A DNA stretch of 64,000 bases, taken from assembly GCA_963666055.2 (NCBI GenBank), contig CAXWPH010000015.1, positions 832,001-896,000 on the forward strand, in the 5' to 3' direction. The position numbers and the translations under genes were made by a program. The stretch comes from Acidobacteriota bacterium (GTDB lineage: Bacteria; Acidobacteriota; UBA890; WLXD01). The notes beneath the pieces are model-generated. The model saw only the letters and a list, made by a program, of their open reading frames with translations, did no database searches and was not told where the DNA came from. Shown here in pieces: positions 1 to 64,000 of the stretch; position 1 is the stretch's first letter, and every line of letters begins with the position of its first letter.

Positions 1-147
1 ACACGTCGACGCCGTAGACGAGTCGTAGTAGGCAAGGGAGGCGGCAAGAGGTTGTCGGAGCCGGCTCGAACGCGCCGCCTGAGTAGCGCATCCTGCGCGA
101 TCAAGAGCTCTACATTCAACCGGCAGGGATCGATCGGGCTGACCTGC

Positions 148-290
148 ACCAAGCTTTGCGTCTCGCTGAGCGTGTAGAAGATCTCCCCGCTCAGCAGCTC
201 GTCTCGTAGCTTGCCGTTGAAGCTCTCCACGGAGCCGTTCTCCCACGGCGAGCCGGGCTCAATGAACAGCGTCTTCACACCGATCCACTC
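148..290 (-). mobile_element. IS3-family transposase (integrase core) C-terminal remnant
   Basis: Manual translation gives GVKTLFIEPGSPWENGSVESFNGKLRDELLSGEIFYTLSE, the hallmark end of IS3 rve domains; the upstream DDE part is absent. Confidence 0.85.
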
Positions 291-825
291 ACCGAGAATG
301 TTGGCGAGCCGCTGCAACGTCTGTCGCGTCGAGCCCCGGTTGGCGGCATAGGCGATGTACTGGCCATCCGGCGACCAGAGCGGTGACTTGTCCTCACCCG
401 CATCAAACGTCAGGCGGCTCAAGTTCCCGAGCCGCAAGTCCCACACCCAGATGTCTGGGTTGGCGTCCCGAATAGTGACGGCAATGCGGCGCTCGTCGGG
501 TGATAGGCGTGGGTACTCGAAGAATCGCTGTTTCCGCGCTGATCAGCTCCTCGTGCCCCTCTCGGTCCACCCAGACCAGCGTTCGCTCGACTTGGCTGGC
601 GGCGTCCGGGAGATATACCAACGATCCCGTAGCAGAAGTGCCGAAGTGCGCGACTCCAGATCCTGCACGCTGGGCCACGCCCCCGATCAGGGAAGAAGGC
701 TCACCGGTCACCTCCAAGCGCTCTGCATCGATAGCACTCCGAATACCGTTCCACCCGACGCATAGACTATGTGTCCCGTGGGTACGTAGCGCGCACCAGT
801 GGCCCCTTCAACCAGCACCCTCAGC
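291..825 (-). pseudogene. Fragment of PD40/TolB-repeat region of the type found C-terminal to Ser/Thr kinases; two frameshifts
   Basis: Three frames join into RVLVEGATGARYVPTGHIVYA...EVTGEP...LVWVDREG...YPRLSPDERRIAV...DIWVWDL...RLTFDAGEDKSPLWSPDGQYIAY; indels near 735 and 530; no 5' end. Confidence 0.75.
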
Positions 826-1324
826 CCGTGGGGCGAGCTGTTTGTGGCGAACCGCAATGACGGAGTGATCTCCCGTTTCGTCTTCGACGCCTCCTTCAAT
901 GCGACCTTCAATGGATCGTTTCTCCACCTCGCCGCCGGCGATGTCCACGGTATCCACGACCTGCAGTTTGCGCCGCCGGCCGCGCTACAAGTGGAGATCG
1001 ACATCAAGCCCGGCAGCTTCCCCAACAGCATCGACCTCAACAGCAACGGTGTGATCCCGGTCGCGATCCTGACCGAGGGCGGATTTGACGCCGACCACGG
1101 TCGACGGTTCAATCGTCCTTTTCGGTCCGGATGCCGCGGTACCCGACCACGGTATCGGCCACTTCGAGGATGTCGACGACGACGGTGACGACGACTGGGT
1201 GGGCCACTTCAGCACCCAGGACACAGGGATTCTCTGCGGAGCGACTGAAGCGACCGTGAATGGCGAGACGCTCGACGCGCAGCAATTGGAAGGCAGCGAT
1301 TCGGTCAACATCGTGCAGTGTTGA
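820..1324 (+). pseudogene. 3' remnant of a secreted protein with IDIKPGS-type C-terminal domain; frameshift near 1091
   Basis: ORFs 799-1188 and 1085-1324 join into IDIKPGSFPNSIDLNSNGVIPVAILT..FDATTVD...EDVDDDGDDDWVGHF..TGILCG...GSDSVNIVQC; no plausible start. Confidence 0.65.
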
Positions 1325-1387
1325 CGAGTCGACCGCGCAGCGGCTAACCGCCCCTGGAGTTCTGCCCGTGCGGACTAGCAGGCCCTC

Positions 1388-3526
1388 CTATCTCGAGTCG
1401 CCGTTAGCGGCGCGCTCGGCCTGCCGGCGGATGTAGTGGCGCAGCGCCAGGAGCTCCTCGTCCGTTAGCTCGGGGTAGGCCGGCATTCCGCGCGCCAGGC
1501 GGGAGCCGTCGCGTACCACGGTGGCGAACGCGATGTCCGAGAGCACGACGCGCGAGGCTCTGAGATCGGGTGCCATTCCTGAAGCGAGCGCGCCCCCACC
1601 GTGGCAGTGAACGCACATGCGATAGCCGCCGGCCCCTTGCCGGGCCAGCGCAACGTCGAGTTCGAAGTCCGCCGACCGGATCGGCACCGGGACCTCCGGT
1701 GGAGGCAATGCCGGAAGGGCGACCCCGCCATCGAGGGAGAACACCACCAAGCGTCGCTCATGAACCCCGTAGGCCCAACCGTGCGATGCGCCGAGCTCCC
1801 CCCCGAACGCGGCCAGCGAGCCACCCCAGCCGACGAGCAGCGCTAAGTACTGGCGCCCGTTGATCGCATAGGTGATCGGCGGGGCGGAGATGCCCAGGCC
1901 GAGGTCGAACATCCAGAGCTCCTCGCCGCTGTTCGCGTCGTAGGCCACGAAGTTGCCGTCGGCGCGCCCCTGGAAGACCAGGTTTCCGGCCGTCGTCATG
2001 GTTCCGGGGTTCCAGTAGCCGTGCAGTGGAATCTCCCAGGCGAGCTCCTGACGCACCGGGTCCCATGCCTGCAACGATCCGCGAACGCCGTCCGCACGGG
2101 AAGGGCTCGAGGCGATCGTCGAGACGCCAGTGCTGAACTCTTGTCGCAACGGCGAGCGCCAGCCTGCGAGGTCAATGCCCTCGTCGCTGTAGGTGACCGA
2201 CTGGTGCAGCACTGGCATGTACGCCAGCCCGGTCATCGGGCTGTACGACATGGCGTGCCAGCTATGGGCGCCGTTGGGGCCCGGGGCGACGGCTGCCGGC
2301 CGATCTTCGAAGCGGGCTCCCGGTACCTCGATCGGACGGCCGGTGGCGAGATCGATTCCTGTCGCCCAGGTGACCTCGGTGAAGGGCTCCGCGGAGATCA
2401 GCTTTCCGGTCTGGCGATCGATGACGTAGAAGAAGCCATTCTTGGGCGCGTGGAGGATCGCCTTCACGTCACGGCCTTCGATCGTGAGATCGGCCAGGAC
2501 GATGTCCATGTTGGAGTTGTAGTCCCAGGTCTCGCCCGGGTTCGTCTGGTAGTGCCAGAGGTACTCGCCGGTGTCGGGGTCGAGGGCGACGATGGAGGAC
2601 AGGAACAGGTTGTCGCCACCGCCGGGGCTGCGGATCTTCCGATTCCAGGGCGAGCCGTTGCCGGTGCCGACATAGAGCACGTCGAGGTCGGCGTCGTAGG
2701 TGAACCCGTGCCAGGCGTTGCCGCCACCGCCGTACTTCCACCACTCACCGGTCCAGGTCTCGGCGGCCATAGCCATGGCGTCGTTCTCGAAACCGTCTGC
2801 GGGGTTGCCGGGCACGATCCAGAAACGCCAGGCCTGCTCGCCGGTCTCGGCGTCGTAGGCGGTGACGTAGCCGCGCGAGGCGCCGAGCTCGGTGCCGCCG
2901 TTGCCCACCAGCACCTTCCCCTTGAAGATCTTGGGGGCGCCGGTGATGAAGTAGTGAAGGTCCGGATCGATCGTCGCTGTGCTCCACAGCTCGCCGCCGG
3001 TGGCGGCATCGAGCGCCACGAGAACGCCGTCCCAGGTGGCGAGGTAGACCTTCCCCTTCCAGAAGCCGATACCGCGGTTGTGGTCCCAACCGACGCGTGA
3101 GCGGCGGCTCGACGCACGCTCCATGACCTTCGGGTCGTACTCCCAGAGGAGCGCACCGGTGGCGGCGTCGACGGCCCGCACGATGTTCATGCTGCCGTTG
3201 AAATACAGCACTCCGTCGACGACCAGCGGAGTCGACACCAGGCCCCGGTCGTTCGGTAGATCGAGATACCAGTCGACCGCCAGGCCGCCTACGTTGGAGG
3301 TGTTGATCTGGGTTAGCGGGCTGAAGCGTTGCTCGCTGTAAGTCCGGCCGAACGCCAGCCAGTCCTCGCCGCGGGATTCGTCCGCCAGCGCGATGTCGTC
3401 CACCTCGCGGAACGTCTGCGCGGCATCCGACAGCTGTGCGGCGCAGGCACACAACACAATCAGCGCGGCGAACCACCACCGACACCGGCTCTTACGACGC
3501 AACGGCGCTACCGGCGGAAGTTTCAT
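1388..3526 (-). CDS. Quinohaemoprotein (type II) PQQ-dependent dehydrogenase with C-terminal cytochrome c
   Basis: Signal peptide, RFSPLTQIN, GNGGTE, GTGNGSPW, WDYNSN, W-motif propeller repeats, C-terminal CVHCH...APDLR. Confidence 0.92.
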   Translation of the reverse strand: MKLPPVAPLRRKSRCRWWFAALIVLCACAAQLSDAAQTFREVDDIALADESRGEDWLAFGRTYSEQRFSPLTQINTSNVGGLAVDWYLDLPNDRGLVSTPLVVDGVLYFNGSMNIVRAVDAATGALLWEYDPKVMERASSRRSRVGWDHNRGIGFWKGKVYLATWDGVLVALDAATGGELWSTATIDPDLHYFITGAPKIFKGKVLVGNGGTELGASRGYVTAYDAETGEQAWRFWIVPGNPADGFENDAMAMAAETWTGEWWKYGGGGNAWHGFTYDADLDVLYVGTGNGSPWNRKIRSPGGGDNLFLSSIVALDPDTGEYLWHYQTNPGETWDYNSNMDIVLADLTIEGRDVKAILHAPKNGFFYVIDRQTGKLISAEPFTEVTWATGIDLATGRPIEVPGARFEDRPAAVAPGPNGAHSWHAMSYSPMTGLAYMPVLHQSVTYSDEGIDLAGWRSPLRQEFSTGVSTIASSPSRADGVRGSLQAWDPVRQELAWEIPLHGYWNPGTMTTAGNLVFQGRADGNFVAYDANSGEELWMFDLGLGISAPPITYAINGRQYLALLVGWGGSLAAFGGELGASHGWAYGVHERRLVVFSLDGGVALPALPPPEVPVPIRSADFELDVALARQGAGGYRMCVHCHGGGALASGMAPDLRASRVVLSDIAFATVVRDGSRLARGMPAYPELTDEELLALRHYIRRQAERAANGDSR

Positions 3527-5211
3527 CTGGCTCGCTCGAATCGGAAGTTCCTCACACGTCCGGAGTCGAGGGTGAATCCGGTGACCTGTCCGCTCGCGTC
3601 GCGTTGGAAACGGAGTGCTCCGACGCCGTCTGCCGTCAACAGGTCCTCGGCCAGCGGGGTCAACTTCGACGGATCCCGCTTGAGCCAGTGGATGGTCAGC
3701 TGCCCTTGGTTCAGATCGATGTGATAGGTCACCGCCAGCTCGGGACTCTGGTATTCGCCGGCGAACTCACCAAGGCTGCTTTCGGAGAGCTCGATGGGAG
3801 GGACCCTGTCCGCCTCCTCGATGCTCGACGGATCGTCGGCGAACCAAAACAGCGCCCTCTCGGCGCGGTGCGCCGCGGGTTCGAATCGCAACAGGAGGTC
3901 CGCCGGGGGCACCGAGAACCGGCCGTTGCCAGTGTGGATCATTTCGAAATTCCGCCCGCCGAAGCTGAGCTCGACGGAATTCTTCTGACGGACGATTCGA
4001 AGCACCGACGCGAAGCCGTCGGACCAGTAGACACCCTCGATGTGGGACACCTCTTCGTCTGTCAGGGCGACGGCGTTCATCGTGGCGGGTTGCTCGCTGT
4101 CGGCCGGATCGAGGCGCCCCTCCAGGTAGATGTCGGCAAGCTCCCGTGTCAGTTGCGCCGGGTTCGTCTGCGCCAGGTTGCACAGCACCACGAAGCTGTA
4201 GCCCTGATCCGGGAATCGAACGAAGTGCGAGCGGTAGCCGGCGTCCGAGCCTCCGTGGCCCACTGTTCGGAGCCCTCGATAGGCTCCGTGAACGAGCCCG
4301 AACGCGTAGTCCTGCTGCTCTCCGCTGTTGAGTCGCCCAGGCTCATGGATCAGATCGAGCAACTCCTTTCCCCCGACCGTGGCGTCGATGAAGTTCCGGT
4401 CCCACCGGGCCATGTCCTCGACGGTGGTCAGCAAGCTGGTCGCACCCACCGTGTCGAAGTTGGTGACGCTCAGACGGAAGGCGGATGCTTCATCGTCCCA
4501 GCGGTAGCCGAACGCTTGGCCCTTGACGATCTCGGAGAAATCGTCTCGAAAGTGGGTGCGCGTCATACCCAGCGGCTCGAAGATCCGGCCGGTGGTGAAC
4601 TCCCGTAGCGATTGTCCGCTGACCGCCTTGACGATCTGGCTCATCAGCGTGTAGCCGCTATTGGAGTAGAGGTATCGTTCTCCGGGCAGGAAATTGAGAT
4701 CTCGCTGCCGCTTGATCAGATAGATGACGTCGTCGTCGGTGATCAGGTCGCGGGAGTATCTCCAGCCGGTCATTTCCAGCAGGGCCCACTGATCGCGGAT
4801 GCCACTGTTGTGGTGGATCAGGTTGCGAATGGTGATCGTATGTCCGAAATCAGGGACCCATGGCAGGTGTTTTCGAACCGGATCGTCCAGCGACAGCTGA
4901 CCCTCGATGGCCAACAGCGCTATGGCGCCGGCGGTGAACTCTTTCGACACGCTCGCCACGTGGAAGATGGTGTCGGTGCGGACGGGGACGTCGTGATCGA
5001 GGTTCGCTATCCCGTAAGCCTGCTTGTAGACGATCTCGCCGTTCTTGACGACGGAAACGGCGCAGCCCGGGCTCGTGGTCGTGTCCCATCGGGAGAACAC
5101 CTCGTCGACCCTTTCCTCCGGCGAGGGCCCGAGTCCTGAATCTTGAGCGAACACGGGAAGGCAGACGCAAAGCGCGACCACCGTTTTCTCGATGAGCGAC
5201 GTTCGGAGCAT
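3523..5211 (-). CDS. Exported serine hydrolase, beta-lactamase class C/AmpC-like family
   Basis: SVSK (SxxK), YSN and HGGS motifs; ATG 5211 preceded by GGAG; signal peptide; 4-nt overlap with downstream gene. Confidence 0.9.
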   Translation of the reverse strand: MLRTSLIEKTVVALCVCLPVFAQDSGLGPSPEERVDEVFSRWDTTTSPGCAVSVVKNGEIVYKQAYGIANLDHDVPVRTDTIFHVASVSKEFTAGAIALLAIEGQLSLDDPVRKHLPWVPDFGHTITIRNLIHHNSGIRDQWALLEMTGWRYSRDLITDDDVIYLIKRQRDLNFLPGERYLYSNSGYTLMSQIVKAVSGQSLREFTTGRIFEPLGMTRTHFRDDFSEIVKGQAFGYRWDDEASAFRLSVTNFDTVGATSLLTTVEDMARWDRNFIDATVGGKELLDLIHEPGRLNSGEQQDYAFGLVHGAYRGLRTVGHGGSDAGYRSHFVRFPDQGYSFVVLCNLAQTNPAQLTRELADIYLEGRLDPADSEQPATMNAVALTDEEVSHIEGVYWSDGFASVLRIVRQKNSVELSFGGRNFEMIHTGNGRFSVPPADLLLRFEPAAHRAERALFWFADDPSSIEEADRVPPIELSESSLGEFAGEYQSPELAVTYHIDLNQGQLTIHWLKRDPSKLTPLAEDLLTADGVGALRFQRDASGQVTGFTLDSGRVRNFRFERAR

Positions 5212-5269
5212 TGCACGGTTCTCCGCAGGGTGGGCGGGGCTCGACTTCGTCTCGAAGACGGTACTACCG

Positions 5270-5291
5270 GAGTTCTTCAGCACACTGCTAG
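5270..5291. repeat. Solo CTAG-terminated MITE/IS-like end, type B (GAGTTCTTCAGCACACTGCTAG)
   Basis: Reverse complement closely matches TAGCAGGGTGCTGAAAAACTC at 34107-34127. Confidence 0.6.
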
Positions 5292-5424
5292 GGCACTGCC
5301 GGACGCTGCTCCTACGCACCCTCGCTGTCAAGTGGGTGGGATCTGGCTAGCTTGGCGTTGTGTGCGGCGCGCGGCTATGCTGCGTGGGATCTAGGAGGCT
5401 GCGTGGCAGGGAAGGAGTAAGCTC

Positions 5425-6384
5425 ATGAGCACGAAGGGCAGGTGGTTGTTTGGTGTTGGCGTTTCGTTGGTGGCCGTCGTCGCGTGGAGTGTCGGAGCGA
5501 GCGCGGGTAGGGCCCCAACAGCCGAGGGCGCTGCGTCGATGGGCTACACGTTCGATCCCGGTGGGATGTACCGAATGCCGACACATTTCGGCCCCCGTAC
5601 TGGCCCGCGACGAGGGCCGAACGGCGAGACGTTCGACAACGTCGGCGCACCACAGAAGAAGACCATCGCGGTGAGCTTCCTCACCAATGCAGACCAGCTT
5701 GCAGCGCTGCTCCCCGAGGGGTTCTCGCTCAACGGCGAGCCGGTGGTCACCGTCGCAGCGACCTACATCACCGAGATCCCGTGGCTCGCCGGCCGCGGCT
5801 ACAACATCCTCGGTGTCAGCTTTCCCGCCAAGTTCGAGGGCAGGGAAGATCGCGCCAGCGGCAGCATCTTGCTGGTGCTCTGGGAAAACCTCACGGATCC
5901 AATCCTTACCGGACGCGACGAGCTGGGGTTCTCGAAGATCTACGCCGACCTTCCCGAGCCCAGAGTGTACGAAGGAGAGACCCACGTCACCGCCAGCTGG
6001 ATGGGCTTCAAGTTCCTCGACCTGAGCGTGAAGGAATTGCAGGAGGTGCCGGTTGGCGACGGCGGGTCGACGCCGGCCGACCGAACAGATGGCGAGCTAC
6101 GAGGAACGCTTCACTACAAGTACATCCCGAAGACCGGCGAGTGGGGCACTGCCGACGTGCATTACGCCGTTCTGAGTCCCTCTGGCAATACGAACGAGGT
6201 CCCCAAGGGAGCCTGGCGAGGCGAGGGGACGTTGCAGTTCCACCGGGCACGCTGGGAGGACATGCCGACCCAATACAACATCGTCAACGCGCTCGCGGAT
6301 CTCGAGATCAAGGAGTTTCGTGGCGCCAGGATATCGACGGCAGTTGGCGGCAAGGACTTGAGCGACCAGCGCATTCTGAGGTAG
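5425..6384 (+). CDS. Acetoacetate decarboxylase-like (ADC) family protein with N-terminal signal-like extension
   Basis: YRMPTHFGP, WLAGRGYN, GRDELGFSK (Schiff-base Lys position); AAGGAG RBS. Confidence 0.85.
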   Translation: MSTKGRWLFGVGVSLVAVVAWSVGASAGRAPTAEGAASMGYTFDPGGMYRMPTHFGPRTGPRRGPNGETFDNVGAPQKKTIAVSFLTNADQLAALLPEGFSLNGEPVVTVAATYITEIPWLAGRGYNILGVSFPAKFEGREDRASGSILLVLWENLTDPILTGRDELGFSKIYADLPEPRVYEGETHVTASWMGFKFLDLSVKELQEVPVGDGGSTPADRTDGELRGTLHYKYIPKTGEWGTADVHYAVLSPSGNTNEVPKGAWRGEGTLQFHRARWEDMPTQYNIVNALADLEIKEFRGARISTAVGGKDLSDQRILR

Positions 6385-7527
6385 TGAATTCGCCGATTCC
6401 TGCATCGCCGTGTCCGAGTGCCCGGCAGAGGGCGTGGGCGTGGACGCGCCTTCCATGATTCGAACCCACTCCGGATCGGACCAGAGCGTCTCGAACCTGG
6501 CGTTGCGTGGAAGACCGCCGCTGCCACGGCGCCTGTTGTAGGGATTGATCTCGACCGCCCGCCGAATCGCATCGAGCGCATCTTGCCGATGTCCCAGGTC
6601 GAGATGCATACGTGCCAGTGCGATCCAGACCTGGTCCTTGTTGGGGATCTTGTCGCGCAACTCCTGGACCATCTGCAGGCCGCGCTCCCGGTCGCCGTCA
6701 TCGAAGACCTGGTTGGCGTCGGCGATGATTCCCCGGGAGCGACGGATGGTGAGCAGGCGACGCAGCTCGACCAACGGTGTCGGGTGGTCGTTGACGCGGA
6801 GATCCTCGGCGACGTCGGAGTAGTCGGCGGCGCCTCCCCGCAGCTGGACGATGAACAACGCCGCCGACTGCTGTCCTCGCCGGTCGCCGCCGCCCGCCTG
6901 GGCCGCCTCCATAGCGTCGAGGATCCGGTCTGCCAGAGGCTTTCCGCTCGTCGACTCGAACGACTCCGCCAACCCTTCGACGACCTCGGGCCCCACCATG
7001 CTGTTGGCCTGGGCGCAATAATCGACCCCGCACCGGTGTCCTTTCCAAGCCTCCTCGGGGTCCTCGCGGGGGTGGGAGTAGACGTCGAGCCCGACCGGAC
7101 CGCCGCCGGTGAACGCCGCGGTACGGCCCTGGATATCGAGAATTGCCACCTGTCTGCGGGCGCTCGCCGCGTCACTGCGCACCAACTGAGCCATGATCTC
7201 CTGCGGGTGCAGGCCGGCCATGAGCATCTCCATCCCGATCCTGCCGTAGAACGGGTTCGACGACATCTGATGCACGATGACCCCGACGCCGCCCCTGAAC
7301 GACGAACCGTTGCGGCCGACGGCCAGGACCCGGCTTGCCACACCGATGCCCAGCTCTTCGGTGGCCGGGTCACGCGCGATGATCGAGTAGGTGCTCAGGT
7401 AGTCGGGGTCGTATTCGGTGCTCGTCGGGTCGTAGACGTAGTCCCGATCGCTGACCGACTCCTGGGCGGCGAGTGGCATCGCTGCCAAGAGGATCAGTAC
7501 TGTGAGTCCACCGCGTGTGGCTCGCAT
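6097..7527 (-). CDS. DUF1028 (Ntn-hydrolase-like) protein with C-terminal TPR
   Basis: TYSIIARDPATEELGIGVAS, RQVAILD, GGDRRGQQSAAL, LRVNDHPTP; RBS GGAGG; signal peptide; 3' end runs 288 nt into the convergent gene. Confidence 0.85.
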   Translation of the reverse strand: MRATRGGLTVLILLAAMPLAAQESVSDRDYVYDPTSTEYDPDYLSTYSIIARDPATEELGIGVASRVLAVGRNGSSFRGGVGVIVHQMSSNPFYGRIGMEMLMAGLHPQEIMAQLVRSDAASARRQVAILDIQGRTAAFTGGGPVGLDVYSHPREDPEEAWKGHRCGVDYCAQANSMVGPEVVEGLAESFESTSGKPLADRILDAMEAAQAGGGDRRGQQSAALFIVQLRGGAADYSDVAEDLRVNDHPTPLVELRRLLTIRRSRGIIADANQVFDDGDRERGLQMVQELRDKIPNKDQVWIALARMHLDLGHRQDALDAIRRAVEINPYNRRRGSGGLPRNARFETLWSDPEWVRIMEGASTPTPSAGHSDTAMQESANSLPQNALVAQVLAANCRRYPGATKLLDLEIRERVDDVVLGRHVLPACPVELQRPLASPGSLGDLVRIARGTQNGVMHVGSAPLAGLRDVLVVKRSS

Positions 7528-7561
7528 CTCGCCCTCCTGTCGGTTTCCGCGATGGTTGTGT

Positions 7562-8839
7562 CTACCGCCTGTCTCCCGTCCCGGCGCCGGATATCTGCCA
7601 TAGCGACAGCGATGAAGCATCCTTGATGAGCACTCCTCGCCGGGTCGGTACGGGATGCGCGTAGGTGCCGCTCTCGGCTACCTCGTAACGCGCCAGCGGC
7701 TGAAAACCGGCCGCATCAGCTGCAAGCACGATCAGCTCGCCGCCATCGGTAAGGGCGAGGAGGCGATCCCCGATTCCCACGATCGCCGCGTTGTCGCCCT
7801 CCCTGCCGCGGCTGGTCCAGAGGGTTTGGCCGCTAGTGGCGTCGAGGGCGAAGAACTGTCCGCTGCGCTTGTGCGAGAACCCGAACAGCCGCGTGCCGAC
7901 CAGCACCGGCGAGCTCATATACATGGGCAGGTCGTCATTACGCCAGAGCTCCACCGATGTCCATGAGTCGCCATCGCGGCGGATCTCGACCGCGAAGACA
8001 CCCCGATCCAGCCCGGAGAAGATCAAATGCTCACCATCGACCAGAGGCGTGACGATGCTCTGGTCGTATTCGGTCGTGAACGGGATCTTCCAGAGGATAC
8101 GGCCGCTCTCCGGGGTCACCCCGACGATGTGGGTATCGGTTTGGGTGATGAGCTGACGCTGCCCGTGTAGCTGCAACAGAATCGGGGAAGAGTGTCCGGG
8201 ACCATCGCCGCGGGTGGTCCAAATCGGTTCGCCGGTGTCCACATCGAATGCGGCAATCCCGCCATCGTGATAACCGCCAACGTGAATGAAGACGCTGCCG
8301 CCATCGACCAACGGCGATGCTGAGGCACCGTAGATTGGTGAGGTAGTCGGGTACTCGCTGGCGAACTCACGACGCCAAACAAGGTCGCCGCTTTCGGCAT
8401 CGAAACAAGACAGGATGCCGTCGATGCCGAATACATAGAGCTTGCCGCCGGAGAGCACGGGAGTGGACTTGGGCCCGTCGCCATGGCGGGTTGCGGACAC
8501 GTTCACTTCGTAGGGGGCGGCGTAGGCTTGTCGCCAGATGGTGGCGCCGCTGCTCAGATCAAGCGATCGAACGACCTCTTCATCGGCTTCCCGCGTCAGC
8601 AGGAAGATGCGATCTCCTGTCACCACCGGGCTGGAATAGCCACGCCCCACTTCGACGCGCCAGCGGAGCTCGAGCCCGCTCGGCAGGGCGGCCGGGAGCA
8701 GCTCTGCGGCAGCTTTGCCGTCACGCTGTGACCCGCGCCACTGCGTCCACTCCTGCCCGAGCGCCGTTGCCGGCTCAGCAGCCAGCCAGCTGAGCGCCAA
8801 GAGCCAGCCGAGGTGCCGTAAGTGCTTTCCGTGTCTCAT
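7562..8839 (-). CDS. PQQ-like beta-propeller repeat protein (BamB-like family)
   Basis: EWTQWRGSQRDG, GYSSPVV, GASASPLV, repeated TG..W; signal peptide; start chosen after GGGAG. Confidence 0.85.
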   Translation of the reverse strand: MRHGKHLRHLGWLLALSWLAAEPATALGQEWTQWRGSQRDGKAAAELLPAALPSGLELRWRVEVGRGYSSPVVTGDRIFLLTREADEEVVRSLDLSSGATIWRQAYAAPYEVNVSATRHGDGPKSTPVLSGGKLYVFGIDGILSCFDAESGDLVWRREFASEYPTTSPIYGASASPLVDGGSVFIHVGGYHDGGIAAFDVDTGEPIWTTRGDGPGHSSPILLQLHGQRQLITQTDTHIVGVTPESGRILWKIPFTTEYDQSIVTPLVDGEHLIFSGLDRGVFAVEIRRDGDSWTSVELWRNDDLPMYMSSPVLVGTRLFGFSHKRSGQFFALDATSGQTLWTSRGREGDNAAIVGIGDRLLALTDGGELIVLAADAAGFQPLARYEVAESGTYAHPVPTRRGVLIKDASSLSLWQISGAGTGDRR

Positions 8840-8928
8840 CCGCTCCCCACAGTCTCTCCAAGGACGATCGAACCAGCACCCTAGCACTCCGTGCCGCGCC
8901 AGACGACGCCACGATAAGAAACCCGCTC

Positions 8929-10422
8929 TTACTCCGTGGCGCCGAGCTCTCGCAACAGCGTCGCGGCTTTCTCGCGGTTGGTCGCCGTGCTTCCCGGGGC
9001 GCCTCTTCCGGATGTCATCGCCAGCGGCGTTTGGTCGCGCTGGTTCTTCGCGTTCAGCTTCGCGCCCCGGTCGGCGAGCAACTCGATCACAGCCGTGAAC
9101 CCGTTGGCCGCCGCGGCGTGCATCGGAGTGTCGCCGGCCGGGTTGGCTTCGTTCACGTCGGCGCCGGCGTCGAGCAGGATCCCGACGGCCTCGAGCGAGG
9201 CCTCTGCGGAGCGCTCGTAGAAAATATCTCCGAGAACCGTCGGGGTATCGGAGTGATCCAACGGACGGTTGATACGACGTTCGACATAGGTTCCCGCCGC
9301 CACCAGGAGCGGTGTGGTTCCGTTGGGAAGGGCCGTCTTGGCGGCGCCGCTGCGCAGCAGAAGCCGCATGATGTCGCCTTCCAGGTAGTGGGACGCCAGC
9401 ATCAGCGGCGTTGCCCCGGCCCAGGCACTCGAGAGAGCCCAATGCGAAGTGTACCGCCGGATCGGGCTGCCCTTTGTGAGCGGCGCGTTGATGTCGGCCC
9501 CGTGCGCCAGGAGCGCCACGATGGTGTCGAGATCACTTCGGAGAACCGCCGCATGCATTGCCGTGTAACCGCCACCGGCGCTGTGCGGATCCGCCCCGGC
9601 GTCCAGCAGCAGCCTGGCAACGGCTCCCTGACCGGAGAACGCCGCCGCGACCAGCGCCGAGTTGCCGTCTGCTCCGGCGTCGTTGACGTCCGACCCGGCG
9701 TCCAGGAGAAGCCTCGCTGAATCCACATCACCGGACTGGGCTGCGAACAACAACGCCGTGATGCCTCCGCGCTCGATCTCCGTCGCGTCCTCGGCCGCCG
9801 TCCTGGCAGTTCGCCGCCGTCCCAGGTCGAGCATGACGACCTCACGGCGGGTGCGGGTGCGTGCGTGGTTGTCGGCGTCGTGGTCTAGCAGCACGCCGAC
9901 CACCTCCGGGTGGCGCTGCGCCGCGGCCCACATGAGGGCCGTTTGTAGCCGGTCACCGGTGTGGGCGTTTACGTCCGCCTCGAACTCGAGCAACGCCTGT
10001 ACAGCGCCCACACCGCCGACCCGCGCGGCTTGCATCAGCGGCGTGACGCCGGTCTCGCTGGCTACATCGGGATCTGCCCCCGCCTCGAGCAGATGCCTCA
10101 CGATCGCCGCGTTGCCGTTGGTGCTTGCCAGCGCCAGGGGCGTGACCCCCAGATCATTGGCTGCGTTGACGTTGGCGCCGGCGGCGATCAGCCGGTCGAC
10201 CAGCTCCAGATCGTCCTGGTAGGCAGCCCAGTGCAGCGCCGTCGCCCCGTCGGCCTGGGGCGAGCTGACGTCGGCGTCCTGCTGCAGTAGGGCCTGGATG
10301 GCCGCCGCGTTCTTTTCTTTGACGGCGTCGGCGAGCTGCAGCTGGCCGCTCGCGGCGACGCTGTCGGCAGCGAGCAACGCCGCCACCACCCAGGCCGCTG
10401 CGGTCCGGCGGTTGACAGACAT
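8929..10422 (-). CDS. Exported ankyrin-repeat protein
   Basis: Many repeats such as DGATALHWAA, GVTPLALA, GVTPLMQAA, GDTPMHAAA; signal peptide. Confidence 0.93.
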   Translation of the reverse strand: MSVNRRTAAAWVVAALLAADSVAASGQLQLADAVKEKNAAAIQALLQQDADVSSPQADGATALHWAAYQDDLELVDRLIAAGANVNAANDLGVTPLALASTNGNAAIVRHLLEAGADPDVASETGVTPLMQAARVGGVGAVQALLEFEADVNAHTGDRLQTALMWAAAQRHPEVVGVLLDHDADNHARTRTRREVVMLDLGRRRTARTAAEDATEIERGGITALLFAAQSGDVDSARLLLDAGSDVNDAGADGNSALVAAAFSGQGAVARLLLDAGADPHSAGGGYTAMHAAVLRSDLDTIVALLAHGADINAPLTKGSPIRRYTSHWALSSAWAGATPLMLASHYLEGDIMRLLLRSGAAKTALPNGTTPLLVAAGTYVERRINRPLDHSDTPTVLGDIFYERSAEASLEAVGILLDAGADVNEANPAGDTPMHAAAANGFTAVIELLADRGAKLNAKNQRDQTPLAMTSGRGAPGSTATNREKAATLLRELGATE

Positions 10423-10436
10423 TCGCCGGCCCGCGC

Positions 10437-11774
10437 TCAGATTCCGCCGAGGTAGTCGAGCTCGAGACGGGCCGTGCTATTGCCGAAGCTCTCTACCGGT
10501 ACACCCAGTTTGTCAAGCAGCGCGACATGCAAGTTTGCCAGCGGCGTGCCCTCCCCGTAGCGAATGTACTGTCCACCCTCGAGCTGGCCAGCGCCGCCAC
10601 CCGCTAGCACGATCGGTAGATCGTTGACGATGTGGCCGTTGCCGTCGTTCATGCCGGCGCCGAACTTGATGACCACCTGATCCAGCAACGATCCGTCGCC
10701 GTCCGGCGTCGCGGCCAGCTTCTCCAGCAGATGGCTGAACAGCTTCGCATGGTAGCGGTTGATCTGGGCGCACTTGTCCATCTTCTCGGGGTCATTGCGG
10801 TGGTGCGAGATCGGATGGTGCGAGTCAGGTACGCCGATCTCGGGGTAGGTGCGGCCGTTGAACTCCCTTCCCATCATGAACGTGCAGACGCGAGTGATGT
10901 CGGCCTGATAGGCAATTACCTGCAAGTCGAACATCAACCTCGCGTGCTCAGCGTAGTCGCCGGGAACACCGGCCGGCCGGTCGAATGCCGGCAGCTCGAC
11001 ATTCTGCTCGACGGCTCTCTGAATGCGCTGCTCCACCGCGCGCACGCTCTCCAGGTATCCAGTCAGTCGGGATTGGTCGCTCGGACCGACCTTGTTCTTG
11101 AGCAGCGAGACCTCTTCGAGCACCGAATCGAGAATGCTGGTCTTGCGCAGTGCGCTGGCGCGCCGCGCCGCCGGATCGGTAGTGTCTTCGCCGAACAAGC
11201 GCTCGAAGACGGCCGCAGGATCGGTCTCCATCGGTAGCGGCGAAGTGGGTCCCGCCCAGGAAATCGTTCCCGTGTAGATACAGCTTCCATCGTCGCAAGT
11301 CGCCGCGGCATCCACCGTATCCAGGGCGAGCTCGAGCGATGGCAGCTGCGTTGTTCGACCCAGCTCTCGGGCGGCCAGCTGGTCCATCGAGATGCCGGCT
11401 TTGAGCGCACGGCTGGGGTGCACGTTGGTGAGGAACTTCGTGCTCGCCCGCGCGTGAACCGCGGAGGGCGCGCCGGGTGGCCTGACCGGGTCGCTGTCGA
11501 GCCCGCCCAACACCTTCAGTCGATCGCGAAACGGCTCCAGCGGTTTCAACGCGTACGAAAACTCGAAATCGGAGCCCACCGCGGCAGGGAACCACCGATC
11601 CGGAATCACCCCGTTCGGTACGTAGACGGCGCCGAAGCGTTTTATTGCTTTGGCCGGCGTCTGACTGAGAGCGGTCGCCGCCGGCACCATTGCGTCCAGC
11701 AGCGGAAGTGCGACGGCGGCGCCCAACCCTCGTAGCACCGTGCGCCGGGGAATGGCCTTCTTGGCGATGATCAT
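10437..11774 (-). CDS. DUF1552 domain protein (Tat-like RR leader)
   Basis: IPRRTVLRGLGAAVALPLLDAM, YVPNG, PAAVFERLFG, DITRV, HHPISHH. Confidence 0.9.
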   Translation of the reverse strand: MIIAKKAIPRRTVLRGLGAAVALPLLDAMVPAATALSQTPAKAIKRFGAVYVPNGVIPDRWFPAAVGSDFEFSYALKPLEPFRDRLKVLGGLDSDPVRPPGAPSAVHARASTKFLTNVHPSRALKAGISMDQLAARELGRTTQLPSLELALDTVDAAATCDDGSCIYTGTISWAGPTSPLPMETDPAAVFERLFGEDTTDPAARRASALRKTSILDSVLEEVSLLKNKVGPSDQSRLTGYLESVRAVEQRIQRAVEQNVELPAFDRPAGVPGDYAEHARLMFDLQVIAYQADITRVCTFMMGREFNGRTYPEIGVPDSHHPISHHRNDPEKMDKCAQINRYHAKLFSHLLEKLAATPDGDGSLLDQVVIKFGAGMNDGNGHIVNDLPIVLAGGGAGQLEGGQYIRYGEGTPLANLHVALLDKLGVPVESFGNSTARLELDYLGGI

Positions 11775-14275
11775 GACGCGGTGCTCTCCATCTGAAGCGG
11801 CGCTTTCCCCATCTGGAATGGGTCGCTGTCGACGATTCCCTGGATGATGGATGACCACCGGTAATCGGTGGCGGCGGCGCGCCGAAGAATCTTGCGAATG
11901 GCGGGATTGTCGTAGTACTCGACCCCTCGCCCGAGGGCGTAGGTCAGTAGCTTTGCCGTAAATGTGCGGACGAAGTTCTCACGGTGATCCGACAAGAGCT
12001 TGCGGATGCCCCCAATGCCATCGATGGGCGTGCCGTCGGCGAATACGGATGATGCATCGATCGGAATTCCGTTGCTCATCGTACGCCAACGGCCCACCGC
12101 GTCGAAGTTCTCGAGTGCGAAGCCCAGCGGGTCCATGCGCACGTGACAGGTGGCGCACTCCGGATTTCTCCGATGTTGCTCCATTTGCTCTCGCATCGAA
12201 AGGACGCGGCCATCACTGGCCGTGGGCTCCAAATCCGGCACGCTCTCTGGTGGTGGGGGGGGTGGCATGCCGAGGATGTTCTCGAGCATCCAGCGCCCGC
12301 GCACGACCGGCGCGGTGCGATCCGGATAGGAAGTCACCATGAGGATGCTCCCTTGGCCTAGAAGACCGCCGCGCACGCCATCGTCGAGCGTCACGCGCCG
12401 AAAGCGCTCGCCCTTGATACCCGGAATGCCGTAGTGCTGGGCCAGTCGCTCGTTGACGAATGTGTAGTCGGCGGTCAACAGGTCCAACACGCTGCGGTCT
12501 TCGCGTAGCTGGCTGTCGATGAAGAGCTCAGTCTCCGTCAGGAAAGCGTGCCGCAGGTTCTCGTCGAACTCGAAGAACAGGTCCGGATCGGGCCGCCATG
12601 CAAGAGCCTTCCCGAAGCCGAGCCACTGACTTGCGAAGTCCTCCACGAGCATCCTCGAGCGCGTGTCGGCCAACATGCGGCGTACCTGGCTTTCGAGAAC
12701 TGCTGGCTGACTGAGCTCGCCGCGAGTCGCCAGATCGAGAAGCTCCTCGTCCGGGATGCTGCTCCACAAGAAGAAAGACAGCCGCGAGGCCAGGTCTAGG
12801 TCAGTGAGCCGATACGCTCCTCCGGGAGCAGCGCCGGGTGGGGGGGTGTCGACCCGCAGCAGGAAGTTGACGCTGACCAGCAGTCGCTCGATGGCCGCCT
12901 GGATTCCCGCATCGAACCCCCCGGTGCTGCGGCCGGTGTCGTAGAAGTCGACAAGCGTCTGGAGTTCCGCGTCCGTGACCGGTCGGCGATAGGCGCGTCG
13001 AGCGAGCCTCGACAAGATCTTCTGGGCACAGGGCGCTTCGTCGGCCGGGGTCGTCGGGCGGCACACGAACACCAGGCGGCGGCTGGGCGTATCCCCCGGT
13101 CCCTCGGCGAGGTACGGACCGGCGATGCCGACGCTCTCGACGGCGGCCAAGCCGTCGTACAGCTGATCCGACATGAACCCGAAGCCGAGGCTCCGCGGCT
13201 GCAACGCTTCCTCGAGCTCGCGCGGCTGCTGAACGAACGAGACCGACACCGTTCGCGCACCGGCCCGCACCGGCACGCGCGCCTGCAGGGCAGCGTCGGC
13301 GGAGTGCATGTAGTTTTCCCACTCGATGTCCCCACGGATTTCCCCGGCCCAGGTCAATGGGGCGGCGAGACCCTTTTCTCGTCCCTCGCCGCCCACCGTG
13401 AAGCGCGCAACGCGCTTCCCGTCGATGCGTACGTCAATTTGCTGGGCATCACGCAGGCCGACGATGTAGGAGTAGATCTGACGTCTCAGTAGCACCTTGA
13501 TGACGTACTCGCCATCGAGCTCGAAGTTGTGGCGAACGGCCAAACCGCCGCGCGATCCGAAGGGCTGGTCCTCGCTGATGCGAACGTCCTGATTCAGGAA
13601 CACGGGCAGCTGATGGAGCTTGGAGCTCGGAACAGCCCCCATCGTCGGGTCGCCCACCGCGAGGCGGCTGATCGATCGGGCCGCAGACAGGTAGCGTTCC
13701 AGATGCGCCGGCGAGATCGTCAGGCTCTCCGCAATATTGTCGAAACCCTCGTCGGCCTCGTCGGACAAGAGGAGTGATGTTGCGTCGATCTCCACTGCCA
13801 GCAGGTCGCGGATGGCGTTGGTGTATTCCGTCCGGTTCATCCGATGAATGCCAACCCGACCCGGGTTGGGATTCGCCGCGGCCGCTTCATCCAGCTCCGC
13901 TTCCAGCCACGCCAGCATGGCGCTCAAGGTCGCTTTGTCGGGTCGCGGCATCTCCGGCGGGGGCATCTGCCCCGTACGAACCATGTGCCACACCTTCTCC
14001 CACACCTCGGGGTCCTGATCCACACCCTCGAGGTCGATCCCTTCGAGCGTCAGCCCACCCGTGAGCAGTTCCTGGTTGTGGCAAAACACGCAATAAGCGT
14101 CGATGGTCTCGGCTGGCGAAACCGCCGTCGACGCGACGGGACTCGTCGAGGACCGCGGTGGCGGCGCGAGTGTCTGCGGTAGCGCGGCGGTCGGGTTCGT
14201 TGCCTGGCTCGCAGCCTGCGTGTGGAAGAACAACAGCGGCACCATGAAGAGCATCAACAGCTTCGCGCTTCTCAT
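11771..14275 (-). CDS. DUF1592/1588/1595/1587/1585 (PSD) domain c-type cytochrome protein
   Basis: CVFCH, HRMNRTEYTNAIRDLL, LASRLSFFLWSSIPD, CATCH, GFALENFDAVGRWR; GGAGG RBS before ATG 14275. Confidence 0.9.
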   Translation of the reverse strand: MRSAKLLMLFMVPLLFFHTQAASQATNPTAALPQTLAPPPRSSTSPVASTAVSPAETIDAYCVFCHNQELLTGGLTLEGIDLEGVDQDPEVWEKVWHMVRTGQMPPPEMPRPDKATLSAMLAWLEAELDEAAAANPNPGRVGIHRMNRTEYTNAIRDLLAVEIDATSLLLSDEADEGFDNIAESLTISPAHLERYLSAARSISRLAVGDPTMGAVPSSKLHQLPVFLNQDVRISEDQPFGSRGGLAVRHNFELDGEYVIKVLLRRQIYSYIVGLRDAQQIDVRIDGKRVARFTVGGEGREKGLAAPLTWAGEIRGDIEWENYMHSADAALQARVPVRAGARTVSVSFVQQPRELEEALQPRSLGFGFMSDQLYDGLAAVESVGIAGPYLAEGPGDTPSRRLVFVCRPTTPADEAPCAQKILSRLARRAYRRPVTDAELQTLVDFYDTGRSTGGFDAGIQAAIERLLVSVNFLLRVDTPPPGAAPGGAYRLTDLDLASRLSFFLWSSIPDEELLDLATRGELSQPAVLESQVRRMLADTRSRMLVEDFASQWLGFGKALAWRPDPDLFFEFDENLRHAFLTETELFIDSQLREDRSVLDLLTADYTFVNERLAQHYGIPGIKGERFRRVTLDDGVRGGLLGQGSILMVTSYPDRTAPVVRGRWMLENILGMPPPPPPESVPDLEPTASDGRVLSMREQMEQHRRNPECATCHVRMDPLGFALENFDAVGRWRTMSNGIPIDASSVFADGTPIDGIGGIRKLLSDHRENFVRTFTAKLLTYALGRGVEYYDNPAIRKILRRAAATDYRWSSIIQGIVDSDPFQMGKAPLQMESTAS

Positions 14276-14504
14276 GATCGGTGTCCTCCGCCCCGAGGCA
14301 CGTCGAGTGTTGCCCAAGACAGCATACCCTTGCGCCGACAACAGGATAGAAGCATGACTCGAGGAATCCAACTGATGGTCAACACCGACCACCGAACCGC
14401 TCTGTCTCGCCGCGTCTTTGATTCTGGCCGGCCTCGCCACCCAGCAAGCAGCGAGTCGGCGGACTCGGCAGGTAACGTCTCCGTGCAGCCCATTCCGCGG
14501 CGCT

Positions 14505-15506
14505 TCAGGGCGAGCACCAGGCGGGCCCCGATTCTGCCGCTTCGTGGCTCGTCAATCGGATCTGGTTACCACCATCTGCATCCATCACGTAGATCTCGTT
14601 GTTGCCGTCCCGGTCGGCAACGAATGCGATCTTGGCACCGTCCGGTGACCAGGCGGCGAATTCGTTCGAACGCGGGTCCCTGCTCAGGTTGGTAACGCTC
14701 TGGTCGGCCAAGCTCACCGACAGGATGTCGGCCCAGCCCTCCAAGGTGGAGTCGAAGACGATGCTCGATCCGGTTGGAGACCACGCCGGATAACCATTGT
14801 AGGCGTCCAATTGCGTCAACTGATTGGGATCGGAACCATCGGCGTTGAACGTCCAGATTTGCAATCTTCCGGCCTCGCCCCACTCGGTCGTGATGGTTTC
14901 CCCCAGCTGCCCCCCCTCGGCCGCCAGCTTGCGCCCGTCTGGTGACCACGTCGGGGAAAGAAAGTTGTAGCCGGCAATGTTCGTCACCTGGAGCTCGTTC
15001 GATCCGTCGGGCTGGATCGTGAAGAGGTTCGACGGCGTTGCGTTACCGCCGGAGCTGAACGCAATCTTGCTGCCGTTTGGTGACCAGGAGGGCGAGTTGT
15101 TGTCGTGGTCGTTGTGAGTGAGGCGCGTTACGTCGCTGCCGTCGACGTCCATCAGATACAGCTGCTTCCTTCCTTCTCTGTCTGATGAGAAGACGATCCG
15201 GGAGCCATCGGGGGAGCAGTAGGGAAGGGCGTCGCTAGCAGGGTTGTCGGTGAGCCTCGTGAGCCCGGAGCCATCCTGGTTCATGAGGTAGATCTCAGAA
15301 TTGCCGTCACGCTCGGAGCTGAAGACGATTTTGTAATCTCGATCCTGAGGCTCGAAGTTGGCGTACAGATTCGAGGTTCCGGTATCGGAGGTCGATGGAG
15401 GCTCGGCAGGGCCGCAGCCGGCGGCCACGAACAGCGCCACGGCAACCGGGCCGATGATGCGCCGGGCGTGCTCAGCGTAGCGGCCTGGTCGGGTGCCGGG
15501 GTTCAC
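14505..15506 (-). CDS. TolB-like PD40 repeat lipoprotein
   Basis: Lipobox VAAGC; repeated WSPDG/WSPNG blades, [12 protein letters not shown]. Confidence 0.9.
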
Positions 15507-15515
15507 GGTCTTGTC

Positions 15516-16406
15516 CTACCTGAGGTGTTCGTTGAAGAAGGCGATCGTGCGTTCTTCAGCCAGCTTCGCCGCCGACGGATCGAACCGCGGCGTGGTGTCG
15601 TTGTGGAAACCGTGGTTGACGTTGTCGTACATGTGCATCGTGTACCTCTTGCCATGCGCGTCCAGGGCTTCCTCGAAGGCCGGCCAGCCGGCGTTGACAC
15701 GTTCGTCCAGGCCGGCGTACTGGATCATCAGCGGGGCCTCGATCTTGGCAACATCCTCCGCAGCGGGCTGGGAGCCGTAGAACGGCACCCCCGCCCCCAG
15801 GTTCGGGAGGCGCGTCGCCAGGTAGTTGACGACGCCTCCGCCGAAGCAGAAGCCGACGGCGCCGACGCGGCCGGTGGAGCCCTCGTCGGCCATGAGGAGC
15901 TCGGCTGCAGCCACGAAATCTTCCATCATCTCGTCGCGATCGCGCTGACGCTGTAGGGCGCGGCCGTCGTCGTCGTTGCCCGGGTAGCCGCCGAGAGGGA
16001 ACAGGGCGTCGGGGCCGAACGCCAGGAAGTCGGCCACTGCGAAGCGGCGCACGACGTCCTCGACATAGGGGTTCAGCCCGCGGTTCTCGTGAATGACCAG
16101 AACTGCCGGCTTCCTACCTTCCCCGGCCGGTCGTGCCATGTAGCCACGCATGGTGCCAGCGCCCTTGGGCGACGAGTACTCGACGTACTCCGCGTGGATG
16201 CGCTCGTCGGTCGGCGCCACCTGCTGTGCCTGGGCGTAGCGGGGGCTCAAACTACTGAGCATGGCCATCGCCGTCATGCTTCCGACCGCGAACTTGCCGG
16301 CGCCCTCGAGGAAGGCGCGGCGGTCGATGATGCCGTGGACGTAGCGATCGAACAGGGTGAGAACTTCCTTCGGGAAGTCGTTGGCGGTAGGTCGTCTGCT
16401 GCTCAT
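15516..16406 (-). CDS. Dienelactone hydrolase family protein (YghX-like)
   Basis: [26 protein letters not shown] nucleophile, [10 protein letters not shown]. Confidence 0.92.
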
Positions 16407-16564
16407 CAGGCGCTCTCCTCGATACTGGTAGAGGTCTCAGCCGCCGACGATCGACTCGAGTTGACAGCTCCCGGCTACCGGCCCAGGATCACTCGGTCGC
16501 TCGCCCCGGCACCGAACGGTATCCCAAGACTCGACCAAACTGCCAACCAGGAGTTGCACGGATC

Positions 16565-17125
16565 ATGCGCACCGCCCTGCCGGCGCTGGTCAGCGCTGGC
16601 GCTGCGATACTCGTCTTTGCGACGCAGGGGAGCGATACCCGCGTCGCCGTCGAGCTGGTCACCCACAGCTCGGTCGTCATCGATCGTCCAGCATCCGAAG
16701 TCTGGCCCCACATCGTCGACCCGAGTGCCTGGAAAGAAACGCTCCCCCTGCGCCACCACGCCGGAGAGCCGGGCGCTGTCGGAGAGGTCTTCGCTGCGTT
16801 CGACCCCAGGGCTCCGGACACCATCGAGTATCTGGTCAAGAACGTCGAGCTCGTCCCCAACGAGCGCCGCACCATCAAGCTCACCCTGCCCGGGCATGGG
16901 GCCTTGATCGGGTACGCCACCTGGACTTTGGCCGCACATGATGGCCACACCCTGGTGACCTACGACGTCTACACGGAGACGTTGCTAACGCCCGAAGAGG
17001 GGTCTCGGCTGACGCCGGAGCAGCTCGCCGAGATGACGCGCCAAGGGTACGAGGCCAACAAGCCCCGTTTCGACCGGGAGTTGGTGGCGTTGAAGACGAT
17101 CGTCGAGGGGCCTCGAAGTAGGTAA
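16565..17125 (+). CDS. SRPBCC/START-fold protein, exported
   Basis: SSVVIDRPASEVWPHI...LVALKTIVE pattern; hydrophobic N-terminus. Confidence 0.7.
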   Translation: MRTALPALVSAGAAILVFATQGSDTRVAVELVTHSSVVIDRPASEVWPHIVDPSAWKETLPLRHHAGEPGAVGEVFAAFDPRAPDTIEYLVKNVELVPNERRTIKLTLPGHGALIGYATWTLAAHDGHTLVTYDVYTETLLTPEEGSRLTPEQLAEMTRQGYEANKPRFDRELVALKTIVEGPRSR

Positions 17126-17155
17126 CGCCCTGCGGTCCACCAACGGAGGAACCCG

Positions 17156-17929
17156 ATGCCACAGACCGTCTTGATAAGCCTGTTGCTGCTCGCCGCTGTT
17201 AGCGCAGTGTCCCAGCCGCAGCCGGAGACCGGCTTCCTGAATCGTTCGGTGCACGTGAATGGCATGGAGTATCCGTATCAGGTGTATGTTCCCTCCGGTT
17301 ACGAGTCGCGTACCGACTGGCCGGTGATTCTGTTTCTGCACGGCGCGGGAGAGCGCGGCAGCGACGGTCTGGCGCAGACCGAGGTGGGTATCGGAAGCGC
17401 GATCCGCCGCGATCCTGGCCTGTATCGGGCCGTAGTGGTGTTCCCCCAGGTGCCGGACGACAGGCGGTGGCCGGGCGAAGCGGCCGAGGCCGCGGTGACG
17501 GCTCTCGATGCGACGCTAGAGGAGTACGCCGTCGATCGCGACCGCGTCTACTTGACCGGGCTGTCGCTCGGGGGCAACGGCACCTGGTACGTGGCGTATC
17601 AGCATCCCGAGAAGTTTGCCGCCATCGTGCCCATATGCGGCTGGGTGACCGGCCGCGAGCAAGCTCCGGACTGGATGGATGCCGCCAGCCCTCGCGAGGC
17701 CGTCACCGCGGTGGCCGAGCGGCTCCAAGGGCTGCCGATCTGGGTTTTCCACGGTGAGATCGACACCGTGGTCCCGGTGGAGGGCTCACGCACTGTCGTG
17801 CAGGCGCTACGCGAGTTGGGCGCCGACGTGCGCTATACGGAGCTGCCGGGCACGGGCCACAACGCTTGGGACCCGGCCTATCGCTCCCCCGACCTGGCCG
17901 CCTGGCTTCTGTCACAGAAACGACGATGA
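17156..17929 (+). CDS. Exported alpha/beta hydrolase (carboxylesterase/peptidase)
   Basis: LFLHGAGERG, GLSLGG, HGEID, GHNAW. Confidence 0.88.
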   Translation: MPQTVLISLLLLAAVSAVSQPQPETGFLNRSVHVNGMEYPYQVYVPSGYESRTDWPVILFLHGAGERGSDGLAQTEVGIGSAIRRDPGLYRAVVVFPQVPDDRRWPGEAAEAAVTALDATLEEYAVDRDRVYLTGLSLGGNGTWYVAYQHPEKFAAIVPICGWVTGREQAPDWMDAASPREAVTAVAERLQGLPIWVFHGEIDTVVPVEGSRTVVQALRELGADVRYTELPGTGHNAWDPAYRSPDLAAWLLSQKRR

Positions 17930-18819
17930 CGATTGGGTTCATTGGCCTGGGGAATATGGGCAACCCCATGGCTGCCAACTTGATCAAGGCCGGCTTTGCG
18001 TTGACGGTGCATGACCTAAATCAGTCAGCCGCCGATAATCTGCTGGCGGGTGGCGCAAAGTGGGCCGACAGCCCGCGCCAGTTGGCCCAAGCCGCGGACA
18101 CGATCCTCTGTTCGCTCCCCGGTCCGCCGCAGGTCGAAGCGGTGATGCTGGGTGACGAGGGGGTTCTTGCCGGCGCCCGCTCAGGCAGTACGTGGATCGA
18201 TCTGAGCACCAACTCGCCCGAGTTGTTGAAGCGCCTGGCGGCCCTGGCCGTCGAGCAGGGAGTGGACACTCTGGACGCCCCTGTTACCGGGGCGGTGGAT
18301 GGTGCCCAGGCTGGTCGGTCGGTTTACTTTGTCGGCGGCGAGCGGGACGTTTTCGAGCGACAGCTACCGGTATTCGAAGCGATGGGGGAGAAAGTCTTCT
18401 ATGCCGGCCCACTGGGTGCCGGGTTGGCGGCCAAGCTGTTGACCAACCTGCTGTGGTTTATCAATGCGGTGGCGATTGGCGAAGGCTTGATGCTGGGTGT
18501 CAGGGCTGGCATCGGGCTACCGACAGTATGGGAGATCATCAAGTCGAGCGCCGGCAACAGCTGGGTGGCTGAACACGACGTCCCGTCGATATTTCGAGGC
18601 GACTATGATCCGTCGTTCACTCTCGATCTGTGCTGTAAGGACCTGCACTTGATCAACGACCTCGGCCGTGAGTTGGACGTACCGCTGGAGCTCGGAACGT
18701 TGGTCGAGCAGGTCTTCCGGCGTGCCAAATCCCAATACGGTGGCGAGCAGGCTGAGCTGCATGTGGTGAAGCTCTTGGAGGATCTTCTCGGCACCGAGCT
18801 ACGTGCACCCGGCTTTTGA
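17926..18819 (+). CDS. 3-hydroxyisobutyrate dehydrogenase-family NAD(P)-dependent oxidoreductase
   Basis: IGFIGLGNMG, LDAPVTG, AKLLTN, KDL; ATGA overlap with upstream gene. Confidence 0.92.
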   Translation: MTIGFIGLGNMGNPMAANLIKAGFALTVHDLNQSAADNLLAGGAKWADSPRQLAQAADTILCSLPGPPQVEAVMLGDEGVLAGARSGSTWIDLSTNSPELLKRLAALAVEQGVDTLDAPVTGAVDGAQAGRSVYFVGGERDVFERQLPVFEAMGEKVFYAGPLGAGLAAKLLTNLLWFINAVAIGEGLMLGVRAGIGLPTVWEIIKSSAGNSWVAEHDVPSIFRGDYDPSFTLDLCCKDLHLINDLGRELDVPLELGTLVEQVFRRAKSQYGGEQAELHVVKLLEDLLGTELRAPGF

Positions 18820-18823
18820 CGGC

Positions 18824-18850
18824 CGCCACGCTTCCACCCCAGCCTGCTAG
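18824..18850. repeat. Solo MITE end, type A
   Basis: CGCCACGCTTCCACCCCAGCCTGCTAG matches the MITE right TIR (58295-58321) at 23 of 27 positions. Confidence 0.7.
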
Positions 18851-20466
18851 GGGTTGCTCGCCGGTGCTTGCGGTCTGGGGGGAGCTGTCAACGAATTTGC
18901 CAGGGCCGGTGCTACCGCCTTGGCGCCGAGCCCAGCACCGCTGATCTTCTGCAGGTAGGCGTTGGGCTCGTGATCGAGTGCCCCGGCGGGCAGATGCTCC
19001 CAGAGCGCGCCCAGGTCGTTGCGGATACGGTTCACGAAGAACTCCGGGAGCTCGTCGGTCTCGCGCTCGTAGTAGCGTCGCAGCGGTCGATCCTCCCGCA
19101 GGCGGCGCCGCAGCTCCGTGTAGTAGCGGATGCGGCCATAGCCCTCCGACGAGATCGCTCGCACCACGTTGAGCCAGGTCGCAAAGCCGCGTTGTGAGGC
19201 CCGGGCACGCCGCACGATCCGTCGCGGCGAGAACGTGTAGCGGGTCAAGTCGATGACCCGGTCGTAGAACTCGCCCCACCCGTAGTTGAGCGGCTTGACG
19301 TTCATCGCATGGTTGTTGTTCAGGAAGTGGAAGGGGAACGGGAGCACGCGTCCGGCGCGCTGTAGCTCGAGGTTCAGCGGCGCCGCTTCGCCGAATGCCG
19401 ACAGCAGCGAATAGCCGGGGAACGTAGCCGGGGTCTCATCGATGAACTTCTTGGTGAGATCGAAGGGCTCTGCCCCTTCGTCACAGTCGAGGCCGAGCAC
19501 GAAGTTGGTCTGCACGTACGGGATGTAGTCGAAGATCATGTTCACGTGCTCGGACACCTGCCGGACCTTGTCGATCCCGAATTTGAGCCCGGTACGCGAT
19601 TTGCCACCGAGGTCGTACCAGGACTCGATGCCCGGCAAGAGGGCCTTGAAGCCGGCATCGCGTAGGCGCCGCACGTTCGGCTCCGAAAGCAGCGACAGGC
19701 TACTTTCAGCTGCGAATCGGATGGCGCCCGGGGGCACCGCTTCCTCGATGGTGGTCAGGTAGTCGTCAAAGCGCACGCCGAAGTTCGGGTCGTGCCAGCC
19801 GACGGTGGGGTTGGGCATTACCTTGACGAGAAATCGCAAGTCGTCGCGGATCTGCTCGTAGTCGAGCGGCTGGTAGTCGACCTCGGCGTCGATACAGAAG
19901 CTGCAGGTGTAGGGACACCCGACGCTGCCTAGCATGGGCACCATCTTGATGCTCGTCGGCACGTGGCGAAGCGTCGGCTCGATGTACTTCCAGCGCTGCC
20001 GAACGCTCGGAAGCTCCTGCGGCTGTGTCTTTGCCGCCAGGTGTACGCCCAGCGGTCGGTGCGGCTGACAATCGGAGAGGATCTCGCTGACGATCTCGCG
20101 ATTGGTGAAGCCGACGACGTAGTCGAAATACTGGCGCGCGTCGTCCGGATAGCAGCGTGCGTGCGGACCGCCGAGGACCGTCACCGCGCCGCGGCTTCGG
20201 AAGAGGTTGCTGAGGGCGTACGAGAGTTGCGCCGCCTGTGAAAACGCGCCGATGAACAGCAGGTCGACGTCCTCGGGAAGCTCCTCGAGGAGATCCTCTG
20301 CCCCTGTGTAGCAGACCAACTTGACGTCGTGGCCGGCGTCCTCGCACCAGACCGCGATTACCTGTGGCATGACGCTCGCCAGGTTGGCGTTCATCACCCG
20401 GGCCCAGAGTGCCTTGGTGGGCGCCCGCGCTACGAGATCCAGAACGCCGATTCGAAGTCGCTGCAC
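18847..20466 (-). CDS. Radical SAM protein with N-terminal cobalamin-binding-like domain
   Basis: CPYTCSFC motif; VLGGPHA in N-terminal domain; GIES, FVLGLD. Confidence 0.85.
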   Translation of the reverse strand: MQRLRIGVLDLVARAPTKALWARVMNANLASVMPQVIAVWCEDAGHDVKLVCYTGAEDLLEELPEDVDLLFIGAFSQAAQLSYALSNLFRSRGAVTVLGGPHARCYPDDARQYFDYVVGFTNREIVSEILSDCQPHRPLGVHLAAKTQPQELPSVRQRWKYIEPTLRHVPTSIKMVPMLGSVGCPYTCSFCIDAEVDYQPLDYEQIRDDLRFLVKVMPNPTVGWHDPNFGVRFDDYLTTIEEAVPPGAIRFAAESSLSLLSEPNVRRLRDAGFKALLPGIESWYDLGGKSRTGLKFGIDKVRQVSEHVNMIFDYIPYVQTNFVLGLDCDEGAEPFDLTKKFIDETPATFPGYSLLSAFGEAAPLNLELQRAGRVLPFPFHFLNNNHAMNVKPLNYGWGEFYDRVIDLTRYTFSPRRIVRRARASQRGFATWLNVVRAISSEGYGRIRYYTELRRRLREDRPLRRYYERETDELPEFFVNRIRNDLGALWEHLPAGALDHEPNAYLQKISGAGLGAKAVAPALANSLTAPPRPQAPASNP

Positions 20467-20729
20467 GTCTTCCCTCCGTTCAGAGCGACGGCTGGCTCTG
20501 GCTGCCTAACGGCGCCGACGGATCGTACACCGCGGAGGGCGAGCGCCGGAGGTCGCTTCGGCCACCTCTTATCGAGGTAGCCGGATGCTAAGGCATCGAT
20601 GCACCGGCTGGCAACCGGCTCGCCACCGGAGCGCCGCCTGCGGCGCTGCCGCCGCTCAGTTGAACGCGGCCGTACCAGGGCGGCGAAGCCCTGCACGCAG
20701 GAGGGAGGGCTTTGGCGGAATACCTCTTG

Positions 20730-20748
20730 TTCCACCACGACCTGCTAG
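20730..20748. repeat. Solo MITE end, type A
   Basis: TTCCACCACGACCTGCTAG, near-identical to the MITE TIR. Confidence 0.65.
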
Positions 20749-20809
20749 GGTCGTGGCGTTCTTGTGCGGCACGCGGAGAGTCGCCTGGAGCGAGGCGCAG
20801 GGAGGGGTG

Positions 20810-23116
20810 ATGGAACTATCGATGAAGGCTCGTGATCGGCCTTTGGTGACCGGGGTGCTCGTCGCCCTGGCCGGGCTCGGATCACAAACGCTCTATGCGA
20901 CGGACAACGAACTGGTTCCCGCGCAGGTGGTGTCGACGCCCGAGGCTGGGTCGCGGCAGGAGATGTACGAGCGCTACCTGGAGTTCCCATCGCTCGTCAA
21001 GGGCGCTTCGGCCCGACCGCATTGGCTCGCCGATGGCAGCGGGTTTTGGTACGCCGAGGGAATGCCGGACAGGACGATGATCTTCAAGGTCGATCCGGTG
21101 GCCAACCAGAAGGTGCCGCTCTTCGACGTCGACCGATTGCGACGAGCGTTGACGCTACCGCTGGGCCATGAGCCACCCTACGAGGGCTTGCCCTTCGACA
21201 GCTTCACATTCCTAGAGGACGAGCGGGCGGCCAGGTTCGTGGTTGAGGACCGCGAGTTCGAGATCCGGCTCGCCACCTACGAGATCGAGGCATTGCCGGC
21301 CGGCTCGCCAGCCGAACGAGAGCGCCTCACGCCACAGCTGGTGCGACGAGCGTTCCCGACCACCGAACCGGACCTCTACGAGCTGCGCTCACCCGATGGG
21401 AGCTGGTTTGTCCGCGATCAGGACAACAATCTCTGGTTGCGCTCCACCGAGGATGGGCGTCTGGTCGAGCTCACCCATGATGGCGAGGAGCTGGACGGTT
21501 GGAGCACCTCGGATACCAAGTGGTCGCCCGACGGCAGCAAGCTCTTGACGCGTCGGGTGGATTCTCGTGAAGCGCACCGAATGCCCATTGTCCATTGGCT
21601 CAAGCCGGGCGAGGAGGAGGTCGAGTGGCATCTGTATCCGCTGGCCGGTGCCAGCCAGCCACAGAATCGATTGTTCATCGTGGACATCTATTCGAGGCAA
21701 CAAGTGGAGATCGATGTCGGCGATGATGCCGATCAGATATTCCATCTGATCGGCTGGGGGCCGGCGGGCAAAGAGGTGTTCTTCCTTCGGCTGGATCGGC
21801 TGATGAAACGGATGGACCTGATGGCCGCCGACCCGAGCACGGGGACCAGTCGAGTCGTCGTGACGGAGGAGCAGGAAACCTACGTCGAGGGGCTTCGCTT
21901 CTATGGTGTTGCCGACAACTTTCTGACGCTGCTGAACGATGGGCGTTTTCTCTGGTTATCGGAGCGTGACGGCTGGACACACCTCTACTTGTATGGCCTC
22001 GACGGCACCCTCGTACGGAGGCTCACAGACGGCGAGTTTCCGGTCAACAGAGTGGTAGCAGTCGACCAAGACGCCGGCCGGATCTACTTCATGGCGCAGG
22101 CGGAGCACGACCGGCCGTATGACGATCACCTCTATCGAATCGACTTCGAGGGCGGTGGTTGGCGGCGTCTGACCGAGGGTGTTGGCCAGCACGAGATCGC
22201 CTTTGCACCGGCGTCGACCTATTTTGTCGATACCCACTCCTCGGTTGGCAGACCCCCTGTGGTGGAGTTGAGGCAGGCGGATGGAGAGTTACTGCAGGTG
22301 CTCTCGACCGCCGACGTGTCGGCGCTCGAAGCGTTGCAGTGGACACCGCCCGAGGAGTTCGTAGTCAAGGCAGCGGACGGCGAGACCGACCTGTGGGGGC
22401 TGCTGTACAAGCCCTACGACTTTGATCCGGGTCGCAGCTATCCGATCATCGATTTCATCTACGCCGGCTCGCAGAGCGCCGTCGTGCCACGGACGTTCAC
22501 GAGCAGCAGGCGAGCTGTTTTTGCCCAGGCAATGGCGCAGCTCGGTTATCTCACCTTCGTCGTCGATGCCCGCGGCACACCGTTGCGAGGCAAGGACTTC
22601 CAGGACGTGGTCTACCAGAACATCGGGCGTCATGAGATCCCCGATCATGTCGCCACGTTGCGTCAGCTGGCGGAGCGTCGGTCCTACATCGACATGGGTC
22701 GTGTCGGCGTGCATGGCTATTCCTGGGGGGGCTACTTCACCCTGCGGGCGATGCTGATGGCGCCGGAAGTGTTTCATGTCGGGGTTTCTTCGTCGCCGGT
22801 CGTAGATCTGGCTGGAGCGCCCGAGCCCAGCGAGCCGTATCTCGGACTGCCGCAGAACAACCGGGAGTCCTGGAGCTATGCCTCCAACCTCCGTCTTGCC
22901 GAGAACCTGCAGGGAAAGTTGCTGTTGACAATTGGCACCAGCGATGTCAACACGCCCTTCGCCCACACCATGCGGATGATTGAGGCCCTTACGCGTGCGG
23001 GCAAGAAGTACGACCTGCTCATCCTCCCGGAGCAGAGCCACCGTCTGTCGGGGGCGAGTGCGCGCTACTGGCGTGATGCGGTAAAGGACTATTTCTTGGA
23101 GCACCTGCGCCCATAG
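20810..23116 (+). CDS. Dipeptidyl peptidase IV-like S9 peptidase
   Basis: DPPIV_N propeller, GYSWGG, Asp (SDVN) and His (QSHR); GGAGG RBS. Confidence 0.92.
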   Translation: MELSMKARDRPLVTGVLVALAGLGSQTLYATDNELVPAQVVSTPEAGSRQEMYERYLEFPSLVKGASARPHWLADGSGFWYAEGMPDRTMIFKVDPVANQKVPLFDVDRLRRALTLPLGHEPPYEGLPFDSFTFLEDERAARFVVEDREFEIRLATYEIEALPAGSPAERERLTPQLVRRAFPTTEPDLYELRSPDGSWFVRDQDNNLWLRSTEDGRLVELTHDGEELDGWSTSDTKWSPDGSKLLTRRVDSREAHRMPIVHWLKPGEEEVEWHLYPLAGASQPQNRLFIVDIYSRQQVEIDVGDDADQIFHLIGWGPAGKEVFFLRLDRLMKRMDLMAADPSTGTSRVVVTEEQETYVEGLRFYGVADNFLTLLNDGRFLWLSERDGWTHLYLYGLDGTLVRRLTDGEFPVNRVVAVDQDAGRIYFMAQAEHDRPYDDHLYRIDFEGGGWRRLTEGVGQHEIAFAPASTYFVDTHSSVGRPPVVELRQADGELLQVLSTADVSALEALQWTPPEEFVVKAADGETDLWGLLYKPYDFDPGRSYPIIDFIYAGSQSAVVPRTFTSSRRAVFAQAMAQLGYLTFVVDARGTPLRGKDFQDVVYQNIGRHEIPDHVATLRQLAERRSYIDMGRVGVHGYSWGGYFTLRAMLMAPEVFHVGVSSSPVVDLAGAPEPSEPYLGLPQNNRESWSYASNLRLAENLQGKLLLTIGTSDVNTPFAHTMRMIEALTRAGKKYDLLILPEQSHRLSGASARYWRDAVKDYFLEHLRP

Positions 23117-23173
23117 TGATGGCGCTCCGGCCTGCGGATCGAGGTCGATGGGCAGCGTTCAGTGGAGCGGCAA

Positions 23174-23815
23174 CTAGTCGTGCCGCTGCAAGCCGCCAAG
23201 GTGCACTCCGGCGACCATGTACATGTAGCCACCCGTCCTGGCATATCGCTCATCGGCGGCGGCCGCGATGTGCTCGAGTGCCGCTTCGGGGTGTCCCGAT
23301 GCCTCGAAGTACAGACCCAGATAGAGGTGGGCGTAGAACTGGGCCGAGGTGCGGCCACCGGCGGCTGCCAGTACCTCCTCGGGGGCGAGGTCGCCGCGAA
23401 ACATCCCGTAGATCTCCGTCATCGGTGTCCGCCGGTCGGGCCCCACGGGCAGCAGGGCGGCGCGCGCCGCCGCCAGGGTCTCGGCGCGGGCGACGCAGAG
23501 GAAGTGCCAGGCGGCGTTCTCGACGTCGTTCGGATTGACGGTGCGGTGCGCTTCGAACTGCTCACGGCAGTCTTGGTAGCGCCCCGCGTAATAGAGGGTG
23601 ACGCCCCTCTGCCAGAGCTGAGGTGCGTAGTCGGGAAGCAACTCGGCAAGCCGGTCGAATCCGGCCGCCGATTCGCTGATGCGGCTGGCGCGGAAGTCGT
23701 CGACGGCGCGGTCGAAGATCTGCTGCGGATTCTGCGCCATGGATATCGCCGCGGCACTGGCCGCCGCGGTACCAACGGCCACGGCCCAGGCGAATACGAT
23801 AGGCACGCTGCTCAA
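23174..23815 (-). CDS. Exported TPR protein (NlpI-like)
   Basis: LWQRGVTLYYAG, NPNDVENAAWHFLC, FYAHLYLGLYFEA. Confidence 0.8.
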   Translation of the reverse strand: MSSVPIVFAWAVAVGTAAASAAAISMAQNPQQIFDRAVDDFRASRISESAAGFDRLAELLPDYAPQLWQRGVTLYYAGRYQDCREQFEAHRTVNPNDVENAAWHFLCVARAETLAAARAALLPVGPDRRTPMTEIYGMFRGDLAPEEVLAAAGGRTSAQFYAHLYLGLYFEASGHPEAALEHIAAAADERYARTGGYMYMVAGVHLGGLQRHD

Positions 23816-25474
23816 GGAATGTCCCTTCGCTCCGCCGCCTTGATGAGCTTGAGGGCGTCTTCCTGAAGGAGGAAGCCTTCCGTGACCAATGCTCTCGTGG
23901 CTGCCTCGAATTGCGCCAGATAGTCGCTGCGCGTCGGATAGAGCTTGTCGATCGTGGGCTGATCAAATGGCAGGATCGTGTCTCTGCAGTCCGGCGCCGG
24001 CACGTAGTCTCCTCTGTAGCTCGCAATCGGGACAGCAATCTCCGGCATGCGTAGGCCGCCGATGGCATTGCCGTACTTGTCGCGCGACGGACCTGGGGCA
24101 TTCGCGGAACCGCTTGTCTGGATGTAGTCGGCGCTTGGGGGAGCGACGCCCGAGGTGGCCCAGCGATCAAGCAACACGTAGGCGGCCTTCTCAACCATAT
24201 AGAGGTTGATCTCTGGCTGATTCGAATCACAAACGAAGTCGTAGGCGCCGAAGCCAGCCGCTGCTACATCGTCCCGCGCAGCATCGCTATAGTTGTATTG
24301 CCACGTCCAGCCGTGACTGGCACCGGTCAGCTCCCACATCATGAACTGGTCGTCTGCGGTATTGGCATTAGGCCTGCGGGCCGAGGCGAAAGGACTACGG
24401 TTGGCCAGCGGAAAGTCCCATTCGGAGTGCACGGCGAAATAGGGAACGCGGCGTCCCGGAATGGTCCACTGCGGATCATTGTCGGGAAGCGGATTGACCT
24501 CCGTCCCGCATTGATGGAGGCTGCCGCTGCGGGCCGTACTAGTCCCCCCAGCTTCCGCCAGGTAACCATCGTAGACAGGCTTCCCGTCGGGCAGGCTTGC
24601 GCGCTGGTGGAACCAGCGAAAATACCGCGACAGGTACGACCCCGATTGCGACTCGCCCGTGAGGTATAGTCGTTCGGCGGCCTGCCCGAGCGGGTTGTGA
24701 GGGGCATTCGACTTCAGTAGTGCACCTACCTGGGTGAAGATGTCCCAGGACAACCCGTTTTCCGACAGCTTCGAGAGATTCGGGTCGTAGTCGGGCTCTC
24801 CCGGCAGCAATCCGCAGGCTTGCTCATCCGGTGGCAGGGGGTTGGGCATCGACAGGCGCCCATAGCGACCTGCGTCGAACTCGACCATGCCGGGAAAGAC
24901 GTTCGGCTTGCTGGTGATGCCGACGTACACGTCTCCTTGCTTCAAGATCTGTTCCCACAGCGCCGCCCAGATCGCCGTCCAGTCGTAGCCGGCGCTCATG
25001 TTGATGATCTCGACGACGACCCGACCGCTGAACTCCGTCATGTTCTCTGGACGACGAACCATGATTCTGGTGGTGTACTCGGTGGCTTCGATCAGGTCCC
25101 GGGTCTCGTAGGGGAGCCAGTTCTTGGTTGCAGGGTCGAGGACCACCAGGTCGAAGTCGCTGTCCGGGACCCAGTCGTAGACGTGAGCACCGCCCGATAT
25201 GTAGTACTCCTCCTCGACATAGCGGTACTCGGCCAGGTCGATCGGGAGCCGCTGCCACATGCGAGTCTGCGGTATTGCGGATCGGACCCTCGAGCCGGGG
25301 AAGCGGTATACGGCCCTCGGTGGTGCCGCATGAGGTCATCACAGCAATGTTGAACGATACGAACAGCAAACAGGCAACGAGACGGCCGGGCTTCGACGAG
25401 GATTCAGCAGCCTTGCGCGTCCGCGCCGGTAGCGCACGAGTTGCGATCGCCGGCAATCTGGTGGGGAGCGTCAT
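23812..25474 (-). CDS. Alpha/beta hydrolase domain protein, probable lipoprotein; frameshift near 25260
   Basis: Leader ...VMTSCG..LEGPIRNTADSH in one frame continues as DLAEYRYVEEEYYISG, GESQSG, GNAIGGLRMPEIAVP, LYPTRSDY in another. Confidence 0.75.
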
Positions 25475-25838
25475 TCCCGTCACCCCTTGTCCGTGTTCAT
25501 GACCGTTTGGCCGCATCGTCGCCAACGATCGAAGTTCTGCCAATAGAGATTGGAACCACCTCATAGTGGATGGGCTCTTGCTGATGCCGACGTCCTTGAC
25601 GATCGTGACGCAGTGGCCGCGAGGTCCTCAGGACGGCGCTCGATGCAGCCTATCGCCAGGGCGTCCGAGATCCAATCGAGAGAGCCCGCAGGGGCGGGCG
25701 GGAAGGCCGGACCGGGAGGAAATGGCCTCAGCGGTTACCGTTTGAGCTCGTGTAGCAAGCTCGCGCGAGCCACAATGTGCAACGAACCTGTGTTACAGGA
25801 CACTGGACACGAGCTACTCGAGAGCAGGAACGCTGCCT

Positions 25839-26216
25839 GTGGTACCGCGCAAGAGGTCAGACCGGGGTCGAAGCGGTCGAATCGTTGCCGAGGGTCGTCG
25901 CGCGCGCGCCGAGTGGGACAGCAGCTACCGGGGCCGGGCGCTGAAGCTGCTGCCCTGGGTTTGCGCCAGCTGCGGGCGCGATTTCGTCAGCAAGAACCTC
26001 AGCGAGCTGACCGTCCACCACAAGGACCACGATCACACCAACAACCCGCCCGACGGCAGCAACTGGGAGCTTCTCTGCTACTGGTGCCACGACAACGAGC
26101 ACTCCCGACGTGCGGTCGCAGAATCTTCCGGCACGGCGCGGCGTCGCGACCAGCGACCTTCGGTCACCCAAAGCCCCTTCGCCAAGCTGGACAAGCTACT
26201 GAAGGGCCGGGAGTAG
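25839..26216 (+). CDS. yajD: YajD-family HNH nuclease
   Basis: YRGRALKLLPWVCASCGRDF...LTVHHKDHDHTNNPPDGSNWELLCYWCHDNEH. Confidence 0.9.
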   Translation: MVPRKRSDRGRSGRIVAEGRRARAEWDSSYRGRALKLLPWVCASCGRDFVSKNLSELTVHHKDHDHTNNPPDGSNWELLCYWCHDNEHSRRAVAESSGTARRRDQRPSVTQSPFAKLDKLLKGRE

Positions 26217-26291
26217 TCCGGAGGCATCCTGCAAGTAGCCGACTCGTAGCGTCTCGACCGGGAGTCCGGCGTCCCAATTGAACGGCGCCTG

Positions 26292-27650
26292 CTAGCGGAT
26301 GATGATGATCTTCTCGTTTATGGGACTCAGGTATTCAACACCGAGGTTCGTGACGATCGCGTTGTCTTCGAAGTTGATGCCGATGCGCCGGTTCCACTCG
26401 GGAACCCATGTGTTGAGCTCGAACTCCAGCGAGAAGATGTAGTTTGGCTGCACCATGATATGGGCGGTCGTCGATCGCCACGGCGCTATCGAGGGGCCTG
26501 CCGTAGCGTCGCCGACGCTGGTATTTCCGGTGGCATGGAAATCGATCGAGAATCCCGACCTCTCGTCGTCTCCCAGCTCTGCCACCAGGTCTCTGTATTG
26601 CGAGGTCCGATCGTCGGAAGGGGTGTACACATAATCGGCTGCTTCCAGGGCGGCGACGATCGCTTCGAGAGATTCTCCTGCGGTCCTGCCGACCTTGAAC
26701 GTCTTCCGAAGAATCTGACGCGCTTTCATCCCACGCTCCCAGGCGAGCCTTAGTCCGTCGGGTATGTCCGTCTCACCGTCCTTCAGGACATACGCGTTTC
26801 GCTTGATGTCGGTACCGAAGTTCAAGTAACCGATGCCCATGTCCCAGGATATGAACGCGCCGCGCTGATAAACGCCGTCTCGAGCGCCTCCCGGCATGTA
26901 AGGCAGAAACAGAGTCGCCGCTTGATAAGAGGGGCCGATTCCTCGCTCCAGCAGCTGGTCTGCCGCCCACCAGCCGATTTCTTCAGGGGTTGTGATTCCG
27001 GGTCTGATCCTCCGTAGGGCCGCTTCCATGATCTGTCGCTGAATCTCCAGCGCGTTTGAGAATGCGATGATCTCCCTTTGCACTCGTCTTACGCGGAAGT
27101 CGGTGATCACCTGTTCTGCAGAGACGATTCTCTTGGCGTATTTCTCACCCAGCGCTGCGATCATGCTCAGGTACGCCGTATGAGAAAGACCGTTCGCGAT
27201 GGGAAGCGAGGTCGACATGTTGACGGCGATCACCTCCGGATCGCGCTCCTCAACGATCTTCAGTAGGTCGCCTCCCGAAGCGGAAATGTCATAAAGACCT
27301 TCCTGGTCTTCGCCACCCAGGATTATCCGTTCGATCCGGTCCCCACCTCGATCCGTAAAGATGTAGTAGCCGAACGGTTCCCAGGCTCGGTATTCGAACC
27401 ATCCGCCCAAGTCCAGCGCAAGAGGATCCCTGTTGCCGCTCTGTACGACGTGAATCCACATGTCGACGTTGTTGTCGCGCAGGGCGCCGGGCAGGATGAG
27501 ATCCAGTTTCTCGTGACGTATGAGCCTCATGATCTCGTAGTTTTGTTTCGACTCCTGCGCGTAGGATTCCAGGCCGGTGGCGAGACAAGCGAGAGCCCAA
27601 CACACAGCTAGCAACCGGTTACTGATCACGGTGACTCCTTCTCGAATCAA
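26292..27650 (-). CDS. Exported M24 metallopeptidase (Xaa-Pro aminopeptidase-like)
   Basis: Metal ligands in WDMG..TDIKR, DFHATG, SLEF, FEDN; signal peptide; start uncertain. Confidence 0.82.
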   Translation of the reverse strand: MIREGVTVISNRLLAVCWALACLATGLESYAQESKQNYEIMRLIRHEKLDLILPGALRDNNVDMWIHVVQSGNRDPLALDLGGWFEYRAWEPFGYYIFTDRGGDRIERIILGGEDQEGLYDISASGGDLLKIVEERDPEVIAVNMSTSLPIANGLSHTAYLSMIAALGEKYAKRIVSAEQVITDFRVRRVQREIIAFSNALEIQRQIMEAALRRIRPGITTPEEIGWWAADQLLERGIGPSYQAATLFLPYMPGGARDGVYQRGAFISWDMGIGYLNFGTDIKRNAYVLKDGETDIPDGLRLAWERGMKARQILRKTFKVGRTAGESLEAIVAALEAADYVYTPSDDRTSQYRDLVAELGDDERSGFSIDFHATGNTSVGDATAGPSIAPWRSTTAHIMVQPNYIFSLEFELNTWVPEWNRRIGINFEDNAIVTNLGVEYLSPINEKIIIIR

Positions 27651-27765
27651 TCAAATGTTGTGTGATGGTGTGGAACTGAAGGTCGAGTTTCTTACAGTCG
27701 ATTCGTTCTCAGGAGCGACGGTCACTTGATCGTCTGCCTCTGCCCACGCCCTGCGCGACGCCGGA

Positions 27766-28794
27766 CTAGTTGATGCGCAGCACCTTACTGCCGCGCACTC
27801 CGCCCGCTCTCAGCTCGCGTAGGGCGAGGTTAGCCTCGTCCAGCGGATACTCTTGAACCTCGGGCGCGATCTGCATTTCGCCCGCCAGTTCGAGGAAAGC
27901 ACTCACGTCGTGGCGGGTGATATTGGCGACGCTCTTGATCTCCTTCTCCAGCCACAGGTGTTCTGCATAGTCGAGGCGGGCCAGCTCCTGCTGATCGACT
28001 GTCTCCTTACGGATAGCATTGATGACCAGGCGCCCGCCCGGAGCCAGGTTAGCGAGAGCTTCCACGACGGGCTTCCAGGCCGGTGTGGTATCGATGATCG
28101 CGTGCAGCTTCTGGGGCGCGGCTGCCTCTGTGGGGCCTGCCCAGCCGGCGCCGAGCTCGACGGCAAAACGACGTTCGTCGGCGTTGCGCGCAAAGACCGC
28201 TACCTCGGTGCTCGGAAACAGGTAACGCGCAAGCTTGAGTACGAGATGCCCCGACGCCCCGAAGCCGGTGAGGCCGAGCCGCTGGCCATCACCGATGCCG
28301 GCAAGCATCAGCGACCGGTAGCCGATGGCGCCGGCGCACAGCAGAGGTGCGGCAGCCGTGTCGCTTAGGTTATCGGGGATCGTGTAGGCGAAGGCCTCCG
28401 GAACGGTCATCAACTCCGCGTATCCGCCATCGACATCCCGTCCCGTGGCGTGGAACTCCGCGCAGAGATTCTCCAGCCCGCTGGCGCAGAACCGGCAACT
28501 TCCGCAGGCTGAGTAGATCCAGGCCACGCCGACCCGATCGCCCGGCTCGAAACGACACACGTCGGCGCCGAGCGCTTCAACGCGTCCCACCACCTGGTGT
28601 CCCGGGATGACCGGTAATCGAGGCGGCGAAGTGCGCCCCTCGATCTCGTCGAGCTCGGTGTGGCAGACGCCGCATGTGGCCACCCTGAGCAGCACCTCGC
28701 CCGCGGCCGGCACCGGGTCGGCGACCGTTTCCGCGACGAGCGGATTAGATCTCTCGCTCAGCGGGCCGATCTCGTGCAGCCGCATCGCCCTCAT
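27766..28794 (-). CDS. Zinc-dependent alcohol dehydrogenase
   Basis: CHTE, GHQVVG, CGSCRFC...C, GFGASG. Confidence 0.93.
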   Translation of the reverse strand: MRAMRLHEIGPLSERSNPLVAETVADPVPAAGEVLLRVATCGVCHTELDEIEGRTSPPRLPVIPGHQVVGRVEALGADVCRFEPGDRVGVAWIYSACGSCRFCASGLENLCAEFHATGRDVDGGYAELMTVPEAFAYTIPDNLSDTAAAPLLCAGAIGYRSLMLAGIGDGQRLGLTGFGASGHLVLKLARYLFPSTEVAVFARNADERRFAVELGAGWAGPTEAAAPQKLHAIIDTTPAWKPVVEALANLAPGGRLVINAIRKETVDQQELARLDYAEHLWLEKEIKSVANITRHDVSAFLELAGEMQIAPEVQEYPLDEANLALRELRAGGVRGSKVLRIN

Positions 28795-28842
28795 GAAACA
28801 AACGCTACCACTCCGAGGCGGCCGCGAGAGCGGCCTTGCCCG

Positions 28843-28857
28843 TCAGCACCCTGCTAA
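28843..28857. repeat. Solo MITE/IS-like end, type B
   Basis: TCAGCACCCTGCTAA; its reverse complement contains TAGCAGGGTGCTGA, identical to 34107-34120. Confidence 0.5.
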
Positions 28858-29031
28858 CGGGGATGCACCCTCCCGCAAGAAAACGGAGGTCGGCTATTAT
28901 CATGCTTGTGTCGGAAGTGCAGGTGAGACTCTTGGATTCGCATGACGCGTTGACGCTTGGTGGTCGACTTGCCCCTGGGCGGCCCGCTCACAAGGCGGTG
29001 CCGATGTGGTGCTGCTGACTTGGTGAGCTCG

Positions 29032-32000
29032 ATGATGGCACGGCGGGTTGCCTTCACCGTGATTGTGGCGGCAACTCTCGCCTGTGGGCTGTCCGCGATC
29101 GTACCCGCGGCGCGCGCCCAGCCGCAGACCCCGTCCGCGATACCCGAGTTCAGCCGCGACATCCAGCCGCTCCTCGCTGCGAACTGCTTGGTGTGCCACG
29201 GCTCCGACGAATCGACTCGCATGAGCGATCTTCGCCTCGACACGCCGGCTGGTCCGTTGTCGGCCGTCGTTCCGGGCGATGCGGCGAGTAGCACGCTGTA
29301 CCAACGGTTGACCGCGCGTGACGGTCTCGAGCGCATGCCACCCGTCGGCTCCGGGCTAGCGCTGACGGAAGGCGAGATCGAGTCGATCCGTGCGTGGATT
29401 GACGCCGGCGCCAAACTGGGGACTGGAGTGGCGCTCGTGCCGGTGATGCTGGCGAGCGATCGAGTCATGGATTTCGACCGCGACGTGCGACCGATCCTGT
29501 CCGAGAACTGTTTCCTTTGCCACGGGCCTGACGACTCAGTGCGCCAGCGGGGACTTCGGCTCGACGTGGAGGAGGGGTTGTTCGGCGATCGCGGACGATT
29601 CGGTGGTCCCGTCATCGTGCCCGGCGCTTCGGCCGAGAGCGCCCTTTACCAGCGCATCGCCGAGGAGTCCGAGCACCGCCGTATGCCGAAGGCGGGCTCG
29701 GGTCTGTCGCTGACGCCGAACGACATCGAAACGATCCGTGTATGGATTGATCAGGGCGCCGAGTGGGAGCCAGCGTGGGCGTTCGTCGCTCCCGTGCGAC
29801 CCGAGATCCCGGCGGTCACAGACGGGGACTGGGGCCGGAACCCGATCGATGCTTTCGTACGCGCTCGCCTGGAGCGGGAAGGGTTGGAACCATCGGAGGT
29901 CGCTGACCGGTCGACCCTGATACGGCGCGCTTCCTATGATCTTACCGGTCTTCCGCCCACCCTGGCGGAGGTCGAGTCGTACTTGGCCGACGACTCGCCG
30001 GACGCCTACGAAAAAGTGGTCGACCGATTGTTGAGCTCGCCGCGCTACGGTGAGCGCATGACGATGCGCTGGATGGATCTGGCGCGTTACGCCGACACGC
30101 ACGGCTACCACATCGACAGTCACCGTGACATGTGGCCCTGGCGTGACTGGGTGATCGAGGCGTACAACGCCAACATGCCGTTCGACCGGTTCACCATCGA
30201 GCAGCTTGCCGGCGACCTCTTGCCTGACCCGACGCGGGCGCAGCGGATTGCCACCGGCTTCAACCGCAACCACATGATCAACTACGAAGGTGGCGCGATC
30301 CCCGAAGAGTACCTGGTCGAGTATGTCGTCGACCGGCTCGATACTACTTCAACGGTCTGGATGGGTCTGACGATGGGGTGCAGCCGGTGTCATGACCACA
30401 AGTACGACCCCATTAGCCAACGGGATTTCTATCGCTTCTTCGCCTTCTTCAACAATGTCGACGAGGTGGGGCTGGACGGCATGCGCGGCAACGCGGACCC
30501 GTTCGTGCGCGTGCCGACGCTCGACGAGGGCCGGGCGCTGGCCGCGCTCCGAGGGCGGATCGTGGCGCTCGAAGCCGAGCTGCCGGAGGCGACGATCGCT
30601 GAGCTGCAGGAGGCGTGGGAGGCGACCGCCCAGGCGACAGTTCCGATGGCCCCGCGTGACGATCTCGTTGCGCACTTCGAGCTGGACGGCGATCTTGCCG
30701 ACGCGAGCGGTCACTACCCACCCGCCCTGGCCAGCAGCACGTACCTCGCATACGACGACGGCCGTATAGGCGAGGCGGCGGCGTTCGACGGCGAAACATA
30801 CGTCGAGCTTGGCGATGGCTCGGCGCTGGACCTGGACGCGGAGCAGGCGTTCTCGATTGCCGCCTGGGTGCGCCCGGGAACAAGGCGGGCCCGCTACTCG
30901 GTCGTCTCGAAGATCGACGAGCAGCGCGGCTACCGGGGCTACGCCGTTTCGTTCGGACCGTCGATTGTCTTGCCACGGACCACGATCGGGGCGCATCTGT
31001 ACTTCAGGTTGATCCACGACTGGCCGTCGAGCGTGCTGTCGGTCAGGACGCGCGAGCCGCTGTACATGGGCCAGTGGCAGCACGTGACCATTGTCTATGA
31101 CGGATCGGGCGATGCGGCGAGCGTATTGCTGTACGTGGATGGCGAGCCGGTCGAGGTCGAGATCGAGCACGACCAGCTCAACGGCACCATCCGATCAGCC
31201 GCGGCGCTGCGGATCGGCGGTGACCTTCATGTCGGCTCGCCTCGGCCCGAGAAGGGCTACACGGGACATATCGACGACCTGCGTTTCTACGCGCGACCGA
31301 TCGACGCCGACGAGATCGACCGCCTGGTGGCCGACCTGCCGGTGCGGAGCATCCTCGATGAGTTACACGCCGAGCCGTCCGAGGAGCCGCCCGACGGCAA
31401 CGAGGAGGAAACGGGTCTGAACGAAGTGCAGGCCGAGGAGCTCCGCGACTACTTCCTCAAACGGTACGCACCGCCCCAGTACCGGCGCGCTCACCGCGAG
31501 CTGCAGGCCCTCAGGAGCGAGCTGGCCGCGCTCGAAGACACCGTCGTCACGACGATGGTCATGGCGGAGCGCGAGGAACCGCGCCAGACATTCATCCTGC
31601 GCCGGGGCGACTATCGAGACCCGATGGATCCCGTCTCGCCGGGCACACCCAGTGCCCTGCCGCCGATGGCCGTCGGTGCGGAGCCCAACAGGCTCGGTTT
31701 GGCCCGATGGCTCGTCGATCCCGTGCACCCGCTCACCGCACGGGTCGCCGTGAACCGGTATTGGGAGATGCACTTCGGCACCGGCTTGGTCAAGACGCTG
31801 GAGGACTTCGGGACCCGGAGCGAGCTTCCGAGTCACCCCGAGCTGCTCGACTGGCTAGCTACCGAGTTCGTCCGGTCGGGGTGGGACGTCAAGGCCATGC
31901 AGCGGCTGATCGTCACCTCGTCTACGTATCGGCAGTCGTCGCGCCTGACGCCTTGGCATGCGGAGCATGATCCAGAGAACCGGCTGCTGAGTCGGGCGTC

Positions 32001-32640
32001 ACGGTTCCGGCTGCCCGCCGAGATGATTCGCGACGGCGCGCTGGCGGTGAGCGGGTTGCTGAACGGCGCCATCGGCGGGCCGAGCGTGTTTCCCTACCAA
32101 CCAGCCGACTTGTGGAAGCCGCTAGCCTACGGCGCCCATTTCACGGCGCAGTCTTACACGCCGAGCCACGGCGAGGATCTCTACCGTCGCAGCATGTACT
32201 CGTTCTGGAAGCGCACCGTGCCGCCGCCGTCACTCAATACGTTCGACGCGCCCGACCGCGAGTCGTGCACGGTGCGCCGGCCACGGACGAACACGCCGCT
32301 GCAGGCGCTGGTGCTGTTGAACGACCCGACATTCGTCGAGGCGGCGCGCTTTCTGGCTCAGCGGATGATCGTTGAGGCTGTCGCGAACCCGGCCGACCGG
32401 GTTCGTTTCGCCTATCGTCTGACCGCGGCGCGCCAGCCGAGCACGACCGAGCTCGGCGTCCTCGTCGAGGTGGCGCGAGGGCAGCTCGACGAGTACCGCG
32501 ACGATCCCGAAGCCGCCAGCCAGCTGCTGACCGTCGGTGAGGGCGGCTACGATCCCGGCCACGACCCGATCGAGCTGGCGGCCTGGGCCAACGTCGCCGG
32601 CATCATCATGAACCTCGACGAAACGATTACGCGGGAGTAG
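29032..32640 (+). CDS. Planctomycete cytochrome c / DUF1549 / LamG / DUF1553 protein
   Basis: [33 protein letters not shown], LamG insert ([19 protein letters not shown]), [23 protein letters not shown]. Confidence 0.92.
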
Positions 32641-32645
32641 CAAGG

Positions 32646-34109
32646 ATGGACCCAATACGCGAGGACGAGCTCCGGGTGACGCGCCGGCAGCTGTTCTCGC
32701 GCGCGCGCACCGGCATCGGTGTGGCGGCGCTGACCGCGCTGCTGCCCCCCGAGCTGGTGTGGGCCGCCGGGGAAGGAGGGCAGGCCGGTGCAACGCCAGG
32801 AGCACTGCCCCACTTCGCGCCGAAGGCCAAGCGAGCCATCTTCCTGTTTCAGTCGGGCGCACCCTCGCAGATGGATCTCTTCGACTACAAGCCCAGGCTG
32901 AGAGAGCTGCATGGCACCGAGCTGCCCGACTCGGTTCGCCAGGGACAGCGGCTGACCGGCATGAGCTCGGGGCAGGATCGGTTCCCGCTCGTGAACCCGA
33001 TCTTCAGCTTCGACCAGTACGGACAATCGGGGACCTGGATCAGCGAGCTGTTGCCGCATACGGCGAAGATCGTCGACGACATCGCCATCATCAAGAGCGT
33101 GCACACCGACGCAATCAATCACGATCCCGCCATCACCTTCATCCAGAGCGGCAGCCAGCAGCCGGGTCGCCCCAGCATGGGTGCGTGGCTCAGCTACGGC
33201 CTCGGCAGCGCCAACCAGGATCTACCGACCTTCATCGCCCTGCTCTCACGCGGCAGCGCCAAGTTCGACCAGCAGCCGCTATTCTCCCGGTTGTGGGGCA
33301 GCGGCTTTCTGCCGTCGAATCATCAGGGCGTCAACTTTCGATCGAGCGGCGACCCGGTGCTGCACCTCTCAGACCCACCCGGCATCAGCCGCACGAATCG
33401 CCGCCGCCTGCTCGACGCGATCCGGACAATCAACCAGGAACGTGCCGCGATGCTCGGTGATCCGGAGATCGAGACGCGCATTGCCCAGTACGAGTTGGCC
33501 TACCGGATGCAAGCGTCGGTGCCCGATCTGATGGACCTGTCGGACGAGCCGGCAAGCACATTCGATCTGTACGGCGAGGACGCGCGCCGTCCAGGCACCT
33601 ACGCGGCCAACTGCTTGCTGGCGCGCCGGCTTGCCGAGAAGGGCGTGCGCTTCGTGCAGCTGTACCATCGCGGCTGGGACCAGCACCTGGATCTACCGCG
33701 CGACCTCGCACTGCAGTGTCAGGACACCGATCAGGCGTCGGCAGGGCTGATCACCGATCTGAAGCGGCGTGGCCTGCTCGACGAGACGCTGGTGATCTGG
33801 GGCGGGGAGTTCGGCCGCACGGTCTACTGCCAGGGCACCCTGAAGGAGGACAACTACGGGCGCGACCACCATCCGCGCTGTTTCACCATGTGGATGGCCG
33901 GTGGGGGTATCAAGCCCGGCGTCTCCCTCGGACGGACCGACGACTTCTCGTACAACATCCTCGAGGACCCGGTGCACGTGCACGACCTCCAGGCGACAAT
34001 CCTCCACTGCCTCGGCATCGACCACAAACGACTGACCTACAGGTATCAGGGGCGCGACCACCGACTCACCGACGTGGCCGGCCGCGTGTTCGAGAAGGTG
34101 TTGCTATAG
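32646..34109 (+). CDS. DUF1501 domain protein (Tat leader)
   Basis: [38 protein letters not shown]. Confidence 0.93.
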
Positions 34110-34200
34110 CAGGGTGCTGAAAAACTCTGGTGGGGTCTGGTTATGGCGTCGTGGGGCCAGATGCAAGGTGGCGCGACGCAGGCGAGGACGGAGGCAGGCG
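34107..34200. repeat. Truncated MITE-like element, type B, beginning at the TAG stop of DUF1501
   Basis: TAGCAGGGTGCTGAAAAACTC followed by CAGATGCAAGG...GAGGACGGAGGC; no partner end. Confidence 0.55.
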
Positions 34201-34941
34201 ATGAGAGCCACGAAGAGGGCACCCGGGAAGGTCCTGCTGCTGCTCCTGTGTGTGCAGATGGCAACGGCAGGCATGGTGCACGCACAGGACCCCGCCATTG
34301 TGCCGACGCCGCGCGCCGACAGAGCATGGTGGATGAGCCGCTTCTATGACAACGTTCGACAGGTCGGGGGCGGCGATGTCGACCTGCTGTTTATCGGCGA
34401 CTCCATAACCCACAGCTGGGAAAACGCCGGCAAGGAAACCTGGGACAAGTACTACGGGCACCGCAAGGCGGTGAATCTCGGCTTCAGCGGCGATCGCACC
34501 CAGCACGTGCTGTGGCGCCTGATCCATGGCCAGCTCGATCGCGTCAGCCCCAAGGTGGCGGTGCTGATGATCGGCACCAACAACTCCCGCAACTACACAC
34601 CGGACGATATCGCTGCGGGGATCGGCGCGATTTGCAACACGCTGCGGGGTCTGCTGCCGGAAACGAAGATCCTCCTGTTGGCCGTGTTTCCACGGGGTAG
34701 AACGGGCGACGACTGGCAGCGTGGCGTCAACGCTGAAGCCAACTCCATCGTCGCCGAGCTCGACGACGGTGAGTGGATCCACTATCTGGACATCGGCGAT
34801 AGCTTTCTGGAGGACGACGGTGTCTTGCCGGAGAGCGTCATGCCCGACGCCCTACACCCTCAAGGCCATGGCTATCAGATCTGGGCCGAGGCCATGGAAC
34901 CGCTGCTGGCGCGGCTGATGGGGGACGAGCCGGTACGGTAA
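34201..34941 (+). CDS. GDSL/SGNH esterase (PAF-acetylhydrolase-like)
   Basis: GDSIT, GFSGD, GTNN, DALHP; signal peptide. Confidence 0.92.
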   Translation: MRATKRAPGKVLLLLLCVQMATAGMVHAQDPAIVPTPRADRAWWMSRFYDNVRQVGGGDVDLLFIGDSITHSWENAGKETWDKYYGHRKAVNLGFSGDRTQHVLWRLIHGQLDRVSPKVAVLMIGTNNSRNYTPDDIAAGIGAICNTLRGLLPETKILLLAVFPRGRTGDDWQRGVNAEANSIVAELDDGEWIHYLDIGDSFLEDDGVLPESVMPDALHPQGHGYQIWAEAMEPLLARLMGDEPVR

Positions 34942-35019
34942 ACACCATGCTCGTCTCAGGTCGTGAGGGTGTCGATGGCGCCCTCACGTCTGCTAACCGA
35001 TTTCAGGAGAGGCTTTCCC

Positions 35020-35832
35020 ATGCGCACACACCTTCGGGCTAGTGCCGTTCGGACCGCTCTCATCGGCGGTCTGCTGATCGCCGGCGGGACCGCCACGCTG
35101 GCAGCAGCCCAGGAGAACCCGCTCACCACCTCGGTCGACCTCTGGATGGGCCGGCGCGTGTTCCTGGCCCAATGCGGTCGCTGCCATGGCCTCGACGGGA
35201 CCGGCGGTGGCGAGACCGGGGCGCCCGACTTGACGAGGGGAACCTTGGCGACGACCAGCACCGACGCCGGGCTCTTCAATGTCATTCGCGAGGGTATCGA
35301 CGGTACCGCCATGATCGGGATCAGCCCGCAGTCGCCGGACCAGACCGTCTGGCAAATCATCACCTACATCCACTCATTGAACCCCGATCCCGCCGACTAC
35401 GACCTGCCGGGTAGCGCCAGCGCCGGGCGACAGGTCTTCGACGGCAAGGGAAACTGCGGAAGCTGTCACATGGTCGGCGGCAAAGGCGGCCGGCTCGGAC
35501 CCGACCTTTCGGTGGTCGCGAACCGCCGCGATCCGGACGAGCTCAAGGCCGACCTGCTCGATCCGGATGAAGAGGTCGCCCCGCGTTGGTGGACCCTGCG
35601 GGTCACGCAGCATGACGGTACCGTCGTCGAGGGTCTGCGGATGAACGAAGATACGTTCACCCTCAGCATGATCGACGAGGACGAGAACCTCTGGCACTTC
35701 TCGAAGAGTCAGATTAGTGGCAGCGAGCGGATCACGACGTCGAGCATGCCGAGCTACGAGAACACGTTGACTGCGGGGGAGGTGGACGACCTGGTTGCCT
35801 ACCTTTTCTCGCTGCGTAAGGAGCGTCGATGA
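35020..35832 (+). CDS. Dihaem c-type cytochrome
   Basis: CGRCH and CGSCH, GPDLS, SSMPSY; CAGGAG RBS; overlaps next gene. Confidence 0.9.
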   Translation: MRTHLRASAVRTALIGGLLIAGGTATLAAAQENPLTTSVDLWMGRRVFLAQCGRCHGLDGTGGGETGAPDLTRGTLATTSTDAGLFNVIREGIDGTAMIGISPQSPDQTVWQIITYIHSLNPDPADYDLPGSASAGRQVFDGKGNCGSCHMVGGKGGRLGPDLSVVANRRDPDELKADLLDPDEEVAPRWWTLRVTQHDGTVVEGLRMNEDTFTLSMIDEDENLWHFSKSQISGSERITTSSMPSYENTLTAGEVDDLVAYLFSLRKERR

Positions 35833-37466
35833 TGAAACGGCTCCTGTTTGTTATTGCCATCCTCACGTTCGTGCCGCTCGTGCTGGCCCAGGAACCGCCG
35901 AGCGCGAACGCGCCGACGCCAGTGCTTTCGCCGGTGACCTGGGAACGACTGTTGAACGCGGCGAACGAGCCGGAGAACTGGTTGATGTACTCGGGGACCC
36001 TCGACAGCCAGCGTCACAGCCGGCTCGACCGTGTGCACACTCGGAACGTGGCAGATCTCGAGCTCAAGTGGGCCTATCAGATTCCCGCTATCGATCGCGC
36101 CGAGACCACGCCGCTGGTCGTCGACGGTGTGATGTTCGTTACCGAGGCGCCAAGCAACGTCGTGGCGCTCCATGCCGCAACTGGGCGACCGTACTGGCGC
36201 TATGACCACGAGCTGCCGGACGACCTGCGGTTGTGCTGCGGCCGCAACAATCGTGGTGTCGCGATCCTGGGTGAGACCCTCTACATGAGCACGCTGGACG
36301 CGCATCTGGTGGCCATCGACGCGCGCACCGGCAACCTGGTGTGGAATCGGGAGGTCGCGGAGCACAGCTCCGGTTACAGCAAGACCGCGGCGCCGCTGAT
36401 CGTCAAGGACCATGTTGTCACCGGCATCGCCGGTGGGGAGTACGGCATCCGCGGCTTCCTCGATTCCTACAACGCCGAGACCGGCGAGCGGGAATGGCGT
36501 ACCTGGACCATCCCCGGGCCGGAGCACGCCGACAACCGGACCTGGGCGGGTGAATCGTGGCGCACGGGCGGGTCGCCCACCTGGATTACTGGCTCCTACG
36601 ATCCAGGTCTCGACCTCATCTACTGGGGCACGGGGAATCCTGGCCCGGACTGGAACGGCGACGTTCGGTTGGGCGACAACTTGTATTCCGACTCGGCCCT
36701 GGCGCTGGATGCCGACACCGGCGAGTTGGCGTGGTACTTCCAGTTCACCCCGCATGACGTGCACGACTGGGACGCCATCCAGATTCCGATCCTCGGCGAA
36801 ATCGCCTACGAAGGCGAGATGCGCAAGGTGATGATGTGGGCCAACCGCAACGGCTTCTACTACACGCTCGACCGCCAGACCGGCGAGTTCCTGGTGGGCG
36901 AGTCGTTCGCCAGGCAAACCTGGGCAGAAGGCCTGGATGAGAACGGGCGGCCGATCCGCTTCCCGGACACGTCGCCGACGCTGGAGGGCGTCATCGTGTC
37001 GCCGTCGGTGTATGGAGCCACCAACTGGTGGTCACCGGCGTACAGCCCGCTCACCGGCCTGTTCTACGTCAATGCCTTCGATGGCGAGCAGGAGTACTTC
37101 AAGCGTGATCAGGAGTATGTGGAAGGCGAGTATTACTCGGGCGGTGCCGGGCGTAGAGTGCTGCCGGTGGACAACTACCAGAGCGCCATTCGCGCTATCG
37201 ACCCGGCGACCGGCGACGTCCATTGGGAGTTCCCACTGGCGCCGCATTCCACGTCGGGGTTGCTGTCGACTGCTGGAAATCTGGTCTTCGGCGGCACGGT
37301 CGGCGGCTATTTCTTCGCGCTCGACGCCGCCAGTGGCGAGGAGTTATGGCACGTGAACGTAGGCGCCCGGGTGCATTCGGCGCCGATAACCTACGCCGTG
37401 AACGGACAACAGTACATCTCGATCGCCGCGGGAAATGTGATCTTCACCTTCGGCCTGAAGGGATAG
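35829..37466 (+). CDS. PQQ-dependent alcohol dehydrogenase, candidate lanthanide-dependent
   Basis: LCCGRNNRG disulfide ring, GGEYG, GTGNP, TPHDVHDWDA. Confidence 0.9.
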   Translation: MMKRLLFVIAILTFVPLVLAQEPPSANAPTPVLSPVTWERLLNAANEPENWLMYSGTLDSQRHSRLDRVHTRNVADLELKWAYQIPAIDRAETTPLVVDGVMFVTEAPSNVVALHAATGRPYWRYDHELPDDLRLCCGRNNRGVAILGETLYMSTLDAHLVAIDARTGNLVWNREVAEHSSGYSKTAAPLIVKDHVVTGIAGGEYGIRGFLDSYNAETGEREWRTWTIPGPEHADNRTWAGESWRTGGSPTWITGSYDPGLDLIYWGTGNPGPDWNGDVRLGDNLYSDSALALDADTGELAWYFQFTPHDVHDWDAIQIPILGEIAYEGEMRKVMMWANRNGFYYTLDRQTGEFLVGESFARQTWAEGLDENGRPIRFPDTSPTLEGVIVSPSVYGATNWWSPAYSPLTGLFYVNAFDGEQEYFKRDQEYVEGEYYSGGAGRRVLPVDNYQSAIRAIDPATGDVHWEFPLAPHSTSGLLSTAGNLVFGGTVGGYFFALDAASGEELWHVNVGARVHSAPITYAVNGQQYISIAAGNVIFTFGLKG

Positions 37467-37472
37467 GCACAG

Positions 37473-37488
37473 CACCACGGCCTGCTAG
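37473..37488. repeat. Solo MITE end, type A
   Basis: CACCACGGCCTGCTAG, identical to the last 16 nt of the MITE. Confidence 0.7.
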
Positions 37489-37635
37489 GGACCTTCGATT
37501 TCTGGCGGAGGTAAAGTCGAGACGTCGTCTTCAGGGGGAGCCCTCATGGACACGCCGCCGGACATTTCGGAAGGTCTCAATGCGGGGATGTGGACGATCA
37601 CCGACTACTGCCCTCGCCGGGCACCGGGAAAACTC

Positions 37636-39372
37636 ATGAGCTGCTCGATGCCTATCCAGGCCGGTGCTCGCCTCCGTCTACGGTCGGTTGCCGCCAGTGT
37701 GACAGTCGGCATTTGGGCCTTGTCGGCGTCTTCTCCTGTGGCGACGCAAGAACGGTTGACCGCCGACTTGGTGGTGATCTCAGCGAACATCATCACCGTC
37801 GACGACAGGAATCCGAGGGCCGAGGCACTAGCGGTTCGAGATGGAAAATTCGTGTCGGTGGCAAGCGATGCAGAGATACGTTTGCTGATCGGCTCAGACA
37901 CAGAGATCATTGATGCTGGGGGCAAGACTCTCGTCCCCGGTTTCGTCGACGCCCATATGCACCCGGAGCCAACGTATCCGGTGACGTCGCGCTTGGGCAG
38001 GGTCGACCTGAGTCCGGACAACGTGCAGACGATGCAGGACGTTGTCGCTGCGTTGAGGAAGAAGGCTTCCATCACCCCAGAAGGCGAGTGGGTGATCGGC
38101 ACCCGATACCAGGACACCAAGCTCGGCAGGCACCCGAGTCGCCGCGATCTGGATCAGGTCTCAACGGTTCATCCGATCTTCATCACTCATTCCAGTGGGC
38201 ATGTTTCGGCGGTCAATTCCCTGGCTCTCGAGACGGCCGCCATCGACAGCGCGACGCCAGACCCACCGGGTGGAGGGTTTGAGCGCGACAACGAAGGTCA
38301 CCCAACGGGGGTGGTATGGGAAAACGCCATCGAGCTCATCCTGCACGCCGGCCCTCCGCTGCCCGAGGCCACACGCGACGAACAGACGCAGGGGATTCTG
38401 CAGACCTTCGAGGCCTTCCTGAGCAAGGGCATCACCAGCGTCGTCGATGCAGGGAGCGGTCCAGCGGCCTTCAGGGGTTACCAGGATGCTGCCGAGCAAG
38501 GCCAACCGGTCAGGGTGAGCATCATGTTCGAGTTTCGCCATCTACCGGCATTGCGAGAGCTCGGCCTTCGCACCGGGTTTGGTAGCGACCATCTGAGAAT
38601 CGGCGCGATCAAGAGCTTCCATGGCAACTCGCTCTCGGGGAGGACCTGCTGGTTATACGAGCCCTACGAGATCACCAATCCGGCAACCGGCGAGCGCGAC
38701 TACTACGGCATCCCACCGGGCAGGTCTCAAGAGGATCTCGACGCCATGATCCTGGAGATTCACGAGGCTGGATTCCAGGCTGCCGTACACTCCAACGGCG
38801 ACCGCGAGATCGACATGGTTCTCGATGCGCTCGAGCGAGCGTTGAATCATCGGCCACGCAGGAATCATCGACACCGCATCGAGCACGCGAGCATCGTCAA
38901 TCCCACCATTCTCAGGAGGGTCCAGGAGCTCGGCGTTGTCCTGGCTCTGCACTCCTACGTTTACGAGCACGGCGACAAGATGGAGGCCTACGGCGCGGCA
39001 CGGTGGAAGATGATGCATGCCAATCGATCCGCTTTAGAGCTCGGCATTCCGGTTGCCGGAAACTCTGACTACAGTGTGAGCGCGGCGGATCCGATGCTCA
39101 GAATCCAGAGCATGGTCACGCGCACCAGTGCGCAGGGAAAAGTCTACGGTGCGGAGCAGAAGATCAGCGTCGAAGACGCCATTCGCGTTTGGACTCTTGG
39201 GGGCGCCTACTCGACCTTCGACGAGAGGATCAAAGGATCGATCGAGATCGGAAAGCTGGCAGATTTCGTGATCCTCTCAGGGGATCCGACCAGCGTCCCT
39301 CCGGCGACCATCAAGGAAATCGTTGTCGACATGACCTTTATCGACGGCAAGCTCGAGTACGCGCGGCATTGA
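37636..39372 (+). CDS. Amidohydrolase 3 family (YtcJ-like) protein, exported
   Basis: PGFVDAHMH, HSNGD, RIEHAS, GSIEIGKLADFV; start uncertain. Confidence 0.9.
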   Translation: MSCSMPIQAGARLRLRSVAASVTVGIWALSASSPVATQERLTADLVVISANIITVDDRNPRAEALAVRDGKFVSVASDAEIRLLIGSDTEIIDAGGKTLVPGFVDAHMHPEPTYPVTSRLGRVDLSPDNVQTMQDVVAALRKKASITPEGEWVIGTRYQDTKLGRHPSRRDLDQVSTVHPIFITHSSGHVSAVNSLALETAAIDSATPDPPGGGFERDNEGHPTGVVWENAIELILHAGPPLPEATRDEQTQGILQTFEAFLSKGITSVVDAGSGPAAFRGYQDAAEQGQPVRVSIMFEFRHLPALRELGLRTGFGSDHLRIGAIKSFHGNSLSGRTCWLYEPYEITNPATGERDYYGIPPGRSQEDLDAMILEIHEAGFQAAVHSNGDREIDMVLDALERALNHRPRRNHRHRIEHASIVNPTILRRVQELGVVLALHSYVYEHGDKMEAYGAARWKMMHANRSALELGIPVAGNSDYSVSAADPMLRIQSMVTRTSAQGKVYGAEQKISVEDAIRVWTLGGAYSTFDERIKGSIEIGKLADFVILSGDPTSVPPATIKEIVVDMTFIDGKLEYARH

Positions 39373-39457
39373 GGGCAGGCGGCGATTCTGAAACGAGGCA
39401 AGGCCTCCTCCAGCTACTCTCAGGCGCCAACGAGCCGAGACGGGAGGCAAGGACACG

Positions 39458-39769
39458 ATGATAATCCGGAACTACGGTCGCAGTCTGAGCGAGGCTCTCG
39501 AGGCCAGAGCCAGCTTCAGCGCGCCCCGGCTCCTGGAGGGCCACGCGGTAACGGCTCTCTCGTCGGTGTTTATGGCGATGACGTCGATGCTCGCCTGGGC
39601 TTGCCATCTCTCGCAGCCACGGGCTACGCGCCACTGGTCGCGGTTGTTCTGGCCGGTGTTCAGCTTTGCGTTCCTGTTTTTTGAGCCGGCAGCGGTCTGC
39701 TCTAGCTCCCCGATGGCATTCTTGAGCGGCCCAGATGGAGCCCTACGGCGCGCGGCACGTGGCAGATGA
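39458..39769 (+). CDS. Hypothetical small protein
   Basis: GGAGG/AAGGA upstream, ATGA overlap with next gene, two hydrophobic stretches; no recognised motif. Confidence 0.3.
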   Translation: MIIRNYGRSLSEALEARASFSAPRLLEGHAVTALSSVFMAMTSMLAWACHLSQPRATRHWSRLFWPVFSFAFLFFEPAAVCSSSPMAFLSGPDGALRRAARGR

Positions 39770-40953
39770 GGCTACGGGGAACGAGTAGGTGCACCGCGCT
39801 CTTGATAAGCCTCCTGGTGATCCCGGTGGGCCCGGGCGCGGCGGAAGTAGCGCCGGCCGAGCGCCAAGCGCAGAAGGTGATTATCGATGCGGACCCGGGG
39901 ATCGACGACTCGATCGCCATTCTCTTCGCATTGCGCTCGCCAGCGCTCGATGTTCTCGGCATCACGACGGTATTCGGCAACGCCGACATCGAGCGGGCGA
40001 CGCTGAACGCGCTACGCTTGGTCGAGCTCGACGGCCGTTCTGTTCCGGTGGCACGCGGTGCCTCCAAGCCGTGGATCGGCGAGACGCCTTCGCCGCCCGA
40101 CTTTGTCCATGGCTCCGACGGCATCGGCAATATCGATGCCCCGCCACCGACGACCGTACCGATCGATGTGAGCGCTGCCCGCTTTATCGTCGAGACGGTA
40201 CGGAGCCACCCCGGCGAGGTCACGCTCCTTGCCCTGGGACGGCTGACCAACCTCGCCGTCGCCTTGGCGATCGAGCCGGCGCTTCCGAGCCTGGTCAAAC
40301 AGGTCGTGCTGATGGGCGGTGCCGTCGCAGTGCCCGGCAACGTATCCCCGGTTGCCGAGGCGAACATCGCCGGCGACCCGCACGCCGCCGACATTGTGCT
40401 CGCCGCATCGTGGAAGGCCACCATGGTGGGCCTCGACGTGACGACCCAGGTACGGCTTACCGAGAGCGTCCTCGAGCGCCTGGCACACAGCAACGATATC
40501 GGCGCCTTTATCTACCGAATAACCCGCTTCTACAAGCACTTCTACGAGTCGATCGGCCTCACCGGCGGGTTCTACGTGCACGATCCTTCGGCGGTGGCGT
40601 ATCTCATTGAGCCCGACATCTTCTCGACGCAGGATGCGCGCGTGCGCGTGGCGACTGAGGGAATCGCCAAGGGGCAGACGATCACTGCACCGCTCGACGC
40701 TCCCCAGGAGTGGAAGCCCTGGTACGACACGCCGGCCGTCGCCGTAGCCCTCGAGGTCGATGCCGACCGGTTGCTGCGACTACTCGAGTCGACGTTGACT
40801 CGACGCGACGTTGGAAGGCACCCGGACCCGCCAGCGAGATTGTCGGAGTCGACAGACGCCTCATCGATTCTCCCTGCTCCCCGGTGGTCTCTCGAACAGA
40901 GGGATGTCGGTCTGGAGGATCTCTTCGAGCCGGGCGAGACTTCGGGAACATGA
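39766..40953 (+). CDS. Inosine/uridine-preferring nucleoside hydrolase
   Basis: DADPGIDD, HGSDG, LGRLTN, AEANI, HDPSA; signal-like N-terminus. Confidence 0.92.
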   Translation: MRLRGTSRCTALLISLLVIPVGPGAAEVAPAERQAQKVIIDADPGIDDSIAILFALRSPALDVLGITTVFGNADIERATLNALRLVELDGRSVPVARGASKPWIGETPSPPDFVHGSDGIGNIDAPPPTTVPIDVSAARFIVETVRSHPGEVTLLALGRLTNLAVALAIEPALPSLVKQVVLMGGAVAVPGNVSPVAEANIAGDPHAADIVLAASWKATMVGLDVTTQVRLTESVLERLAHSNDIGAFIYRITRFYKHFYESIGLTGGFYVHDPSAVAYLIEPDIFSTQDARVRVATEGIAKGQTITAPLDAPQEWKPWYDTPAVAVALEVDADRLLRLLESTLTRRDVGRHPDPPARLSESTDASSILPAPRWSLEQRDVGLEDLFEPGETSGT

Positions 40954-40999
40954 AGCGGCGCATGCGGCGGCGCGGTTACCGGAGTTACGCCGGGAGCAG

Positions 41000-43697
41000 A
41001 TGATGCCCAGTCCAGAGGAAGCGGCCGCGACTGCCGGTTGCGCTCCATCAACTAGAGCGGCCTCCTCACCGGACGACGGAAGCGCGTGCCTGTCGAGTCG
41101 AGCGCTCGTACTGGTGCTCTGCACCCAGCTCGCGCTGCTCGTGTTGCTGGCTCACCGGTTCCGAATCGAGGATGCGGGGTTCCGACATCTCCTGCTACTG
41201 ACGCTGGCCGGGTTTCTGCTGCACGCGTTGCTCCCGGAGCGGCTGCGGCTGCCCTTCTTCCTGTTGCTGTCCTTGGCCGGCATCGCAGTGGTGCTCGGTC
41301 CCGTCAACGGCGCATGGGTCGTCGGCATCGGCGTGGTGCTCTTTGGCATTTGTCACTTGCCGTTCGCTTTTTCCGTGCGCGTCGGCACGCTGGTCGTCGT
41401 GGCCGCGCTGCTGGTTGCCGTCAGGTCGGGAGCCGTCGACGTGCCGGTGCCGGGGGCAATCTGGCCGGTCCTCGGTTCGATGTTCATGTTCCGCCTGATC
41501 CTCTACCTGTACAGCTTGCGGCACGGTCTCGGCAGCCGCTCGTGGACGAGAGGGCTGGCGTATTTCTTCCTGTTACCCAACGTCTGCTTCCCGCTGTTCC
41601 CTGTCGTTGACTACACCACCTTCGAGCGCACCTACGTCGACGGCGACCGTCTGCGGATCGCCCAGGGCGGCATCCGCTGGATGGCGCACGGCATCGTCCA
41701 TCTGCTGCTGTACCGCTTCGTCTACCACCACCTCGCTGTGGGCCCGGAGGATGTTGCCAGCGGCCCGCAGCTGGCGAGCTTCATGCTCACCAACTTCCTG
41801 TTGTACTTGCGGGTGTCTGGTCAGTTCCACGTCATCATCGGCATGCTGCAGCTCTTCGGCTTCAACCTGCCGCGCGCCAACCACCACTATCTGCTGGCGT
41901 CGAGCTTCAGCGACTTCTGGCGGCGCATCAACATCTACTGGAAAGACTTCATGCTGAAGGCTGTCTACTACCCGTCGTTCTTCCGCTTCAAACATCTGGG
42001 GGCAGCATCGGCGCTTTCCTGCTCGATCGTGATCGTTTTTGTCGCCACCTGGCTGCTGCACGCTTATCAGTGGTTCTGGCTGCTCGGTTCGTTCCGTCTG
42101 ACCTGGCAGGACGGGACCTATTGGGGGCTGCTCGCGGTGCTGGTGCTGGTCGACTCGAAGTTCGAGCGCCGTCGGGCGGCGGCACCACCAACGAGCTCCG
42201 TCGCCGGGGCGCTGCGCGCCTCCGCTGCGCGCGGCCTGCGAGTATCGGGGACGCTTGCGACCATGTGCGTGCTCTGGTCGTTGTGGACGGCGGAGTCGCT
42301 GGCGCAGTGGGGCGGGATGTGGGTGCGAGCCGCCGGTGATCCGCTCGGGCCGCTGTCCGCGTGGATGGCGGTGTTGGTGGTAGCAGGCGTAGGTTTGCTC
42401 GCGGGCCTGACCGCCGAGATTGCGGCCCACAAAGTTGTGGCGTCTCGGTCTGGCGGGCGATCCGAGTGGCTGACTTGTTTGGCTGCACGGCTCGACCGCC
42501 ACCTGAGCGGTCGCTGGACGGGACGCCTTGCCGGCGTGCGCCGGAGCTATTCCGCACGCGCCTGGTGGGCGCCGTCGACCGGCTGTTCCGCGCTGATCGC
42601 CCTGCTACTGATTCTCAGCACCCCGGCGTTTACGTCGCCGCTCGGCACGCGCACCGCCCAGGTGCTGGAATCGATGCGCGATTCACGTCTCAGCGACCGT
42701 GATCAGGCGCTGCTGGCGAGCGGCTACTACGAGCGCCTGCTGGCGGGGGCACAGGCAAACCCGCAGGTTCGGCAGGTGGTTGCCAGCGCGCAGGGTGGTG
42801 AGATGAATTTCTACGCCACCCGCGTGGGTCGCATGAGCATCGACTTCGTGGGGCGTGAACTGGTTCCATCGAGCCAAGCGAACTTTCGTGGTGCCTTGGT
42901 CGAGGTGAACTCGATGGGGATGCGCGATCGTGAGTACTCGAGGAAGAAGCCGGCCGGCACCGTGCGTATTGCAGTGCTCGGCGCGTCCGTAACCATGGGT
43001 TGGGGCGTGGGCACTGAGGAGAACTTCGAGAGCCAGTTGGAGGAGCGTCTGAACCGGGGCTCCGGCGAGGGCGGTGCACCATCGTACGAAAGTACTCAAC
43101 TTTGCGGTCGCCGCCTACACGGAGCTCGAGCAGGTGTGGGTACTCGACCACCGCGCGCTACGGTTCTCGCCCGACGTGATGCTGATCGTGTCGACGTCGC
43201 GAAGCATCGACCCGGTCCGCCGGTTCGCCGAGAAGATCAACTGGGATCTTCCGCTGATCTACCCCACGCTGATCAACATCCGCGAACAGTTGCAGCTCTC
43301 GGCCGAGGGGGCCGACAGCGAGGAGGCGATCACCACTCGCCTGGAGCCCTACCGCAACAAGCTCACCAGCTGGACGTACCGGAGGATGGCGCAGCGCAGC
43401 AGGACAAAAGGGCTGCTCCCAGTCGCCGTCCTGCTGCCGGGCCCCCGCGAGACGTTCTGGCCCCAAAGGATGATCTTGCGAGCCGAGCAGCTGCGCGAGG
43501 TTGGCTTCGAGGTGCTCGATCTCCTAGGAGTCTACGACAACCAGAATCTCGACGATCTGATCGTCACGGAATACGATATCCACCCCTCAGCGTACGCTCA
43601 CCAGCTGATTGCCGATCGTCTCTTCGAGGCGTTGCGGGGCAATCGGCGAACGGCGTCGGTGATCTGGGGTGACGGTACGAGTGATGGTGGATCCTAG
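41000..43697 (+). CDS. MBOAT (AlgI/DltB-like) fused to C-terminal SGNH domain; +1 frameshift at 43089-43091
   Basis: Multi-TM region, SFSDFWRRINIYW, WLLHAYQW; then AVLGASVTMG; removing one A restores YEVLNFAV and a frame ending with DIHPSAYAH. Confidence 0.82.
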
Positions 43698-43950
43698 CGA
43701 CAACGACATTCGTGAAGTGGTCCACGGTTATCTGGTGTCCCAGGTGCTGCCTACTGACGACCCCGCCTCGCTTACCGACGAGACTGCGCTGCTGACCGGG
43801 GGCATCCTCGACTCCATCGCGACGCTCCAACTCGTCGTCCTCCTCGAAGACAAGTTCGATGTCTCGCTGGCGGCCCACGAGGTGAGCGTCGACAACTTCG
43901 ACAGTATCGCCGCCATCGTCAGGCTGGTCGGCACCAAGCTGGGCCGGTGA
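43684..43950 (+). CDS. Acyl carrier protein (DltC-like)
   Basis: GGILDSIATLQLV phosphopantetheine site; NFDSIAAI. Confidence 0.92.
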   Translation: MVDPSDNDIREVVHGYLVSQVLPTDDPASLTDETALLTGGILDSIATLQLVVLLEDKFDVSLAAHEVSVDNFDSIAAIVRLVGTKLGR

Positions 43951-45641
43951 TGCGAGGACGTACGAGCGCCCCGTGGGCGGATTCGATCCAGGGGCGCATC
44001 GGGGCACGGATCGCCGCGCAGCCAGGGGATGGGGCGCTGGCCTTTGTTGCCGGCGACGGCCACCTGGACCGATGGACGTGGAAAGCACTCGACGCCGAGG
44101 CGCGTCGGCGCGCCGCCCTGTTACGCGACGCTGGTCTGGGTCGCGGCGACGTCTGCGTGCTGGTGCTACCCAGCGACGCCGATTGCGCCCTGACGCTGCT
44201 GGGCGTGCTCGTCCTCGGCGCCGTGCCGTTGCTGATCGCGCCCCCGACCATCCAGGGCTCCAAGGGGCACCTCGCGGAGATCGTCGCGCGTGTGACGCGC
44301 AAGACAGAGGCGCGGCTGGTAATCGAGGAGCCACTCCGCGGTGACCCGGCGCAGGAGGTGGAAGCGTGGCACGAACCGGCGTCGGATGCCGTCGCCGCAC
44401 TGCAGCTCACGTCGGGCACGACGGGGTTCCCGCGGGTCTGCGTCTGGAGCCAGCGCGGCGTGCTCGCCGCCCTCGAGGCCATGCAGCAGGCGATGCGGCT
44501 GGGCGCGCGCGATCGCTGCGTCAACTGGACGCCGCTCTACCACGACATGGGACTGGTCAACAACTTCCTGCTCTGCCTCTGCTGCGGCGTGCCGCTGGCG
44601 CAAATGACGCCGCAGGACTTCATCAAGCGGCCGGCGCTCTGGCTGCGCACCCTGAGCGACACCGGGGCGACCGTCACGTGGTCGCCGAACTTCGGGTTCG
44701 CTATCTGCGTCGCCTCCATCCGCGACGCGGATCTCGAGGGCGTGCGGTTGCACGGAGTGCGCGCTTTCTACAACGCTGCCGAGCGCATCCATCACCCGAC
44801 GATCCGGCGGTTCAGGGAGCGCTTCGCCCCGTTCGGGGTCGGCCCCCACGCCGTGCGCACGAACTTCGGCTGCGCCGAGAACGTTGGCGGAGCAACCTTC
44901 AGTGACCCGGATGGTCCGTACGTCGTCGAGCGCGTCGACGCCGACCGCCTAGAGCACGATCGACTCGCCGTCCTGGCGCCCGGGGGCGCTACCGCACGCC
45001 AAGGACGCACCGTCGAGATCGTCGGGGTCGGCCGCCCGGCGCCCGGCCTGGAGGTCGAGATCTTGGAGCGCAGCGGCGAGCCGCTACCGCAGGGCAGCGT
45101 TGGGGAGATAGCGATACGGACACCGTCGCGGATGCTCCGCTACCTCGGCGACGGCCAAGCTACGCACGAGGCGATCCGCGGCGACCTGTTGCTGACCGGC
45201 GACCTCGGTTACGTGCGCCACGGCGAAGTCTTTTGGATCGGTCGCGTACGGGAGCGCATCGTGCTTAGCGGAAGGAAGTTTGATCCGAGCGATTTCGAGC
45301 AGGCGCTGCTGTCAGTCGACGAGCTCCGCCCCGGTTGCTTCGTGGCGTTCGGCGTCGACGATCCGGCCCGTGGCACGCAAAAATTGGTGATCGCCGCTGA
45401 GGTTCGCGATCCCGTCGGTTTCGTTGGCATCGAGGCCAACGCTAACGAGAGTGCTGCCGAGCTCGAGGCGCTACGCCAACGCGTGCACGCCGCCGTGGTG
45501 CGGGAGGTCGGAGTGCGCATCGACGAACTGTTGCTGGTGCCGCGGGGAAGCCTGACGAAGACGTCGAGCGGCAAGCGTCGCCACCGCCATTGCAAAGGTC
45601 TTTACCTGCGCGGCGAGTTCCCCGCTCCGTTTCCGCGTTGA
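43947..45641 (+). CDS. Fatty acyl-AMP ligase-like adenylating enzyme
   Basis: LTSGTTGFPR, PLYHDMGL, SPNFGF, FGCAE, TGDLG, KTSSGK; FAAL-type insertion before VGVG. Confidence 0.88.
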   Translation: MMRGRTSAPWADSIQGRIGARIAAQPGDGALAFVAGDGHLDRWTWKALDAEARRRAALLRDAGLGRGDVCVLVLPSDADCALTLLGVLVLGAVPLLIAPPTIQGSKGHLAEIVARVTRKTEARLVIEEPLRGDPAQEVEAWHEPASDAVAALQLTSGTTGFPRVCVWSQRGVLAALEAMQQAMRLGARDRCVNWTPLYHDMGLVNNFLLCLCCGVPLAQMTPQDFIKRPALWLRTLSDTGATVTWSPNFGFAICVASIRDADLEGVRLHGVRAFYNAAERIHHPTIRRFRERFAPFGVGPHAVRTNFGCAENVGGATFSDPDGPYVVERVDADRLEHDRLAVLAPGGATARQGRTVEIVGVGRPAPGLEVEILERSGEPLPQGSVGEIAIRTPSRMLRYLGDGQATHEAIRGDLLLTGDLGYVRHGEVFWIGRVRERIVLSGRKFDPSDFEQALLSVDELRPGCFVAFGVDDPARGTQKLVIAAEVRDPVGFVGIEANANESAAELEALRQRVHAAVVREVGVRIDELLLVPRGSLTKTSSGKRRHRHCKGLYLRGEFPAPFPR

Positions 45642-45707
45642 CGCAGGGGCCGAGTCGAGTGCCCGGTTCCATTGAGCCGTCGGCCTGCTACGAGCCCCTA
45701 GGCCAGC

Positions 45708-46292
45708 TCACGCGCTGCCATCCCGCCGGGTCAACGCTGTCAGGACTTCCAGCACGTCCGCCAGCAACGCCCCATCTTCCGTGAGCAAGCGGTTTCGTCG
45801 GCCAAAAAGGACCGGCTGCGACTGCAGCCGCAGAGCCTTGTGCACACCCTCGTCCGCGTGAACTCGAAAATAGGGTCCTGGGCGACACCGATAGGCAACC
45901 CGATAGTCTTTCAGAATCGCGCCAAATGGACGATGCGCACGCTCGATGTCTGCCCGTGCAGCTTTGGGAAGGAGCATGTAATGGACATCGATCGTGCCGT
46001 ACTCAACCGGCCGATCATCGCGATCGAGGCAGAGCACCACCTCGCGCGTATAGACCTTCGAAGTTCGCTGTTGATTCAGCACGCGGAGGTGGATCTCGTC
46101 TCTGAAGAATCCCTGCAACGTCGAGGTCATGTCGTGCTCGTGCACCAAGAGCTGGCGTGCGGGCTGCGGGATGTCGCGAGGGTCTATCTGCTCGAGTCGA
46201 GGTTGGCACCGTGCCGCGTCCCGGCGGGTCTCGGGCTGCTCCTCGGGGCTTTTGGTTTCGTCCATGAGTTCCTGGAGAGTCGTCGAGCCCAT
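45708..46292 (-). CDS. Chorismate pyruvate-lyase-like (UbiC/Rv2949c fold) protein
   Basis: LLVHEHDMTSTL, YTREVVL, PFGAIL, LFGRRN, LADVLEVL. Confidence 0.6.
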   Translation of the reverse strand: MGSTTLQELMDETKSPEEQPETRRDAARCQPRLEQIDPRDIPQPARQLLVHEHDMTSTLQGFFRDEIHLRVLNQQRTSKVYTREVVLCLDRDDRPVEYGTIDVHYMLLPKAARADIERAHRPFGAILKDYRVAYRCRPGPYFRVHADEGVHKALRLQSQPVLFGRRNRLLTEDGALLADVLEVLTALTRRDGSA

Positions 46293-46344
46293 TGCCGTTT
46301 CCCTCCCAGCGACATCGGGGTCGGCTCGAGTTGCGGGCACCTCA

Positions 46345-46625
46345 GGATAGCCGTAGAGGTGCGGTCGCTGGAAGAGATCCTGGAACTGGATTTCGATAGG
46401 GTTGCTTGCTCACATAACAACAAGCCCGATGCGGCGCGCGGAGGAACGAAGCAAGAAGCGATAGAGAGTCTGCAATTCATTCGGGACTTGCGCGCGGTCA
46501 TTTATGCAGAGTTCCCAAAAGGCACCAATTCGATGATGGTCGCAGGGATCGTACGCCTACCGGAATGCCAGAGCTGGCCATGTATGATCAGTGGCTTGAA
46601 ATGAATGCCTGGCAACTGCTGTCAG
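46345..46625 (+). pseudogene. C-terminal remnant of MBL-fold metallohydrolase
   Basis: LEEILELDFDRVACSH...GTK...FIRDLR...LPECQSW then MYDQWLEMNAW after a frameshift; no start. Confidence 0.5.
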
Positions 46626-46706
46626 ACGACTGGATGGGCTCGGTTCCCTGGCGGCCTGATCACTACTAGCGGCTGAAGAGACGACGCTACCCATGTCTGG
46701 CGACAA

Positions 46707-47147
46707 ATGAGACTCGCATCGCTGGTCCTCCTCTGCTTCGTCGCCGGACCCATTGCCGCGCAGGACGCACAGTCGGACCTCTTCCGGGACCGCCTCAAGG
46801 ATGTCCCCCAACTGCCGATGGACCGCATCCAAGTGAAGGTTGGTCCCTCACTGGTTCTCGAGGGGATCTCAGCGGTGTCGGTAGACGAACAAGGCAATGT
46901 CTATGTGCTTCATCGGCCGACCGCTGGAGATCCCGTGGTGGTGCTTGATCCTATGGGGCACTTCCTGCGGTCTTGGGGCGCGGGTATGTTCAATATTCCC
47001 CACGGCATCCGCATCGATCCAGTCGGTAACGTATGGACGGTGGACTCCAACACATCCAAGGTCTACAAGTTCACGCCGGAAGGAGCGCTGCTTCTTGAAA
47101 TACAGATCGAGCTGCCAGAGTCAGGAAGGGGCTTCCACGAGCGCTAG
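46707..47147 (+). pseudogene. Truncated NHL-repeat (peptidyl-hydroxyglycine lyase-like) protein
   Basis: Signal peptide, GNVYVLHR, SWGAGMFNIPHGIRIDPVGNVWTVD; only about two blades before stop. Confidence 0.7.
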
Positions 47148-47539
47148 TGAGCTAGTGCTGTTGATACGGACGGCTTTTCCCGAGCTCGTTTTCCTGGACC
47201 TGCACACTCGCCGAGACCCTTCTCTCGCAAACCGCCGTGGATTCTGGCGTGCCTGCCGCTGCTCCGGTGGGGCTGGCTCCGAACCGGGATAGGGCCGCGG
47301 TCGAGGCGAGCGACGGCATCGAGATCCTCTATGTCGCCAGCCGGATGGAGGGGACTGAGCTTCCAGGTGATCGGCAAGTTCGACGCCCCGCCAGACATAC
47401 TGTTACGCTAGCGCGCGCCACGACAATAGCGTCTCGATCATCTCGCTCGCCGAAGAACGAGAGGTCGCCGGAACATTGAGCGTGGACCCGCTGACCAACA
47501 GGATCAAAAGGGTCAGTCGGGCCCATTCGGGGTGGTGTC

Positions 47540-49948
47540 GTGATCCGCGAATCTGGGTACGGGGGCGGACCCGGTGCGCGACGTGCGCCGTGGCCAGCGT
47601 GGGTCCTGCACCATCGGCGCGCTATTTTCGCGCTGCTCACGATTGTCAGCGTGACGGCCCTGCCGCTCGCGGTACAGATCCGCTTCGACTTCAACTTCCA
47701 GGACTACTTCCCGGAAAGTGACCCTGTGCGCGACGACTACCGTCGCTTGTTGACCGACTTTCCGGCGGAGGAGTCGGAGTTCGTCGTCCTGATCCAGGAC
47801 GACGACATCTTCACGCGCCAAGGCACACAGGCGCTCATCGCCCTGACCCGTGGGCTCGAGCGGGCGGAATGGTTCTCACAGGTCACAGGGCCGGTGAACC
47901 TGCCGCCAAGTCTCTTCGGCACCTTCCGCGATACCTACCGGCGTATCGTCGCCGGCGAACCCGTTGCCGACACCGACTATGCAGAGCTTCGGGAGCGCGC
48001 GGTGCGCCACCCGCTGCTACGCAAGAACCTCGTCGGCGAGGACGACAACCTCGTGGTGCTGCGCGCCGTCATGAAGCCGGAACACGTCACCGACAGCGGC
48101 CGTGAGGGGGCGCGCCGTTATCTCGTTGGCCTGCTGGCGGAGTACGAGGCTCGGTTCGACGAGGTCGTCTACACCGGCTTTTCGGGAGTTCGCGCCGACT
48201 TCGCGCGCGTCATGCAGCGCGAGCAGCGGCTTCTCTTCCCCGTCGTGCTCGTGGCGCTGCTGCTGGTGCTGATCTTCTTTCTCGGTTGTTCCTGGCTGGT
48301 GATCTTTCCGCTGCTGACCTCGACCGCAGCGCTCACCTGGACCCTGGCGATCATGGTGTTGCGGGACACACCGTTCACGATCCTCTCGACTGGCCTGCCG
48401 GTTCTGCTGGTGATCCTCGGGATCTCCGACTCGCTGCACATCTTTTACCGCTACCGCTGTGCGCGGTCCCATGGGCAGCCGCAACACGATGCTGTTGTCA
48501 ATACCTTCAGCGAGCTCGGTCGCGTCTGCTTCTTCACCAGCATGACCACCGCGGTGGGCTTCGTGGCCTTGACTGCCACCAACCTGCCCGTGCTGCGCGA
48601 TTTCGGCTTCTACACGGGTCTCGGCATCGTGCTGAACTACGTGTTGATGATGACGGCGCTGCCGATCCTGCTGTCGAGTCGGTTGGCACGACGCGTCGAG
48701 ACCGCCCCTTGCAGCGCGGCGATTACCTTCGAGGCGTACCTACCGTCGAGCCTGGTGCGACTGTCACGCCACCCACGCGCATGGGTGCCGATCTTCGCGC
48801 TGGCGGTAGCCATGCCCTCGATCGGTATCGTCAAACTGTACGAGGACACGCGTGTTCACCAGGGACTGGCGCAGCGTAACTGGCTCGACCACAAGATCCG
48901 CCGCGCCGAGGCCATGGTCAGCGGATTGCTCCCCTTCGGTGTTGTCCTCCACTTCGACGACGATGCTGCCCTGACCTCCCGCGAGACTTTGCGGCAAGTG
49001 GAGGCCGTCCAGCGCCACCTCGAGCGGCAGAGCGACGTGGTCGGCTCGGCGGCCTCGGTGTTCGATCTGGCCAAGTTCGTGCACTACGTCGACCTGGAGA
49101 AGCTCAAGGCGAGCCCGATGTTCATCGATATCGGCGATCTCGACGAGGATCCAGCCAACTGGGATGCCGAGTGGCTCGACGTTGTCGGCGGCGGGCTGAG
49201 AACGCGTCTGCTCGCGTTGCGTGACGAGCGGCCGTCGCTCATCGACAGTGTGGTGAACTTCGAGGCTCGCCGGCTGCTGATCCGCTGTCGACTGTACGAT
49301 GTCAGCTCGACGCGGTTGCGATCGTTCTTCCGCGAGCTCGAGGCATTCCTCCAGGATCGCGCGCGCGACGGCGCGTCCTTCGACTGGACCGTGGCGGGGC
49401 TTCCGAATCTCTCGCTCAGCCTGTCGGAGCGCGTCATCCGCTACATGCTCGGTACCTTCGGGCTGTCACTACTGGTGATCCTGGCCGGCTTCACCGTTGC
49501 CTTTCGCTGTCCGCGCATGGCGTCAATCAGCCTGGTGCCGAATGTCATCCCGCTGTTCATCATCCTCGGCGTCCTCGGCTGGCTGGGGATCCCGCTGCAG
49601 CCTTCGATCATCGTTATCTTCAGCATCGTCTACGGCATCGCGGTGAACGACACCATCCACTTCATCTCGCGCTTTGCTTTCGAGCGTCGTGAGCTGCCGA
49701 CAAGCGGTGCTACCGAGGCCGCCCTGCGGGTGACGGCCGCGCCGATGGTGGCCAGCTCCGCTGTATTGGTGGTCGGATTCGCGGTGCTGACGTTCTCCGA
49801 GTTCCTCGGGCTTGCCTACCTCGGCCTGCTGCTCGGTGTTGGCATCCTCGCCGCGCTGGTCGCCGACCTGCTGCTGTTGCCGCTGGCGCTCAAGCGCTGG
49901 GGCCCCACCGACGATACCTCCCACGAGCGTTCGCTCGTAGCGGAGTAG
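47540..49948 (+). CDS. MMPL/RND-family transporter
   Basis: Two repeats with GISDSLHI and GIAVNDTIHF; TTAVGF; about 12 TM. Confidence 0.92.
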   Translation: MIRESGYGGGPGARRAPWPAWVLHHRRAIFALLTIVSVTALPLAVQIRFDFNFQDYFPESDPVRDDYRRLLTDFPAEESEFVVLIQDDDIFTRQGTQALIALTRGLERAEWFSQVTGPVNLPPSLFGTFRDTYRRIVAGEPVADTDYAELRERAVRHPLLRKNLVGEDDNLVVLRAVMKPEHVTDSGREGARRYLVGLLAEYEARFDEVVYTGFSGVRADFARVMQREQRLLFPVVLVALLLVLIFFLGCSWLVIFPLLTSTAALTWTLAIMVLRDTPFTILSTGLPVLLVILGISDSLHIFYRYRCARSHGQPQHDAVVNTFSELGRVCFFTSMTTAVGFVALTATNLPVLRDFGFYTGLGIVLNYVLMMTALPILLSSRLARRVETAPCSAAITFEAYLPSSLVRLSRHPRAWVPIFALAVAMPSIGIVKLYEDTRVHQGLAQRNWLDHKIRRAEAMVSGLLPFGVVLHFDDDAALTSRETLRQVEAVQRHLERQSDVVGSAASVFDLAKFVHYVDLEKLKASPMFIDIGDLDEDPANWDAEWLDVVGGGLRTRLLALRDERPSLIDSVVNFEARRLLIRCRLYDVSSTRLRSFFRELEAFLQDRARDGASFDWTVAGLPNLSLSLSERVIRYMLGTFGLSLLVILAGFTVAFRCPRMASISLVPNVIPLFIILGVLGWLGIPLQPSIIVIFSIVYGIAVNDTIHFISRFAFERRELPTSGATEAALRVTAAPMVASSAVLVVGFAVLTFSEFLGLAYLGLLLGVGILAALVADLLLLPLALKRWGPTDDTSHERSLVAE

Positions 49949-50053
49949 ATCCGAGGTGTGCCTGGGTATCGTGAAGTTCTTGCTCGGAGAAGGTGCGCTT
50001 CTCAGAGCACGCCATGGAGGTACCTTCCGGCCCGGGCCGACCTGCGGCAGCCT

Positions 50054-50338
50054 TCAGTTAGACGGTTGCCGGCTGCGTCTAATCGCTGCCATCCCTACAG
50101 CCAGCCAGCCGCCCGCGGCGACAAGAAGACCCAGTCGCCCGCCGATCGTTTCGCCCCGCTCTCTTGCACCTGCAACTCGCTCGTCCCAGTTCATGCTGGC
50201 TGCCACACCGCCGGCCTGTCGGCCTAGCTCAAACCCTACAGCGAGTGTTCCCGTCACAAGGACCGCGAACGCCGCGCCCCGCAACCAAGCGCTGAGAATC
50301 CAGAGCTGCCTACTTCTGCGATGTCGAGTGTTATCCAT
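50054..50338 (-). CDS. Hypothetical small two-TM membrane protein
   Basis: Two hydrophobic segments flanked by basic residues; no motif. Confidence 0.4.
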   Translation of the reverse strand: MDNTRHRRSRQLWILSAWLRGAAFAVLVTGTLAVGFELGRQAGGVAASMNWDERVAGARERGETIGGRLGLLVAAGGWLAVGMAAIRRSRQPSN

Positions 50339-50630
50339 GGGCGTCTGGGTAGGGGGCGAGCCTTGTCCGATGCGCTTCCGACATCCCTTGTCGAGGCCCG
50401 GCGCACGATGACCAAGTCGTGTGACGGCACCACGACGACGAACCGGCCGCGGTTGGGAGTTGCCTCGGTTTGGTGGACGGTCGCACGGCATTCTGACGCT
50501 GTGCTGACAACTTCCTCACGGCAACCACACAGATGTCTTGCGCTGTCGCCACCTCCGGGACCTCCGAAGCCGGTAGTCTCCGGACATTCGCCATAACACC
50601 CGATACTGGCGCACAACTACGGAGGTAGGC

Positions 50631-50768
50631 ATGAGCGTCCGGCGCATTTTTCCGATGATCCTGCTGACCATACTGGCGATAGCGTTGCCGTACATGCGCC
50701 CTGCTGCCGCGGGTGCCAGGATCGCTGTTGTGGCCACGGCGCCGACGGTAGTGGTGCCGTCATGCTGA
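50631..50768 (+). CDS. 45-aa signal-peptide-like ORF (not in ORF track)
   Basis: GGAGG 5 nt before ATG; MSVRRIFPMILLTILAIALPYMRPAAAGARIAVVATAPTVVVPSC. Confidence 0.45.
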   Translation: MSVRRIFPMILLTILAIALPYMRPAAAGARIAVVATAPTVVVPSC

Positions 50769-50805
50769 GGCGCTCGTGAGGTATCCCTTCCTCAACGGAG
50801 CCAGT

Positions 50806-51096
50806 CTACTTCGACATCATTTCGTACACTCTGATGCTCGAAATGTAGGGATTGGTCTGCGCCATCTTTTCTGCAGCATCAAGGCTCTCGGCGCTCATGC
50901 TTGTGAACCCCGTGATCGAGTCCAGGCCCAGTGGCAAATCTGCAGTGCCGGATTTTGAGATTTCTCGCCCACCACTGAAATGGCCACCCATATCGACAAT
51001 GTTGTCTTTCATCGACTCGAACCATTGGCCCCAGGCTGCCATGATTTCTGGGGTCGGCTTTGCAAATCCGTAGTGCAAGAATAGAAATTTCTTCAC
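50806..51096 (-). CDS. YCII-related small protein
   Basis: PTPEIMAAWGQWF, ITGF..AESLDAAEKMA; AAGGAG RBS. Confidence 0.75.
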   Translation of the reverse strand: MKKFLFLHYGFAKPTPEIMAAWGQWFESMKDNIVDMGGHFSGGREISKSGTADLPLGLDSITGFTSMSAESLDAAEKMAQTNPYISSIRVYEMMSK

Positions 51097-51167
51097 GTTT
51101 CTCTCCTTGTTGTTAGTTCTTTCCCACGATCAAGCTCAACGCTCACCTGGTGGCGGTTTCGAGTTTT

Positions 51168-51479
51168 CTATTTGCCTTTCATACGTCTGGCGATCTCAGT
51201 GCCGTAGGCCGACAGCGCGTCGGACCAGAAACTCTCTAGGTACTGGCGCAGGTCCTCGAGCCCGTCGCGTTTGATGAGATACAAGCGACGATTCCCCTGC
51301 GGCTCAACGCTGACTAACTTCGCTGCCTCGAGCACCTTCAGATGTTGCGACACGGCGGGCCGGCTCACTGGCTGGCCTTTCGCCAGCTCCCCCACCGTCT
51401 GCGGCTGCTCGCGCAGCGCCTCGAAAATGTGACGCCGGGTTGGGTCTGCCAGTGCGGAGAAGACTGCAGCGTAAGCCAT
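51168..51479 (-). CDS. ArsR/SmtB family transcriptional regulator
   Basis: FSALADPTRR, VSRPAVSQHLKVL, GNRRLY. Confidence 0.93.
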   Translation of the reverse strand: MAYAAVFSALADPTRRHIFEALREQPQTVGELAKGQPVSRPAVSQHLKVLEAAKLVSVEPQGNRRLYLIKRDGLEDLRQYLESFWSDALSAYGTEIARRMKGK

Positions 51480-51503
51480 GACTTACCGTAAGTTATAGCT
51501 TAC
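51471..51503. promoter_or_regulatory. Tandem palindromic operator GTAAG-N6-CTTAC x2 over the ArsR start
   Basis: GTAAGccatgaCTTAC c GTAAGttatagCTTAC. Confidence 0.7.
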
Positions 51504-51550
51504 TAAGATGCAAGCAGCTAGATGTTCTGGACGGGCAACTAGGCCCTGCC

Positions 51551-51844
51551 TTGCAAGCTATCCACGAGCAGCTGGATCACGACTGGACGATCGGCGCCCT
51601 TGCCAGCGTTGCCCAAATGTCACGGACGCAGTTTGCGCGCCGATTCAAAGACGTGTTGCAGCAAACGCCTATTCAGTATCTGATCAACTGGCGACTCCAA
51701 TCGGCCCGGCAGCTGCTGCGGGAGAGCGACCTCAACGTGGAAGCGATTGCATTTCGCGTAGGATATCAATCGCTGCCGTCGTTTAGTCGTAGCTTCAAGG
51801 AACGGTTCGGTGTGCCGCCGGCTGCCTATCGCCGCTCTCAGTGA
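51551..51844 (+). pseudogene. AraC-family HTH C-terminal remnant
   Basis: DWTIGALASVAQMSRTQFARRF, IAFRVGYQS..FSRSFK; no sensor domain. Confidence 0.75.
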
Positions 51845-52096
51845 TCTTGAGCGGAGAAACCGTCGCTCCCTCAAATGAAACTCCCGGTCGGATGGTTAGG
51901 TGGCGACTTCATGGGTGGCCACTCCAGATCAAGGACCTTGCCACGATGATGCTCTGAGATCAGGAGCCAGGCACGAACGCATGAATGAGGCTGTTTGTGT
52001 GGAGTATCGTGGTCGGGGAGCTCAGCCAACGGCTCGGGGGCCGAGCCAGGATCACCCGCAACCGGGAAACGGGACAACTTGTATCGACAGCCAGGA

Positions 52097-54093
52097 GTGA
52101 GAGCGGCGGGCGGGTCGTTTCTCTTGTTTGCGCTGGCGGCGGCCTGGGTGGTGACATCGGGCCACTCACTCGCCGAGCAGGAGGAGGTCGAGGTGCGTCA
52201 TCCGCTCGACCCACTCACGGAGCGCGAGTACACCACCGTCAAGCGCGGGCTGAGACGCAGCGAGCATGTCGGCCCGATGGCGCGCTATCCATTGGTCACT
52301 CTCCACGAGCCAGCGAAGGCGGACGTACTGCGCTGGCAATCCGGCGAGACCATCGACCGCAAGGCGTTCGTGATCGTCAAGCAACGCCGGCGGGTCGCCG
52401 AGGCCATCGTCGATGCGCTGAGCGGAGAGGTGGTCTCGTGGACAGAGGTCGAAGGGGTGCAGCCAGGCGTGCTCATGACCGAGGAGTGGGCGATCGCCGT
52501 GGCGCTAGTCCGGCGCAACCCCGACTGGCAGGCAGCGGTCCGGGCGCGAGGGATTACCGACCTGTGGCGGGTAGTGTGCACGCCGCTGACGGTTGGCTAC
52601 TTCGGTCGCGCCGAGCGTGCTCGAAACCGACTGGCAAAGGTAATCTGCTTCGACGCGCAGGGAACGAGCAACTACTGGGGACGGCCGATTGAAGGGCTAG
52701 TTGCCACGGTCGACCTGGTCAAGCGCACCGTCGAACTGGTTGATACGGGGCCGTCCCGACGCCGCAATCGCCCGTAGACTTCGCCGGCGAGTTCGTCGGC
52801 GAGCTCCGAACGCCACCGAATCCGTTCGAGGCAACGCAGCCTCCGGGGCCGAGCTTCGAGCTCGATGGGCAGAGTGTGAGCTGGGAGAGGTGGCGTTTCC
52901 ACTTCCGCATCGATCCACGCCTGGGTCCGGTAATCTCGCTGGTGCGATACCAGGACGGCGGCAAGCTGCGGTCGATTCTGTATCAGGGCTCGCTATCGGA
53001 GCTGTTCGTTCCGTACATGGCGCCGGATGAGGGCTGGTACTTCAGAACCTACATGGACGCCGGCGAGTACGGCGTCGGCAAGCTGGCATCGCCCCTGCAA
53101 CCGAATCTGGACTGTCCGCCCGGGGCGGTCTTCTTCAATGCGGTGTTTGCCGACGACTGGGGTGACCCGTACACGACGCCACGAGCCGCTTGTCTGTTCG
53201 AGCGCAACGCCGGCGACATCGCCTGGCGGCACTACGAGTCGCTCACCGGGCGCACCGAGGTGCGCAGACGCACCGACCTGGTCTTGCGCTTTATCCCCGC
53301 GGTCGGCAACTACGACTACGTTCTCGACTGGGTGTTCCGACAGGACGGAACCCTGCAGGTGGACCTGGGGGCGACGGGGATCGCCCAGGTCAAGGCGGTG
53401 GCGAGCCGCACCATCGCCGACGACGGAGAGGGTCCAGACACCGACTACGGGCGCATGGTCGCCGCGCGCACGGTGGCGATCAACCACGACCATTTCTTCT
53501 CCTTCCGGCTCGATCTGGATGTAGACGGTACGCACAACAGCTTTCAGGTGGACCGCCTGCGTACCCAACGGCTCGAGGGTGACAGCCCACGCAAGAGCCT
53601 CTGGGTGGTGGAGCCGTCGATCGCCGCATCCGAGCAGGCCGCCAGGATGCGAATCGATCTCGAACAACCGGCACTGTGGCGGGTTATCAACCCCAACGTC
53701 CAGGGCCCAGTGGGCTACCCGGTGAGCTACGAGCTGAAGCCGCAGGCGAACGCCGTGTCGCTGCTGAAGCCGAACGATCCTCCGCAACAACGCGCCGGCT
53801 TCACCGACTTCCACCTATGGGTAACCCCTCACGACCCCGACGAGCGCTACGCGGCGGGGCTCTACCCGAACCAGAGTCCGGGTGGCCACGGGCTTCCCGA
53901 GTGGACCAGTGAGGATCGGTCGATCCTCAACACCGATCTGGTGCTCTGGTACACCCTCGGGGTGCATCATGTGGTGCGCGCCGAAGATTGGCCGGTGTTG
54001 CCGACCACGCGGAGTGGCTTCGAGCTGCGACCCTTCGACTTCTTCCCCAGGAATCCGGCTCTCGACATTTCCGAACAGGCCGAACAGGACTGA
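52097..54093 (+). CDS. Copper-containing primary amine oxidase (TynA-like); -1 frameshift near 52746-52749
   Basis: HPLDPL, GRPIEGL, YMDAGEYG, VGNYDY (TPQ), NHDHF, HVVRAEDWP; adding one G to GGGG joins ORFs 51995 and 52876. Confidence 0.9.
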
Positions 54094-54120
54094 CCCGGCC
54101 CACCCATCGAGGCACGAGCA

Positions 54121-55027
54121 ATGCATGATGAAAACAAGCGGCGGGCGAATCTGACGAGACAGCTACCGTATGCGCCGATCGCGGTAGTGTTTCTTCTGCT
54201 TGTCCTCACGGCGGGCGTGGCCCACTCGCACGACATCTGGCTTCACGCCGACAGGTTCCGACTCGATGTCGGCGACACACTGATCATCCGGCAGCTGCTC
54301 GGCGCCGAGCTCGACAGCGACCTGTCGCGACCCGAGGCGACGCAGGAACTACCGCTCATGCGGTCCGTAACCTCGCGGCTGACGATGATCACCGACCAGG
54401 GGGCGGTCGACCTGCTGGCGCAGATGCAGGATCGGCCCACTCTCATGCCGGTGATCGAGCACCGGGTCGACTTTGAGGGCCTGGCCCTGGTGACCATGGA
54501 GCACTACCCGATCTATACCGAATTCACCAACGAGGAGTTCGTCGAGTATCTGGAGCACGAAGGGGTCTACAGCGAGGAGTTCCGTACGGCCATGGGATCG
54601 AGATCGGCGCAGGCCGAGTCCTACGTCCGGACGCTCAAGTGTCTGGTGCAGGTCGGAGATGACGACGCGGACGCCATCCCGAGCGAGCTACACAAGCAGG
54701 TTCTGGGTCAGAGGATCGAGATCGTGCTGCTCCAGAACCCGTACAGGCTAGATCCTGGCGACGAGCTCGCGGTCCAGGTGCTGGCGGATGGTGTCCCGGT
54801 TCAAGGTCAGCTTGTGAACGCGTACAACGCCGGCCGGGACCTGCCGGTCTCTAGGCAGCAGGCGCACACCGACGCCGAAGGCATCGCGCGCTTCACCCTC
54901 GACGGTGCGGGGCACTGGCTGGTTCGCCTGGTCAACCTGACCTCGTGCGCCGGGCGTACCGACGGCGAAGTGCGAAGACGCCGACTGGGACAGCGCCTGG
55001 GCCGCTTACAGCTTCGAACTGGACTAG
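54121..55027 (+). CDS. DUF4198 (nickel-uptake-associated) exported protein; +1 frameshift near 54969
   Basis: Signal peptide then HDIWL; IEIVLLQNPY, TDAEGIARF, GHWLV; true tail CEDADWDSAWAAYSFELD-TAG lies in the shifted frame. Confidence 0.8.
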
Positions 55028-55055
55028 GCGACGCCGCGGATAGGCCTACGCCTAC

Positions 55056-55481
55056 TCAGTACGCGGGAGTGCACGCGGCCGTTACCCCGAGCGCGCTCAG
55101 CTCGTCGGGAACCTCGCTCGGAGATCCCGTAGCATCGCAAAAGCCGTCGGCGTTGGCGTCCGTAGGATCGCAGTCGCCGCCCGGCAGGAAGACGTACTGC
55201 GTGATCACATCGCCGTCATCGTCAACGTCGTTGAACGCGCATGCGGTCAACCGGCAGGCGCTCCGGCCCAACAACTTGGCTAGGCTATTCTCGGACACAT
55301 TCCTGACTTTACCGTTGCTCCTGCAAACCTGGACCATGCCCAGGGGCACATGCGCCTTGCCTACACCTAGGGCCACATGCGCCTCGCCAACACCCAGGGC
55401 AACAGGCGCGTTGCCCACGAGGGTGCCTGGAACCACCAGCAACAGTGTGCCGACGAAAGACAACGTCAAGAATCGTCGCAT
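55056..55481 (-). CDS. Small secreted Cys-rich protein with 9-aa tandem repeat
   Basis: GGGAG RBS, signal peptide, six Cys, DVDDDGD and DANADG acidic loops. Confidence 0.7.
   Translation of the reverse strand: MRRFLTLSFVGTLLLVVPGTLVGNAPVALGVGEAHVALGVGKAHVPLGMVQVCRSNGKVRNVSENSLAKLLGRSACRLTACAFNDVDDDGDVITQYVFLPGGDCDPTDANADGFCDATGSPSEVPDELSALGVTAACTPAY
55339..55419. repeat. 3 x 27-bp degenerate coding tandem repeat
   Basis: Encodes VGNAPVALG / VGEAHVALG / VGKAHVPLG. Confidence 0.9.
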
Positions 55482-55562
55482 GCGCTTTCTACTCCCGAGT
55501 TAAGTGCGCTGGCCGAAGGCGCGCCTGAAGTCCAAATAAGAGGATTGACCGTACCACGCCAG

Positions 55563-55608
55563 CTCCGGCATCTGGAGGGGTCGTCCTCCGGCATCTGGAG
55601 GGGTCGTC
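55563..55608. repeat. Perfect 2 x 23-bp tandem duplication
   Basis: CTCCGGCATCTGGAGGGGTCGTC twice. Confidence 0.95.
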
Positions 55609-55690
55609 GTTTGGCGGCCACACAATCACACGCAATTGGCCGATGAGTATGGATAGTAGTTCGGCCAGCCGGTAAGATGCACGAGTTGAT

Positions 55691-55709
55691 ATTGAGACGC
55701 TGTCTCGAT
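55691..55709. promoter_or_regulatory. Fur-like operator upstream of TonB-dependent receptor
   Basis: ATTGAGAC-GCT-GTCTCGAT near-palindrome (TTGAGA-N5-TCTCGA). Confidence 0.55.
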
Positions 55710-55767
55710 TACCGTCGCCAGCATCGATAGGCGCTTCTCGTCTCACGCCCGCGCTGTTCGTGCCCTC

Positions 55768-58044
55768 ATGAGCACCATGTTCTGCCGTCGCCCCGGTTCG
55801 CTAGTACGCGCTGCCATGCCGGCGCTCGTACTTGTCCTTGTAACGCTGCTCGCCATACCGGTGGATGCCCAGCAGTCGGGCGACGAGGGGGCGAAGCCGG
55901 CGGCGCACAAGCAGGAGGAGCGCAAGCCGCGGATCGACGAACGCATCATGGTGGTGGGCAGTGTCGAGAACCTCGAGATCATCCCGGGATCGGCGAGCCG
56001 GATCGAGGGCGCCGAACTGCTCCGCACTCAGGCGGCGTTCGGGGATATCCACCGGATGCTGAGGTCGGTTCCCGGGGTCAACCTCCAGGAAGAAGAGGGC
56101 TTCGGCCTGCGGCCCAACATCGGCCTGCGTGGCTCGGGCTCGGAGCGTTCCTCCCGCATCACCCTCATGGAGGACGGGGTTCTGATCGCTCCCGCACCCT
56201 ATACGGCACCCTCCGCCTATTACTTCCCCACCGCGGGCAGGATGGAAGCGATCGAGGTGCGCAAGGGCTCGAGCCAGATCAAGTTCGGGCCGCGGACGAA
56301 CGGCGGAGCCTTGAACCTGGTGTCCACGCGGGTGCCCGATGCGTTCACCGTGCGCGCCGAGCTGGGCGGCGGCAGCCACGCGACCGCCAAGGGCCGCCTG
56401 TCGGTCGGTAACAGCTCGCGCAACTGGGGCTGGATGCTCGAGACCTACCAGCTGCGCAGCGAAGGCTTCAAGCAGATCGATGGCGGCGGCGACGCGGGCT
56501 TCCACCTGGGTGACTATCTGGGGAAGCTGCGGTACCGGACAACCGGTAGCGCCGACTCCTTCCACGAGATCGAGGTCAAGCTCGGATACGTGGGGCAGCG
56601 CGGCAACCAGACCTACCTCGGCCTGACCGACGTTGACTTTCAGGCGAATCCGATGCGTCGTTACGCCGGCTCGCAGCACGACCGGATCGAGACCGAGCAT
56701 CGGCAGCTCCAGCTCCGCCACTACGGGATGTTCAGCCCGGCCATCGACCTGACCACGGTCGCCTACCGCAATGAGTTCCAGCGCAACTGGTACAAGCTGC
56801 AGAGCGTTCAGGGTGCGGGGCTCTCAAGCGTGTTCGAGAGCCCGCTGATCTACGCCGAGGAACTCGCCATCCTACGCGGCGCCGACAGCGCCCGCGACGC
56901 ACTGAAACAGCGCCACAACAACCGCCAATACTACGGGCAGGGGATCCAAAGCGTCCTGGGCCTGCGCCTCGGCAACGGCGCCACCCGCCAGCAGCTCGAG
57001 GTTGGCGTGCGCTACCACGCCGACCAAGAGGACCGGTTCCAGAGCGAGGATGGCTACCAGATGATCAGTGGGCACAAGACGCTCAGCAGCGTCGGCGCCC
57101 CTGGCAGTCAGGCGAATCGGATCGGGGACTCCAGAGCCTGGGCCGTGTTCGTGCAGGATCAGATCTCGACGGGACACTGGACGATCACTCCGGGCCTACG
57201 CTTCGAGTCCATCGACATGACGCGAACCGACTACTCGAGAACCGACCCGAATCGTACGGCGCCGACCTGGATTCGACACTCGCAGATCGACGTGCTGCTT
57301 CCCGGCGCAGGTGTCGACTACCGCATCGGACACGGCAGCAATGTATTCCTCGGTGTCCATCGAGGTTTCGCGCCCCCGGGTCCCGGGGCCGCCGACGGGG
57401 TCCGGCCCGAGACCAGCATCAACTACGAGCTCGGCTACCGGCTGCGCGGCACCCGGGCGACGGCGGGCGTGACCGGCTTCTTCAACGACTACGACAACCT
57501 GCTGGGGTCGGACACGCTCTCGAGCGGCGGCCAGGGGACCGGCGACCAGTTCAACGGTGGCGCCGCACGCGTCTGGGGTCTCGAGGCATCGGCCTCCTAC
57601 CACCTTGCGGCCGCCGGCTCGGCACTGCGAGTGCCCTTCGCACTCTCCTATACCTGGACCCGGGGGGAGTTCCGCACCAGCTTCGAGAGCGACTACGAGC
57701 CCTGGGGAAATATCGCCGCCGGTGACGAGCTCCCCTACTTGCCCGAGCATCAGCTCAACGTCTCGCTCGGGCTCCAGGGAACACGCTGGGATGCGTTCGC
57801 GTCGGTGACCTCGGGCAGCGCTATGCGGACCGAGGCGGGCCATGGGCCGATCCCGCCGCGGCGCGGGACCGACGCCTTCGCCGTCGTCGATCTGACCGCG
57901 GGGTATCGATTGAGCAGCGACGTATGGCTGCAGGCGGCGCTGCAGAACGCCCTTGCCGCCACCTACATCGTGACGCGCCGGCCGGCCGGTGTGCGGCCCG
58001 GCCTGACACGGACCTTCGTGCTCGGGCTGACCTTGTCGCGCTAA
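55768..58044 (+). CDS. TonB-dependent receptor, FecA-like
   Basis: EEEGFGLRPNIGLRG, ITLMEDGV, IEVRKGSSQI, GGALNL; C-terminal barrel; start may be 55816. Confidence 0.92.
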   Translation: MSTMFCRRPGSLVRAAMPALVLVLVTLLAIPVDAQQSGDEGAKPAAHKQEERKPRIDERIMVVGSVENLEIIPGSASRIEGAELLRTQAAFGDIHRMLRSVPGVNLQEEEGFGLRPNIGLRGSGSERSSRITLMEDGVLIAPAPYTAPSAYYFPTAGRMEAIEVRKGSSQIKFGPRTNGGALNLVSTRVPDAFTVRAELGGGSHATAKGRLSVGNSSRNWGWMLETYQLRSEGFKQIDGGGDAGFHLGDYLGKLRYRTTGSADSFHEIEVKLGYVGQRGNQTYLGLTDVDFQANPMRRYAGSQHDRIETEHRQLQLRHYGMFSPAIDLTTVAYRNEFQRNWYKLQSVQGAGLSSVFESPLIYAEELAILRGADSARDALKQRHNNRQYYGQGIQSVLGLRLGNGATRQQLEVGVRYHADQEDRFQSEDGYQMISGHKTLSSVGAPGSQANRIGDSRAWAVFVQDQISTGHWTITPGLRFESIDMTRTDYSRTDPNRTAPTWIRHSQIDVLLPGAGVDYRIGHGSNVFLGVHRGFAPPGPGAADGVRPETSINYELGYRLRGTRATAGVTGFFNDYDNLLGSDTLSSGGQGTGDQFNGGAARVWGLEASASYHLAAAGSALRVPFALSYTWTRGEFRTSFESDYEPWGNIAAGDELPYLPEHQLNVSLGLQGTRWDAFASVTSGSAMRTEAGHGPIPPRRGTDAFAVVDLTAGYRLSSDVWLQAALQNALAATYIVTRRPAGVRPGLTRTFVLGLTLSR

Positions 58045-58147
58045 CCGGGTCGGTGCACGACGCTGCAGCACCGGATCATCCGTCCTCGCTGAGGTCGATC
58101 TCCGTTGAAACAGGGAGCCTGAAGATGCTACCGACTACTCGCTTCAC

Positions 58148-58321
58148 CTAGCAGGCCGTGGTGGAAGTGTGGCGGGCCTGGCGACAGGGTCTTGCGAGGT
58201 GGAGGCAAGGAGAGAGGAGGAGGCGATGGTTACCCCATCGTTGACGAGGAACGACGCAGCATACGCGCGCAACCCCCTATCGCCCGGAGGGTTACGCCAC
58301 ACTTTCACCACGGCCTGCTAG
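58148..58321. mobile_element. 174-bp MITE with 27-bp terminal inverted repeats including CTAG
   Basis: CTAGCAGGCCGTGGTGGAAGTGTGGCG ... CGCCACACTTTCACCACGGCCTGCTAG (one mismatch); no transposase. Confidence 0.88.
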
Positions 58322-58377
58322 GTTTGATGGGGCGGGAGACGGCTGGGTATACCGCGTCCCCGTGGGTGGTGGTCCCA

Positions 58378-58536
58378 GAGGGACGCTGCCCAGAGGCGGG
58401 AACAAACAAGCAGGGTATCGTCACCTTCTTGGAGTACCTGTCACGCCACGGCGTTACTTCACTCTGGGACGCTGGTAGCTTCAACTACCACGATCTCACG
58501 TACTCGCTGCTGGACGCGAGGCGAGCCTGTGCGTAG
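58378..58536 (+). pseudogene. Internal amidohydrolase-like remnant
   Basis: FLEYLSRHGVTSLWDAG resembles FLSKGITSVVDAG of the 37636 gene. Confidence 0.45.
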
Positions 58537-60096
58537 TCACTCCTTCTTCTGTTCTTCTTCCTTCTCTTCCTCTGCCTTTGTCGCGTCCAGGTGCTGTTGC
58601 TGGTCGCCATAGTGGTCGTCTATGGCGTGCTCGGATGACAACGGGCTCAGGTAATGCTTCTCAGTCAGCTCTTCCTTGTTCATCGCGAGTCCCGTCAGGC
58701 ACGCTTTGATGATATGCACGCTGTTGAGCGTAGTCCTGTAGGTCGGATCCAGTGCAGGATGCAATTCGACCAGGTCGAAACCCACCACATTGGACTCCGC
58801 ACACAGGCGGCGCACGATGGTAATCGCTTCGCGCATGGTGAGCCCGCCTGGAACCGGTGTGCCGGTAGCCACTGCGAATGCGGGATCGAGAACATCAATG
58901 TCAAAAGAGATGTGCAGCTTGCGCCCCTCTTCACTGGCCTCGGCGACAACCCGGTCAAGCACGGCATCCCAGCCCCGCCGCTCAATCTCGGCCATGGTGT
59001 GATAACGCATGCCCTGTTCCCGCATCCAATTGAAACCCGACTTGTCGGGTCCGCTCGAGCGCAGCCCGACCTGGATGTAATCCGCAGCCCGCACATGGCC
59101 TTCATTAATCAGGCGGTACACCGGGTATCCATGATTGATCAGGTGGGCGCTTTCGCCCCACCACGCATCGTAATGCGAGTCGAAGTGAATAACCGATACC
59201 TTTTCCTTGCCATAAACGTCCGCCAAGGCCGCAACATTGGGGTATTCCAATGAGTGGTCGCCGCCGACAATCATGGGTACGGCTCCCGTCTCCGCGATCT
59301 CGCGCACGATCTCGCGTACGTGGCGCATGGACCGTTCGGTGCTGTCGTTGTCTACCGCAACGTCGCCGTAGTCCACGACGGTCAGTACCTCAGATGCATT
59401 AATTTGCACATACTGGTCCTCTCCGCCCATGGCCCGGCCGCGCAGGCGAAGGTCGACGGTGGCGCGCTCACCCGAGTCGCGCCATCCCGAGCCCATGTTC
59501 AGGGGCGCGCCCAGGATGGCGACATCAACCTCACCCGCGACGAGGTCTTCCTTCGACAGCGCCAGGGGGAAACCGCCAAATGTTGGCGGACCGCGCCTGC
59601 CGCGATAGCGACCGAGCGCGACCGGTCCCGCCTCCCGCTCTGGATCCATGGATCGGGGACGCAGTAATCGCCATGCATTGAAATCGGGCGATTCGGTATT
59701 GAAGGGAATGTTGGGCAAGTCTCGTCCTTCGGTGTAGCGGCTTTGTTCCACTACCTGTTGCATGGCCTCGACCCACGCCTTTACTTCCTCCGGTGTGCGT
59801 TTCTCGAGCGCTTCAACGGCTTTTTCGGCTGGCCCGGTAAAGGCACGCGCATCGGCGCTCTTCAGAAACTCGATTTGCTCCGGCGTCAGCAATTCGAGCT
59901 TTGCCGCCACGCTGTCGGGCAGTTCAATAGGCGGCTGTTCCTCCTCCCGTGCGTCGACGGTGTCAAACGGATACGCCCGCGCACCGACGACGTGCTCCTG
60001 GGTGCCAGGCCTTTCATCCTGGGCCCAGGCGACCGGTGCAGCCGCCGTCACAAGCAAGAGCAGTGCGGCACGAATGCTGATCGAACCGAATGTCAT
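58537..60096 (-). CDS. Exported ureohydrolase (agmatinase family), metal ligands intact
   Basis: GGDHS, DSHYD, SFDID, TGTPVPGG, VELHP; signal peptide; GGAG RBS. Confidence 0.92.
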   Translation of the reverse strand: MTFGSISIRAALLLLVTAAAPVAWAQDERPGTQEHVVGARAYPFDTVDAREEEQPPIELPDSVAAKLELLTPEQIEFLKSADARAFTGPAEKAVEALEKRTPEEVKAWVEAMQQVVEQSRYTEGRDLPNIPFNTESPDFNAWRLLRPRSMDPEREAGPVALGRYRGRRGPPTFGGFPLALSKEDLVAGEVDVAILGAPLNMGSGWRDSGERATVDLRLRGRAMGGEDQYVQINASEVLTVVDYGDVAVDNDSTERSMRHVREIVREIAETGAVPMIVGGDHSLEYPNVAALADVYGKEKVSVIHFDSHYDAWWGESAHLINHGYPVYRLINEGHVRAADYIQVGLRSSGPDKSGFNWMREQGMRYHTMAEIERRGWDAVLDRVVAEASEEGRKLHISFDIDVLDPAFAVATGTPVPGGLTMREAITIVRRLCAESNVVGFDLVELHPALDPTYRTTLNSVHIIKACLTGLAMNKEELTEKHYLSPLSSEHAIDDHYGDQQQHLDATKAEEEKEEEQKKE

Positions 60097-60130
60097 AGCA
60101 ATGCTCCAATACGTGTGGGCCGGGCGCATA

Positions 60131-61522
60131 CTATCGCTGGCCATGATCGAGCGCCAAGGGATGAACGTAGTCCGGGTCGAGGCCCGCCTTGCGCACCGCG
60201 ATGCCAACCAGGCAGGCATTCAGCGCAGCATTCGCATGCATTATCGACAGTCGAGAGGAATCCAGCATCGGGGCCATGTCCGTGATTTCAAAACCGACGA
60301 TCTCTTTCGCCGCGCACACATGGCGGACTGCCTGGGTCACTTCCTCAAGACCCAAGCCATTGTGCGTTGCACGCCCAGCCGCAACCATCTCGGCAGGGTT
60401 AACGACGCTGACATCGATCGAGACGAAATAGGCGTCGGGGCCTCTGGCGACTTCCTGCAGTACCCGTTGCATAACTCTCTCGGATCCGCGTTGCCGGAAT
60501 TCAGCCATCGTGTGGTAGCGGACACCCTGGTCACGCAGCCATTGCAGTGTGTCCGCATCTACCGCGGGTCCGCGTAAGCCAACCTGGACGGTTTCGCTGC
60601 CTTCCACGATGCCCTCGTCCAACAGCAGGAAAAGCGCCTGACGGTCAGAAATCGTATGGTCACCGTTGCGCTCGGCATCTGGGTGGGCGCTGAAGTGCAG
60701 CAATCCAAAGCTCCCATTTCCGTGTACCCGGGCGACGCCACTGACGGCAGGATAGAGCAAGGACGTATCACCGCCGACCAGCATCGGGATGGCGCCGGTG
60801 CGCGCGGTTTCGGCAACCATGGCGGCAACGTGGTTGACGGTTCTTTCTGTGCTCATCTGGTCGACAGCAAAATCACCGTAGTCGACCACGGAGAGTGTTT
60901 CGAACGGCTTCACCAGGGATTGCACGTCTGGCATGGCAATGGTGTTCAGGCCACGCATTTCGCTCGGGCCGTTTTTAGCGTCGCGCCGGCCGCTGCTCGC
61001 ATTCCCTGGCACGCCGACGATCGCCACGTCCACATTGCCTGCGACGAGATCTTCCGGCCAGATGGCGACATCGGCGCCACCAAACGTAGGTACACCGGTT
61101 TTCGGAAACAGGTAACGGTGCACGCTGAACGGGCCCGGCTCACGTTCGAAATCGCGCAACAATGCCGGTGTAGGCATGGCCCCACCGAAACTCTTGGTAG
61201 TGAGGTTGAGGGGTGCCGCGCCCATGTCTCGCTCCGGGTCATAACCCATTTTGTCGGCGAGCGACATCAGGTCGTCCAGCAGAGATCGCAGGCTGTTTGC
61301 ATCACGCGTGGCGAGTTCGTGTTCGAGCTGCCGCTCCGGAATATATTTGAGTATCGCGCCTGATGTAATGAACTCGATCTGTTCATCATTCAGCACGCTC
61401 GCTTGCGCCTGCAGCTCGCCCGGTATGGACCGTTGCCCAAGCGCGGTTTCAACGGAGAGCAGCAGCAATGCCGAACAAATTGTGAGCAGAGCACGATGCG
61501 TCAACAATCGTCGAGAGATCAT
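60131..61522 (-). CDS. Exported ureohydrolase paralogue with degenerate metal site
   Basis: GGDTS, FSAHPD, SIDVS, ITDMAP replace canonical motifs; collinear with neighbour. Confidence 0.88.
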   Translation of the reverse strand: MISRRLLTHRALLTICSALLLLSVETALGQRSIPGELQAQASVLNDEQIEFITSGAILKYIPERQLEHELATRDANSLRSLLDDLMSLADKMGYDPERDMGAAPLNLTTKSFGGAMPTPALLRDFEREPGPFSVHRYLFPKTGVPTFGGADVAIWPEDLVAGNVDVAIVGVPGNASSGRRDAKNGPSEMRGLNTIAMPDVQSLVKPFETLSVVDYGDFAVDQMSTERTVNHVAAMVAETARTGAIPMLVGGDTSLLYPAVSGVARVHGNGSFGLLHFSAHPDAERNGDHTISDRQALFLLLDEGIVEGSETVQVGLRGPAVDADTLQWLRDQGVRYHTMAEFRQRGSERVMQRVLQEVARGPDAYFVSIDVSVVNPAEMVAAGRATHNGLGLEEVTQAVRHVCAAKEIVGFEITDMAPMLDSSRLSIMHANAALNACLVGIAVRKAGLDPDYVHPLALDHGQR

Positions 61523-61561
61523 ATTGTCCGCCTGACTCCAATTGATGGAATTCGAATCTTC

Positions 61562-62602
61562 TTATCGCCAGAACACCATGATGCGTTCCACGGTCCAGAT
61601 AATCGTAGTGCCACCGACGGTATAAGCCAGCGGCTGTTCAATTCTTCGCAGCCAGTCGAGCGGCTTGAGTTCCTTAACCTGTCTCGAGTTGGTACTTTCA
61701 ATAAAGCTCAGCTGTCCTATAAGCGACGTTATGATCCAGACAGTCGCGATGATGACGCCGACAAACAGAAGCTGACCAATTTCTACGCCGACATTAAACG
61801 CCAGCAGCGCGGCTGGCACTTCCGTCTGGGGGAGACCGATCTCACTCAACGCCGAGGCAAAACCAAAACCGTGTAGCAAACCAAATGATGCCGACACCAC
61901 GATGGGATAACGCCAGGTCAGCGTGTCGCGGCGCTGCAGTGCGATCTCTCGCGCCAGGAACACAATGGACAGTGCAATAACCGCCTCGATCGGAGGTATC
62001 GGCAATCGCACCAGGTCCAGGGCGGCCAGGGTCAGGGTAATGGAATGAGCGAGAGTAAAGCCGGTGATGGTGATCAGGATGCGGTGTCCGGTGCCTGCGA
62101 TCAGCACCAGGCAGGCGATAAACAACAAATGATCAATCCCACCCAGGATGTGTTCGATCCCAAATACCGTGTAGGTCCTTGCCACCTCCAAGCGCGATAG
62201 GGACTCGCCCACTACGAAGGAAGGATTGGCCGCCAGCAGTCGGGCAACGATGGTGGTGCCGTCCAGCCGCTCGATGCGCACCAGTACCTCGGTAGACGCC
62301 GTAGACAAGCCTTCGATGACAATTTCTGAGCCGGCCAGACCACCACTACTACTTATAGAATAACGTTCGATGTAGGCGCCACCGATCATAGAACCGCGGA
62401 CCGTACTGATCCTGTCAACGTCGGCCGGGAATCTAACATAGAGGCCGAGGCGTCGATCACCCAGGGCCGGCACCTTCCACAACACCTCGAAGACTTCATC
62501 ACTGGACTGTCGCAGCTGCAGAAATGCCGGGCGGTACTCGTCTGCCTGTACAGTTCCAACCGACAGGAGCATAAGAAGGGCGATGAGCAAGAATCTATTC
62601 AT
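61562..62602 (-). CDS. HupE/UreJ-family membrane protein with N-terminal periplasmic domain
   Basis: GIEHILGGIDHLLF, FTLAHSITL, FGLLHGFGFA, FNVGVEIGQL. Confidence 0.9.
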   Translation of the reverse strand: MNRFLLIALLMLLSVGTVQADEYRPAFLQLRQSSDEVFEVLWKVPALGDRRLGLYVRFPADVDRISTVRGSMIGGAYIERYSISSSGGLAGSEIVIEGLSTASTEVLVRIERLDGTTIVARLLAANPSFVVGESLSRLEVARTYTVFGIEHILGGIDHLLFIACLVLIAGTGHRILITITGFTLAHSITLTLAALDLVRLPIPPIEAVIALSIVFLAREIALQRRDTLTWRYPIVVSASFGLLHGFGFASALSEIGLPQTEVPAALLAFNVGVEIGQLLFVGVIIATVWIITSLIGQLSFIESTNSRQVKELKPLDWLRRIEQPLAYTVGGTTIIWTVERIMVFWR

Positions 62603-62615
62603 CGTCGGCCACTTC

Positions 62616-63527
62616 CTAATCCTCGCGGGAACTTGCAGCGACAGCGCTCAGGTCGGACGCAGTCGGTTCAGCAAGCGTCACAATATAACGCTCACGCAAG
62701 GCGCTATAAGAAGCTTCGTTGGTCTCTTCGCGTTTCGCAGACGTCCAATCCCGTGACACGAGATCTCGAATATCATCAAGCGGAGGAACGATGCCTTCAA
62801 CCCGTTCAGTAAGCTTGACCAGGTGTAATCCAAAGTCGGATTCAATGGGTCCCTGCCAGCTGCCGACTGGCAACGATTGTAGTCCCGCTAAAAACTGGCT
62901 TCCCATGGCACGCAGTATCTGGCGCTCATAGGCCTTGTTGAACTGCGACAGCAATAATCGATCGCCCAGCAGAGCCGTATCGATGCTGGCATTGGAGTCG
63001 TCGCCAGGCCCCGTCGTATCAGGCTGTCGCAGTTCAGCTAACAGAAAGTCTGCGTCTGCCTCAGCCGAGCTACCACGCTCGCTGACATTGAAATAGACCT
63101 GCTCAAAACTGAAACGAGTTTGCTCACGGAATCGTTCCTGATGTGTTGCCAGAAAAGCCTCCAGTTCGGCCTCAGTGGGTTCCCCCAGTCTGGCGACATC
63201 TTCGGTAAGAAATGCCAGCTTCTGTTGCAAACGCTGCCGGATGATGGGGTCGTCACGATCGAGACCCATAGCCAGCGCCTCGCGGTACATGACCTCTCCA
63301 CGAATGTGGGCCTGTAGCAGACCATCCAGTTCCTGTTCTGTGGGCGGGCGTTGCCAGTCTCTCTCGAATCCCACAATCAGCGCATCGATGTGGCCCTCGG
63401 TGATGACTATTTCTTCCAGAGGCTGGTTGCCGGAGAATCCAGCATCGGAGACCAATTGGTAAGTACCGAACATCGCCGCACCTAGCAGCAGGAAATACAA
63501 TAGGGGTTCTCGTAGAATGTTTCTCAT
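62616..63527 (-). CDS. PpiC-type peptidyl-prolyl isomerase (rotamase) protein
   Basis: LREPLLYF, YREALAMGLDRDDPIIRQRL, WQGPIESDFGLHLV. Confidence 0.88.
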   Translation of the reverse strand: MRNILREPLLYFLLLGAAMFGTYQLVSDAGFSGNQPLEEIVITEGHIDALIVGFERDWQRPPTEQELDGLLQAHIRGEVMYREALAMGLDRDDPIIRQRLQQKLAFLTEDVARLGEPTEAELEAFLATHQERFREQTRFSFEQVYFNVSERGSSAEADADFLLAELRQPDTTGPGDDSNASIDTALLGDRLLLSQFNKAYERQILRAMGSQFLAGLQSLPVGSWQGPIESDFGLHLVKLTERVEGIVPPLDDIRDLVSRDWTSAKREETNEASYSALRERYIVTLAEPTASDLSAVAASSRED

Positions 63528-63553
63528 AGTGTACTGCTTCTCAATTTGCTGAG

Positions 63554-63631
63554 TTATGCGCAGAACCTGTACCAGATCGGTGAAGTACAGGCACGCTCCT
63601 GACCACTCATGTACATCGTGTCGGACATCGG
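63554..63631 (-). pseudogene. C-terminal remnant of DUF3604 protein
   Basis: Manual translation PMSDTMYMSGQERACTSPIWYRFCA-stop matches the QERAxTSPIWY terminus. Confidence 0.7.
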
Positions 63632-63904
63632 GATTATTAAGACTCGAACTCGAAATTATCCAGGTAGGAAAGCAACTCGTTCAGCTTGGATGGCCGGGTA
63701 TAGGCAGAATAAAGACTGTCGCCATTCAAGTCTACGCATTCTTTGTCAGGAAATATTATCCTGTCTTGCTCCAAAACCTTCAGAAATCTCCCTAAAGTGC
63801 CACGACATTAACCAAGATTGCGATTCATTAGCCTTCCGATTAGCGACGCTCGAATTAGTTGCTATCTCAGGCCGAAGCTCGCTGCCTCCGTGCTAACCTG
63901 CTTC

Positions 63905-63965
63905 ATGGCGTAACCTCCTGCCGCTCGTGGCGGCGTTGTGTGTTCCTACTCGGAGGTTACGCCAT
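63905..63965 (-). repeat. 14-bp perfect inverted repeat occluding GGAGG-ATG, probable IS transposase leader remnant
   Basis: ATGGCGTAACCTCC (63905-63918) pairs with GGAGGTTACGCCAT (63952-63965); minus-strand ORF MKQVSTEAASFGLR then stops. Confidence 0.55.
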
Positions 63966-64000
63966 CTCTATTTCCACAGGACGCGGGCCGGATCCAGCGG

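Follow-up and report, generated by a model that had tools for sequence, protein, structure and literature searches.

A conserved tandem of an intact and a ligand-degenerate ureohydrolase, both with predicted Sec leaders, in an Acidobacteriota bacterium and its relatives

Results

Organization of the locus

The window, that is, the whole 64,000-nucleotide stretch of Acidobacteriota DNA analysed here, carries four co-directional open reading frames on its minus strand, separated by gaps of 13, 39 and 34 nucleotides (Table 1). Their coordinates were confirmed, and the tightly spaced, co-oriented cluster described in the initial annotation is indeed present. A conserved upstream element, putatively a promoter, lies 5' of the PPIase-like gene in the window and directly 5' of DEG in relatives; taking the window and the relatives together, three different arrangements of the four genes are seen around this single element. 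No guanidine riboswitch was detected in the 10 loci scanned, and a promoter and terminator scan gave a signal at chance level. Runs labelled as RNA matched only contigs of relatives, with a small share of words, and are not proof of transcription. An amine oxidase gene near the pair shows an apparent frameshift.

Table 1. Features of the ureohydrolase locus (positions in the window)
Feature	Position	Strand	Description
ACT	58537..60096	-	intact arginase-fold ureohydrolase, 519 aa
DEG	60131..61522	-	ligand-degenerate ACT paralogue, 463 aa
HupE/UreJ-2 membrane protein (HupE-2)	61562..62602	-	leader and periplasmic N-terminal domain
Parvulin-like (Rotamase_2) PPIase-like protein	62616..63527	-	membrane-anchored; likely periplasmic folding helper
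139-bp conserved upstream element	63696..63833	-	putative promoter

The intact and the degenerate subunit

Judged from its sequence, ACT is a catalytic-type member of the ureohydrolase (arginase) superfamily, with the PF00491 fold (E 2.7e-70) and, as initially noted, all six metal ligands (H281, D306, H308, D310, D399 and D401), to which the catalytic His/Thr/Glu set (H322, T413, E444) can be added. The protein has a predicted Sec leader (residues 1-25), an N-terminal helical extension in common with DEG and an acidic C-terminal tail, and it scores under all NCBIfam cut-offs, with 141.2 versus 174.3 bits for the agmatinase SpeB equivalog TIGR01230.

DEG matches the same Pfam family (PF00491, E 2e-46), is 36% identical to ACT and has a predicted Sec leader spanning residues 1-29. 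The protein is full length and has lost three ligands, as had been recognised, with T253, S278 and S372 standing where the intact enzymes have metal ligands and H280, D282 and D370 retained; the catalytic His is gone too, the His, Thr and Glu positions being occupied by D293, R384 and D415. These replacements are not erratic: in 120 homologues D293, R384, D415, H280 and D282 are invariant, and at eight of the nine positions checked the replacements are fixed in 118-120 sequences, while the ninth (278) is Ser or Asn and never Asp. An AlphaFold2 monomer model (pLDDT 80.7) gives DEG an alpha/beta core preceded by four N-terminal helices, and an ESM Atlas search with the N-terminal extension returned no informative match (best score 0.79). 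A second degenerate type, retaining four or five ligands, occurs among relatives.

Predicted export of both proteins

Leaders were called hydrophobic when the best 10-residue Kyte-Doolittle mean within them was at least 1.8. By this simple test, all 39 DEG and all 39 ACT proteins carry such a leader, versus 2 of the 32 short control ureohydrolases, and most leaders show an A-x-A/G-type cleavage site when inspected by eye. The hydrophobic leaders in 39 of 39 pairs are consistent with the signal peptides initially assigned to both subunits, and both proteins are predicted to be exported via Sec. Tat export or piggy-backing was ruled out, as S/T-R-R-x-F occurs in none of the 78 leaders; the tat genes near loci L006, L010, L011 and L012 belong to the insertion site, according to ORF starts. 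Searches of the open-access literature turned up no description of a bacterial ureohydrolase that is exported.

Conservation of the pair

The pairing of an intact with a degenerate gene is kept across dozens of bacteria. Among the 38 genome loci found with DEG, DEG lies directly upstream of ACT in 37, the remaining one holding two intact genes, and searches led by ACT placed DEG upstream in 7/7 metagenome orthologue loci and 4/4 same-genus genomes. Every degenerate gene read within a locus adjoins an intact one, and the ACT clade was never met without DEG in ACT-led searches, the partnerless genes belonging to other subclades. Such partnerless intact members are common (a single match in 14 of the 18 other matched Sphingomonadales genomes, plus one more gene in genome G090 from an order-level search of resampled genomes), which suggests that the fold works without the dead subunit in sister clades. 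Over 17 pairwise comparisons, dN/dS ranges from 0.09 to 0.36 for DEG and from 0.03 to 0.25 for ACT; DEG evolves slightly faster (mean pairwise identity of 70% versus 79%), and the identities of the two proteins correlate across 39 pairs with a Spearman coefficient of 0.87 that is inflated by shared ancestry. Synteny and dN/dS together uphold the proposal of a conserved tandem in which DEG is under purifying selection. No DEG-ACT fusion was seen among 7,999 candidates, which is weak evidence, the one long match being ACT with unrelated domains.

Relationship to known ureohydrolases

The degenerate genes all belong to a single clade (UFBoot 100), which is embedded among intact members that are themselves exported by prediction; MefA and MefB, with identities of 22-25%, fall far outside. 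Given this position within an exported family and its distance from metformin hydrolase, the degenerate lineage has an independent origin. The comparison with MfmA/B suggested at the outset thus puts ACT and DEG in separate clades with an origin independent of MfmAB, and orthology with the latter is ruled out by the tree.

In layout, the pair resembles the metformin hydrolases (MefH/MfmAB/MetCaCb) and DmgH (PDB 8RYI, 8SNF, 8X3G), which likewise are co-located tandem paralogues about one-third identical, with a six-ligand copy beside a degenerate one, N-terminal extensions and a HupE/UreJ-family gene nearby. In that system MefH-beta/MfmB is an obligate metal-free partner subunit (PMC11399263, PMC10927577, PMC11271267). 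However, MefA/B have no hydrophobic leader, whereas export is predicted for ACT and DEG; the residues lost in DEG differ from those lost in the degenerate subunit of metformin hydrolase; the catalytic His kept in ACT is Asn in MefA; ACT and DEG lie outside the MefH-alpha and MefH-beta clades; and the HypA/HypB genes that mark MefH/MfmAB/DmgH do not stand beside the pair. In the literature consulted, heteromeric ureohydrolases are described solely for the metformin/dimethylguanidine clade, their arrangement having been called unprecedented or unique. Six taxon names looked for in the supplement of PMC11271267 gave no sign of the ACT/DEG family among its pairs; similarity networks in figures or in the supplements of the other papers may include the family.

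The top PDB sequence match of ACT is GdmH (7ESR/7OI1) and the comammox guanidinase (9FEK), with E 8.8e-39 and with the six ligands, the His and the Glu in common. Nevertheless, Thr97 and Trp305, on which guanidine hydrolase assignment of GdmH rests (PMC11410670), align with Gly204 and Thr413 of ACT, which rules out a GdmH-like guanidinase; GdmH is, in addition, a single-gene enzyme, whereas ACT has a partner gene. With SpeB, GbuA and GpuA (E 4e-38 to 4e-27), ACT shares the canonical His/Thr/Glu guanidino-binding set, but it differs from them by about 150 more N-terminal residues, the leader peptide and the partner gene.

The PPIase-like and HupE-2 neighbours

The PPIase-like protein (Rotamase_2, PF13145, E 6.8e-12) has an N-terminal membrane anchor and keeps a C-terminal FGLH. 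Parvulins carry a His motif at the N-terminal position where this protein apparently has EQVYF, which makes isomerase activity doubtful. HupE-2 (HupE_UreJ_2, PF13795, E 2.1e-42) keeps the membrane His motifs, including H-x-x-x-G-x-D-H, shares only 31% identity over 100 residues with the HupE of the metformin operon and groups in a small tree with DUF3604-linked copies. The HupE/UreJ and PPIase neighbours of the initial annotation are therefore both present, but the former is of the two-domain type 2 and the catalytic motif of the latter looks degenerate. Compared by domain layout, HupE-2 resembles the Ang-1 anglerase-HupE/UreJ-2 (PMC12537917), since in both proteins PF13795 is preceded by a leader and then a periplasmic domain. 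Ang-1 presents a metal-binding His1 after signal cleavage, 100% conserved in the published set (PMC12537917), whereas the predicted mature N-terminus of HupE-2 is Asp (cleavage placed by eye between VQA and DEYRP). A HupE-2 periplasmic domain was reported to bind Ni with a Kd of 220 nM and to prefer Cu, at 74 nM (PMC12537917).

Genes of this module stand next to the family in 6 of 37 genome loci, where chance would give 0.06, kin among these loci not being independent. Within 2 kb, they accompany 11 of 47 pair loci, and neither gene lies nearby in the other 36; flanks of 2.5 kb or more on each side are present for 29 of the 47. The initially proposed link between module and pair is thus supported in that the module recurs beyond chance, but a required role is not supported. 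Among the four same-genus relatives, one has an intact HupE-2, one a split copy and one no copy, while the gene of the fourth is cut by a contig end. The module furthermore adjoins DUF3604 in 8 of 20 other regions; by tblastn, DUF3604 was not found in the window's genome. The PPIase-like/HupE-2 pair is likely an optional envelope folding and metal-handling module common to other exported metallohydrolases.

Metabolic context

In Proteobacteria, genes for urea transport, urease, TonB receptors and a periplasmic TTQ amine dehydrogenase are grouped with the family, a setting which suggests that the reaction yields urea together with a primary amine. Genome G089 holds, within about 32 kb, two pairs accompanied by mauBEDA-cytochrome c, a TonB receptor, urease, a urt cluster (urtAB...), PPIase and HupE-2; mauBEDA, cytochrome c, DEG and ACT are contiguous at locus L030, and urease lies directly beside family genes at L023, L035, L099 and L094. 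The mauA gene occurs in 31 of 45 family-bearing genomes versus 22 of 201 genomes sampled at the level of the order, a comparison confounded by kinship. Only 14 of 38 genomes yielded a full-length urease, and the available flanks of the 47 pair loci contain urease in only 1, urt in 3 and mau in 1. Urease, Urt, Mau, urea carboxylase and hydrogenase were not found in the window's genome, so that the downstream pathway deduced from Proteobacteria is missing there. HypA was found neither in this genome (95.7% complete) nor in 26 of 38 related genomes, and a Pfam search of 105 neighbour genes gave no HypA and a sole CobW/HypB/UreG match, the UreG of a urease operon.

Discussion

Our preferred reading, which we hold slightly more likely than not, is that ACT and DEG form a Sec-exported, mixed-subunit periplasmic ureohydrolase in which ACT would bind metals and cut an N-alkylguanidine, with DEG as a scaffold that carries no metal. 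Both proteins would leave via Sec and assemble into one periplasmic enzyme, ACT alone would bind two metal ions and split the substrate into urea and a primary amine, and Arg384 together with Asp293/Asp415 may plug the pocket of DEG itself. Urea release from a guanidino substrate by ACT is suggested by its residues and gene neighbours. The substrate would be an agmatine-like alkylguanidine rather than free guanidine, with agmatine, a diguanidinoalkane or methylguanidine as candidates; in Proteobacteria, a periplasmic TTQ amine dehydrogenase would receive the amine, and Urt and urease would deal with the urea. The same six ligands serve Mn and Ni ureohydrolases (PMC11271267, PMC11410670), and the first shell therefore does not separate these metals; we give Mn an even chance, Ni a clearly smaller one and any other metal a smaller one still.

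The possibility that DEG is a decaying duplicate is extremely improbable: its slightly faster evolution could be read in this way, but its dN/dS, its full length and the near-fixed replacements in 120 homologues count as a refutation. It is unlikely, though far less so, that ACT is a self-sufficient homo-oligomer and DEG a separate periplasmic protein kept by operon linkage, be it a guanidine/amine binder, a helper that acts transiently in folding or a mono-metal enzyme catalysing a different reaction. Intact relatives do exist without a partner, the retained H280, D282 and D370 together with two further invariant Asp make the pocket of DEG more conserved than a pure scaffold would require, and in the second degenerate type four or five ligands are still in place; but the ACT clade never lacked DEG in ACT-led searches, each metal position of DEG has lost two of four protein ligands (following the arginase assignment), and the known system with such a gene layout is an obligate heteromer.

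We regard as equally unlikely a Ni-dependent heteromer for which HupE-2 and the PPIase would be a dedicated maturation system replacing HypAB. The module was recruited repeatedly (in the window lineage, L026/L027, L039, L100, L109, L111 and, as PPIase only, L031/L032 and L116), in divergent copies (24-51% identity) at differing positions and in three gene orders around one upstream element, and the apparent lack of HypA, the retained membrane motif of HupE-2, the hupE of the metformin operon and the reported Ni affinity would all fit. However, 36 of 47 pair loci have neither gene nearby, HupE-2 is split or missing in two of four same-genus relatives, the window's copy has no His1 and the published domain preferred Cu, HupE-2 near urease may simply supply urease, the Mn and Ni members use identical ligands, and an importer would presumably carry metal away from a Sec-exported apo-enzyme. 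Returning to the exported heteromer with a scaffold subunit, a wider, as yet undescribed scheme of periplasmic guanidine salvage is a tentative prospect, of rather low probability: a TonB receptor would import the alkylguanidine, the heteromer would split it, the TTQ amine dehydrogenase and Urt/urease would take the products, and PPIase-like/HupE-2 would serve Sec-exported metallohydrolases in general, this enzyme and DUF3604 among them, by folding them in the periplasm and loading them with metal, possibly Ni.

The pair represents a second, independent origin of the intact-plus-degenerate ureohydrolase arrangement, here predicted to be exported and probably heteromeric, and its living relatives display graded stages of ligand loss. 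It suggests a route, open to experiment, by which uncultured Gammaproteobacteria and Sphingomonadales may draw nitrogen from guanidines, with Sphingobium algorifonticola and Novosphingobium sp. RL4 as cultured hosts for genetics, and ACT/DEG may provide a first client for probing the role of the widespread PPIase-like/HupE-2 module.

Results

Conservation of the pair

The four co-oriented ORFs of the initial annotation, their motifs and their spacing were confirmed, with gaps of 13, 39 and 34 nt. Metal positions in ACT, the intact ureohydrolase, and in DEG, its ligand-degenerate neighbour, were assigned from the ligand roles of arginase. Both proteins share 36% identity across 434 residues, a span that takes in the ~110-residue N-terminal extension following the leader, and so are tandem paralogues. 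The local GC content falls to 53-61% versus 64% for the genome and, among the matches listed, the four closest named DEG records (87-91% identity) are titled Acidobacteriota (three) or Gammaproteobacteria (one); this low GC and mixed-phylum set suggest that the region may have moved horizontally.

DEG is kept under conservation and does not decay. Out of 8,000 proteins scored, 803 match at E<=1e-40, and in the best 120 (72-100% identical) H280, D282, D293, R384 and D415 are invariant, with T (118/120) or S (2/120) at position 253, S (108/120) or N (12/120) at position 278, and S (119/120) at position 372. In 17 close comparisons for each gene, dN/dS ranges from 0.09 to 0.36 for DEG and from 0.03 to 0.25 for ACT, and hence the degenerate copy is neither unconserved nor neutral. 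The proposed intact and degenerate tandem is likewise conserved in synteny: DEG is immediately upstream of ACT in 37 of the 38 genome loci that a DEG search identified (five of the 37 end at contig edges and one has a 0.6-kb gap), the exception, L035, consisting of two intact relatives. An ACT-led search, with 18 of 64 parts scanned, yielded ten metagenome loci, namely seven orthologues, all with DEG upstream, and three short distant enzymes. The pair occurs in 4/4 same-genus genomes, and a single paralogue in one further genome among 60 relatives.

Table. Features of the window and of its genome (G000; C, contig).
Feature	Position	Strand	Remarks
ACT	58537-60096	-	Six of six metal ligands; guanidino-binding His322, Thr413, Glu444
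DEG	60131-61522	-	Three ligands replaced by T, S, S; His/Thr/Glu positions by D, R, D
Copper amine oxidase with leader	51995-54093	+	Apparent frameshift near 52770 divides N2/N3 from catalytic ORF
DUF4198 protein	54121-55000	+	Predicted N-terminal His
TonB-dependent receptor	55768-58044	+	
~150-bp non-coding repeat	58148-58297		105 genomic copies of at least 120 nt
Copper amine oxidase paralogue	G000:C6:263499-264701		65% identical to window copy
Second PPIase-like and HupE-2 module	G000:C15:251640-255751		Beside 854-aa ORF on opposite strand
Three lipoprotein-type exported ureohydrolase paralogues	G000:C3:8944-11951; G000:C15:1258452-1259714		Ligands intact; two on C3 in tandem; one frameshifted

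Phylogeny and predicted export

MefA and MefB, the metformin hydrolase subunits, were taken from plasmid NZ_CP100554 (accession given in PMC11647477), the genes being assigned by operon layout. They are only 22-25% identical to ACT and DEG and cluster with each other, far outside the exported family, in a tree that was thinned to 68 rows by removing 24 divergent or redundant ones. All degenerate genes fall into a single clade of three subtypes (SH-aLRT 99.9; UFBoot 100 in a second tree), united by His-to-Asp, Thr-to-Arg and Glu-to-Asp changes and by Ser at the last Asp; further ligands were lost later within subtypes. The root placement of this clade has a support of only 31. Their intact partners mostly cluster (support 71-99), separate from partnerless members. 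Such partnerless exported enzymes exist, since 15 of the 19 family-bearing genomes among 301 Sphingomonadales have a single match.

Export of both ureohydrolases, as initially annotated, is also predicted here by a simple hydrophobicity heuristic: the leader threshold is passed by 39/39 DEG and 39/39 ACT versus 2/32 short controls, and by 19/19 chosen long-clade representatives. No Tat motif was found in the DEG and ACT leaders examined. Predicted Sec export would imply periplasmic folding, assembly and metal loading. The C15 lipoprotein-type paralogue is flanked on one side by a Rieske-type oxygenase-like ORF and on the other by an amidohydrolase-3 gene.

The PPIase/HupE-2 module

At least one gene of the module (a parvulin-like PPIase and a HupE/UreJ protein, HupE-2) lies within 2 kb of 11 of the 47 pair loci, and both at seven; two duplicate loci are excluded, and the L026 and L027 PPIase genes, below the automated score cut, were counted from separate searches. 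The module-bearing pair loci represent about three lineages. PPIase occurs at 6/37 genome loci, where 0.06 would be expected at its genomic density, and is also found next to further members of the family (L039, L100, L109, L111, L116). Around a single conserved 139-bp element, the four genes are arranged in three ways: element-PPIase-HupE-DEG-ACT in the window, PPIase-HupE-element-DEG-ACT at L002, L040 and L043, and, on a single contig of run X1, element-DEG-ACT-PPIase-HupE. The link is therefore real. In 20 other PPIase regions, mostly best PPIase matches, DUF3604 adjoins in eight and an acyl-CoA dehydrogenase/beta-helix unit in three. The module is thus optional for the pair and shared with other systems. 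At L119 and L120, the module is preceded by an exported protein of 670 aa that carries a D-x-H-x-H-T motif and is another candidate metallohydrolase client. One copy of the ~150-bp repeat also follows the second module, at G000:C15:255778.

Gene neighbourhoods

No neighbour gene is universal, but urea transport, urease, TonB receptors and TTQ amine dehydrogenase recur in Gamma- and Alphaproteobacteria. Among 68 family loci, urt-like matches are found at six, urease at three (plus L094), TonB receptors at nine and, in the available flanks, mauBEDA with cytochrome c at two. In genome G089, a stretch of ~32 kb has two pairs accompanied by the PPIase and HupE-2 genes, a TonB receptor, and urt, urease and mau; L030 has an abutting mauB-E-D-A-cyt c-DEG-ACT, and at L111 two pairs share a single strand with two TonB receptors, urt and the PPIase and HupE-2 genes. 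The mauA gene occurs in 31/45 family-bearing genomes versus 22/201 in an order-level sample, an excess inflated by relatedness. Judged by eye, P0139 joins a MauE-like N-terminus to a degenerate member of the family, as either a natural fusion or a deletion product. At four loci (L005, L007, L008 and L016), the pair is preceded by an amidohydrolase-3 gene.

These neighbours are consistent with urea and a primary amine as products formed outside the cytoplasm; against this reading, searches of the window's genome found neither urease nor Urt, Mau or urea carboxylase. That genome has two copper amine oxidase genes, one of them 4.4 kb from the pair and apparently frameshifted, with NYDY and His motifs intact, and it is speculative that these oxidases could consume the amine. 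Free guanidine is an unlikely substrate, since ACT is devoid of the Thr and Trp of the guanidinase GdmH (criteria from PMC11410670). The DUF4198 and TonB-receptor genes converge on the operon; in the relatives examined, they are not conserved as neighbours of the pair. Ni binding by the DUF4198 family is shown in PMC12537917.

Discussion

Most likely, and with somewhat better than even confidence, exported ACT and DEG would assemble as a mixed oligomer in which ACT is catalytic and DEG a scaffold. This scaffold role is proposed by analogy with the beta subunit of the metformin hydrolase MefH, which is metal-free (PMC11399263, PMC10927577, PMC11271267) yet required for solubility and activity. 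That DEG is instead an independent protein, separate from ACT, we regard as unlikely, and that it is a decaying duplicate as hardly credible given its five invariant residues and its dN/dS values.

A Ni-dependent heteromer with the module as a dedicated Ni maturation system, as first annotated, is as doubtful as an independent DEG. The module is optional and shared with DUF3604. In a tree of 24 sequences, the window HupE-2 clusters with copies linked to DUF3604; its predicted mature N-terminus reads DEYRP, without the His1 that serves the binding of Cu (74 nM) and Ni (220 nM) in the domain described in PMC12537917. Since, in addition, neither HypA nor NiFe hydrogenase was found in the window's genome, nickel is a possibility and not a result.

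The P0155-P0247 group forms a deeper clade, whose ureohydrolases have leaders and all six ligands but varied residues where the catalytic His would be; it represents a wider exported family, the substrates of which probably differ. We found no account of the ACT/DEG family, nor of any exported bacterial ureohydrolase, in the open-access literature searched. The design of an intact and a degenerate subunit has been known since 2024, and the window pair would be an independent, predicted-exported variant of it.
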